Of a stretch of DNA of 35,375 nt, positions 1 through 35,375 are shown one piece after another (position 1 is the stretch's first letter; the number at the start of each line of letters is the position of its first letter). The stretch comes from Candidatus Heimdallarchaeota archaeon (GTDB lineage: Archaea > Asgardarchaeota > Heimdallarchaeia > Hodarchaeales > Hodarchaeaceae), in contig JBHLSH010000037.1 in the NCBI GenBank assembly GCA_048881705.1, forward strand, positions 1 to 35,375. Reading direction: 5' to 3'. The notes beneath the pieces were generated by a model, which was not told where the DNA came from, did not search any database, and saw only the letters and a program-made list of their open reading frames with translations. The position numbers and the translations under genes were made by a program.

Positions 1-1140
1 GAAGACATTTCATGCGATGGAGTAGATATCCCAGTTTATATTTGGCATAGAAAGTTCGAAAGTATCCAGACAAATGTTAAATTTGAAAATGAAGAGGATC
101 TCAACGCATTTATCATCAAACTTGCTCAAAGGTCAGGACGTCACATTAGTGTTGCTCGACCGCTCCTCGATGCGGCCCTCCCTGACGGGAGCCGCCTTCA
201 GCTCACGTATGGAAGAGAGGTTACGCAGCGTGGGAGTACATTTACCATTCGAAAGTTCCGCTCGGATCCCTTAACTATTACTGATATGGTAACCTTTAAC
301 ACCATCGATTTTGATCTAGCCGCTTTTCTTTGGTATGCATTGGAGAATAGAAATTCTGTCGTTATTGCGGGTGGTACTGCTGCAGGAAAAACCTCGTTAC
401 TCAACAGTTTAGCCATGTTTATTAGAACGGGAATGAAGATCGTGTCAATCGAAGATACTGCCGAGCTGCACATTCCCCATGAGAACTGGATACCAGCAGT
501 AGCTAGAGAAGGATACGGAGGTCGGGAGGCAGATGGTAGTAGACGCGGAGAAGTATCCATGTACGATCTTCTCCGTGCAGCCTTAAGGCAACGGCCTGAT
601 TATCTATTCGTAGGAGAAGTGCGAGGAGCAGAAGCTTACAACCTCTTTCAGGCGATGGCCACGGGTCATACAGGCATGGGTACGATACATGGAGATAGCG
701 TCTCTGGTACCATTCGACGACTTGAAAATGAGCCAATGAACATTCCCAGAACTCTTATTCAGACATTAAACTTGCTTGTGGTTCTTCGAAAGGTACGTCG
801 GGGAGACAAACAGGTAAGGCGGATTGTCGAGTGCACCGAAATTGTGGGAATAGATCCAGTAACCACTGAACTAATAACCAACAAAGTTTTTGGTTGGAAC
901 GCTCGTGAAGATACATTCACAAACTATGGGCGTTCATATACATTAGAAGGTATTCAGGAAGGGCAAGGATTGACCGAGGCTCAAGTATTTGATGAACTGG
1001 AGCGTCGAAAGACGGTAATACGTTGGATGGTTAAGAAAAAATTGGCCCACTTTTCTCAAGTGGCCGAAGTGGTAACAAGCTATTATCAAAGTCCCCTAGA
1101 GACAGTTGAGCGAGCAAAACGTGAACTAAAAGCAATTTAA
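1..1140 (+). CDS. Type II/IV secretion (type IV pilus) assembly ATPase, VirB11/TadA/FlaI family; 5'-partial
   Basis: Frame 1 is open from base 1 (EDISCDG...LPDGSRLQLT...GSTFTIRKF) into the track ORF at 286. Walker A GGTAAGKT, Asp box SIEDTAEL, Walker B LRQRPDYLFVGEVRG, His box TGHTGMGTIH. Confidence 0.95.
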   Translation, partial: EDISCDGVDIPVYIWHRKFESIQTNVKFENEEDLNAFIIKLAQRSGRHISVARPLLDAALPDGSRLQLTYGREVTQRGSTFTIRKFRSDPLTITDMVTFNTIDFDLAAFLWYALENRNSVVIAGGTAAGKTSLLNSLAMFIRTGMKIVSIEDTAELHIPHENWIPAVAREGYGGREADGSRRGEVSMYDLLRAALRQRPDYLFVGEVRGAEAYNLFQAMATGHTGMGTIHGDSVSGTIRRLENEPMNIPRTLIQTLNLLVVLRKVRRGDKQVRRIVECTEIVGIDPVTTELITNKVFGWNAREDTFTNYGRSYTLEGIQEGQGLTEAQVFDELERRKTVIRWMVKKKLAHFSQVAEVVTSYYQSPLETVERAKRELKAI

Positions 1141-1166
1141 AGATTGATAATATTCGGTGGTTCTCT

Positions 1167-2054
1167 GTGAGTAAAGTTATTCGCCGAGTTGGCTATTTGA
1201 GGTTTGGCAGATATTTGGAACCTTGGATCGAACAAGGCCGCTTTGAACGCTTGGGTACAAGTCTCAAGAAAGCTGGAATGGACATTTCTGTTCGGTCATA
1301 CTTAGGAACCGCAATATTCAGCTCAATACTCGTAGGATTCCTAGCCATGGTTTTTTCGATTGTTGGAGGATTAACCTTTCTAGGATCCGATCTGCTTCCC
1401 TTTGTTACCATAATTGGACTGATACTCGGTGGTCTAATTGGACTACTGACATATTTTCCTTTCTTGTATTGGCCAGCAATGCGAGCTCAGGATCGAAAAA
1501 TCCTTTTAGATGCAGGACTTACTTCTACAGCTTCCTATCTCTCCGCTATGTCATCGAGTGGGGTTCCCCCTGACCGATTGTTCTATTCTCTGGCAGGTGA
1601 GGAATCAGTGGCCCCTGAGATTTCTAAGGAAAGTAAACGGATCACACGTGACATAGAGATCTTTGGATATGATATACTTAAGGCACTACGAACTGCAAGT
1701 GACCGATCGCCGAGCGAACGATTTTCTAAATTCCTAGATGGTATCTCGGCAACGATCACAAGTGGCGGAGACTTAACATTCTATCTTGCTGCCGAAACTA
1801 AAACCCACATGAAACTTAAAGAAGAAGAGACCAAGGAATTTATTGAGCAATTGGGGGTTCTAGCAGAGATCTTCATGATTCTAGGCGTTGTTGCTCCGCT
1901 CTTCTTTGTAGTCATTCTAGCTATTCTTGCCGTAATATCCCCAGATGCCACTCAATTGGGGACAGCTGTCATGTTATTATTGACCTACTTCCTTATGCCG
2001 CTCATGTTGTCAATTATGATTCTGTTGGTTACAACAGCTTCAAGAGAAATCTAA
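1167..2054 (+). CDS. Type IV pilus membrane platform protein (TadB/TadC, T2SS-F family) 1
   Basis: GTG start with GGTGG upstream. Two N-terminal TM helices, T2SSF-like core (YLSAMSSSGVP...ATITSGGDLTFYL), two C-terminal TM helices. Directly follows the ATPase. Confidence 0.88.
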   Translation: MSKVIRRVGYLRFGRYLEPWIEQGRFERLGTSLKKAGMDISVRSYLGTAIFSSILVGFLAMVFSIVGGLTFLGSDLLPFVTIIGLILGGLIGLLTYFPFLYWPAMRAQDRKILLDAGLTSTASYLSAMSSSGVPPDRLFYSLAGEESVAPEISKESKRITRDIEIFGYDILKALRTASDRSPSERFSKFLDGISATITSGGDLTFYLAAETKTHMKLKEEETKEFIEQLGVLAEIFMILGVVAPLFFVVILAILAVISPDATQLGTAVMLLLTYFLMPLMLSIMILLVTTASREI

Positions 2055-2073
2055 ACAAATCGGAGGATATCGC

Positions 2074-3051
2074 ATGGGAAAGTTAACCGAAAAACGTGAA
2101 CAAAGAATCTGGATTATTTCTGGCATCCTCTTCATAATTATATCAATTATTGTTCTTATCGGTTTTTATGTTCCCGTTTTAGAGCATATTGCATCCGTTT
2201 CAATGCCCTCACCAACGGATCCCCCCATTCCTTCGGGGGAAACTCACCCCTTTCTTAGATCCATTAGCGAAATAATCCGAGATCCTGTCCTCAATTTCTT
2301 TGACATTATTGATGCAACAATAGTTATGATTTTTGCACTGATTTTGGTCCCCGCTTGGGCCTATACCTCCGACAGAAGATGGCGTGACGATATTGACGAC
2401 CACATTCCTTCTTTGTTGAGAGAAATCTCGGATGCTCAAAAGACAGGCCTCCCGCTTCCTCGCGCCATCATGGAGGCATCCAAACATCAGTATGGATCGC
2501 TAACTCCCGAACTGAAGAAAATGGCGTCCAAAATCAGCTGGGGGATTCCTTTCAGCAATACTTTGCGTGGATTAACTGAGCATGCTGACACTCCCCTCAT
2601 GAAACGAACTTCTTTATTGATTTTGGAGGCAGAACGTTCAGGTGGTGCGATTGAGGAAGTGTTTGAATCTGCTCATACCCACGTTTCTGAAATCCTGGGA
2701 TTAAAACGTGAGCGACTGGGGGCAATGAAACCCTATACTTGGATTATTTATGCCAGTTTTGTTGTGTTTTCGATTGTTATGATTATCCTGTTGGTTTCTT
2801 TCTTTCAGACGTTGGCAACCCAGATTGTTTCCGCGGTTGCCGAGGGTCAACGTCCGACAGCTGGATTGCCATTTAATTTAGCCGGTCTTCAGCTCGTGTT
2901 TTTTCACCTGATGGTCATTGAGGCAGTATTTTCAGGTTTGATTGCAGGAAAAATGGGGGAAGGAGATGCAAAAATCGGCCTCAGACATTCGTGTTTCCTA
3001 TTGGCGGCCTGCTATATTATCTTCAAAGGATCAATTATATTCTTGGGTTAA
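2074..3051 (+). CDS. Type IV pilus membrane platform protein (TadC/FlaJ-like) 2
   Basis: T2SSF core (IPSLLREISDAQKTGLPLPRAI...EAERSGGAIEEV) and the typical archaeal C-terminal FSGLIAGKMGEG...GLRHS. GGAGG upstream. Confidence 0.9.
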   Translation: MGKLTEKREQRIWIISGILFIIISIIVLIGFYVPVLEHIASVSMPSPTDPPIPSGETHPFLRSISEIIRDPVLNFFDIIDATIVMIFALILVPAWAYTSDRRWRDDIDDHIPSLLREISDAQKTGLPLPRAIMEASKHQYGSLTPELKKMASKISWGIPFSNTLRGLTEHADTPLMKRTSLLILEAERSGGAIEEVFESAHTHVSEILGLKRERLGAMKPYTWIIYASFVVFSIVMIILLVSFFQTLATQIVSAVAEGQRPTAGLPFNLAGLQLVFFHLMVIEAVFSGLIAGKMGEGDAKIGLRHSCFLLAACYIIFKGSIIFLG

Positions 3052-3073
3052 ATCTGACTCTGTGTGATGTAGA

Positions 3074-3526
3074 ATGGGTAAAGAAGAAAAAATGTTAGAA
3101 GAATTGCTTACAAAAGTGAGCCTGCTAGAGGATAAAATCCAGAATATGGAGTTTTTGCTTGTCCAAGGGATGGGAGCAGGAACAATGGATCCAAGTAAGC
3201 TCTCCTCGATCACTGGAAGTCCTGTTTCTGCTCCTGTTGAGGTCGACCTCGCCCCGCTTGAGGGAAGGATTTCCCAAATCGAAATTTTGGTAAACCAGAT
3301 TGTTACCAAGGTTGACAAACTGTCCGAATTGACCGCACAGCTTAGTAGTGGAAAGGCACAGAAAGCAGATGAATTGATCGGTCAGGCCACAAGTTTGTTG
3401 GAAAAAGGGTTACAGTTAACCGAGCTGGAAACAACGCTTCTGGAGTTTAAGGATCGGGTGGAGGAAGTCATAATTCAGCTTGAGGTTTCCAATATCGGTG
3501 CATCTGAAGCTGAAGATTCCGTATAG
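3074..3526 (+). CDS. Hypothetical soluble coiled-coil protein in the pilus operon
   Basis: 150 aa, heptad-like L/I/E/K-rich helices with a G/S/P linker, no TM segment. Starts 22 nt after the tadC-like gene. Confidence 0.7.
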   Translation: MGKEEKMLEELLTKVSLLEDKIQNMEFLLVQGMGAGTMDPSKLSSITGSPVSAPVEVDLAPLEGRISQIEILVNQIVTKVDKLSELTAQLSSGKAQKADELIGQATSLLEKGLQLTELETTLLEFKDRVEEVIIQLEVSNIGASEAEDSV

Positions 3527-3578
3527 AAATCGGGTTTTTATTAGAAAATTGTAAATTAGTTGCTAAACGTGCATTATA

Positions 3579-4760
3579 ATGGGATACCATGGACGTTTCA
3601 AACGTAGAAGAGCACAAATACGGGCAGTAGACTTCATCGTGAGTCTCCTACTCTTCATGCTCATGTTATCACAACTAATCCTAATTATTGTCACTATTCA
3701 AGCTGGAATTCAAGTCTCCACTTCAAAAGGAATAACTGCAGAAGAAATCGACGTTTTTGCCCGTTCAATCTTACTGGAAGAGGGTGAACCGGGTTGGGGA
3801 TATCGACAAATACTTCCTGCCACCTTTGGATTGGGTAGCGATATTTCCACCGTTTCTTTGACTTTAGATCCAGCAAAAATAGCCAGACTGGTTACAGGAA
3901 CAGATTTTCCAGTCTTTCAAATATCTGGATACAGTACGTTCGATTATACAGCACTAAAGGAGGCCATGCATCTCCCTTCAGGAAGAAACTTCCAGCTTGC
4001 CCTTCTACCTACTCTTGAAACCTCTGTCGAAGTTGCAGTCTTAAACATTAATAACAATACAAATATTATTACTGTAGAAACCTGGAATGCTCGCGCATCT
4101 CCGATATCTTCCGCAAAAGCCTATTTTTTTGTAGTTGACTTTACGACTGGGACGATCCATTCCTTAGGGGTCTCCATAACTGATACAACAGGGCAGGCAT
4201 CCAAGAATTACTTGATACCTAATGCAGGTATTCCTGATGCAGAGCACATGGTTCTAAGTATTGTAGAAAAAGGGGCCCTTTGGGGTATGAACTGGGCCTA
4301 TATTGATCCAAATCCTGCATTCAGTCAATCGGTAATAGGAACAGCCTCTTCGAGCACCGTGTGGGGTGGAGGTATAAACTCTACGGCTTTATTGGCTTCT
4401 GATCAAGTCATAGAAACCCCAGATCAGCATTATATTTCTATCCTTTATCGGAACACAGTTGGAGGGTTTTCAAATACCACATTGGATTTATCAAGCAGTA
4501 TAAGCGGGAACGCAACTATTCCTATTCCAACTAATGGACTTGTAATTGTTTTTAGTATATCCCAAATCGGGGATACGTATGAGGTGGCAATAGGCTCCTA
4601 TCCAACGATTTTGGATCGTACTCAGACGACAGGTGTGTTTTACGATGTATTCGGAGCACAAGAGGATGAGTCTTCGGCAGAATCTCAACTTTCTAGGACA
4701 TATCCGGTTATAGTCCGAAATTTATTGATGAAATGTACAATTACGCTTTGGAGCGAGTAA
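3579..4760 (+). CDS. Large pilin-like/adhesin protein with class III-type signal peptide
   Basis: MGYHGRFKRRRA|QIRAVDF followed by a ~20 aa hydrophobic helix. S/T/G-rich beta-type ectodomain with 4 N-x-S/T sequons. Confidence 0.75.
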   Translation: MGYHGRFKRRRAQIRAVDFIVSLLLFMLMLSQLILIIVTIQAGIQVSTSKGITAEEIDVFARSILLEEGEPGWGYRQILPATFGLGSDISTVSLTLDPAKIARLVTGTDFPVFQISGYSTFDYTALKEAMHLPSGRNFQLALLPTLETSVEVAVLNINNNTNIITVETWNARASPISSAKAYFFVVDFTTGTIHSLGVSITDTTGQASKNYLIPNAGIPDAEHMVLSIVEKGALWGMNWAYIDPNPAFSQSVIGTASSSTVWGGGINSTALLASDQVIETPDQHYISILYRNTVGGFSNTTLDLSSSISGNATIPIPTNGLVIVFSISQIGDTYEVAIGSYPTILDRTQTTGVFYDVFGAQEDESSAESQLSRTYPVIVRNLLMKCTITLWSE

Positions 4761-4763
4761 AAA

Positions 4764-5279
4764 GTGCAAACCACCAAGCGAAGAAGTGCCCGCCGTGGAC
4801 AACTCCAAATTGCAGAAACGCTCATCGCAGTTTCACTCATGTTGGTACTTGCTCTTCTACTCATTAACTCCGCAGAACGACTTGTACAACAATCAGAAGA
4901 TACATCAAGCCTAGATCGTATGGCAACGGATATCCTAACCACTGCAGATGAAGCGGGCATTTTGAGGCCTGTAATTTACCTCTATAATGATACTAGCCTC
5001 ATCACCGAATATGCAAATTACCGGAATCTGTTAGATGATTTTATTGCCGCCATACTTCCCGTAAAGACGGGTTATGCCCTTTTGTCTCATGTGGTTTTAA
5101 ATGGCACAATGGATCCAAACTATGTTGTGCATATCGGATCAGGAAGTGAGATCGGATCCCTAACGGAGGGGGGAAATAGTGTGACAGCCAATTACTTTCT
5201 CAGTTCATTCACCTCTGCTGCTCACGGCCAATTTCGAGATCAATTTGTCGTGAGGCTTTATTTATGGGAGAAGATCTAA
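4764..5279 (+). CDS. Pilin-like protein with class III-type signal peptide
   Basis: GTG start 3 nt after the previous stop. MQTTKRRSARRG|QLQIAETLIAVSLMLVLALLLI. 2 sequons. Confidence 0.78.
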   Translation: MQTTKRRSARRGQLQIAETLIAVSLMLVLALLLINSAERLVQQSEDTSSLDRMATDILTTADEAGILRPVIYLYNDTSLITEYANYRNLLDDFIAAILPVKTGYALLSHVVLNGTMDPNYVVHIGSGSEIGSLTEGGNSVTANYFLSSFTSAAHGQFRDQFVVRLYLWEKI

Positions 5280-5280
5280 A

Positions 5281-5997
5281 ATGACTTTGCCTAAAGTGCA
5301 CCATTTTGGGAACAGAAATGCACAAATGTTTATTTTGGCAACTATGTTGATAGCCATTTATGTTATTGCTATGACGATGGTTTTGGTGAATTATGGAGGT
5401 ACCCGGATTGCAGTGGATCGTGAAGGTCTTGTCGAACCATATAATGATGTTAAACGCGAGCTGCAACAGTTCTTAGAACTTACACTTGCAGATTATACCA
5501 TGGATGGAAGCGTTACAACCAATGATTCCGCAATGGCGGAAATTGAGGCTTTTCTTTCTGATTTTGAAGATTTTAACAGCGTACAAGAAGTTTTCATTTC
5601 TCTCAGGCTTAACCCTATCACGTTTCGCCTTATAGGAAATCGACCTCCATTTTCAAATGTTTCAGACGACAAGGTATACGTTAGTGAGATATTTGCTGAG
5701 TTTGATTTAGAAATGAATTCCTTACAACCGTCAGCTAGCATCATAGAAACTTTTAACATATCGTTCATAGCCCGGGCGGAAGTTAAGGGTAACTCCGTTT
5801 ATGTACAACAGTCATCTGGTACACAATTTGTTTTTCAAGAAGCTTTTTCTATTTATATCTTAAACGGAACCACGCCAATATTCCCTGTCTCAAATTCGGA
5901 TCATTCGGGTGTTTATCTATTCCCCTCCGTCCCGAACCTAGATAACATTGGCCTTCTAAATGTAACATTCCCAAATGGTGTCCGAGTCTTCTCGTGA
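5281..5997 (+). CDS. Pilin-like protein with class III-type signal peptide
   Basis: Starts 1 nt after the previous stop. ...GNRNA|QMFILATMLIAIYVIAMTMVLV. 5 sequons (NDS, NVS, NIS, NGT, NVT). Confidence 0.72.
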   Translation: MTLPKVHHFGNRNAQMFILATMLIAIYVIAMTMVLVNYGGTRIAVDREGLVEPYNDVKRELQQFLELTLADYTMDGSVTTNDSAMAEIEAFLSDFEDFNSVQEVFISLRLNPITFRLIGNRPPFSNVSDDKVYVSEIFAEFDLEMNSLQPSASIIETFNISFIARAEVKGNSVYVQQSSGTQFVFQEAFSIYILNGTTPIFPVSNSDHSGVYLFPSVPNLDNIGLLNVTFPNGVRVFS

Positions 5998-8900
5998 AAC
6001 CCATGAATGTACTAGAGTTTGAGCAATATAGTTTAGGTTTAAGGAATAACATTAATGCTCAATTGACGATTGCTTCAAAGGCTAGGGCGAGAAAATATGA
6101 TCCGATGGATTCAGTTGAATCCCGCTTAACCTTTTCTTCAAAAGAAAACATTCTAGCTATCCTTAATATCCCAGGTCTCGACAAACATCTTCCTCAGTAT
6201 CTGTTTAGTCACGAAAATGCGCTACAGCTTGCTGCAGAGGTTGCCAAACAAATTGTTAACGAGCGATTTGTCAAACTACCTCCAAACCAATTAATCCGCC
6301 TTGCTATCCATAGCGCACTTGTCATTCTGAGTAGAGGTTTGATCAGTATTCCCCAAGAAATTATTCCGAAGATCTTTATTTCAAACAGGACAAATCATCT
6401 CACCCTCTTTTTTAGTAATACTGTGCGATACGTTCGAGGAGATATAATAGGCCTGGTCATTCTCACTGCCGATTATATTAGGAAACTTCTGCATATCGAG
6501 AGATTTCGACCATCTCCAGCCTTGGTTAGCCGATATATTGAGGAAATGGAGTTATTTCTAACGCTGATAGATCGGTCGCAAGACTTGCGTAGGGATCTTG
6601 TAGAGACCCTAATCCAAAGTATTGGGGTTGAGATTACTGGAGAACCATCGGAACGGATCGAAGTTCGAAGATATAGAAATTTACCCAATATCCACAATCA
6701 ATTACGCATGGGAATGTGTGTCACATTAGAAAAAATTATGGATAATATCAACGTCATCGCTGAACAACGTACCACGGCCGAATTGCTGGAATGGGAATGG
6801 CTTAAACCTCATGTAACCGAAAAACGGGAAAAACTATCCTTTTCATCTAGGGATGCCAGGGGTACAAGGCCGTTACTTTCTAGATCGAAGACTCCTGGTG
6901 GATTCCGGCTTAGATATGGAATAGCCCGTAATACTGGACAGGGCGCCGTAGGGATTCATCCAGCAACTATGCATTTCTTAGAGCTACTTTCACCTGGAAC
7001 AAATGTTATTATTGATGTTATGGATCGACCAATCACCTTATTTCCAGTATCTTCATTACTTGGTCCGTATATAGAACTTAGGGATGGTTCCACAATTCGA
7101 ATAGAATCTGATACGGATTTTCGTGATTTGAAGGATAAGATCAAGCTAATCTGGGAGATGGGAGACCTACTTCTCTCACCCGACGATATTCCTGCAACTG
7201 AAACTATTGAGCAGGCAAGCTGGACCGAAGAATGGTGGAGTCAAGAAGTTTATGCCGTCATGAATACACAAGCCAGAGGATCGGAGTTTTTGGCAGCAAA
7301 ACTAGCCATTCCAGTAGAAATGTTGAAACGGTATCTTGAGTCTCCCATATTAAATCCACCTCCTAAAGAGGTTGCTGTAGGCCTATCCAGATTAACTAAT
7401 ACCCCTCTTCACCCTTACTACTCCTTCAACTGGAATGAAATCGCTATTGGAAACCTTGAAAAACTTCTTCTACTCATCAATAAGTCGAACAGCGATTTAA
7501 TTCCGTACGATACAGATATGATTAAAATTTTAAGTAAACTTGGAGTTCCCTTTACAATTGAAGACGATAAACTCCGTAGTCCACGGTTTGACCTGTTTGT
7601 CCAAGCCCTCAGTGGAAAAAAGCAAGAACTAACTCAGATTCTACTAAAATCGCCAGAGCCGCCAACTATTGAAGAAATACTTTCCCAGCTAATCGGCATT
7701 CAGATAAAATCTCTGTGCCACCGCAGAATTGGTTTAAAGCTTCTTCGAGTAGAGAAAGCAGAACTGAGACATCTTAACCCGCCAGCTCATGTTTTATTTC
7801 CAATTGGATCGTACGGGGGAACTCAGAAAGATATTTTAAAGGCGGCAAATGAATCAACGATAAACGTACGCCTCGCAGAGCGGTACTGCGCCTCGTGCGA
7901 GATATCTACTTTCCAAGTATTCTGTCCTCAATGCGATGAACAGACAGATCAACATTACGTATGCAGGCAAGGACATATCTCCGCTGAAAGAAACTGCACC
8001 ACTTGCGGGCAATATGCATTTCCTTCTCATTACAAACCTATCCATCTCGCAACGCAACTGGAATCGGCGTTTCAACTGACTGGAGAAGTTAAAGTAGATA
8101 AAATTAAGGGAGTGGCTTCTCTTAATAGTCGCAACCATATTCCTGAACATCTAGCGAAAGGGATATTAAGAGCTAAATACGATCTTCTTGTCTATAAAGA
8201 TGGTACTTCGAGATTTGAAATGACTAATGCCCCTTTGACCCATTTTACGCCAAAGGAAATTAATACGTCCATTTCAGATCTAAAACTACTCGGATATTCG
8301 CATGATGTGTATGGAGAAGATCTAACAGATGAAGACCAGATGGTTGAACTTTTCCCTTTTGATGTTATCATTAATCAGTCCGCGGGTGATTTTCTAATAA
8401 AGCAAACAAAGCTCGTCGATGATGAGCTGTCCTCTCTATATAGTCTCCCCCGCTACTATCGACGTAAAACCCTAGAAACCCTGGTCGGTACGATTATTGT
8501 GGGGCTTTCTCCATTTTCTGCAATAGCAGTGGTTGGGAGGGTAATTGGATACATCAAACACGTAAATGTGCTTCTGGCTCATCCACTCTGGCATAACTTA
8601 AAGACTCGCAATTGCAATGGAGATGTTGACTCCATTACTCTTCTTCTCGATGTACTCTTAAATTTCTCTACAGAATTCTACCCTACTCAACGGGGAGGAA
8701 GCATGGATATCCCCATGATCGTCCATTTTCCAGAAAGCTGGGAGGGGTTATCCCTAGCTAGCAAATATACCTCTGTTCCCTTGAATCTCCCTTATTATAG
8801 ATCATTGAACGAAAATCCACTCAGAGAGGACCTTATGACATACGAACAATCCTATCTGGCCCCTTCTGTACCCAAAATCCACACAATAGATAATTATTCG

Positions 8901-9329
8901 TCTTTTCGCTTGGAAAACCAGTTTAAAACCAAGACGATCATTTCCAAGGTTGAATCCATCCTTAAGATCCTTCCACGGATACGGGGAATCGAAGAAAGTG
9001 ATTTCGTTGATGGAATCCTCCAGAATGACTTCATGATTAAAACGTCAAACTCGATGAATCGTTTTTTTCTTCAACCCTTCCGTTGTAAAAGGTGTAAAAC
9101 GGTATTTCGACGCATTCCTCTTTCCTCATTGTGTTCCGTTTGTCACAGCGATTTAATCAGTTTATCATTATCGGCAGGATGGGTAGTTCGATTATTACAT
9201 ATCATAGAGCAGCTGCAAGAAACATATAATACTGAAATATCGACATATTCCAAGGCTTGGATAAGACTGGTGAATCTACGAAAGCAAATGCTGTTTGACC
9301 GAGGCCCACGGCCCACCAGACTTATCTGA
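5994..9329 (+). CDS. polC: DNA polymerase D large subunit (DP2) homolog, strongly diverged, predicted catalytically inactive
   Basis: Colinear with DP2 over 1111 aa: KAR..DP N-terminus, GVEITGEP, GGFRLRYG, EEWW, HVLFPIG, Zn-finger Cys pairs, KGILRAK..KDGT.RF, LLNFS..RGG.MD, C-terminal FRCKRC..CSVC. The catalytic motif reads RNCNGDVD (8607-8630) instead of RNCDGDED. GTG overlaps the upstream TGA; alternative ATG at 6003. Confidence 0.93.
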   Translation: MKPMNVLEFEQYSLGLRNNINAQLTIASKARARKYDPMDSVESRLTFSSKENILAILNIPGLDKHLPQYLFSHENALQLAAEVAKQIVNERFVKLPPNQLIRLAIHSALVILSRGLISIPQEIIPKIFISNRTNHLTLFFSNTVRYVRGDIIGLVILTADYIRKLLHIERFRPSPALVSRYIEEMELFLTLIDRSQDLRRDLVETLIQSIGVEITGEPSERIEVRRYRNLPNIHNQLRMGMCVTLEKIMDNINVIAEQRTTAELLEWEWLKPHVTEKREKLSFSSRDARGTRPLLSRSKTPGGFRLRYGIARNTGQGAVGIHPATMHFLELLSPGTNVIIDVMDRPITLFPVSSLLGPYIELRDGSTIRIESDTDFRDLKDKIKLIWEMGDLLLSPDDIPATETIEQASWTEEWWSQEVYAVMNTQARGSEFLAAKLAIPVEMLKRYLESPILNPPPKEVAVGLSRLTNTPLHPYYSFNWNEIAIGNLEKLLLLINKSNSDLIPYDTDMIKILSKLGVPFTIEDDKLRSPRFDLFVQALSGKKQELTQILLKSPEPPTIEEILSQLIGIQIKSLCHRRIGLKLLRVEKAELRHLNPPAHVLFPIGSYGGTQKDILKAANESTINVRLAERYCASCEISTFQVFCPQCDEQTDQHYVCRQGHISAERNCTTCGQYAFPSHYKPIHLATQLESAFQLTGEVKVDKIKGVASLNSRNHIPEHLAKGILRAKYDLLVYKDGTSRFEMTNAPLTHFTPKEINTSISDLKLLGYSHDVYGEDLTDEDQMVELFPFDVIINQSAGDFLIKQTKLVDDELSSLYSLPRYYRRKTLETLVGTIIVGLSPFSAIAVVGRVIGYIKHVNVLLAHPLWHNLKTRNCNGDVDSITLLLDVLLNFSTEFYPTQRGGSMDIPMIVHFPESWEGLSLASKYTSVPLNLPYYRSLNENPLREDLMTYEQSYLAPSVPKIHTIDNYSSFRLENQFKTKTIISKVESILKILPRIRGIEESDFVDGILQNDFMIKTSNSMNRFFLQPFRCKRCKTVFRRIPLSSLCSVCHSDLISLSLSAGWVVRLLHIIEQLQETYNTEISTYSKAWIRLVNLRKQMLFDRGPRPTRLI

Positions 9330-9443
9330 GTCTCTCGAATGACAAATCATCGGTCGCACCTATACGAACATTTTATTAGGATTCTAAGTCAACATACTTA
9401 GAGGTCTTTATACTTCTAATAAACAACAAGGAATGAAACAAGA

Positions 9444-10109
9444 TTGAATCCGAGTAATGGGTTAGACGAAAGCGAGACACTGAGGTCAAGCAATATAGGT
9501 GAAAGCGAGATTCGACTTAGTACTCTATTAACTTCTCTAACCAAGGAAATTGTTACAATGCCCGCTAATCGACCAGTCGCTGAAGCGGCAAAACTGATGG
9601 TGGATCATAAGATTGGTTCTGTTCTTCTAAAAGCTGAAGAGGGGGAGAACGGAGACATCATAGGAATCATAACGAAGGGAGACATCATTACTCGGGTGGT
9701 GGGACGAGGACTCGATCCAGGAATAATAATAGCCGATGATGTTATGTCATCACCAGTTCATATCGTTTCTGAAGATGAAACATTGGAAAACACCATGCTT
9801 CTTATGAGTCAATATGATATAGAACGAATGCTTGTTGTAGACGAGGAGGACCGCCCTCTTGCTATTGTTTCTACAAATGATATCCTAAGATTCTCTCCGG
9901 GCCTCCTTCGGATCCGTCGTGAACGACTTCTTATTGAATCTCTTCCCGATGATGTGAACCATACAAAAACTCTCTTTAAAGGATTCTGTGATGATTGTGG
10001 GAACTATTCTGAGGAATTATCGTCCATGAGCGGATATACTCTATGTCCCGATTGTCTCCTTGGCTCTCCGATGGATGATGATCACATCACGGACGATGAC
10101 ATAATGTGA
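9444..10109 (+). CDS. CBS-pair protein with C-terminal CxxC...CxxC zinc ribbon
   Basis: Two CBS repeats (EAAKLMVDHKIGS..GIITKGDI; DDVMSSPV..AIVSTNDIL), then GFCDDCGNY...LCPDC. TTG start uncertain. Confidence 0.85.
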   Translation: MNPSNGLDESETLRSSNIGESEIRLSTLLTSLTKEIVTMPANRPVAEAAKLMVDHKIGSVLLKAEEGENGDIIGIITKGDIITRVVGRGLDPGIIIADDVMSSPVHIVSEDETLENTMLLMSQYDIERMLVVDEEDRPLAIVSTNDILRFSPGLLRIRRERLLIESLPDDVNHTKTLFKGFCDDCGNYSEELSSMSGYTLCPDCLLGSPMDDDHITDDDIM

Positions 10110-12146
10110 TCAGCCAGCATTACCCAGGTTGTCCACTTCTGAAATAATAGAATTATGAGGGATTGCGTTTACAAATTCATTCAGGTCAACTGCCTGTACC
10201 TTAGCCTTCACAGTCGGGTTAGCAGCCTTTTTTAGAAAGATATTCTTGATCTGTTTTGCGATTTTTCCTTTGGAAGTAGTTCCAGGCTTAATAGTCACCA
10301 AGATGTTACTGAGTTCTCGAATATCTTCCGAGGTCCCATATACTACAACTGCGTTCTCCTCAAGGATCTTGACACCTATTACTAGGTTCATTTCGACACC
10401 TCTAACATATTTTCGGGACCCACGTACCATAATTCCTCCTTTCGGGAGATATTCACCGCTAGGAGCGGTAAATCCCACGTTTTCCGAAGAAACGTAGTAA
10501 ACATCAACGGCACCGTATCCGGCTTTCCATCCACTCGAAAACACAGCGGCAAGTTGAGCTGCGGTTCCGATATCAGCCTCTAAAAGCTCATTTTCGCTGC
10601 TATTCATTAAAAGGACGGTGTACGGAGCCCCCTGTAATTCTGCATGAAAAAAAAGATCGGTTTTTCCCATTCTGCGCTTCGCAATTTCATCATTAGTAGA
10701 AATATCTTTTCCAGCGATCACCAAGAACCCATTTTTGGTTTTTGTCCAGTGATATTTTTCGTACCACTTTCTCTTCCTGCGTTTCAGCCTGGAGGTCACC
10801 GATTCGGTTTGGGTTTGTATTTCAAGGCCCTGTGTTAAATCCGCGATTTTTTGTTCCGTTGTTACGATGGCTTCTTGAGCAGGAACGATTTTTCTACCCG
10901 CTTTCTTGGCACGTTCGTAATATTCGTTCGCAATCTCGGATACCGATTTCCGAAAATTCACTTCAATTTGGGTAGATTCCAAATTCAACTGGACCAATCC
11001 ACGGCTAGGAAGAATATTTTCAAGGATCACGGCTGAAGGGACGCCCTGTTTTTTGGCCTGTATTAATTTGGTCTCAATTTCCTCCCATGGGATGTTTTTC
11101 GTTCTCGCATTGGTAATTGTTGACAATAATTCGTAAATAGTATCGAAGTTCCTGTAGATTATATCACCTATTTCTCTAAAACGCTTCTGTTTCTCTTCAT
11201 ATTCTTTTACAGTCTTTTTTTGACTACTTAATATCTTTAAGAGCCTTTGCTTTTGCTGGTTTTCTCGAGCAAGTTCGATCGATTTGGTTTCTACCGTATT
11301 GGTATAATAGAAATCTAGAGCCTGTGAAAACTTCTCAACAGGTTTAACGGGATGAAGATTCGAATGGAAGTTGATTGGTTGATAGCCACATAACTTTCCC
11401 TTTTCATCTAGGATTATAGCTGGATTCGGCTTTTGGAGATCTTCCTTAAGGGAGATAATAGCATTTACTAGCTGTTTGATATCCTGAACATCTACGGACC
11501 TAATTGGAGTCGTTTTGGGAATATTTGCTCGGGCAAGGATTTCTTCCATGAGAAGTCCGCCTCCCCCTGATCCTCGAGCGAGTCTCTTTACAATTTCTTC
11601 ATCAGGATCTGAACCAGCAGAAATAATCTTTTCTATCTGTTCAGGCAATTCTATATCCAGAATTGCTTTTCCCCGTGAAGGCGGGAGTTCGAACACTTTT
11701 CCCGGCAGAATATCACGGTGTCTCATTTTTTTGTACCATAAAGCGTAAATAACTCTGTTCATTTCATCGACCACCAAGAAATTTGGTCGATTTCCAAACA
11801 ATTCGATATAGAGTCGATATTGCTGTTTTCCCTTGAGTTCTATCTTTATCAGGCGATCGAAATCGATCTGACTGATTTCTATTACTTCGGCTCCTTTGAT
11901 GTGACTTCGCAAGTTCAATATTTTATCGATGGGTCGCTCGGGCACAGAATGCTTAAACTCGGTGAGATGGATTCTAATGCCTGGTTCGATTAGGAGAAAT
12001 GGGGTTTTGTATTGTCCCCTTCCTTTCATTTTTAGGAGAAAGAAACGATCCAAAGAGTCTCGATACACGTTATCAATTCGGTAGTTGATTAATCCCTGTA
12101 ACTCTTGTACCATCGAAAAAATATCTAAACTGGACATCTGGCGCAT
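10110..12146 (-). CDS. rqcH: Ribosome quality control protein RqcH/Rqc2 (NEMF/NFACT family)
   Basis: NFACT-N start MSSLDI, QIDFDR, IELFG..NF, coiled coils, NFACT-R KWYEKYHW...LVIAGKD...DLFFHAELQGAP, APSGEYLPKGG. Confidence 0.93.
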   Translation of the reverse strand: MRQMSSLDIFSMVQELQGLINYRIDNVYRDSLDRFFLLKMKGRGQYKTPFLLIEPGIRIHLTEFKHSVPERPIDKILNLRSHIKGAEVIEISQIDFDRLIKIELKGKQQYRLYIELFGNRPNFLVVDEMNRVIYALWYKKMRHRDILPGKVFELPPSRGKAILDIELPEQIEKIISAGSDPDEEIVKRLARGSGGGGLLMEEILARANIPKTTPIRSVDVQDIKQLVNAIISLKEDLQKPNPAIILDEKGKLCGYQPINFHSNLHPVKPVEKFSQALDFYYTNTVETKSIELARENQQKQRLLKILSSQKKTVKEYEEKQKRFREIGDIIYRNFDTIYELLSTITNARTKNIPWEEIETKLIQAKKQGVPSAVILENILPSRGLVQLNLESTQIEVNFRKSVSEIANEYYERAKKAGRKIVPAQEAIVTTEQKIADLTQGLEIQTQTESVTSRLKRRKRKWYEKYHWTKTKNGFLVIAGKDISTNDEIAKRRMGKTDLFFHAELQGAPYTVLLMNSSENELLEADIGTAAQLAAVFSSGWKAGYGAVDVYYVSSENVGFTAPSGEYLPKGGIMVRGSRKYVRGVEMNLVIGVKILEENAVVVYGTSEDIRELSNILVTIKPGTTSKGKIAKQIKNIFLKKAANPTVKAKVQAVDLNEFVNAIPHNSIISEVDNLGNAG

Positions 12147-12205
12147 CGACCATCTCGTCTCCTTGTAAATAGGATAATTGCTTTCTGAAGGTTAGTAATC
12201 TTGTA

Positions 12206-12226
12206 ATTAGCCATGAAATGGCTAAT
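12206..12226. promoter_or_regulatory. Operator-like perfect inverted repeat between rqcH and the membrane zinc-ribbon gene
   Basis: ATTAGCCAT-GAA-ATGGCTAAT: 9-bp perfect arms with a 3-bp spacer, in a divergent intergenic region. Confidence 0.5.
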
Positions 12227-12311
12227 CTTAGGATCGAAATAAAGGAAATTGTTAATATCGTCGATAGGGTATGGTTATATTACTGGCAGAAAAACCCTCA
12301 GGTTGAGTATT

Positions 12312-12887
12312 ATGGCGAAAACCGCAAATCCCTTGATCAACGTAATTCTTGTTTTTTCCGTTGGCCTATCTGCTCTAGAAATCGCTCAATTAGTGTTTGA
12401 TCCTGCCAATGCTACTTCATTAACAACATTTGCTTTCCAGCCTGTACTTCAAAGCATGTTTCAAGGAATGTTTCTATCATCGGACTCTTTAACATCTTTT
12501 TGGGCTGTTTTGGTCGCCTGGGGAATCTCAGGTGCCATTGCAGGAGTTCGTGCTAAGAATGGATTTTGGGGGGCTTTTGCTGGATTTCTAGGAACCATTC
12601 TTGGAGCAGGGTTTCTTGCTTCAGCCAATATTACCGCCCTAGACGCCAGTTCCGCTCTTATTGAATTCGCCATGGGAACCGCAGCGTGTACATTGGTTGC
12701 TGGTATTGCCGCGTTCGCGACGGGAAATGCCACCAAAGTTGTGGAGGAGCCAAATATCGAAAAAGAGCGGACTAGAAAGGTTTGGACACGGTCCAAACAG
12801 GAAATATGGATTTGTAAACGATGTGGAAACCAGATTCCTCCTGGCGCGTTTAGTTGCCCATCTTGTGGTGAACCTGTTATAGAATGA
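12312..12887 (+). CDS. Hypothetical multi-pass membrane protein with C-terminal zinc ribbon
   Basis: About 4 G/A-rich TM helices, then a basic linker and WICKRCG..CPSCG. ATG 12312 (GGTTGAG upstream) preferred over TTG 12249. Confidence 0.8.
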   Translation: MAKTANPLINVILVFSVGLSALEIAQLVFDPANATSLTTFAFQPVLQSMFQGMFLSSDSLTSFWAVLVAWGISGAIAGVRAKNGFWGAFAGFLGTILGAGFLASANITALDASSALIEFAMGTAACTLVAGIAAFATGNATKVVEEPNIEKERTRKVWTRSKQEIWICKRCGNQIPPGAFSCPSCGEPVIE

Positions 12888-12906
12888 TGGCTTTTGTCAT
12901 TTAACT

Positions 12907-12920
12907 AGAAAAAAGAAAGA
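12907..12920 (-). terminator. Oligo-U tract between convergent genes
   Basis: The minus strand reads TCTTTCTTTTTTCT about 55 nt after the stop at 12977. Confidence 0.35.
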
Positions 12921-12976
12921 TGTGAGCTCCTGATTATCCATTTACCACTAAATCCGTAGTCTTCATTATTTTGAAC

Positions 12977-13498
12977 CTAGATAATTCGCTTTTGTCTTAG
13001 ATGGTCTAATTTGCGAATTGCTCTCTGATCAATGACAGTAGAGAGCTTTTTGAGTACATCATCTAGGTGAGAAAATTTTTTGTTATTGATAACCGTGTAA
13101 ATTTCTGCTATTCCTGAAAATGTGTTTGAGTGGAGTGATTTGTGCGCATTCTGTAAGGTTGGTTCCATTTGCTTAAGAATTTGGATGATGTCTCGGGAGA
13201 GCTGGGCCCCGGCTCCAGGAAGGGTGCTTTCTAGAAATTCAACTCCTTCTAGAGCTACCAGAGATTCATTCAATTCCCAATACTGATCGATCAATTCATT
13301 AACTATGACGTTGATTCTCTCCAAGGCTTTCTTTGCTTCGATGCCATCCCCTTCGCTGAAAGCCTTTAAATATGCGGCATGCTTGCGTAATTCCTCGTAA
13401 AAGTCCGAGGTTTGGGCACGATATGTTTCGATATTACGCATTAAGCGTTTAATCTCAGCTGAAACAGAAGTAGAAACACGATACTCGGTGTCGTTCAT
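12977..13498 (-). CDS. Hypothetical alpha-helical protein
   Basis: ATG 13498 with AGGAG upstream preferred over 13597. 173 aa of amphipathic helices; no family recognised. Confidence 0.7.
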   Translation of the reverse strand: MNDTEYRVSTSVSAEIKRLMRNIETYRAQTSDFYEELRKHAAYLKAFSEGDGIEAKKALERINVIVNELIDQYWELNESLVALEGVEFLESTLPGAGAQLSRDIIQILKQMEPTLQNAHKSLHSNTFSGIAEIYTVINNKKFSHLDDVLKKLSTVIDQRAIRKLDHLRQKRII

Positions 13499-13680
13499 TG
13501 GATGATGTCTCCTTTCAATCAAGTAGGTGGATGTGAATAGACGGTCTAAAAATTTGTATTGGTGACCCAAATTTCCAATGGTTTCCAACACCACCATTTT
13601 ATCCCTGTCATTCGCTCCTAAATAAACCTTTACTTACGAGCACAAGGGGGAGTTTTAGATAGGAATTTGATATAATATTC

Positions 13681-15030
13681 TCAGGGAAAGGCATTATAGC
13701 GCTCCAGAGACAGAATCTCTCCTTTGAGGTTCTTTGGCATGAGTTCTTTGACCCTATTAACACTGTAATTCGCCAGAAGATAAGAAAGTTTAATATAGGC
13801 TGTTTCTGGGAGCATATTCCCTACTGGCACAACTCCAGCCTTTATCAAACGACGGCCTGTTTCGTAGACAGACATTCCAGTGAAGCCATGGAGGGCTTGC
13901 GTGGCCATTACAACAACCATTTCCAATTCAGTGGTGGCTGCTTGAACCAACGGAATAAGCTTCGAAGAAATATGGCCAAGTCCAGTACCTACTAGTACGA
14001 TTCCCTTGTAGCCGTTTTCCAGGAAATATTCTAAGTTTCCCGGCTGTACCCCAGGATAATGCTGAAACATGGCCACCATCGGCTCAAACTTCTTTTTAAT
14101 CTGAAATTTCCTCGTTTCAGGGGCCTCCTCTTGTAAGAAGGGCGTATCTTCCTGGTTGTACATGATCTTTCCGGCTTCAATTCGACCTAGAGGGGCAGCA
14201 CCGATTGTTTGAAATGTATCTCGCCGACTGCTATGCATCTTCCGAACACGTGTTGCCTGATGTATTGAGCATGCAGTATCGGAGGATGTTTCATGCATGA
14301 TAACAACGACTTCTTTTTTTGCCTCTGGTGATGAAACATACATGACAGAATTGTACAGGTTAAAAAATGAGTCAGAAGAGGGGCGATCAGAAGATCGCTG
14401 AGACCCTGTAATGACAATAGGAATTGGGGAATTTGTTATTGCAAAGGAAATCGCCGCTGCCGTAAAAGCCATCGTATCAGTACCATGCGTCAATACAACT
14501 CCCTGCGCCTTTTTCTGCTTTATTAGTTTTTCAATTTCCTCTAAAATCTTTGTATAATGCTCAAATCCGATGTTTTCGGAGAATAGCTCGAAGATCAATC
14601 GTGTTTTTATTCTGGCTAAATTGGCAATTTCTGGAAACGATGATAACAGTTCTTCGGGGGATAAAGCGGGGATAGTTCCTCCAGTTTCGTAATCTAGACG
14701 GCTAGCGATGGTTCCTCCGCAACCGAGGATTGGGATAAACGGAAGATCAGTTTTTGTAGTCACATCGGCCCGAGGAACACGATATTCTCCTTTTCTTCGC
14801 CCTGTTTTTTTTACTGTTTGAATTCCCCGTGTGCTAATTCCAATGTTATAGCCTGTGGCAAGTTTCAAGGTAACGTATCCTGGACTCGCGAGCTCATTCC
14901 GAGGGAGAATGACACCTTTTATTTTTGAACCGCTTTTCACGACTTCAATTTCATCCCATACTTCAAGCTGGTTATTTTGAAGCCATTGCAGTGTTGATCC
15001 TAGATATCCCGCGTATTCCTCGTTGGACAT
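13681..15030 (-). CDS. gatD: Glu-tRNA(Gln) amidotransferase subunit D
   Basis: GatD N-terminal domain (VTLKLATGYNIG) plus asparaginase motifs GGTIAS, HGTDT, GSQRSSDRPSSD, KMHSSRRD. Confidence 0.97.
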   Translation of the reverse strand: MSNEEYAGYLGSTLQWLQNNQLEVWDEIEVVKSGSKIKGVILPRNELASPGYVTLKLATGYNIGISTRGIQTVKKTGRRKGEYRVPRADVTTKTDLPFIPILGCGGTIASRLDYETGGTIPALSPEELLSSFPEIANLARIKTRLIFELFSENIGFEHYTKILEEIEKLIKQKKAQGVVLTHGTDTMAFTAAAISFAITNSPIPIVITGSQRSSDRPSSDSFFNLYNSVMYVSSPEAKKEVVVIMHETSSDTACSIHQATRVRKMHSSRRDTFQTIGAAPLGRIEAGKIMYNQEDTPFLQEEAPETRKFQIKKKFEPMVAMFQHYPGVQPGNLEYFLENGYKGIVLVGTGLGHISSKLIPLVQAATTELEMVVVMATQALHGFTGMSVYETGRRLIKAGVVPVGNMLPETAYIKLSYLLANYSVNRVKELMPKNLKGEILSLERYNAFP

Positions 15031-15032
15031 CT

Positions 15033-17006
15033 CTATTTCACCTCATTTATGCGTTTTAATCGTTCATGAAGCAACCGTCGTAAGGTTTCACTAACAACTC
15101 TACCGTCTATTTTTCCGCGTGCCTGCTTCATCACCAGACCCATCAGCGGGGATTGCGCATCCATACCCCGTTCCAAGATTAATTGGTGTGAGTTATCCAA
15201 CAGCTCTTCGACAAGCAACTCTAAGTCTTCCTGGGACATTCCTCCACCTAAATTCGCAATAACTGCTGAAATGTTTTGTTTAGGATTCTTTCCTATCATT
15301 GTTAAGATATCCGGGATCGCCTCTTTTGCGATTTTCTTTTGATCTAGTGCTTCAAAAATCTCAAGAAGGTGTTTATCTTGAATAGTGTGGATATTGACCT
15401 CATCTCGTGACAACGCAGTGAGAGTTTGAGTCAAAGTTGTTATTACCGTTTTCATAGGGGCACCTCGGGCGATTAACGCTTCGAAGACTTCGATCTTATC
15501 ATCATAAACCAGATCTTCAGCTAACTTCTCCGAAACGCCATAAGTGGAACGAATTCGCTCGATCCTATCCCAAAAGGGTTCAGGAAGATTTTTCTCAATT
15601 TTCAAGACCTCTTCCTGGTCAATTACAATGGGGGGAAGATCGGTATCTGGATACAGTCGGCTTCGACCATGAAGATCTCTCATAAAGGTAGAAATACCCT
15701 CAGCATTTACCCGTCTTGTCTCTTGAGGAACTCCTTTAAAGGCATCAAGTACACGATCATGTACGAATGTCAATGCTCGTTTGGCTTCTTCTTCCGCACC
15801 TATGACAATAATAAAAGCAGAATCTTTAGATAAAATCTTCTTCCCAATGGCGGCAATCTCTCCTGGTGAAAATCCATATTTTCCGAGATCTTCATCACTG
15901 TGGATTATACCCTTAAGATCGGTAAAAGCTTGAACTCTATCGGAGAGTTCAGTACCGAATCGCTTATTTGGTTGGAGTTGGAAACCCAACAACCCCTGAA
16001 ATCCCTCTAGAGAGAGAAGGAATATTTTTTCATTTCGTTCTAAGGCAAGCTTGACCATATTGGATTTTGTTTCCTTGAAAACGTCAGTAATATCCCTGAG
16101 ACGAGGAGGTGTATCTCCAGGTACCACCTTGCGTTTTTCTAACTCCTTTTTAATCTTTAGCAAGCCAATCTGACGTTGAATCTCCAAATCTATCGCAACA
16201 GGGATTAGCTGGAGTTGCTGTATTCCTTTCAATTCAACCCGATCCCCTTCCTCAATGCTGACATTGATATCCTGCCGAAGCGCTCCCAATCCCTTTCGCA
16301 CGATTCCGGAGGATTTGATTAACATCCCCAAGGTACGTGCCGCATGAACGACCTCTAAGGGGGTTTTCAAATTGTGATACGTAACTATTTCAACCAAAGG
16401 AATCCCAAGACGATCAAGTTTAAAATACACGTCTTTTCCTTTTGTTAGGATATTGTTCTTTCGTGCAGCATCTTCTTCAATATAAAACCACGTTATGGGA
16501 AGGCGTTTTTCTCCATTTCCTCCTATGCTACCTGTTTTAAACGTAATATAGCCATTATAGCCGATTAGTGTTGTTCGTTGAAACCCACCTGGAACTGATC
16601 CATCCAGATAATTCTTACGACACACGTTTGTTTCTTCAACGATGTTACAATTCAGCATTTTTGCCAGTTTGATGCTGTCATATAGTGCATCAGGGTTTAT
16701 AGGAAAAGGAGGCGTCTCATCTAGTTCATAAGTACATACAGTTTCAAATACCTCGTAAAAGATAGTCTTATCCTTCTTAAACTCGATAAGCATAGCGGGG
16801 TCATAAAGCCCCATTTCTCCAATAACGGGGCGAAATTTCCGCTGAACAATATCTTGGGGCTTAGCCTGCGTTAAAGCTGCAGGACAATGACAAAAGAGCT
16901 TCATATTGGAGGTCAACTGCGCGTGTATTTCGATTCCCGCCTTAAAATTTAATTCTCTGTAATCATGTGTCTTGGTTGTCACTATCTTTCGCATCCAAAT
17001 TGTCAT
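15033..17006 (-). CDS. gatE: Glu-tRNA(Gln) amidotransferase subunit E
   Basis: KAGIEIHAQL, YLDGSVPGGFQRT, LDRLGIPLVEI, GALRQDINVSIEEG.RVELKG, RLYPDTDLPP, C-terminal Yqey-like domain. Start could be 16994. Confidence 0.97.
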   Translation of the reverse strand: MTIWMRKIVTTKTHDYRELNFKAGIEIHAQLTSNMKLFCHCPAALTQAKPQDIVQRKFRPVIGEMGLYDPAMLIEFKKDKTIFYEVFETVCTYELDETPPFPINPDALYDSIKLAKMLNCNIVEETNVCRKNYLDGSVPGGFQRTTLIGYNGYITFKTGSIGGNGEKRLPITWFYIEEDAARKNNILTKGKDVYFKLDRLGIPLVEIVTYHNLKTPLEVVHAARTLGMLIKSSGIVRKGLGALRQDINVSIEEGDRVELKGIQQLQLIPVAIDLEIQRQIGLLKIKKELEKRKVVPGDTPPRLRDITDVFKETKSNMVKLALERNEKIFLLSLEGFQGLLGFQLQPNKRFGTELSDRVQAFTDLKGIIHSDEDLGKYGFSPGEIAAIGKKILSKDSAFIIVIGAEEEAKRALTFVHDRVLDAFKGVPQETRRVNAEGISTFMRDLHGRSRLYPDTDLPPIVIDQEEVLKIEKNLPEPFWDRIERIRSTYGVSEKLAEDLVYDDKIEVFEALIARGAPMKTVITTLTQTLTALSRDEVNIHTIQDKHLLEIFEALDQKKIAKEAIPDILTMIGKNPKQNISAVIANLGGGMSQEDLELLVEELLDNSHQLILERGMDAQSPLMGLVMKQARGKIDGRVVSETLRRLLHERLKRINEVK

Positions 17007-17197
17007 TAAATATATGCTAACAAGAAATGGCTAAAAACGGCAATTATCGATGTCTACAACTGGGAATAATTCATGGAGCTGGCCAGGTTCCACTACGTGT
17101 CGCTCCTAAATTTTGATTCAATGAAATTAAACTCCGAAAGCTTGATTCATGTGAGGTAATTTAAGTCACACAGTGTTTATTGATTGAGGTCCATAAC

Positions 17198-18472
17198 ATG
17201 GAAGCGGTGATTCTCGCTGCTGGTAAAGGTACACGCCTTTATCCTATTACTAAGACCCTCCCTAAACCGTTAATTCCGATCGCTGGGCGGCCACTTCTTT
17301 TTCACCTGTTGGATAACTTTCCTCCCAATATAGAGAGTGCAACTATAGTTATCGGGCATGAAGCTGATCTTGTCAAACGGAGCATCGCTCAGAGAGATCT
17401 TCCTTTTAAAATCCGATATGTTAGTCAAGAGGAGCAACGAGGAACAGGAGATGCCATCAGTCTTTGTCAACCATATATTACCTCTTCACACTTTTTAATG
17501 GTTTTTGGAGATATTTATACTCCCCGTACGGTAATTCACAACATGATCGAAATGAGTCAGGGTTATAACAACATGAATGGTGCTCTAGCAGGAGTAGTAG
17601 TTGAAAATCCCGAAAATTATGGATGTTTGGAGCTTAGAGATGGCCAATTGTATAAAATTCATGAAAAAGTGTCTAAGCCTCCCAGTAATCAAATCTCAGC
17701 TGGAGTAATGATTCTCCCTTCTGGCATATTGGACTTTCTAGCGAAGACACCCGAATCCCCGAGGGGCGAAATCGAGTTAACCGATGCAATAAATCGATTT
17801 GTCCGAAACAAGGGGAGATTCACGATTTATCCCATCAAGGACTATTGGATTGATATTGGGTACCCCTGGCATATTCTTGATGCAAATGAGCTTGGTATGG
17901 ATCATCTTACAAAACCAAAATCACAGATTTCCGTACCAGGCGTAACCATTGAAGGAATCGTTCAGATCGCAAGTACAGCCACTTTAAGGCCTGGTACATT
18001 TATTCAAGGGCCTGCAGTTATTGATGATAACGCGTTAATTGGACCCAATTGCTTTATTCGCCCTGGAACTTATGTCGGAAAAAACGTTCGTATTGGGAAT
18101 GCAGTCGAAATTAAAAATAGCATTATATTAGACCGAACAACAATAGGACACCTATCTTACATAGGAGATTCCATCATAGGAAGAAATTGCAATTTTGGGG
18201 CAGGTACCAAGGTTGCCAACCTTAAATTGGACAGCAGTGAAATTCACATGACGATAAGGGGGCAAAAAATCAAAACTGGACGCAAAAAACTAGGAATTTT
18301 CATGGGGGATAATGTAAAGACAGGAATCAATGTTTCGTTTATGCCAGGTGTGTATATAGGAGAAAATACTCATATAGGTGCCCATACTCCGATCACCAAG
18401 AACATTTCAGAAAATACTCTGGTATACTGGGATCCTCAATCTGGCTATGTCGAAAAAGCTCGTCCCACCTAG
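17198..18472 (+). CDS. glmU: Bifunctional sugar-1-phosphate nucleotidyltransferase/acetyltransferase (archaeal GlmU-like)
   Basis: ILAAGKGTRLYP...PKPL, SPRGEIELTDA, WIDIGYPW, hexapeptide repeat domain (HLSYIGDSIIG..NFGAGT, GRKKLG). GAGGT upstream of ATG 17198. Confidence 0.88.
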   Translation: MEAVILAAGKGTRLYPITKTLPKPLIPIAGRPLLFHLLDNFPPNIESATIVIGHEADLVKRSIAQRDLPFKIRYVSQEEQRGTGDAISLCQPYITSSHFLMVFGDIYTPRTVIHNMIEMSQGYNNMNGALAGVVVENPENYGCLELRDGQLYKIHEKVSKPPSNQISAGVMILPSGILDFLAKTPESPRGEIELTDAINRFVRNKGRFTIYPIKDYWIDIGYPWHILDANELGMDHLTKPKSQISVPGVTIEGIVQIASTATLRPGTFIQGPAVIDDNALIGPNCFIRPGTYVGKNVRIGNAVEIKNSIILDRTTIGHLSYIGDSIIGRNCNFGAGTKVANLKLDSSEIHMTIRGQKIKTGRKKLGIFMGDNVKTGINVSFMPGVYIGENTHIGAHTPITKNISENTLVYWDPQSGYVEKARPT

Positions 18473-18619
18473 GTGGGCTGAGTACGAGTCAATATGATGC
18501 CCTTCCCCAGATTGGAGAGATTAACGCGTTTCAAAAAAGCAGGAGCGCCCCTCAGTATCGAATCAAACTAGCTTGCCCGAACAAATATCCCATTGGTGCG
18601 TCGATTCCGTCTTATTCTT

Positions 18620-20368
18620 TTAGCGAGGTCTAGAATCAATCAAAGTTTTTGCCTCGCGGACATAGCGAACCATATCCTTAAAGTGAGAGATGGGCGAACT
18701 AATCATTCCAGCACGTACATCCCTTATACTATCCCATATATTTTCGGCCATTTCTTGAAATCTTGGGATAGCAAAATCAGAAGATGAGATAATGCGTTCT
18801 AGTATTTCTTCAGCCTCTTCAAATCGTTCTTGGGCTGTTAAAAGGATTGCAGATAAGCAAAGACCTTTCGCTTTTGTGGGTACATCAGAAATATCCTTTA
18901 ATCCCTCATCAATCAATTCTTGAGCCTTAACAAGAATCTTCTTGTCTTCCGAGAGTTTAAACTCCTGAAGATAACATTGGGCAGTCTGGAACCTTAATTC
19001 TGAAGCCAAATCCCCGCAATCCTTTAGATTATCATCCTGCATTGCCTTGATCAGGTATTCCTTGCCAATTCCAACATTGTATCTGCTGAATTCATATTTT
19101 CCACGTATGTAATAATAGGTGGGCACAGCGCATTTCTCGAGCTGATTAAAATCAATTTTGTCAAGCAATTCTCTGGCTTTGTCAGAATGGTTCAGGTCGA
19201 GCAAGAGATCTATACTTTTAAACAGACCCATTGACTGCTGTTCTTGCGGGAGGAATTCTATTGTCTGTAAAACTTGATCAATGTATTCAAGAGTTTGTTC
19301 ATATTGGAGAGCTAAGAATGCTGTGTATGCTAAACCTATACCAACTTTCACTTGATAATAGCGGCTTTTGTGGGCTTTAGCCCTTTTTTGGGCATCCTCT
19401 AAAAGCGACCGTGCTTCTTCGATCTTACCCTGTTCGAGATTCATCCAAGCACTCGTTGTATCTGTATATAGGAACAGTCCGTGTGCGTCAGGTTGATTAC
19501 GTACGTTTTCATTAATCAAGGATAGGGCATTAGACAGGTACTTTTTTGATTCTTTCCGTTTACCCTTTTCAAATAAGAAATAACTAAGATTTGTATAGGC
19601 GATGATAAGACGAAATGAGGCTTCGATCTTTTGAAGCTCAGCAATAGAAGCTTCCAGAAAACTAGCGGTTTCATCCTCACCCTGATCTTTGGACAGAAAA
19701 TTATATGTCCAAGCTGTGTAAAGCCGATGATTCGACTTCTTCATCTTTTCAAGAACGCTTTCCAGATCTATTTCAGTGGTTTCTAGTTTAGCGTTTCTAG
19801 CGAAAAGTTGGACAGGAATTAATAAATGAAGATAATTGGGATCAGAGTTCAATTCTTTTTCGAAAACCTGTTTAACAGTGAAATAACTCTCTTGAAAATT
19901 GGATTTTGCGTCACAGTTGAGCATAATGCATCCGTAGATAGCCGCAATGTCAACCAGAGCTTGCCAATCTTTCATTGAGACTATCCTATCATGTGCAAGC
20001 TTTAGCAAGTCTAGTCCATTCTGACTATCAAGGAACTCTGCGATTCCTGCAGCTAGCCAAAATTGCAATAATGGATCATTGGGATATTGTTTCTTTAGCT
20101 GCTCCGCGTGGTCCCCAAAGAATTGGATATCAGTCAAAATCCATGCTAATTTCGCAGCCAGAGCCCAAATTGTAGAAGGAATCTCCGTTTCTCGTGAAAG
20201 GAGTTCACGGATTTTTTCATACCAAATATTCAAGTTATCTTCTTGTTTAACCTCGGAGAAGCTAGCAAAAATCTTTTCTTGCCAATTATTATCGATTAAA
20301 TCCCTAAAATGGACAAGCTCCGTAGGATAAGCCAAGCGATACTCAAGCTTAGGCATATTATTTTCCAC
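18620..20368 (-). CDS. TPR-like alpha-solenoid protein
   Basis: 582 aa with repeated helix-pair signatures (AYTNLSYFLFEKG...SKKYLSNAL; GIGLAYTAFLALQYEQTLEYI; YYIRGKYEF..GKEYLIKAM). No catalytic motif seen. Confidence 0.8.
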   Translation of the reverse strand: MENNMPKLEYRLAYPTELVHFRDLIDNNWQEKIFASFSEVKQEDNLNIWYEKIRELLSRETEIPSTIWALAAKLAWILTDIQFFGDHAEQLKKQYPNDPLLQFWLAAGIAEFLDSQNGLDLLKLAHDRIVSMKDWQALVDIAAIYGCIMLNCDAKSNFQESYFTVKQVFEKELNSDPNYLHLLIPVQLFARNAKLETTEIDLESVLEKMKKSNHRLYTAWTYNFLSKDQGEDETASFLEASIAELQKIEASFRLIIAYTNLSYFLFEKGKRKESKKYLSNALSLINENVRNQPDAHGLFLYTDTTSAWMNLEQGKIEEARSLLEDAQKRAKAHKSRYYQVKVGIGLAYTAFLALQYEQTLEYIDQVLQTIEFLPQEQQSMGLFKSIDLLLDLNHSDKARELLDKIDFNQLEKCAVPTYYYIRGKYEFSRYNVGIGKEYLIKAMQDDNLKDCGDLASELRFQTAQCYLQEFKLSEDKKILVKAQELIDEGLKDISDVPTKAKGLCLSAILLTAQERFEEAEEILERIISSSDFAIPRFQEMAENIWDSIRDVRAGMISSPISHFKDMVRYVREAKTLIDSRPR

Positions 20369-20521
20369 TAATTCCCGCGTTCGCGGACGATTATTAAAAA
20401 ATTTGGCTTATGGTAAGAACGAATGCGAAATCCGAAATTTACTTAATCTTGTACCCAGAGGTGAGATGGATTCCTTTAAAGAATCCTATGCACACAAAAT
20501 AAGAAAAGGAGTCAAGTTTAT

Positions 20522-21721
20522 ATGGGCGTGCTTGTTGGTATCGTTGGTAAGCCCTCTTCTGGTAAAACCACCTTTCTAAATGCTCTCTGTGGTACCAATG
20601 CGAAAACGGCAGATTATCCATTTACCACTATAGATCCAAATCAAGGAGTAGGCTTTGTCACCACACCTTGTGTGCACCAGGAACTCAGCGTGATCTGCAA
20701 CCCACGTAATTCAGAGTGTGTTGACAATGTACGAAAGATCCCCGTGAAAGTAATTGATGTGGCGGGACTTGTACCTGGAGCTTATGAGGGACGGGGTATG
20801 GGTAATCAGTTTTTGAATGATCTTGCCCAGGCAGATATTTTAATCCACGTTTTAGACATCTCTGGATCCTTGAATGAGGAGGGAGAGCCCGTAGATCCTG
20901 GAAGTCACGACCCATTGAAAGATGTTCACTTCTTAAAGGATGAGATTGCCCAATGGATGCTTGGAATCCTCAAAAAAGATTGGCAGCGAGCAGTGCGAAA
21001 AGCGGAGACCGAGCGAAAGAGTATTATAGAATTCGTTGCAGATAAAATGACAGGATTAAAAATATCGCGTGGACACGTGTTACAGGCAATCGATGCGGCT
21101 GATTTAGATCCTGCCGCTGTCAAAGACTGGGAAGAATCCGATCTCCTTCGACTAAGTATTCAAATTCAAAGCATTGGCAAGCCCATCATTTTGGCTGCTA
21201 ATAAAATTGACAGACCGACCGCTAAAGATAATTATCAAAGATTGAAGAAAGAGTTTGGAAATCGAATAATTCCAACCTCAGCTTTGACAGATATAGTTCT
21301 GAAGAATCTAGAAACCAATAAAAAAGTGAAATATGTTTCGGAGAGCGGCCGTTTGACCCCGTTGGGTCAATTATCTTCTAAGGAAGAAGAAATTGTGGCC
21401 AAAATACAGAAGGAAATCATAATTCCATATAAAACCACGGGGATATTTACTACCCTAAATACGGCAGTATTCGATGTTTTGGGGTTGATTTGCGTTTATC
21501 CAGTTGCAGATGCATCACACCTAAGCGATCAGGATGGTAATGTTCTTCCTGACGTTTATCTTGTTCCTAAGGGAACTACTGTTAAAGAGCTAGCGGGAAT
21601 TGTGCATCAGGATCTCTACAAACATTTTTTATTCGGAATTGACGCCCGTACAAATCGAAAGTTGTCAGAAAAATACGAAATTCAGGATAATGACATTGTT
21701 AAAATCCAGGCCGCCATCTAA
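20522..21721 (+). CDS. ychF: Obg-family YchF/OLA1-like NTPase (archaeal type) with TGS domain
   Basis: GKPSSGKTT, YPFTTIDPN, DVAGLVPGAYEGRGMGNQFL, NKID, C-terminal TGS (LPDVYLVPKGTT..H.DL). Confidence 0.92.
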   Translation: MGVLVGIVGKPSSGKTTFLNALCGTNAKTADYPFTTIDPNQGVGFVTTPCVHQELSVICNPRNSECVDNVRKIPVKVIDVAGLVPGAYEGRGMGNQFLNDLAQADILIHVLDISGSLNEEGEPVDPGSHDPLKDVHFLKDEIAQWMLGILKKDWQRAVRKAETERKSIIEFVADKMTGLKISRGHVLQAIDAADLDPAAVKDWEESDLLRLSIQIQSIGKPIILAANKIDRPTAKDNYQRLKKEFGNRIIPTSALTDIVLKNLETNKKVKYVSESGRLTPLGQLSSKEEEIVAKIQKEIIIPYKTTGIFTTLNTAVFDVLGLICVYPVADASHLSDQDGNVLPDVYLVPKGTTVKELAGIVHQDLYKHFLFGIDARTNRKLSEKYEIQDNDIVKIQAAI

Positions 21722-21743
21722 GCCCTAGATGCATCAATGTGGG

Positions 21744-22052
21744 TCATTGCCCACGTTTTCTGGCATTATAACGTTTTTCGATCAGTCTACGCTGACGAAC
21801 TTCAGCAGCTTTACGAAAATAGAAATCTCTAGTGCGTAGGGGGCCGAAACTACGGATTCCATTATTTGATAATTGCTCGCGTAAATTAGCCGCTTGTTCT
21901 GACCCAATCTGCCCATCTTTTTCAAGAAACGTGATGACTTCATGTCCTTCCTGATCGGTTTTCGCTCGAGCCAAAAAATCAAAGACACCCGGAGAGTAGT
22001 TGGTCAATGGATCGGCCTCTGGCAATTCCTTCAGTTTTTGATCCAATGCCAT
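21744..22052 (-). CDS. DUF2095-like conserved archaeal protein
   Basis: YSPGVFDFLARAKTDQEGHEVITFLEKDG.I...LREQL...GIRSFG matches the family pattern from memory. The frame stays open to 22199 (see findings). Confidence 0.75.
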   Translation of the reverse strand: MALDQKLKELPEADPLTNYSPGVFDFLARAKTDQEGHEVITFLEKDGQIGSEQAANLREQLSNNGIRSFGPLRTRDFYFRKAAEVRQRRLIEKRYNARKRGQ

Positions 22053-22231
22053 TTTCCCTTCAGTAATTTCATTGAATAGAGCTGGAAAATGTTCCTCAAA
22101 ATTGTCAAATGAGAGCTTGGGAGCAACTTCAATCTGTTCACGAGGTATTTTCGAAGAAGATTCCTTTTTTACGCCTTTATTCTTCTTTGGCTTGGGCGTT
22201 CAGCAACACCAGTATAATTAGGTTGCGAAAA

Positions 22232-23185
22232 TCAATATAATCCTAGTTCTCGAGCATTAACACAAAATGCAGGTTTTTGTCCCGTAAGGACTAAACGAAC
22301 TTGTTCTGCAATAACTTGGCCCGCCCTTTCTTGGGCCTCTTGTGTCGAAGCGGCAATATGTGGGGAGGCATAAAGATTCTCTAGTTCAAAAAGCTTGCTT
22401 TCTCTGGCAGGTTCAACAGTGAACACGTCCAAGGCGGCCCCAGCAATTTGATTTTTATTAAGTGCTGTATATAATGCTTCTTCATCGATGATTCCGCCAC
22501 GAGCACAATTAACTATGAATGCAGTCGTTTTCATCTTTTCAAATTCGTGAGTACTAATCATTCCTCTAGTTTCTTGCGTTAGTAGGGCATGAACAGTAAT
22601 AAAATCGGAAATCTCAAATAGATGTGAAAGCTCGGTAGTTTGCTCCGCACCGATTTTCTCGAATATATCCGCTGGCAAATAGGGATCATAAACCAGACAT
22701 CTCATACCAAACGCCTGGGCGCGTTTAACCACCTCTGCACCTATCCGACCACAACCTACAAATCCTAAAATTTTATCATGTAGTTCTGTACCTCCCAATT
22801 GTTTCTTGGGCCATAATCCCTCTTTAGTTTGGTTCGTGGCATGAACTAGCTTGCGACTCAAGGCGAGAAGATAACCCATGGTCAATTCCGCCACTGAAAT
22901 TGTGGAAGCATGGGGGGAATTTACTACATAGATCTGTTGTTCCGTGGCAGCAGTCACATCTATGTTATCAAATCCGACACCTGCTCGTCCTATAACTCTT
23001 AACTTTTTTCCCTTTTCTATTACTTCTCGAGAAACTTGAGTGGCACTACGCACGATAATGGCCTCAAAAGTTTCAATCTGTTGCAGGAGTTCATTAGGAC
23101 TGTAGTGTTGTTCCACTACATGAAATTCGTTTTTCAATACCGCAACCGCGGAGGACGTAATTGGATCAGAGACCAGTATTTTCAT
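22232..23185 (-). CDS. serA: D-isomer-specific 2-hydroxyacid dehydrogenase, SerA (phosphoglycerate dehydrogenase)-like, no ACT domain
   Basis: [53 protein letters not shown]. Substrate not proven. Confidence 0.8.
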
Positions 23186-23364
23186 TTGGATACTCCCATG
23201 ATGCTATTGATGCTTATTGGAATGGGTCGTTTCGCACTCATATTACCAGTCACATAAACCTACCTAACAGATCAAAGATATTTTTAATCTCCAAAAATAA
23301 GGCTTCCCTACGTATCTCCGTGTGGAATGTTGCGGTACCGCAGAACCTAAAGGAGGTCACTAAA

Positions 23365-23928
23365 ATGAATGCTTACAAGTTTATATCCGCGTTCTGGAAT
23401 GAACGGAGTTCTGAATTTAAGCAACTCCGTATTGCGCGATTGGTTGAGTGGCGGCGCCAACCGTCAGTTATTCGAATTGAATTTCCTACTCGGTTAGATC
23501 GGGCTCGAAAACTTGGTTATCGTCGAAAAAAGGGGTTTATAGTTGCCCGTACTCGTGTTCCTAGAGGGGGCCGCAGGAAATCCCGCCCCGTGGGTGGGCG
23601 TCGTTCCAGACGAATGGGAGTTAACAAGATAACTCCAAAGAAATCCCGTCAGTGGATTGCAGAAGAACGAACAGCTCGTCGATTTCCAAATCTAGAAGTC
23701 CTTAATAGCTATCCTGTCCTAGAGGATGGAAGATATCGATGGTTCGAAGTAATCTTAGTCGACCCCCATGCTCCCGAAATAAAATCCGATCCAAAAATCA
23801 ATTGGATCTGCGATCGGAGCCATCGAGGACGCGTTTTCCGTGGAAAAACCTCAGCGGGCCGTAAAAGCCGTGGTCTCAGAGGCCGTGGAAAAGGACATGA
23901 GCATCATCGACCCTCTTATGATCGTTGA
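23365..23928 (+). CDS. rpl15e: 50S ribosomal protein L15e
   Basis: [66 protein letters not shown] before ATG 23365; the track start at 23161 is too long. Confidence 0.97.
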
Positions 23929-24054
23929 TAACGTACCTAGCGGCTTTGCTTCCTTTCATGATCCCAAATTTGTCCTTCTCACCTTGTTATTAGAAGATTA
24001 ATCCGATATTTGATCAACTCGATCCAATCAGAGGTTGTGTATAGCCTGCCTCGA

Positions 24055-24783
24055 ATGTTTATCGACTCTTTTTCGGCGGAGGTTTCCGAGCACAAACTGG
24101 AGATATGTCTAAGGGTTGCAAAATACCTAGGATTTTCACAGGTATGGATTAGCAATCCTACAAAAGCCACTAAGAAAATTCTAGGGCAATCAACAAATCA
24201 AGAATATCCCAAAATTATTTACCGGATCGATTTCGGGGAGAATGATAATGATAAAGCAAGAGTAATATCCGTTCTACGACAACAACGTCGTCAATTCCCT
24301 ATAATTGCCATCACATGTGCTACTCCCGATGTTACCGCATGGGCAGCACAGGATAACCGTATTGATATTTTAAAGTTCCATCCTTTTGAAATTGGCAAGT
24401 TGCTTACTCGATCGGTAGCTAAACTCATGAATGATCATAATAAATGTCTGGAAGTTTCCTTAACCGATATTTATACCCTTCCCTATCGTAGTCACATCGC
24501 TGCTATCCGCAATATCAGAAATGCTTTTGCTATGATCCTCCAGAAACACGTTTCCTACATTTTTTCCTCTGGCGCAACCAGTATTGAACACATACGAACC
24601 CCACGCGAACTTGCGTCCTTGGGGCAGATCCTCCTGAAAAATGCTCATCTTCCTCTAGACGCTCTAAGCGTGACTCCTCAGAGTCTTCTTACTCAAAATC
24701 TTCGAAAAATCAATCCGGAGTATGTTATCCCTGGTATTTTCAAAATTAATCCATCAAATCATCCTAAGTTCGAGGAAGAGTGA
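24055..24783 (+). CDS. rnp3: Ribonuclease P protein component 3 (Rpp30)
   Basis: PHP-like pattern (A.QDNRIDIL, LEVSL, IFSSGA....IRTPREL), downstream of rpl15e. Start may be GTG 24037. Confidence 0.85.
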   Translation: MFIDSFSAEVSEHKLEICLRVAKYLGFSQVWISNPTKATKKILGQSTNQEYPKIIYRIDFGENDNDKARVISVLRQQRRQFPIIAITCATPDVTAWAAQDNRIDILKFHPFEIGKLLTRSVAKLMNDHNKCLEVSLTDIYTLPYRSHIAAIRNIRNAFAMILQKHVSYIFSSGATSIEHIRTPRELASLGQILLKNAHLPLDALSVTPQSLLTQNLRKINPEYVIPGIFKINPSNHPKFEEE

Positions 24784-25178
24784 CTTCAATGGATGAACGC
24801 ATTCGCTACATCAATATTCGGATGATTGGTCTGTTCTCACTGACAGAGAAGGACGCGTGGCATGTTATCTCAACTGAAATCAGACGTCTAGTTGGGGCAG
24901 CAGGTGCAGCGGACATAGGCCTATTTCTGGCGTTTTTTGACCCAAAAAGCCAGGGCGGTATCTTCAGGGTTGCCCATCGATACATCCATCGTGTCAGAGG
25001 GGCCTTGTGTTTTATCCAGAAATGGAACCAAAATCCTATTTTCACTTATTCGGAAAATGTAAGCGGAACTCTCAAAACTGCTAAAAAGGAACTTTTGAGC
25101 GCTGGACACCTTCACCGTGCCAGTGTTCTTACCAAGATCTTTCATAACTATTGGAAATCAAGTTTCGATGATGATTAA
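24780..25178 (+). CDS. rnp2: Ribonuclease P protein component 2 (Pop5/Rpp14)
   Basis: RIRYI, RRLVG..G.A..G, GIFRV.H...RVRGAL, VSGTLKTAKK. GTG overlaps the rnp3 TGA. Confidence 0.85.
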   Translation: MTSMDERIRYINIRMIGLFSLTEKDAWHVISTEIRRLVGAAGAADIGLFLAFFDPKSQGGIFRVAHRYIHRVRGALCFIQKWNQNPIFTYSENVSGTLKTAKKELLSAGHLHRASVLTKIFHNYWKSSFDDD

Positions 25179-25222
25179 TATCTAACCGAAGTCCGTGTCG
25201 ACGCCGTCCCAGTCTGAGAAAC
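25162..25222 (+). ncRNA. Box C/D guide sRNA, predicted to guide 2'-O-methylation of the LSU rRNA P-loop G (E. coli G2251 equivalent)
   Basis: Stem GTTTC/GAAAC, 3-nt bulge, C box ATGATGA 25168-25174, D' CCGA 25186-25189, C' GTGTCGA 25195-25201, D CTGA 25214-25217. D guide GCCGTCCCAGT pairs with RCUGGGGCGGY. Confidence 0.88.
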
Positions 25223-25396
25223 CTTTGAGGGTTCCCAATAACCTAGGGCAAAACTTTGAGTAGAAGTTTCAAATAATTAATAATCGAGATTCGAATAAAT
25301 GAAATAAATCTTGGAAAGTCAAAAATAAATGATAATGAACCCAGCTCGTTTGTACAGCTCTTCATTGATTGTGAAAAACTTTTTAGACGTTTTTTT

Positions 25397-26437
25397 GTGA
25401 AACTATCAGTAGCAATGGTTGAGTTGTTAATCCAAGAAGTTAAAACTTCAGAGGTTGATTATTTAATAGATTTATCGAAAAAAGCACTAAATGACTCCCC
25501 TTGGTTTCAGGAAAAGAAATTATTTTGTCCTAACAAGGCAGAGGAGTTAAGGTGTATCAAAAATACTTTGTTGGATGATCAAAACAAATCGTGGAAAGTA
25601 GAAACAGAGGAAATCCTCTGTGGACTCTTAACAACTAGAAAGATGGGAAAACTGCTCCGAATTGGATCAGGTGACCGTGAGCCCGCCATTCTGAAAGAAT
25701 ATCGAACCATGAAGATTGGATGTGCCCTCATTCAAGAAGCCTATACCTTCTCACAAGATGAAAGGCTTGCTGGAATATTCACCACATTTAAATCACCACT
25801 AAATGCCAGGTTCGAGGCTGATTACCATTTTAATCTGTACCAAAAAGCTGGAATGAAGCTAACTTCTAAAATCGTACAGTTCGGGGTAAAAATGAAATAT
25901 CTACCTCGCTATTATGATAAAAGAATCACCTTTGAACGAGCAAAACTTGATGATCTTGATCTAGTAGTTGATTTGATTTTAAATGCCTTTGAATCCAATA
26001 AAAAGTTTCAATATGACCCTCTAACTAATAATGCAGTAGAGGTAAGGAATTTTCAAAAAGTGTGGTTGGGGAGTGAATCTGATAGCAAAGGAATTATTGC
26101 CTATTTTAATGGTCATCCTGTCGGATATTGTGGCTATAAAGCACCAATTAAAAAAAATCCTCCCTGTGGTCTTCTAGGGATCATCGGGGTTGTTCCAGCC
26201 TACCAGAAAAAGAATATTGGTAAGGCGATGATCCAGAAATTCCATAATGACCTAATCGAACAAGGTTTTCGGTACGCTTTTGTGGGAACGAGTGTGTATA
26301 ATCTTCCTGCCCTGAATCTTTATACTTCAATGGGTTATCACCCAGTTTATCACTTATTTTTCTTTTATAGGGTGAAACAAGCTGCTAATCTCCCAATTAT
26401 AGTAGATAGATATTCTTTAGGCAGTGATTCTTTTTAA
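25397..26437 (+). CDS. Tandem GNAT-family acetyltransferase
   Basis: C-terminal GNAT with motif A IGVVPAYQKKNIG and motif B NLPALNLYTSMGY. Degenerate N-terminal GNAT (KIGCALI...NLYQKAGM). Start may be ATG 25415. Confidence 0.85.
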   Translation: MKLSVAMVELLIQEVKTSEVDYLIDLSKKALNDSPWFQEKKLFCPNKAEELRCIKNTLLDDQNKSWKVETEEILCGLLTTRKMGKLLRIGSGDREPAILKEYRTMKIGCALIQEAYTFSQDERLAGIFTTFKSPLNARFEADYHFNLYQKAGMKLTSKIVQFGVKMKYLPRYYDKRITFERAKLDDLDLVVDLILNAFESNKKFQYDPLTNNAVEVRNFQKVWLGSESDSKGIIAYFNGHPVGYCGYKAPIKKNPPCGLLGIIGVVPAYQKKNIGKAMIQKFHNDLIEQGFRYAFVGTSVYNLPALNLYTSMGYHPVYHLFFFYRVKQAANLPIIVDRYSLGSDSF

Positions 26438-26837
26438 TAAGTTAAAAGATAACACAATCTGTTCCGCACGACTTTTCTGACCATAAAGTAATTTTCTCGT
26501 TGTTTTCTTAACACATAAAGGTAAATGTAAGATAATTGGATTAATATCTTCGTGTTCGGATATATTTCACTTATTTGAAACTCGATCATTTCATTTATTG
26601 TTAGAAAAGAGAGGTTCTCCTCCCCTCTTTTAGTGAAGTTGACTATCACATTTTTGAAACTTTTACACTTTGATAGCGGCCTGAATCTCCTTTATTGCCG
26701 CAAAATATCCTCTAGCTTGACTACTTTTGACCTTGGTAATTGAGGGGGGTTAAATAGATTAGGGGACTTTTCTAGAGCTGGATCCACTCCAAATTATTTC
26801 AAAAAACCCCAAATAACACCCTCCACGTTGAACCTAG

Positions 26838-28076
26838 TTAGTTACCGAAAGTATATACGGTGATGTCCATTGGTTTCTTTGTAACCTCGTGTTCTCTGGC
26901 TCCCACGATTGTTTTCACCCCGCGTTCGCTAGCAACATCCAGAATCCTCTGGGTGACTATTCCATCAAAAATTACAGTTTCTATGTTATCAGTTGCCAGA
27001 ATGGAATCGCGAAGCTCGCTGATCGGTATATTCTCTTTCAGAATGGCTTTGTTTTCTCCTAACAAAAGCCCTTCTTGCTCGGAAAGATTCTCAACAAAGG
27101 ATGTCAAATCCTGAGGTATCTTACCCAATATGTCCCCTTTCGTTTGGACAACAATGGATACATCTTTAGAGGCCGTATCAGAAGTATCCCCCTCAATTAT
27201 TTCCTCTGTTTCTTCCAGATCTTCAGGAGTGATATTCAGCTCCTTCAAAATCTGCTCTATGGGAATTTTTCCTCGTAAGGCTTTGAGAATTTCCTTACTG
27301 CTAAGCTCTTCTACCTCTTGATTTGGGGGAGCTCTCGCAACAAAATCAAGATCTGCAAGATGGATGAGCTCTCGGAGGATAAGATCCCCCCCATGGTCAC
27401 CATCAAGGAATGCGGTCGTAACCTTCTTCCGGGTCAGCTCCACTACCTCGGCTGGAACATTAGTTCCCTCAACAGCAATCACATTTCTAAAGCCATGTTT
27501 CAGAAGATTCATAACATCTGCTCTTCCTTCAACAAGGATCAAATTGTCGCTATCATCTATCCCGGGCCCCGCTGGAAGGTCTTCCTTTCCATATTTTTGG
27601 ATTATGCTAACCCGCGCCTCTTTTAACACTGCATCCAGTACGGAGACCGAATCAGGGGTAACTTCTTGATCCCACGTCTTAAGAATCCGAGAAGCCCGTG
27701 AAATGATCTGTCGCCGTTTGCTTTCACGAACGTCCTCGATTTTTTGGAGGACCATCTTCCCTACACATGGTCCGACCCGATCTACGGTTTCAAGGGCCGC
27801 CGCGAGGAGGGCCGTTTCTACCCGATCCAACGAGGATGGGACGATAATCGTTCCTGTCGTTTTGCGTTGTTTTTTCTGGTACGAAAGCTTAACACTAATC
27901 CGCCCGATGCGCGCCGTTTTTTGTAGTTCTCTGAGGTCGAGACCTTCCCCAATGAGACCCTCTGTTTGGCCGAACAAAGCACCAATGATATCACTCTTTT
28001 CCGCAACTCCATTGATAGTAAATTTTTCGTGGATGAGGTATTTTACTGTACTAGTATCAATATCTGTTTCACTCAT
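26838..28076 (-). CDS. dnaG: Archaeal DnaG (primase-like/exosome-associated TOPRIM protein)
   Basis: IIGALFGQTEGL.G..LDLRELQKTARIGRI, TOPRIM VEGRADV...DGDHGG. GGAGGTGA SD 8 nt before ATG 28076. Confidence 0.96.
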   Translation of the reverse strand: MSETDIDTSTVKYLIHEKFTINGVAEKSDIIGALFGQTEGLIGEGLDLRELQKTARIGRISVKLSYQKKQRKTTGTIIVPSSLDRVETALLAAALETVDRVGPCVGKMVLQKIEDVRESKRRQIISRASRILKTWDQEVTPDSVSVLDAVLKEARVSIIQKYGKEDLPAGPGIDDSDNLILVEGRADVMNLLKHGFRNVIAVEGTNVPAEVVELTRKKVTTAFLDGDHGGDLILRELIHLADLDFVARAPPNQEVEELSSKEILKALRGKIPIEQILKELNITPEDLEETEEIIEGDTSDTASKDVSIVVQTKGDILGKIPQDLTSFVENLSEQEGLLLGENKAILKENIPISELRDSILATDNIETVIFDGIVTQRILDVASERGVKTIVGAREHEVTKKPMDITVYTFGN

Positions 28077-28557
28077 TTTTAACTTCACCTCCGGGGATTT
28101 GAAAAGTATGGAACCATCATTCCATTATAAGCTCGGAATCCCTTGTACTCTCTTGGATTCGTGGTTAAAATCGATCTATTAGGAATTCGGTTGGAAGATC
28201 CCCAACCTTTTCACCCTGCAAATTTGACCTTTCTTGAAATCCGTAACTAATCGCATAAAGTAATCAAGCATGAGATGATAATGTGAATGTAGTGTCCAGC
28301 TTTTTACCCGAAGTAATTTAATTGTCTTTAATTCGTTTCTCCAATAGCCCGATCTATTTCTGTCAAGGAACCTGGTCGTTCATACTCAAGACCGACCAAT
28401 AGCCTACGAAATAAAGTTCTAAATTGTCAGGCTTGTGTTAATTCGAAAGATTCGTCAAATGATCTTATCTTATTCAAGCTTGCTTCGACAGCTTGTGTGT
28501 AGCACAGGCATTCTACTGACTTAAAAACTCGGTGAACGGATTTTCCCTAGACACCAA

Positions 28558-28773
28558 CTAACCGAGGGTTAGTTTTCGAATCGCCAAACGAATATCGTCG
28601 CCCTCTACGGTCTTTTTTTTTGCATGCATCGCTATTTCTACCGCTAATTCGGAGATTCTGATCCCATATTCTTCTAGTTCCTGCTGCAAAATCTCAATCG
28701 CCGATTTGGAGACCCGATATGCTCCTCCCTTCCTGATAATTCGATCAACAGATGAATTGGGGATTTCTACCAA
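28558..28773 (-). CDS. Archaeal histone (HMf-type singlet, no tail)
   Basis: P....RII..GGAYRVS...HAKKKTVEGDDIRLA histone fold. TTG start with AGGTGA 8 nt upstream. Confidence 0.95.
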   Translation of the reverse strand: MVEIPNSSVDRIIRKGGAYRVSKSAIEILQQELEEYGIRISELAVEIAMHAKKKTVEGDDIRLAIRKLTLG

Positions 28774-28892
28774 GACTTATGTCACCTATCCAATGGTTAA
28801 AATCAAAAAACCGCTCGATTACTGTTCTACTAGGGATTTTTAAGGATCCATCAGATTTTACCTTCTCCAATGTTCAGTTTTTCAAGTAGTAC

Positions 28893-28900
28893 TTTTATAA
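28893..28900 (+). promoter_or_regulatory. Probable TATA box for rpl10e in the histone/rpl10e divergent region
   Basis: TTTTATAA about 54 nt upstream of the ATG; sequence similarity only. Confidence 0.4.
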
Positions 28901-28953
28901 TTCGGCCTTAGTTCACCTAACCTGACAGTTTTCAACTGAATGAGCTGATATTA

Positions 28954-29472
28954 ATGGGCAAGCGACCAGCCTCGTGTTATACTCGCGTTGACAGACCTCC
29001 CTACACAAGAAAAAAATATATTAAAGGGGGACCAGACCCCAAAATCCGCAGCTTCGACCTAGGAGAGCCAAGTAAAGATTTTCCTATTGAAATCTCCCTC
29101 CTCACCGATGAACGCTGTCAAATCAGTCACAATGCTCTCGAAGCCGCACGTATCCACGTCAACCGTTTCCTAACCCGAACGCTCGGTCGAGAGAACTATC
29201 ACTATCGAATTTGTGTTTATCCGCATCATCGTATTCGAGAAAACAAAATGATGACGGGAGCAGGCGCGGATCGAATACAAAACGGTATGCGTAAGGCATT
29301 TGGTAAAGTAATTAGCGTAGCAGCGAGAGTTTACGAGGGACAAAGACTTCTCTTTGTCAGAACAGATTTAGAGAATGTAGAGGTTGCGAAAGATGCATTG
29401 CGTCGTGGCAAGGCCAAGTTTCCAGTGCCTTGTCGAATCAAGGTCACAAAAGGGATGGAACTCCTTAATTAA
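28954..29472 (+). CDS. rpl10e: 50S ribosomal protein L10e/uL16
   Basis: RPASCY...PYTRKKYI.GGP, HNALEAARI, YPH..IRENKM.TGAGADR...GMR.AFGK. Confidence 0.97.
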   Translation: MGKRPASCYTRVDRPPYTRKKYIKGGPDPKIRSFDLGEPSKDFPIEISLLTDERCQISHNALEAARIHVNRFLTRTLGRENYHYRICVYPHHRIRENKMMTGAGADRIQNGMRKAFGKVISVAARVYEGQRLLFVRTDLENVEVAKDALRRGKAKFPVPCRIKVTKGMELLN

Positions 29473-29617
29473 GTAGCCTTTAGGATCAAATAAGTATCGT
29501 TTGAAGGGGAATGGAATGGGTCTCCAATTTCGGGATGTATTCACTCGTCCGTGGGGAAATACCTCCTTCATTTCAAGGCAAACTTAAGAAACCATTCTAG
29601 GTGAAAGGGCCAATCGA

Positions 29618-29679
29618 CAAGCTGTGACGAAACTGACCTAAACTGAAGCCCAGCTCGGATTAGGACACCTTTGAGCTTG
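29618..29679 (+). ncRNA. Box C/D dual-guide sRNA (predicted SSU and LSU rRNA targets)
   Basis: Stem CAAGC/GCTTG, 3-nt bulge, C GTGACGA 29624-29630, 12-nt guide, D' CTGA 29643-29646, degenerate C', 12-nt guide, D TTGA 29671-29674. Guides are complementary to UAGGUCAGU (archaeal 16S) and AGGUGUCCUAA (LSU H81). Confidence 0.85.
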
Positions 29680-29800
29680 GAGTTAATGATGTTCATGTAC
29701 CTCACCGAAAGCTTGTCATTACAGTTGAAGAAGTGCAGATCTATGTCTATGGGATCGCTTTAGGGTAGCCCTAGTATTATGACTGAATAAGGATCACAGA

Positions 29801-30157
29801 ATGGTAGAACCAAAACAAGTTATCATCCTCCGAAAAGACCTGAAGATGTCGAGAGGTAAGGCTGCGGCCCAGGCATCACATGCCAGCGTGGCCGCAGCGA
29901 TAAAAGTAATGCGAAAGGATCGAGACCAGTTCGAAGCCTGGTGGAGAGCGGGGCAAATGAAGGTGGTTCTCGGGGTCGACTCGGAGGCAGAGCTATTAAC
30001 GTTGGAGAAACAATTAAGATTAACGGGAGTTATTGTGGAGAAAATCAACGATGCTGGCAGAACCCAGCTTCCACCTGGAACCACCACGGCCTTAGGAGTG
30101 GGGCCCCATGTCAGAGAAGACGTGGAGAAGATCACATCAACCCTCAAACTATACTAG
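29801..30157 (+). CDS. pth2: Peptidyl-tRNA hydrolase 2
   Basis: KQVIILRKDLKMSRGKAAAQASHA, GQMKVVL, DAGRTQLPPGT.TALGVGP. Confidence 0.97.
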   Translation: MVEPKQVIILRKDLKMSRGKAAAQASHASVAAAIKVMRKDRDQFEAWWRAGQMKVVLGVDSEAELLTLEKQLRLTGVIVEKINDAGRTQLPPGTTTALGVGPHVREDVEKITSTLKLY

Positions 30158-30175
30158 CCTAGTACGGGATGATTC

Positions 30176-31285
30176 ATGCGCATACTTAAGAAAGATCTAA
30201 AGAATCACCGTATTATTTTGAGGATTGAAACTTCTACGGATCTATATATCTTATCCAACCTTATCGCCCCTGGAGATCAGCTGGTTGCAAAAACAAGTAG
30301 ACGAATCCGGCGGTCAGGGAGTGATGGCCGATCTGGAGAAGATAGTCAGCGGATTACCATGACTCTCGGAATTGAGGTTGAGGACTTTGCGTTTCAGGAT
30401 AGTTCGGTGAGCAATCGTTTGAGGGTGAAGGGAAAAATCTATAGAGGGCCAGAGCAACATGTCTCTCTTGGGACATATCATACGCTTAACATAGAATTAA
30501 CAGAAACAGTAACTCTAATCAAGCCTCAAGGATGGACAAACTATTACTTGAGACTTCTTGAGGAGGCGGAGGAGGCTAGTCGTAAACCAAAAATCTGCTT
30601 GATTGCAGTAGACAAAACAGAAGCCTGCATTGGTCTGTTAGACAATTATAATTTGATCATCCTTGGACAGGAGAAATCCCACATTTCACGGAAGCTTGCA
30701 AAAGACAAAACGCGGGCAAAACAGACCCAAGGTTTTTTTGACATGATTATCGGAATTATCGACCGAAAGGTGTTACCCGTAACAAAGAACATTGTAATCG
30801 GCGGGCCAGGATTTATTAAAGAGCGGCTGGCTACTGTATTGAAAGAGAAATTTTCCAAAGAAGCCCTAAATATCGTGATCGCAGGTTCTCTTAGTGGGGG
30901 AAATAAGGTGGGCCTATCAGAATTATTACAAATGGAGGCCATTGATAAACTTGCACAAGATTTTCGATATTTAGAAGATCAACGTGTAATCGACGAGTTT
31001 CTCAAAAGGCTAAATCAAGGGAGTACTGACATTTCTTATGGATTTCAAGGTGTAAGAGAAGTAGCTGGCACAGGAGCCATCGAAACGGTCGTTCTTCTCG
31101 ATTCTTGGTTACAAGGAACAACAGAAATCCATCCCGAGCATATAAACAATCTGCTGCACGAGATCGAAAGGATAAGGGGCCGAATTTCAATTGTACCATC
31201 TAACAGTGAAACTGCTAGTAAATTGAAGACGTTCGGGGGAATTATTGCTCTTTTAAGGTGGTCAGTCCCCTCAGCTACCCCGTGA
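30176..31285 (+). CDS. pelA: Pelota/Dom34 ribosome rescue factor
   Basis: DLYILSN.I.PGD, RLRVKGKI, G.YHTLNI, GGPGFIKE, C-terminal GGIIALLRW. Confidence 0.95.
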   Translation: MRILKKDLKNHRIILRIETSTDLYILSNLIAPGDQLVAKTSRRIRRSGSDGRSGEDSQRITMTLGIEVEDFAFQDSSVSNRLRVKGKIYRGPEQHVSLGTYHTLNIELTETVTLIKPQGWTNYYLRLLEEAEEASRKPKICLIAVDKTEACIGLLDNYNLIILGQEKSHISRKLAKDKTRAKQTQGFFDMIIGIIDRKVLPVTKNIVIGGPGFIKERLATVLKEKFSKEALNIVIAGSLSGGNKVGLSELLQMEAIDKLAQDFRYLEDQRVIDEFLKRLNQGSTDISYGFQGVREVAGTGAIETVVLLDSWLQGTTEIHPEHINNLLHEIERIRGRISIVPSNSETASKLKTFGGIIALLRWSVPSATP

Positions 31286-31297
31286 ACGCCAGGAGAT

Positions 31298-32341
31298 CTA
31301 AAGTTCCCAATAGTCTCTTAGGAGCTGGCTTGATCGTTCTAGGATGGCCACAGTATGTGGTTTGGGCGTTAATCGTGTCATAGATTTGGAGGGATATTCC
31401 CCAGGATCAAGAAAAGGAGAAATATAAGCTTTCAGTAGATCGGGGAGCATGGGAATGTTGTATCCTCCTTCTAAAAAGTGTGCACAAGGGATTTGTAATT
31501 CAGATGCCAGTTGTTGCAGGTAGTTTCCAATCAGGCTAAATCCCCCGGTTGTAACACCAAGAACACCAATAGGGTCCTTTTCATAGGCATCAAAACCCAC
31601 GGAAATGGCGAGGAAATCGGGATTGAATTCATGGACAATAGGGTATAGAAGCTGCTCAAAGGCAAGGCCGAAATCCGCTTCAGTTGACCGAAATCCCAAT
31701 GGAACGCAGATATTATATCCTCGGCCTTCTCCCTCTCCTATTTCATCAACAAAGCCTGTACCAGGGTATGCGATCCGAGGACTTGCGTGAATGCTGGCGT
31801 ATAAGATGTTGGGATTTTCTTCGTGAATGTATGCCGTTCCATTTCCAAAATGATGGTCAACATCTAGTATTGCCACACGTTGATATTTTTTCTCTTGAAT
31901 GGCGAGATCAGTGGCAATAGCAATATTATTAAAGATACAGAATCCTTGGGCAGCGCCACGAGTAGCGTGATGTCCAGGTGGTCTCGTCAAACAAAATATA
32001 GAACTGTTCCGATCACTTTCCCAGAGAGCTCTTTTTCCTACGGCTACCGCTTGACGAGCAGCCTCAAAAGAATATTGATTAGCGGCAGTATCCCCATCAA
32101 AATGGAAGAAACCCTCTGTTGTTTGTGTTTTTTCCACCAACTGGTAGTGATGGGGGCTATGTACGCTAGTAATTTCGGCCTCCGAGGCGGATTCATCACA
32201 TGTTTCATACCTTATTCGTTCGTCTGGGTGGGACTGAAGCCATTGTTCAAGGATTTCTATCCTTTCAGGGGATTCTGGATGGAAACTGCCGTTGGAATGA
32301 TGTTTTGCTAATTGATTGGAAATGAACCGGACATTCACCAT
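31298..32341 (-). CDS. Zn-dependent histone deacetylase/AcuC/APAH family protein
   Basis: HPESPERI, RPPGHHA, GFCIFNN, DVDHHFGNGT, GFDA...DP, LEGGY. ATG 32341 preferred over 32416. Confidence 0.93.
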   Translation of the reverse strand: MVNVRFISNQLAKHHSNGSFHPESPERIEILEQWLQSHPDERIRYETCDESASEAEITSVHSPHHYQLVEKTQTTEGFFHFDGDTAANQYSFEAARQAVAVGKRALWESDRNSSIFCLTRPPGHHATRGAAQGFCIFNNIAIATDLAIQEKKYQRVAILDVDHHFGNGTAYIHEENPNILYASIHASPRIAYPGTGFVDEIGEGEGRGYNICVPLGFRSTEADFGLAFEQLLYPIVHEFNPDFLAISVGFDAYEKDPIGVLGVTTGGFSLIGNYLQQLASELQIPCAHFLEGGYNIPMLPDLLKAYISPFLDPGEYPSKSMTRLTPKPHTVAILERSSQLLRDYWEL

Positions 32342-32456
32342 GATATGGCCCAGTGAGATAAAATCCTTAAGTCCTAGAAAAATTTTTCTTTGATGTAAAC
32401 CCGATTGGTAGAACAAACATGAAAAACTAGCATTTTAAAGCCAAAGTATTTCAGGT

Positions 32457-32535
32457 AAGTAAGAAAGCTTGATGAAGGATTTGGAAGTAAAAGCGAGGCA
32501 AAAGCCCTTCATTAAGCTTCTGAGAAAGCTTACTT
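32457..32535. repeat. Long imperfect inverted repeat in the divergent intergenic region
   Basis: AAGCTTGATGAAGG (32465-32478) / CCTTCATTAAGCTT (32506-32519), 13/14 complementary, plus outer AAGTAAG/CTTACTT. Confidence 0.6.
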
Positions 32536-32587
32536 GGTAATTCCCATTCAAGGTATCCTTTAATATTTCCAATATGAATGAAACCTG

Positions 32588-33085
32588 TTGCTGATAACTG
32601 TGTCTCCCCGTCGAATAGCTGTGCAACGGATCGTTTGTACTCGTAGCAACCAGAGTTCCCCGGCTTCGAAAGGGTTTCAGGTTGTAGGCTACAAGGACAT
32701 TGGACAAAACCTTCCCGAGTCCCAAGTGGGGTTTATTTTATCGGAAGTTCGAGTTATTTCCTTTCGACAGGTAGAACGGGGGATACGTACGAGGATCAAG
32801 TGGATTTCGACTGGATTTGAAGTCCGTGAGGAAATCCATGCTCTCGATCGGGTAGTTGACACTCTTAAACAGAACAATGTAGTTTTTGTGAGTTATGAGG
32901 ATCATTCCATGGTTGTTATGCAGGGGGAACCCAATCTCGCAGAGGGGCGGCTTATGGGGCAAATGGTATTAGTGACTTGGGACTGGGAAAATGACAGTGT
33001 TCAAATTGATCCGCCCTATACGAGCGCTAAGTTCCACTGCACTCTGGATGCGAAGAACAAACGAATCGATTGTCTGGTAAGATGA
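32588..33085 (+). CDS. Hypothetical protein (orphan; start uncertain)
   Basis: Longest ORF filling the gap between the HDAC and DoxX genes. TTG start without a clear SD; beta-rich C-terminal half; no family recognised. Confidence 0.45.
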   Translation: MLITVSPRRIAVQRIVCTRSNQSSPASKGFQVVGYKDIGQNLPESQVGFILSEVRVISFRQVERGIRTRIKWISTGFEVREEIHALDRVVDTLKQNNVVFVSYEDHSMVVMQGEPNLAEGRLMGQMVLVTWDWENDSVQIDPPYTSAKFHCTLDAKNKRIDCLVR

Positions 33086-33155
33086 CCCTTACCGTGTGTC
33101 TCCAGATACCTTCTTTATCTTGACGTGATCAGACACTCTATGATTTCCTGAGTTC

Positions 33156-33650
33156 TTATTGTTTGCTCTCAGATTTCCGAACTGTTCCACCAACGACAAT
33201 TGCTGCACTTATTAATATCAAGTTTTTAATTATGTATTGCCCTTCTAGGGTCGGTACAATTGGGAAAGTAACCCAAGTCGCCGCAGGAAGAATGATCAGA
33301 GGCATAAAAGTTAATGGCATCTGAATGGCTAGTAGAAATATTGCTATTCGCAAAGTTGGCCTAAATAGGAATAAAATACCGATAGAAACTTCGACAATGG
33401 CCAGTAAGGGATATAGATACTCGTTTAGGGGAATCCAATAGCCAGCTTGAGCCACGAGATCACTTGCCAATGATTCGGCGGGGCTTAAACCAAACGGTTT
33501 TAGGATCCCAAACCAAATGAATACAATCCCAAATGATATTCGCAGTAAGATTATACCGTATTCATTCATGGTTTTGGCAATGAAAGAATCAATCCTATCG
33601 AATGACTGCTTCATTGCATCATAATTCCGACTTGTGAACATGATATTCAT
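33156..33650 (-). CDS. DoxX/DUF417-like membrane protein
   Basis: LLRISFGIVFIWFGILK, VEVSIGI, PTLEGQYIIKNL; about 4 TM helices. Confidence 0.85.
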   Translation of the reverse strand: MNIMFTSRNYDAMKQSFDRIDSFIAKTMNEYGIILLRISFGIVFIWFGILKPFGLSPAESLASDLVAQAGYWIPLNEYLYPLLAIVEVSIGILFLFRPTLRIAIFLLAIQMPLTFMPLIILPAATWVTFPIVPTLEGQYIIKNLILISAAIVVGGTVRKSESKQ

Positions 33651-33758
33651 CCTCTCAGAGTGTGAAAACAGATCCCTCGGAATTAGATAAATAAATTCCC
33701 CTAGTACAACAATATTAGTAATATTTTCTTCAGTTTTAACAGGATTAATATGGAAATT

Positions 33759-33772
33759 GAGAAAAAAGAAAT
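33759..33772 (-). terminator. Oligo-U tract downstream of ftsZ
   Basis: The minus strand reads ATTTCTTTTTTCTC about 85 nt after the ftsZ stop, typical of archaeal intrinsic termination. Confidence 0.4.
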
Positions 33773-33854
33773 CAATATCGCGTAAACCAGGTATGATGAT
33801 TAATACCTAATACGGAGATAACAAGGAGATAAAGGACAAATCCGTACGATAAAT

Positions 33855-35138
33855 TTAGAATATGCCCAAAAATTTCTTTCGTGGCTTTTTAGCGTCATGA
33901 AGGATTTTATTTTCGAGATTAAATGGAGATGTTTTAATATTTTTCTTTTCCTTAGAATCTGATAACTTTTGCATTGATACAACAGAAAAAGGGGTATCAA
34001 GATCCGGCAGCAATGCGCTTAAGTCATTATTGGAATAGTAGAGCCCATCATTTCCTGTCAATGGAGAATGAACATCACTCAATACTACTATTACCCGTAT
34101 TCTATTACCCAAATCAGGATTTATGGTAGCGCCCCAAATAATTTCGGCCGAATTATCAATCTCTGTAGCTATCTTCATTACCGCTTCTTCAGCATCCTTG
34201 AGGGCAAGTCCTTCACCGCCAGAGACACAGATTAATCCTTTCTTAGCACGACTAATATCAAGATCATCTAACAGCGGATTTTTTAATGCCTCGAAAACGG
34301 CCTCTTCCACTTTTACAGTTTGATTATCTGATTCGCCAAGGCCAATCATAGCCATGCCTCCCTCTGTGAGGATCTTACGTACATCCGCAAAATCAAGATT
34401 GATGAGCTGAGGTTTTGTTATCAGTTCCGTAATTGCTTTAACCGCGCGTAAGAGAACTTCATCTGCGATTCGGAACGCTGCCATCATTGTGATTTCTTCT
34501 GAGATTTGGAGGAGTTTCTCATTTGGGACAACGATTACGGTATCAGAGGCCTCATACAGTTTCTTCAAACCGGTTCGAGCGTTTTCATATCGCTTTACTC
34601 CTTCCATCTGGAAGGGTAAGGTACAAATTGACACCGTGAGAGCCCCTTTTTCTTTGGCCTGCTTCGCAATGACATGTGCAGCCCCCGTTCCCGTTCCTCC
34701 GCCGAGTCCACATGTGATAAATACCATGTTTCCATGAAGGACATTTTTAATTTCTTCTAACGACTCCCGGGCCGCTGTTTCTCCAATTTCAGGGTTATTC
34801 CCCGCTCCAAAGCCTCGTGAACTATCTTTGCCGATTAATAGCTTACGATGAGCACGAGTCGATAGTAAATGTTGTGCATCTGTGTTTACGGCGACACATT
34901 CTGCGTCAACCTCGGAGTTCATCAATCTATAAACAGCATTGTTCCCCGCTCCGCCAACGCCAATCACCTGGACTCTCGGCAGCCGCTCGGTCAAAACATC
35001 TGCAATCTCATGATCTACTCCTTGCGGAGGAGTAAATTGTGAAACACGATCAAACTTTGGACCACTTTGAACCGAAAACGGGCTACTTTCTTCAAGCGCC
35101 CCACTTGCTTCTTTCAAACGTTCTAATAGCGAACCCAT
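33855..35138 (-). CDS. ftsZ: Cell division protein FtsZ (FtsZ1-like)
   Basis: IGVGGAGNN, AVNTDAQHL, GLGGGTGTG, T7 loop LINLDFADV. Alternative ATG at 35150. Confidence 0.97.
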   Translation of the reverse strand: MGSLLERLKEASGALEESSPFSVQSGPKFDRVSQFTPPQGVDHEIADVLTERLPRVQVIGVGGAGNNAVYRLMNSEVDAECVAVNTDAQHLLSTRAHRKLLIGKDSSRGFGAGNNPEIGETAARESLEEIKNVLHGNMVFITCGLGGGTGTGAAHVIAKQAKEKGALTVSICTLPFQMEGVKRYENARTGLKKLYEASDTVIVVPNEKLLQISEEITMMAAFRIADEVLLRAVKAITELITKPQLINLDFADVRKILTEGGMAMIGLGESDNQTVKVEEAVFEALKNPLLDDLDISRAKKGLICVSGGEGLALKDAEEAVMKIATEIDNSAEIIWGATINPDLGNRIRVIVVLSDVHSPLTGNDGLYYSNNDLSALLPDLDTPFSVVSMQKLSDSKEKKNIKTSPFNLENKILHDAKKPRKKFLGIF

Positions 35139-35300
35139 CTGCCAAATCATCCGTCATCTGTCTTTAAGCACATCTCGACAAAAATGATACAAAACAAGTC
35201 ATAACATGGTGGTAATATCAAGAAAATCTCTTCTTTTCTAGTCATTCCTTTCCCCAAGGGTGCAGCTAGGCGTTTTGATCCCATAAATGCGGGAGATGAA

Positions 35301-35374
35301 TGGGTCCGGGGAGATTTGAACTCCCGAGCTCGCGCGCCCCAGGCGCGGATCCTACCAAACTAGACCACGAACCC
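35301..35374 (-). tRNA. tRNA-Pro(GGG), intronless, CCA not encoded
   Basis: Acceptor GGGTTCG/CGGACCC, D arm GTCT..GG..GGAT, anticodon stem CGCGC/GCGCG with loop CT-GGG-GC, T arm GGGAG-TTCAAAT-CTCCC, discriminator A. Confidence 0.96.
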
Positions 35375-35375
35375 T

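Follow-up and report, generated by a model that had tools for sequence, protein, structure and literature searches.

A degenerate and probably non-catalytic DP2 kept as the sole DP2 of a Hodarchaeales-type Asgard archaeon

In most archaea PolD is regarded as the essential replicase; the C-terminal parts of its DP1 and DP2 subunits were inherited by eukaryotic polymerases. An inactivated family of archaeal PolB2 proteins is said to have been described by Rogozin and colleagues in 2008. Like the DP2 treated here, PolB2 is a widespread, conserved and apparently inactivated homologue of a replicative polymerase. It belongs to family B and not D, however, and has active paralogues beside it, whereas the degenerate DP2 is the only DP2. 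In eukaryotic Pol epsilon, the C-terminal PolB module of Pol2 was reportedly found by Tahirov and colleagues (2009) to be inactivated and to be joined by the B-subunit Dpb2. There, as in the present case, a putatively dead polymerase module and a DP1-family subunit stand beside an active epsilon-N-type PolB. The analogy is one of logic only: the dead module is here a two-barrel DP2 rather than a PolB, and a separate polypeptide. In addition, DP1 keeps here the nuclease ligands that eukaryotic B-subunits have lost (PMC7544198). The closest described case is that of the Heimdall_B3/LC3 genomes, which according to Kazlauskas et al. 2020 (NAR 48:10142, Fig. 7B, Suppl. Figs S15/S16; PMC7544198) 'lack active DP2'. 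These authors linked the inactive DP2 to a Pol-epsilon-N-like PolB, 'B10', with a Zn-binding C-terminus, on the basis of two MAGs, one sentence and supplementary alignments (PMC7544198). Since inactive DP2 was already reported, the gene described below adds a member to a known group, and the novelty given to it by a first-pass annotation was overstated. The DP2 of B3_Heim falls in the same clade, its active site is disrupted likewise, and a B10-type PolB is present. What is added to the 2020 report is clade-wide selection data and a stepwise decay of the catalytic loop (NGD, then NG[VA]x), with 38 full-length orthologues, purifying selection, a clade-wide N450E change in DP1 and a remodelled Zn-II. 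Recent replisome surveys still score Hodarchaeal DP2 simply as 'present' (PMC12680538, PMC12770985), and the inactivation noted in 2020 therefore deserves a place in models of the origin of eukaryotic polymerases.

The window is the whole analysed stretch of 35,375 nucleotides (contig JBHLSH010000037.1, assembly GCA_048881705.1) from Candidatus Heimdallarchaeota archaeon. Its genome, G000, is a MAG, 91% complete with 7.5% estimated contamination. The features given for the DP2 gene lie on the plus strand. The DP2-like ORF (5994..9329, including the stop) is intact and encodes 1111 amino acids from a GTG at 5994. An alternative start, the ATG at 6003, gives 1108 amino acids, is the start both in orthologues from databases and in the record for the window, and is the more likely of the two. 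Pfam searches matched the DP2 N-terminal domain (PF03833, residues 12-272; 6027..6809), the central domain (PF24844, residues 287-663; 6852..7982), which includes DPBB-1, and the catalytic domain (PF24846, DPBB-2; 8088..8726), all well above cut-off (E 1e-35 to 1e-77). The alignment to P. abyssi DP2 (6hms_B; E 1.7e-154) is colinear across residues 8-1093. The initial description of an intact, full-length ORF colinear with DP2 thus stands. With canonical PolD DP2 (P. abyssi 6HMS/6T8H, T. kodakarensis 6KNB) the protein shares the four-part architecture, the two double-psi beta-barrels, Zn-I, Zn-III and a C-terminal domain predicted to bind DP1. It differs in its disrupted a- and s-motifs, a partly changed b-motif, a remodelled Zn-II and the missing PIP box. 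Both NCBIfam DP2 equivalog cut-offs are missed (NF003103, 745.7 bits vs 1269; TIGR00354, 660.2 vs 702.15). For annotation this matters: the degenerate proteins fall below these thresholds and are mostly labelled hypothetical, many NCBI orthologues carrying the name 'hypothetical protein'.

The a-motif loop HPLWHNLKTRNCNGDVD (8580..8630) contains KTRNCNGDVD, compared with N/DCDGDED in canonical DP2, and the translation places N875 at codon AAT, 8616-8618, as first reported. The RR preceding the canonical a-motif is TR. By alignment, N873/N875/D877 correspond to N954/D956/D958, the Mg ligands of P. abyssi DP2 (PMC10721889). In 9degN PolD, D964A or D966A abolishes synthesis, while at N962 Asp or partial loss is tolerated (PMC7708050). 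The s-motif region GLSPFSAIA (8502..8528; canonical GLAPHTS) reads GLSPFS vs GLAPHT, with the steric-gate His changed to Phe (F841) and Thr to Ser. The PHT of this motif is described as invariant in PolD, and replacement of its His, H931, by the bulky Tyr or Arg abolishes activity (PMC7708050). In the b-motif loop, GTNVIIDVMDR (6996..7028; canonical GTQLKTERPGK), P. abyssi K386 is replaced by I, R389 by V and K392 by R345. Of the three basic residues in 9degN PolD, K398 alone is critical in vitro and K392 and R395 are dispensable (PMC7708050); the critical Lys is a conservative Arg in the window's DP2, and the two changed residues are the dispensable ones. Comparison with canonical and P. abyssi DP2 also recovered the other motif erosions listed initially: AGPIRSAGG to SNTVRYVRG (6414-6440, within the N-terminal domain), GTQxKxERPGK to GTNVIIDVMDR, RMGRPEK to KLLRVEK, GLAPHTS to GLSPFSA and HP(Y/L)(F/W)HxAKRR to HPLWHNLKTR. 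The EVDxEVHNxD segment, thought lost, can be aligned to P. abyssi DP2 and has diverged rather than been deleted.

Judged by the published mutagenesis of other PolDs, these changes suggest that polymerase activity has been lost. It is unlikely, by contrast, that nucleotide polymerisation persists in a variant N-x-N-G-D-x-D active site, perhaps of lower metal affinity, Mn2+ preference or altered substrate selectivity, the last being possible because the steric gate is altered. Such a polymerase would fit the conservative Arg of the b-motif, the tolerance of the 9degN N962 position, and the retention of D877 and D879 in the window's subclade, where the change is from Asp to Asn and not to Ala. 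Asn can still ligate a metal. Against it stand the Phe at a position where bulky residues abolish activity, the absent PIP box, the scores below the DP2 equivalog cut-offs, and, in nearly all orthologues, Asn at the position corresponding to D964, where replacement by Ala is inactivating.

The clade comprises 38 full-length orthologues of 44-100% identity, and 36 of them carry Asn at the first essential Asp (CN). One other reads CSGNID. The last, the nested orthologue P0015, has CDGDID, a further point in favour of a variant polymerase. A subclade of 12 members including B3_Heim reads CNG[VA][STN]D, so that both Asp are gone there; a second family of the order shows ANGDID or no recognisable loop. 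In canonical DP2 the loop is CDGDED in 66/66 scorable sequences, drawn from 71 of which the other five contained no loop matching the search pattern. In the tree, the B3_Heim DP2 (P0034, 46% identical) groups within the window's clade with SH-like support of 99%. Identity is at least 44% within the clade and at most 34% outside it, with about 30-34% to any canonical DP2. Among the 38 members, 238 columns are at least 97% conserved, a new residue has become fixed at 33 positions that used to be invariant, and 93 of the 274 near-invariant canonical DP2 columns are lost. The window's species is 93% identical to its nearest assembled relative. Tree and shared Asn support the suggested grouping of CNGD copies in a conserved clade on a long branch. 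They also bear out the argument against a GAT to AAT sequencing error: a wrong base call at 8616 is untenable because the Asn is conserved in these orthologues.

A search of the 91%-complete genome with proteins and Pfam models found no second DP2, active or not, and the gene is the only DP2 found there, a case which the first-pass annotation had considered and in which it saw a possible intermediate in the loss of PolD catalysis on the way to eukaryotes. Likewise, 20 of the 21 genomes of the genus yielded one DP2 each. Selection was measured as pairwise NG86 dN/dS between genomes. Values for DP2 were 0.089 at dS 0.36 (G000-G001), 0.138 (G008-G003) and 0.105 (G010-G015), matching the purifying selection anticipated for the CNGD clade (dN/dS 0.09-0.14, below 1). 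By domain, the range is 0.05-0.18 over all four; DP1 is higher, at 0.17-0.21. The N-terminal domain gives 0.05 (G000 vs G001) and the catalytic domain 0.06-0.10. The latter is among the most constrained parts and holds just 6 of 83 clade-specific invariant positions. A dN/dS of about 0.09 with constraint on all four domains indicates that the protein functions and that its gene is not in decay, and together with the clade-wide motif changes upholds the original view of a pseudo-enzyme-like DP2 that is neither an error nor in decay. Strong constraint on the catalytic domain and the scarcity of such positions in it are what some retained catalytic activity would also predict. The sister subclade is similarly constrained after losing both Asp, however, and constraint there is therefore not due to catalysis. 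This DP2, its active site broken, is under tighter selection than DP1; DP2 thus appears to have a function separable from DNA synthesis, and Hodarchaeales provide a natural system for finding that synthesis-independent function.

The possibility of an artefact of sequencing or assembly, or of a decaying pseudogene, is effectively refuted by Asn in 36/38 orthologues and dN/dS of about 0.1. The MAG source with its estimated contamination and an in-frame TGA in one orthologue (G016) would favour such an explanation. The same substitutions occur in intact, full-length ORFs of dozens of independent assemblies, however, and synteny assigns the contig securely to this lineage, which leaves that explanation a negligible probability.

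The zinc modules were first read as having all their cysteines. This is correct for Zn-I and Zn-III, whose four Cys each are intact, and incorrect for Zn-II. Zn-I (CxxC...CxxC) and the remodelled Zn-II (Cx3H...CxxC) occupy 7887..8006; in 38/38 clade members Zn-II has lost its second Cys to a deletion, after which comes a conserved His, and CxxC has thereby become Cx3H. Zn-III (CxxC-x12-CxxC; 9084..9143) lies in the C-terminal domain, the predicted DP1-binding module, and its four Cys are invariant across the clade. The protein ends in GPRPTRLI (9303..9326) at the site of the canonical PIP box; alignment with canonical DP2 shows the Q..L..F columns to be absent, as had been noted from the terminal RPTRLI. 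The partner DP1 (P0002, contig C90) adjoins orc1/cdc6. Of the eight residues of its nuclease active site, seven are retained (D360, H362, D404, H451, H497, H560, H562). The eighth, N450, is Glu in 18/18 genus genomes scored, compared with GNHD in two other Heimdallarchaeia families. A model of DP1(120-523) with DP2(950-1111) reached an ipSAE of 0.83 (best control 0.00). Among solved complexes 58 of 80 attain that mark, and among mismatched pairs 2 of 110. Since homologous complexes have been solved, the pass may reflect likeness only. Three runs agreed in at least 80% of contacts, with partner pLDDT of 65-69. The model supports DP1 binding to the C-terminal domain of DP2, and such binding may be expected in vivo. 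DP1-DP2 is a textbook pair, and its pass in complex modelling may stem from memorisation by the predictor.

The preferred interpretation is that the sole DP2 of this Hodarchaeales-type Asgard archaeon has probably lost DNA-polymerase catalysis and persists as a protein whose function is non-catalytic. The degenerate protein would retain the DP2 fold, its Zn-III C-terminal domain would still bind the DP1 small subunit, and the Mre11-like nuclease site would be kept on DP1. The pair could then form a DP1-carrying module that binds DNA or the replisome, with DP2 as putative scaffold, DNA-binding protein or nuclease carrier. Synthesis would fall to family-B polymerases, above all to the Pol-epsilon-N-like PolB found together with the degenerate DP2. 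Four PolB loci are present in G000. Those on C2 (890-aa frame) and C28 (847-aa frame) have motifs A and C intact, and C49 has a motif A match only. The Pol-epsilon-like protein (1523 aa; G000:C23:26443-31011) has Exo I, motifs A and B, ELDTDG and a C-terminal CxxC...CxxC (CSEC...CRIC). It is found in 20/21 genus genomes and 2/2 sister-family genomes, and in none of 17 genomes of other Heimdallarchaeia families, which carry canonical DP2. It occurs with the degenerate DP2 in 22 of 23 sampled genomes of the order, a co-occurrence that represents a single phylogenetic event with no independent replicates. Full-length DP2, its active site broken, has been retained throughout an order that is often considered the closest to eukaryotes. 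A bolder and rather doubtful proposal, drawn by analogy, gives the DP1/dead-DP2 pair an essential, non-catalytic role in organising the Hodarchaeales replisome and likens it to the 'dead polymerase plus B-subunit' module of eukaryotic Pol epsilon, whose archaeal counterpart it would be. The pair might link helicase, primase and Pol-epsilon-like PolB, with DP1 possibly a nuclease in trans. If so, such a module arose in a lineage often placed closest to eukaryotes, and an explanation of its own would be needed for the conserved position of the gene closing a type-IV-pilus-like operon. In a published two-hybrid test, the C-terminus of the Hodarchaeal Pol-epsilon-like PolB showed no interaction with DP1 (PMC12680538).

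The operon could also suggest that a dead DP2 was recruited to the upstream pilus-like system, for example as a DNA-handling component rather than a replisome protein. This is highly improbable: DP1 retention and the predicted DP1-binding domain favour a PolD-type complex, and the sister family, with Asp already changed to Asn, lacks such neighbours on its short DP2 contigs. The arrangement itself is well conserved. Long flanks in five genus genomes keep the order T2SSE ATPase, two T2SSF, four small proteins (three with pilin-like N-termini), DP2 and CBS. The upstream gene ends only a few bases from the DP2 start, and in the 1.5-kb flanks both this gene and CBS match in each of 17/17 genus genomes. 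An unrelated NFACT gene on the opposite strand is likewise conserved in position, which suggests general synteny.

The large subunit of PolD (DP2) is encoded on the forward strand at positions 5994–9329. The reading frame is intact and specifies 1111 aa counted from a GTG codon; the database record of the protein starts at ATG 6003 and is 1108 aa long. Pfam recognizes an N-terminal (residues 12–272), a central (residues 287–663) and a catalytic domain (residues 699–911). These three domains, and a colinear alignment with P. abyssi DP2 (6hms_B; E = 1.7e-154), bear out the proposal of the first-pass annotation that a full-length frame colinear with DP2 is present. Since similarity to a solved DP2 reaches E 1e-154, the fold is already fixed. 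The protein scores under the cut-off of both NCBIfam 'equivalog' DP2 models (745.7 versus 1269, and 660.2 versus 702.15). Many of its orthologues carry the database label 'hypothetical protein'.

The active site of PolD comprises three motifs, a, s and b (Zatopek et al. 2020, PMC7708050). (i) The a-motif is (RR)N-x-D-G-D; its Asn and two Asp residues ligate Mg2+-A, as N954, D956 and D958 do in the P. abyssi cryo-EM structure (PMC10721889). Synthesis by 9degN PolD is abolished by D964A or D966A (PMC7708050). The window protein reads K-T-R-N873-C-N875-G-D877-V-D879: the first essential Asp is replaced by Asn (N875), and the first Arg of the RR pair by Thr. (ii) The s-motif is GLSPFS where the canonical sequence is GLAPHT. 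Its PHT has been called invariant in PolD, and Tyr or Arg in place of the His kills 9degN PolD activity (PMC7708050). (iii) The b-motif K..R..K has become I..V..R. Only the last Lys is critical in vitro (PMC7708050), and because this position is conservatively Arg the change is not decisive. The other eroded motifs listed from the sequence at first sight are real in the alignments. The C-terminal PIP box is likewise absent, as had been noted: the Q..L..F columns of canonical DP2 are missing. Retention of the zinc-finger cysteines holds for Zn-I and Zn-III, which keep all four Cys, and fails for Zn-II, where the second Cys is gone in every member of the clade described below and a conserved His stands in its place.

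The window's own genome (G000; 3.96 Mb, 155 contigs, 91% complete) yielded no second DP2 in protein and Pfam searches, the only other hit being a 14-bit chance match on contig C15; within that completeness, this DP2 is the single copy found. One orthologue each, at 46–93% identity, occurs in 20 of the 21 other genomes of the genus-level group. These genomes are recorded as Hodarchaeales or 'Heimdallarchaeota', and the B3_Heim MAG is among them. Public names within the clade conflict: a 93%-identical relative (L035, JBHLRO010000015.1) is deposited as 'Thorarchaeota', and others appear as Hodarchaeota, Heimdallarchaeota, Hermodarchaeota or Promethearchaeota. The family was delimited by a search of 5.8 billion proteins, and the degenerate clade is sharply bounded, with at least 44% identity inside and at most 34% to any canonical DP2. 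Among its 38 full-length members the a-motif is CNGD[IV]D in 24 and CNG[VA][STN]D, with both Asp lost, in 12; the latter form one monophyletic subclade that includes B3_Heim. CSGNID and CDGDID occur once each. By comparison, CDGDED is found in 66/66 scorable sequences of a canonical set of 71. Other Heimdallarchaeia families have the canonical RRNCDGDED, often with inteins. The CDGDID sequence (P0015, from a 6481-bp Logan contig) is the sole clade member with the first Asp. It lies deep among CNGDID sequences, beside P0004, and its state is therefore not ancestral but results either from reversal of a single base or from misassembly. The DP2 tree is a FastTree run, in which long-branch warnings concern a sister-family sequence (L073). 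A further orthologue, in a single-contig assembly (L008; G016:C1:2667766-2671068, reverse strand), carries a TGA in frame at residue 234 (QLRM*MCV), where the window protein has Gly. Its database record begins downstream and covers 868 aa; the TGA reflects a sequencing error or else a genuine truncation.

Substitution rates were estimated by the Nei–Gojobori method on genome pairs within the genus. The dN/dS of DP2 was 0.089 for G000–G001 (dS 0.36), 0.138 for G008–G003 (dS 0.64) and 0.105 for G010–G015 (dS 0.95), and the purifying selection anticipated for the CNGD clade is thus seen in all three. Values per domain were 0.05–0.18 in all four DP2 domains; DP1, the small subunit, gave 0.17–0.21 in the same pairs. 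The clade-wide a-motif census and these ratios reject a pseudogene or sequencing error as the source of the altered motif, in line with the earlier argument against a single-base error. In 71 canonical DP2 sequences, 274 columns are at least 97% conserved, where near-invariance holds for this reference set of best matches to the window query; the clade keeps 138 of them and loses 93, 33 of which are now fixed to a new residue. Inside the clade, 238 columns are conserved at the same level. Invariant positions specific to the clade number 83, distributed over the N-terminal (30), C-terminal (24), central (23) and catalytic domains (only 6). The pattern is consistent with rapid change concentrated on the stem, after which constraint returned and the interaction domains came under new constraints.

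On the best-supported reading, DP2 has ceased to polymerise and persists as a structural partner of DP1, and probably also of other replisome proteins, while genome replication would be carried out by PolBs. The main rival, residual or altered catalysis by DP2, we consider improbable. In its favour, D877 and D879 persist, the critical b-motif position carries Arg and the catalytic domain is tightly constrained; against it, the sister subclade is under similar constraint though both its Asp residues are gone.

G000 has one DP1 gene, on the reverse strand at G000:C90:4880-6448 (1324–2895 in locus L005), adjoining orc1/cdc6. Of the eight residues that form the nuclease active site in P. abyssi, its product keeps seven (D360, H362, D404, H451, H497, H560 and H562). 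The eighth, N450, the only Mre11-type metal ligand to be lost, is Glu (GEHD) in 18/18 genus genomes scored, and GNHD is retained in the DP1 of two other Heimdallarchaeia families. In-frame TGA flags on three DP1 matches proved to be natural stop codons. A complex of DP1 residues 120–523 with DP2 residues 950–1111, each supplied as a clade alignment, was modelled with an ipSAE of 0.83 versus 0.00 for the best control, a mark attained by 58 of 80 solved complexes versus 2 of 110 mismatched pairs. Contacts agreed between runs to at least 80%, and partner pLDDT was 65–69. The interface thus appears preserved in the model, which indicates likeness and is not a demonstration of binding, because homologous complexes are already solved.

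Four PolB loci are present in G000. Motifs A and C are intact in the PolBs on contigs C2 and C28. Another PolB, resembling the N-terminal part of Pol epsilon, occupies a 1523-aa stop-to-stop frame on the forward strand at G000:C23:26443-31011 (locus L075). Its Exo I is intact (FDIET); motif A (DVTSMYPS), motif B and ELDTDG are present as well, and the C-terminus carries a CxxC...CxxC ribbon (CSEC...CRIC). This Pol-epsilon-like PolB occurs in 20 of the 21 genus genomes and both sister-family genomes, and in none of 17 genomes from other families at E ≤ 1e-30. Its distribution matches degenerate versus canonical DP2 exactly, as one evolutionary event and not a statistical sample. In several relatives the frame extends to 1900–2020 aa with a split match, which suggests inteins.

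The sister-family genomes (G022 and G023) belong to a second family of the order and are 80–85% complete and very fragmented. Their DP2 sequences (L073, G023:C598; L074, G022:C220) are much more degenerate: one reads ANGDID, and in the other a catalytic loop can no longer be recognised. DP1 was not found there with the G000 DP1 (P0002) or PF04042 as queries, which in such fragmented genomes does not imply absence. The sequences suggest that PolD decayed further on this branch.

The core finding is already published, from two MAGs. Kazlauskas et al. (2020, PMC7544198; Fig. 7B, Suppl. Figs S15/S16) reported that a 'Heimdall_B3/LC3-like' group 'lack active DP2' and co-occurs with B10 PolBs bearing Zn-binding C-termini, that AB125 has an active DP2, and that the B3 DP1 'might still be active'. 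No other mention of an inactive DP2 in Heimdall/Hodarchaeales was found in the literature searched, later replisome studies being silent. New here are the breadth of the degenerate state (38 orthologues and two families), a measurement of the purifying selection, the decay in steps, DP1 N450E, the Zn-II remodelling and PIP box loss in DP2, and its conserved gene neighbourhood.

DP2 is the last gene of a co-directional cluster. A type-IV-pilus/Tad-like set on the forward strand (window 1–5997) has one gene for a T2SSE-type ATPase, two for T2SSF proteins and four small ones; the last ends at 5997, 5 nt upstream of the DP2 ATG at 6003. A CBS gene follows at 9444–10109. The full order, including CBS and a convergent NFACT gene, is the same in five genus genomes with long flanks, from both subclades, and the immediate neighbours are kept in all genus loci compared (17 genomes, 1.5-kb flanks). 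This order was not seen beside the DP2 of the sister family or beside the canonical DP2 of two other families. Since an unrelated gene shares the conservation and the Asp-to-Asn change predates the linkage, the arrangement is treated as genus-level synteny with possible co-transcription and is not taken as evidence of shared function. Three of the four small proteins have a pilin-like N-terminus, basic and then hydrophobic.

Follow-up and report, generated by a model that had tools for sequence, protein, structure and literature searches.

The window analysed here, a stretch of 35,375 nt, carries on its forward strand at positions 25162-25222 an element that is very probably a genuine archaeal box C/D guide RNA, most likely derived from the 3' end of the rpl15e-rnp3-rnp2 transcript and guiding methylation of the P-loop of 23S rRNA. 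The element displays the full anatomy of this class of RNAs, is conserved throughout the genus with covariation in its terminal stem, and contains a guide that is complementary in register to the P-loop. It resides in a genome (3.96 Mb, 41% G+C) of an archaeon, a Heimdallarchaeia/Hodarchaeales-type Asgard, which encodes the proteins expected to act with it: fibrillarin (PF01269, 252 bits), Nop5 encoded by the adjacent gene (PF01798, 222 bits) and L7Ae (PF01248, 87 bits).

Anatomy of the element at 25162-25222

The element comprises the following parts, all on the forward strand.

25162-25222, + strand: whole predicted box C/D sRNA, 61 nt (covariance model R1, 74 bits, E 6e-13; single copy in the genome)
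25162-25166, + strand: terminal stem, 5' strand GUUUC (DNA GTTTC), within Pop5 codons; partner of 25218-25222
25167-25169, + strand: kink-turn bulge GAU, 3 nt, by direct reading of the sequence
25168-25174, + strand: C box AUGAUGA (DNA ATGATGA), invariant in alignment A1
25175-25185, + strand: D' guide UUAAUAUCUAA, 11 nt, orphan, variable among relatives; the Pop5 stop TAA lies inside
25186-25189, + strand: D' box CCGA, degenerate (CUGA in most relatives; alignment A1)
25195-25201, + strand: C' box GUGUCGA (DNA GTGTCGA), degenerate; family consensus RUGNNGA (alignment A1)
25202-25213, + strand: D guide CGCCGUCCCAGU (DNA CGCCGTCCCAGT), 12 nt; C25209 is N+5, opposite the second G of the P-loop GGGG
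25214-25217, + strand: D box CUGA (DNA CTGA), invariant
25218-25222, + strand: terminal stem, 3' strand GAAAC, covarying with 25162-25166

The 5-bp stem directly abuts the D box, and 3 nt (GAU) separate it from the first GA of the C box, which is the layout of a box C/D kink-turn. The D spacer measures 12 nt and the D' spacer 11 nt here (12 nt in most relatives), with a loop of 5 nt between the D' and C' boxes; archaeal box C/D sRNAs typically have spacers of about 12 nt and measure about 50-70 nt in all. The window genome has CCGA and GUGUCGA as D' and C' boxes, where its relatives mostly have CUGA and RUGNNGA; degenerate C'/D' boxes are common in archaea. Direct reading of the sequence bears out, at every coordinate, the description given in the earlier note, which had proposed the GTTTC/GAAAC stem, the kink-turn spacing and the D', C' and D boxes. 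The same note had built the C box from the GAT GAT GAT codons at the end of Pop5, with an overlap of 17 nt between RNA and coding sequence, and this agrees with an open reading frame at 24780-25178 and an sRNA start at 25162.

A strict scan for C/D elements, asking for canonical geometry, a stem of at least 4 bp and all four boxes at the correct spacing, returned 25162-25222 and no other site from the 3.96-Mb genome; five shuffled genomes yielded nothing. When only a C box, a D box and the stem were asked for, 14 sites were found in the genome and 2-11 in the shuffles; boxes and stem alone are weak evidence for a C/D sRNA. The single-sequence fold of the element is not more stable than those of its shuffles (z = +1.5), and C/D RNAs usually fold no more stably than shuffled sequences. 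In Rfam, no family reached its gathering threshold in the window. The best match, sR22 (15.4 bits against a threshold of 40), was rejected as a family identity, as the weak match is generic; about 20 Rfam C/D families match 25162-25222 weakly, with the same bounds and on the + strand. By its sequence features the predicted RNA belongs to the box C/D class and to no curated Rfam family.

A second C/D-like sRNA is found at 29618-29679 (+), with a CAAGC/GCUUG stem and UUGA as D box. The earlier note had placed its target in the large-subunit rRNA, about 32 nt from the P-loop site, a result that we could not reproduce: the best match of its D guide is to the genome's own 16S rRNA, around position 1130, with 9 Watson-Crick pairs and one G-U. 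A further C/D-like arrangement, TGATGC ... CTGA ... CTGA, lies antisense to the 3' end of rpl15e (23851-23906, -); its C box is non-canonical, and its stem reaches at most 7 bp if G-U pairs are counted. A 9-mer scan of the window for further guides yielded only noise.

Conservation in the genus and overlap with Pop5

DNA search, covariance model and pattern search recovered the sRNA, in one copy each, from 19 of the 21 other genomes of the genus (Hodarchaeota/Heimdallarchaeota-labelled Asgard MAGs) in addition to the window genome, although genus kin are not independent and counts across the genus overstate the statistical weight. The two genomes lacking it (71% and 86% complete) also lack a Pop5 hit, and the locus is therefore probably unassembled in them. 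Among 18 aligned sequences (alignment A1), no change is seen in the C box, in the D box or in the CCGUCCCAG portion of the D guide, which is invariant in 20 genomes of the genus, whereas the D' guide varies at most positions. Pop5 itself is 40-58% identical at the protein level in most relatives and 85% in the closest one (G001). The base next to the D box (N+1) is U, G or A, a variation tolerated by the N+5 rule.

The five core pairs of the terminal stem are nearly always formed across the 18 sequences, and three of them show compensatory changes, switching between C-G/U-A or A-U/G-C/G-U. Overall, 23 cells are changed on both sides, a value reached by none of 500 shuffles, and the signal breaks down once the 3' partner is shifted by 1-3 columns. 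Because the 5' strand is read as Phe or Leu codons, amino-acid-changing substitutions there are compensated on the non-coding 3' strand. Genus-wide presence, invariant boxes, stem covariation and the encoded fibrillarin, Nop5 and L7Ae thus all support the initial call of an sRNA at this locus.

Upstream of the RNA lies a cluster of three genes, and sequences on either side of the RNA may form an additional helix.

23365-23928, + strand: rpl15e, ribosomal protein L15e, first gene of the cluster, probable start (PF00827, E 2.5e-75)
24010-24783, + strand: rnp3, RNase P protein Rpp30 (PF01876, E 7e-16)
24780-25178, + strand: rnp2, RNase P protein Pop5 (PF01900, E 3.7e-12)
25150-25157, + strand: possible external helix, upstream arm AUUGGAAA, Pop5 codons; duplex with 25232-25239
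25232-25239, + strand: possible external helix, downstream arm UUCCCAAU; weak in the window genome

The rpl15e open reading frame spans 23161-23928; since the PF00827 domain begins only at residue 71, the ATG at 23365 is the probable start. Pop5 ends in ...SSFDDD, encoded by TTC GAT GAT GAT TAA, with the Asp codons at 25167-25175 and the stop at 25176-25178. Comparison of Pop5 3' ends (loci L005-L019, L026, L050, L070, L103 and L107) revealed that the stop codon moves relative to the RNA. It follows the C box, after DDD or DDE, in the window genome and in G001, G003, G013 and G016; in seven species it is the TGA of the D' box CUGA, the frame crossing the C box and the whole D' guide; in three species it is the first TGA of the C box, and in two it lies 15 nt upstream of that box. 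The acidic tail [FL][DN]D[DE] is seen solely in species whose frame continues across the C box, whereas ATGATGA does not vary even in those in which the Pop5 frame stops upstream of it or within it. GAT accounts for all 22 Asp codons that are limited to the C box, compared to 74% of Asp codons genome-wide, and the base directly after the C box varies freely (alignment A1). Because the tail accompanies only read-through of the C box, because its codons are all GAT and because the next base is free, the DDD tail of Pop5 is best regarded as a by-product of the RNA and not as a conserved feature of the protein. At the nucleotide level the tail is constrained, ATGATGA being retained whatever the position of the stop.

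The order L15e, Rpp30, Pop5, sRNA is kept in all 17 relatives for which enough flanking DNA is available, while the GNAT gene found downstream in the window is not conserved in relatives; co-transcription of the sRNA with the operon is therefore favoured. We infer that the sRNA would be processed from the rpl15e-rnp3-rnp2 transcript, as the earlier note had proposed, which fits both the synteny and published archaeal sRNA biogenesis (PMC7994747).

The possible external helix pairs Pop5 codons (e.g. AGUUGGGAAC) with sequence downstream of the RNA (GUUCCCAACU). It was noted in the window and at loci L006, L011, L005, L106, L019 and L119 of the relatives; in 10 of 20 genomes it is significantly more stable than in shuffles, reaching 10 perfect bp in G003 and G008; other sequences fill the role in G021, G006 and G002. 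In the window genome the duplex amounts to -9.1 kcal/mol, which 4.7% of shuffles equal, and the helix is absent from the single-sequence MFE fold. Many relatives also share a conserved UAUUAAG motif after the stem.

The P-loop as probable target of the D guide

The P-loop of the window genome is not in its assembly: the contig ends within the 23S rRNA gene, at model position 2078, and no further piece of the gene was found. The P-loop sequence was accordingly taken from a genus-mate (G005:C44), the 23S of which is 83% identical to that of the window genome over 1078 nt; it reads GUACUGGGGCGGUAAGC. With this P-loop (ACUGGGGCGGU) the D guide forms 11 contiguous bp, two of them G-U, and the genus consensus guide CACCGUCCCAGU forms 11 bp with a single G-U. 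All genus members have an internal G-U, opposite G2253; the second one, in the window genome, is at the far end of the duplex. The GGGG and the U before it we take to be U2249, G2250, G2251, G2252 and G2253 in E. coli 23S numbering, so that the second G corresponds to G2251. The pairing proposed in the earlier note, 11 bp with one or two G-U and C25209 facing the second G, is thus recovered on the 23S of the genus-mate.

Of all sites in the 16S, 23S and tRNAs tested, the P-loop matches the D guide best. The same anchored run is reached by 6% of shuffled window-genome guides and by 1% of shuffled consensus guides in 4.8 kb of rRNA; taken alone, the complementarity is only modestly significant. 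The assignment is convincing because the guide is frozen in the genus, because the register is exact and because the same guide recurs in other phyla (see below), and the D guide most likely targets the equivalent of G2251. This equivalent is among the few universally conserved 2'-O-methylations of rRNA (PMC11121408). The U at guide position 25207, which forms the G-U wobble opposite G2253, is fixed genus-wide; the sister family has C. It is also found in the guides of Thermoproteales, Nitrososphaerales and Undinarchaeota, though the search pattern required it.

The D' guide of the window genome has no target above chance in rRNA or tRNA, 57% of shuffled guides doing equally well, in line with the previous description of this guide as lacking a convincing target. 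The D' guides of several relatives (G005, G019, G008, G014 and G002) are complementary at 8-10 of 12 positions to the 23S sequence UCAGGUAAGUUC, located in the region of helix 71, around position 2056 of the window genome's 23S. The RNA may thus once have had a second target, since lost in the lineage of the window genome. The C'/D' half, the guide of which overlaps or borders the Pop5 coding sequence and its stop, has decayed into an orphan.

The domain V region of 23S is missing from 20 of the 22 genus assemblies and held by two. The 23S genes of the window genome (end of G000:C9) and of G001 (G001:C38) break at the same model position, 2078, which suggests an insertion, intron or repeat defeating assembly. 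A complete archaeal 23S in the G001 bin (G001:C57, L034/L044) was rejected as a source of the P-loop: it is only 64% identical to the 23S of the window genome, its P-loop context, GGUGGGGCGCC, is unusual, and it is probably a contaminant contig. Likewise, a published table equating Haloarcula Gm1950 with E. coli Gm2251 (PMC11542601) was left unused, as it conflicts with the placement of Gm1950 at E. coli position 1909, in helix 69 (PMC2584109).

Counterparts in other lineages and alternative readings

An identical guide, followed by the D box, occurs in C/D sRNAs of Pyrobaculum oguniense, Thermoproteus, several Nitrososphaerales and one Undinarchaeota MAG, and the sister family within the same order carries a fully Watson-Crick guide, CCGCCCCAGU. 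These RNAs share with the window sRNA the core CCGUCCCAGU followed by CUGA, the N+5 register and the dual-box architecture, but their neighbours (a metallophosphoesterase, a HAD hydrolase, a GluRS-like gene or none) do not include Pop5. The sister family, too, has different neighbours. A linkage to Pop5 beyond the genus was consequently rejected, and the association appears to be a feature of this genus. Outside the boxes and the guide no similarity to the RNAs of other archaea is detectable, and the resemblance is therefore compatible both with common descent and with convergence. In searches with patterns for P-loop guides, which would miss variant boxes, 400 Asgard genomes scanned for the D position gave matches only in this order and in a single further genome, and 83 genomes of the class scanned for the D' position gave nothing but the C' boxes of the same RNAs. 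The counterparts from Pyrobaculum and the other phyla match no Rfam family, and none of the Rfam snoRNA families for the G2251 site matched the sRNA, even weakly. A literature search retrieved no description of C/D sRNAs in Asgard archaea.

The arrangement closely resembles known archaeal cases. Most archaeal C/D sRNA genes have no promoter of their own, approximately 25% overlap the 3' end of an ORF including its stop, about half of those within the C box, and guides overlapping coding sequence tend to be orphans while the other guide is functional (PMC7994747, PMC6009581). As in these RNAs (PMC7994747; category 2 of Pyrobaculum, PMC6009581), the stop here falls within or next to the C or D' box, the guide under the overlap is an orphan, its partner being presumably functional, co-transcription is likely, and the overlap is conserved among orthologues. 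Unlike those known before, the present sRNA belongs to a mesophilic-type Asgard host with few obvious sRNAs and has Pop5 as its partner gene, and its overlap is kept in 20 of 22 genomes with the stop at four positions. Methylation of the G2251 equivalent was predicted in three of seven archaea (PMC4644070). In eukaryotes, the same P-loop G is modified in an RNA-guided, fibrillarin-dependent manner (yeast snR67, 25S Gm2619; plant and human Gm2620 and Gm4196; PMC11121408, PMC11542601), but the snoRNAs are longer, often intronic, and associated with Nop56, Nop58 and Snu13. Bacterial RlmB introduces the same modification at the same nucleotide (Gm2251), but is a stand-alone SPOUT methyltransferase without guide RNA (PMC11542601).

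Several other readings of the locus were weighed against that of a P-loop guide processed from the operon transcript. That the motifs merely resemble a C/D RNA by chance, through Asp codons at a gene end, has a negligible probability: GAT is the common Asp codon (74%), so that GATGATGA can arise by chance, and TGA and CTGA are short, but shuffled genomes contain no such sites, the stem covaries, ATGATGA is invariant regardless of where the frame ends, and the guide is invariant while Pop5 identity drops to 40%. It is unlikely, although the idea deserves some weight, that a real guide RNA is transcribed here from its own promoter inside the Pop5 coding region. Around 20% of archaeal C/D sRNAs do have their own promoters (PMC7994747), and several relatives have A/T-rich, TATAA-like stretches some 15-25 nt before the stem; these stretches are, however, too near the stem for a standard archaeal TATA box, are not conserved (e.g. 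in G008 and G017), and the tight linkage to the upstream operon, with none to the downstream gene, favours co-transcription. The archaeal TATA box is normally centred near -26.

Very unlikely is the possibility that the D guide has a different partner, be it another rRNA site, a tRNA or an mRNA, or that it only assists folding as a chaperone and directs no methylation. With the conserved U that faces G2253, the guide would match ACUGGGACGG perfectly; the assembly lacks one third of the 23S, and only 18 tRNAs were detected in the genome. Yet ACUGGGACGG was not found in the genome's own 16S, in the 5' part of its own 23S, in the 23S fragment of the genus-mate, in the full 23S of a class-mate or in the tRNAs; the sister family uses the fully complementary CCGCCCCAGU; and a guide shared by distant phyla calls for a target that is conserved universally, as the P-loop is. 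L7Ae is a subunit of archaeal RNase P as well as of C/D RNPs, and one might see in the element chiefly a kink-turn by which the 3' end of the pop5 mRNA binds L7Ae, so as to regulate or stabilise the RNase P/ribosomal operon transcript, with methylation absent or secondary. The kink-turn lies inside the pop5 stop region in every genus member and is often bracketed by the external helix, and L7Ae binding to mRNA kink-turns with a regulatory effect has been proposed in archaea (PMC5539422). We consider this scarcely probable, since a kink-turn alone explains neither a 100% conserved D guide of 10-12 nt beside a drifting D' guide nor the same guide in the unrelated gene contexts of other phyla. 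A regulatory role of L7Ae is possible only as an added function. It is in this form rather doubtful, but conceivable, that the embedding in the pop5 stop region is itself functional, the kink-turn recruiting L7Ae and setting translation or stabilisation of the operon mRNA against release of the P-loop guide; if true, the embedded kink-turn would couple the supply of an RNase P subunit to ribosome maturation.

Predicted function and significance

Under the preferred reading, that of a P-loop guide RNA from the operon transcript, L7Ae would bind the kink-turn, to which the C box, the D box and the 5-bp terminal stem all contribute, after which Nop5 and fibrillarin would assemble on the sRNA and exonucleases would trim the transcript to a protected RNA of 61 nt. 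The 12-nt D guide would then pair with the P-loop (helix 80) of nascent 23S rRNA, and fibrillarin would methylate the 2'-OH of the nucleotide that pairs with the fifth base before the D box, at the equivalent of E. coli G2251. Expression of the sRNA, its co-transcription and processing, and the methylation itself are predictions from comparative sequence analysis.

If correct, the finding adds an apparently unannotated guide RNA to a Hodarchaeota/Heimdallarchaeota-type Asgard lineage in which few guide RNAs are documented. It extends known archaeal C/D rules to a new lineage and overturns nothing in current understanding. The locus also offers a clean natural example of sequence sharing by a guide RNA and a protein gene, in which the C box would dictate an Asp-rich tail and, within the shared sequence, the stop codon moves, the overlapped guide decays and the free guide is frozen. 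Finally, a universally conserved 2'-O-methylation of rRNA, which is entrusted to a stand-alone enzyme in bacteria and to snoRNAs in eukaryotes, is predicted to be RNA-guided in this Asgard lineage.

Follow-up and report, generated by a model that had tools for sequence, protein, structure and literature searches.

The question raised by this locus is whether the gap between rpl10e and pth2 in a Hodarchaeales (Asgard) genome encodes a guide RNA, where such an RNA begins and ends, and which rRNA nucleotides it would address. The window, meaning the whole stretch of DNA analyzed, spans 35,375 nt of contig C37 in a host assembly of 3.96 Mb and 41% G+C. A first-pass annotation had read a 62-nt dual-guide box C/D sRNA in this gap at 29618-29679. 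Pfam profiles bear out the gap itself, identifying the flanking genes as L10e/uL16 and PTH2, and the pelota gene that follows pth2 carries eRF1 domains 1-3. The gap holds a box C/D RNA at 29616-29717 (+). Elsewhere in the window, the minus strand carries an archaeal histone-fold gene at 28558-28773, a short way upstream of rpl10e, and a tRNA-Pro (GGG) gene at the end (35301-35374).

DNA searches recovered a non-coding block matching window positions 29624-29708 at 72-80% identity in 20 of the 21 other genomes of the genus. This block extends well past 29679, with conservation in the relatives running from 29624 to 29708. The RNA measures about 100 nt, and the shorter extent does not stand. Alignment of the 21 copies shows that the boxes, both guides and a GGACACC element in the spacer are invariant or nearly so, and that the flanks and the remaining spacer vary. 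Every copy (21 of 21) parses as a C box, 12-13 nt, CUGA, a 35-39-nt hairpin, AUGAUGU, 12 nt and CUGA. The guide between C and D' is 12 nt long (13 nt in three genomes) and the guide between C' and D is 12 nt. The box-to-box length is 85 nt, or about 102 nt with the terminal stem. The call of a dual-guide box C/D sRNA is thus supported by boxes conserved in 21 copies and by two 12-nt guides, and the features are collected in Table 1.

Table 1. Features of the rpl10e-pth2 gap and its neighbors (window coordinates).
Feature	Positions	Strand	Remarks
rpl10e (uL16/L10e)	28954-29472	+	Upstream gene; Pfam PF00252, E = 3e-31
Possible TATA-like element CTTAAGAA	29583-29590	+	About 26-33 nt before the 5' stem of the RNA; seen in the sequence
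Terminal stem, 5' arm GACAAGCU	29616-29623	+	Pairs 8/8 with 29710-29717
Box C, GUGACGA	29624-29630	+	RUGAUGA in 19 relatives outside the window's own lineage; tandem GA kept
D' guide (guide 1) AACUGACCUAAA	29631-29642	+	Core invariant in 21 genomes
Box D', CUGA	29643-29646	+	Invariant in 21 sequences
Internal stem-loop between D' and C'	29647-29685	+	Stem about 29647-29656 with 29673-29684
Loop element UAGGACACCUU	29661-29671	+	Conserved core GGACACC at 29663-29669; complements 16S 1014-1024
Box C', AUGAUGU	29686-29692	+	U2 to U7 invariant in 21 sequences
D guide (guide 2) UCAUGUACCUCA	29693-29704	+	CAUGUACCUC invariant in 21 sequences
Box D, CCGA	29705-29708	+	CUGA in 19 relatives outside the window's own lineage
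Terminal stem, 3' arm AGCUUGUC	29710-29717	+	Pairs with 29616-29623
pth2	29801-30157	+	Downstream gene; Pfam PF01981, E = 3e-38
pelota	30176-31285	+	After pth2; eRF1 domains 1-3

Single-sequence folding places a hairpin of 9-11 bp in the spacer of every copy, starting right after D' and separated at its end from the GA of C' by one nucleotide and a 3-nt bulge. The internal boxes, CUGA for D' and AUGAUGU for C', have the 3-nt bulge and the GA dinucleotides placed for a k-turn on the inner stem, and the position of the hairpin relative to the two boxes indicates that C'/D' is a true k-turn on a helix and not a k-loop. The inner helix is supported by covariation: seven of its ten pairs show compensatory changes on both sides, 89.9% of the alignment cells are paired compared to no more than 46% when the partners are slid, and the covariation score was reached by none of 500 shuffles. 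RNAalifold predicts the same helix independently.

The terminal boxes follow the consensus in 19 of the 21 copies. This genome has GUGACGA and CCGA, and the tandem G-A pairs are retained. In the established k-turn model for box C/D RNAs, U5 of box C and U2 of box D face each other as a U-U pair beside the tandem G-A pairs. The change of box C U5 to C and of box D U2 to C occurs jointly, and only in this genome (G000) and its nearest relative (G001). The U-U has therefore become C-C, which links box C to the D box at 29705-29708, and the change is one evolutionary event. The 102-nt RNA is 100% identical between these two genomes within a surrounding 1204-nt region that is 87% identical, which argues for continued constraint on the RNA. 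The terminal stem is 8 bp in this genome, formed by GACAAGCU with AGCUUGUC, in place of the 5-bp stem that had been proposed; the terminal stems of the relatives are shorter and variable. Among the relatives compared directly after the D box (G018, G020, G002, G014 and G004), one clade has a small GGAG-N5-CUCC hairpin there in place of the 5'/3' terminal stem, and other relatives have in common a TTAATCTC-like motif at that place. The TATA-like CTTAAGAA is present about 28 nt upstream, as the first-pass annotation claimed; relatives have no alignable motif there, although A/T-rich runs occur at roughly equal distance upstream of the RNA, and a role for CTTAAGAA as a promoter element of the RNA is weakly suggested.

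All three core proteins of a box C/D sRNP are encoded by the host, as judged by Pfam profile matches. The genes for fibrillarin and Nop5 are adjacent on contig C27 (PF01269, 252 bits; PF01798, 222 bits), and the L7Ae gene is on contig C58 (PF01248, 87 bits). Rfam contains no family that matches the locus at threshold. The best match is the plant model snoR114 (RF01421), which resembles this RNA in its terminal stem with C box and in its CUGA spacing, but the sub-threshold score of 15.6 bits (E = 4.2) is below the gathering score of 45 and the RNA is not a member.

Both guides were compared with the host 16S rRNA on contig C20, and their targets were compared in four species of the genus with an assembled 16S. 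Guide 1 nucleotides 29632-29640 form nine Watson-Crick base pairs with host 16S 1139-1147 (UAGGUCAGU), and C29638 at D'+5 faces G1141. The first-pass annotation had proposed this pairing and selected the first G of UAGGUCAGU, and the host's own 16S confirms it; this G is E. coli 1197 in helix 34. In most relatives the guide starts with U or AU, which lengthens the duplex to 10-11 bp. Guide 2 nucleotides 29693-29703 form 11 base pairs with host 16S 983-993, and C29700 at D+5 faces G986. This duplex has nine Watson-Crick and two G-U pairs in this genome, and ten Watson-Crick and one G-U pair in most relatives. No perfect guide 2 target was found elsewhere in the host assembly. Both guides reach the minimum of 9 bp with a stable RNA that is given for guide-target pairing together with long-range double guides (PMC4644070), with a Watson-Crick C-G pair at +5.

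The target sites were placed on E. coli 16S by alignment, which equates G986 with 1051, the loop target described below with 1081-1087 and G1141 with 1197; the rrs copy aligned lacks 22 nt between positions 338 and 515, and the numbering was corrected by landmarks. In the standard 16S secondary structure, positions 1051 and 1197 lie on the two strands of helix 34, and 1081-1087 falls in the helix 36/37 region. None of the three 16S sites differs among the four species. The order of guide 1, loop and guide 2 along the sRNA is the antiparallel mirror of the order of their targets along 16S. Shuffle tests of the single matches gave p values of ~0.036 for guide 1, ~0.06 for guide 2 and ~0.04 for the loop, each only marginally significant. 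The weight of the rRNA matches comes from their arrangement, because they are clustered within 165 nt of one rRNA, ordered and invariant across the genus.

A relaxed genome-wide scan returned 94 candidates, and this locus was the only one with both guides matching rRNA. The candidates are mostly spurious and so do not provide a clean census of the sRNA architectures of the host. No match to a strict pattern for canonical C-D'-C'-D RNAs turned up anywhere in the host genome. Two other box C/D candidates were seen. One, at 25162-25222 (+) in the window, overlaps the end of an upstream ORF and has a GTTTC/GAAAC stem, a C box ATGATGA and degenerate inner boxes CCGA and TGTCGA; its D guide forms an 11-bp run (nine Watson-Crick) with the same-genus 23S. 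The other, on contig C73 of the same assembly (8138-8199, -), has a short stem, GTTGTC paired with GACAAC, in its D'-C' region. The C73 candidate and the present RNA together raise the possibility that C'/D' motifs closed by a stem are frequent in this genome.

The conserved loop core GGACACC complements 16S 1016-1022, between the two guide targets. Its complement, GGUGUCC, occurs once in 16S and is absent from the 23S sequences examined (the host fragment and that of relative G005). Of the 21 copies, 20 carry the core intact and G019 has one mismatch. Every loop could form 7 bp with 16S (6 bp in one genome), a predicted duplex that differing flanking nucleotides extend to 8-13 bp in 10 of the 21. 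The loop probably adds a third 16S contact, as predicted from this complementarity, although it could be conserved for another reason because half of the genomes have no more than the 7 bp. Two intramolecular roles for the hairpin were considered and set aside. Pairing between guide 1 and the loop (CCUAA/UUAGG), seen in the fold of a short fragment, exists only in this genome. A third k-turn around the loop (AUGAU ... NUGA) is possible in this genome through UCG-GA and UUGA and is not conserved: the 5' element reads AUGAU, AUAAU, AUGCU or UAAAC in relatives, and the bulge would be 4 nt.

The best explanation is that 29616-29717 (+) encodes a ~100-nt box C/D guide sRNA that would direct methylation of G986 and G1141 and use its loop as a third contact with 16S. 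On the strength of the conservation and the complementarities, we regard this function as likely. Points that count against it include the box deviations in this genome (GUGACGA and CCGA), the length of guide 1 at only 9 bp, the one or two G-U pairs that guide 2 needs, the marginal significance of each single match and the lack of an Rfam match above threshold. In the predicted mechanism, boxes C and D would form the terminal k-turn, and boxes D' and C' would form a second k-turn closed by the 10-bp internal stem-loop rather than by the usual archaeal k-loop. Both k-turns would be assembly sites for L7Ae, Nop5 and fibrillarin. Paired with 16S 1139-1147, the D' guide would direct 2'-O-methylation of G1141 (E. 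coli 1197), and the D guide, paired with 16S 983-993, would direct methylation of G986 (E. coli 1051), so that the targets would be the two helix 34 strands beside the decoding site. The loop GGACACC may serve, by accessory pairing at 16S 1016-1022, to dock the RNP onto the 3' major domain of the nascent rRNA.

An alternative that accepts the same RNA and the same pairings is that this is a real box C/D sRNP that acts mainly as an assembly chaperone for the 16S region from helix 34 to helix 37 and methylates one site or none. The guides hold opposite strands of one helix and the third element binds between them, as a chaperone might, and the box variants of this genome might weaken catalysis. 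Dennis et al. propose such a role for sR17 and sR15 of N. equitans (PMC4644070). A Watson-Crick pair at +5 and an exact 12-nt spacing, however, are needed for methylation and not for binding alone, and they are credited to both guides in 21 of 21 genomes. We therefore consider a role confined largely to chaperoning unlikely.

The shorter RNA of the first-pass annotation fares considerably worse. It would be a 62-nt sRNA with a D box UUGA and a D guide, UUAGGACACCU, that methylates a helix 81 G of a human-type 23S. The motifs on which it was built are where they were said to be (CAAGC at 29618-22, GCTTG at 29675-79, GTGACGA at 29624-30, CTGA at 29643-46 and TTGA at 29671-74). This genome taken alone fits the short model, since CAAGC and GCUUG can pair, and UCG-GA with UUGA allows a k-turn-like fold; the complement of the 11-mer also equals the eukaryotic LSU string. 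Formally, the 5-bp stem can be drawn for this species alone, which has AGCUUG twice, and relatives have no complement to the 5' arm at the place of the 3' stem. The proposed D box reads AUGA, UUGA, GUGA, AUAA or AAGA in relatives and lies inside the covarying stem, and most relatives differ from this genome by 1 nt in the spacing between GGACACC and UGA, which would shift the +5 nucleotide. The TTGA, the D guide and the GCTTG stem arm are all parts of the internal covarying hairpin. Of the boxes expected to be conserved, C and D' are kept, together with a C' and a D that had not been listed, but the TTGA is not. When the short fragment is folded alone, its two supposed guides pair with each other, an early hint that a hairpin, not a guide, might make up the 3' half.

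The 23S target of the short model was not recovered either. The host 23S ends at a contig end at model position 2078 with its 3' third unassembled, and the 23S of G005, which is 85% identical in the overlap, supplies positions 1019-2987. The 11/11 match claimed for the LSU is not found: AGGUGUCCUAA is absent from both the host fragment (16-2078) and the same-genus 23S (1019-2987), as is even GGUGUCC, with the qualification that a target in the 3' third of the host 23S is excluded only via this 85%-identical relative. The proposed human-type helix 81 is not supported: the homologous place in the same-genus 23S reads AUGGUCACCUCAAAGGCG / AUGGUCACCUCAA. Apart from the locus, the host assembly contains AGGUGUCCUAA in one other place, inside ORFs on contig C1. 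We judge the 62-nt model to be very improbable. Two other sources of the missing 23S part were not used. A complete archaeal LSU in G001 (C57:307-3242) is 64-71% identical to the host 23S and represents another lineage or contamination, and isolated matches to LSU 2721-2973 in G001 and G008 did not supply the missing part. These ~300-nt copies lie inside contigs, two per genome, detached from the 23S (G001 C52 and C45; G008 C8), and a further one is at G000 C155:1656-1805. The 23S also breaks at a contig end at the identical model position 2078 in G000 (C9:70390-72465) and G001 (C38), which suggests an insertion, intron or repeat that breaks assemblies. The link of the short model to eukaryotic methylation sites survives in a different form, because the real second guide falls on the other strand of helix 34.

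A further reading, barely credible, has no trans-acting guide and makes the locus a cis-acting regulatory structure bound by L7Ae, in the 3' UTR of rpl10e or the 5' UTR of pth2. Same-strand placement between two translation-related genes, 92 nt before the pth2 start, and the known binding of L7Ae to mRNA k-turns in archaea (PMC5539422) would fit it, but such an element has no need for two invariant 12-nt spacers that complement 16S helix 34 with the correct +5 geometry.

The distribution of the methylation guide sRNA was determined with a covariance model built from the 21 copies, which finds one copy each in 21 of the 22 genomes of the genus and none in the 61 other genomes of the class. A pattern consisting of the C box, guide 1 and D' identifies the same 21 genomes and none of the 378 other Asgard genomes sampled; guides that address the two 16S sites in a different register, or that adjoin a degenerate box, would escape these searches. 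Run with its filters off, the model gives no hit in the region after rpl10e, either in loci titled Thorarchaeota, Hermodarchaeota, Promethearchaeota or Bathyarchaeia, or in loci of other genera and families of the host's class. Literature searches found no box C/D guide RNAs described for Asgard archaea. Recent phylogenies place Hodarchaeales among the archaea most closely related to eukaryotes. The first-pass annotation had suggested that the modifications may predate eukaryotes, but an RNA found in only one genus does not establish this, nor an ancestry to the eukaryotic guides.

Archaeal C/D sRNAs are typically ~50-70 nt with a short k-loop at C'/D' (PMC7994747). This RNA departs from that compact symmetric form (PMC7994747, PMC3116282) through its 35-39-nt D'-C' spacer and covarying 10-bp helix, and searches tuned to compact archaeal sRNAs will shorten such genes, as happened with the 62-nt reading. 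The closest archaeal parallels are sR17 (helix 28) and sR15 (helix 30) of N. equitans, which likewise pair their guides with the two strands of one 16S helix, at sites separated by more than 100 nt within the 3' major domain, and have the same boxes, 12-nt guides and +5 rule (PMC4644070). The chaperone role proposed for sR17 and sR15 is due to the same authors (Dennis et al. 2015, PMC4644070). The present RNA differs from the N. equitans guides in its length of ~100 nt, its 10-bp inner stem, its conserved 13-16-nt loop and its helix 34 target.

The eukaryotic parallels concern both the targets and the architecture. The predicted targets lie in the same helix 34 as those of yeast snR56/human SNORD25 and yeast snR40/human SNORD32A, and they appear to be the same nucleotides. 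Counted along yeast 18S, G986 appears to correspond to yeast Gm1271/human Gm1328 and G1141 to yeast Gm1428/human Gm1490, the latter being the equivalence named in the first-pass annotation, which holds on this basis. In this count G1271 lies just 5' of UGCAUGG and G1428 is the first G of ACAGGUCUG (A-G-G-U-C), and the count is self-consistent in that U falls at 1191 and 1269, as known. Gm1271 (snR40; human Gm1328) and Gm1428 (snR56; human Gm1490) are the two helix 34 ribose methylations of the decoding center (PMC2794176). Gm1271- and Gm1428-type sites are conserved in plants, human and yeast, and no Pyrococcus abyssi equivalent is entered in a compilation that lists archaeal sites only if they are shared with plants (PMC11542601). 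Eukaryotes use two separate snoRNAs for the two sites, whereas here one RNA would serve both.

In yeast, additional complementarity to rRNA is frequent among snoRNAs and is found mainly between D' and C' (PMC3116282). Both snR40 and snR56 have such complementarity in most yeasts (PMC3116282) and are the closest analogue of the loop element. The snR70-type eukaryotic snoRNAs resemble this RNA in having a conserved rRNA-complementary element between D' and C' near the target (van Nues et al. 2011, PMC3116282), and the C'/D' region is longer than in archaea both in eukaryotic snoRNAs (PMC3116282) and here. The extra pairing in yeast is immediately beside the methylation site, whereas the predicted contact here would be 23 nt downstream of one target and ~115 nt upstream of the other. 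An ancestral Asgard/eukaryote state can be imagined in which one guide RNP, equipped with an internal stem like that of snoRNAs and with accessory rRNA pairing, made both helix 34 Gm residues and helped fold the decoding-site head domain before splitting into the snR40/U32 and snR56/U25 lineages, a scenario that we consider improbable. The archaeal traits of this RNA are two active-looking guides and exact 12-nt spacing, and its eukaryote-like traits are the long stem-closed D'-C' region, the candidate accessory pairing and two decoding-center targets that are methylated across eukaryotes. The RNA offers a testable case of either helix 34 methylations and a snoRNA-like architecture before eukaryotes or convergence on both.
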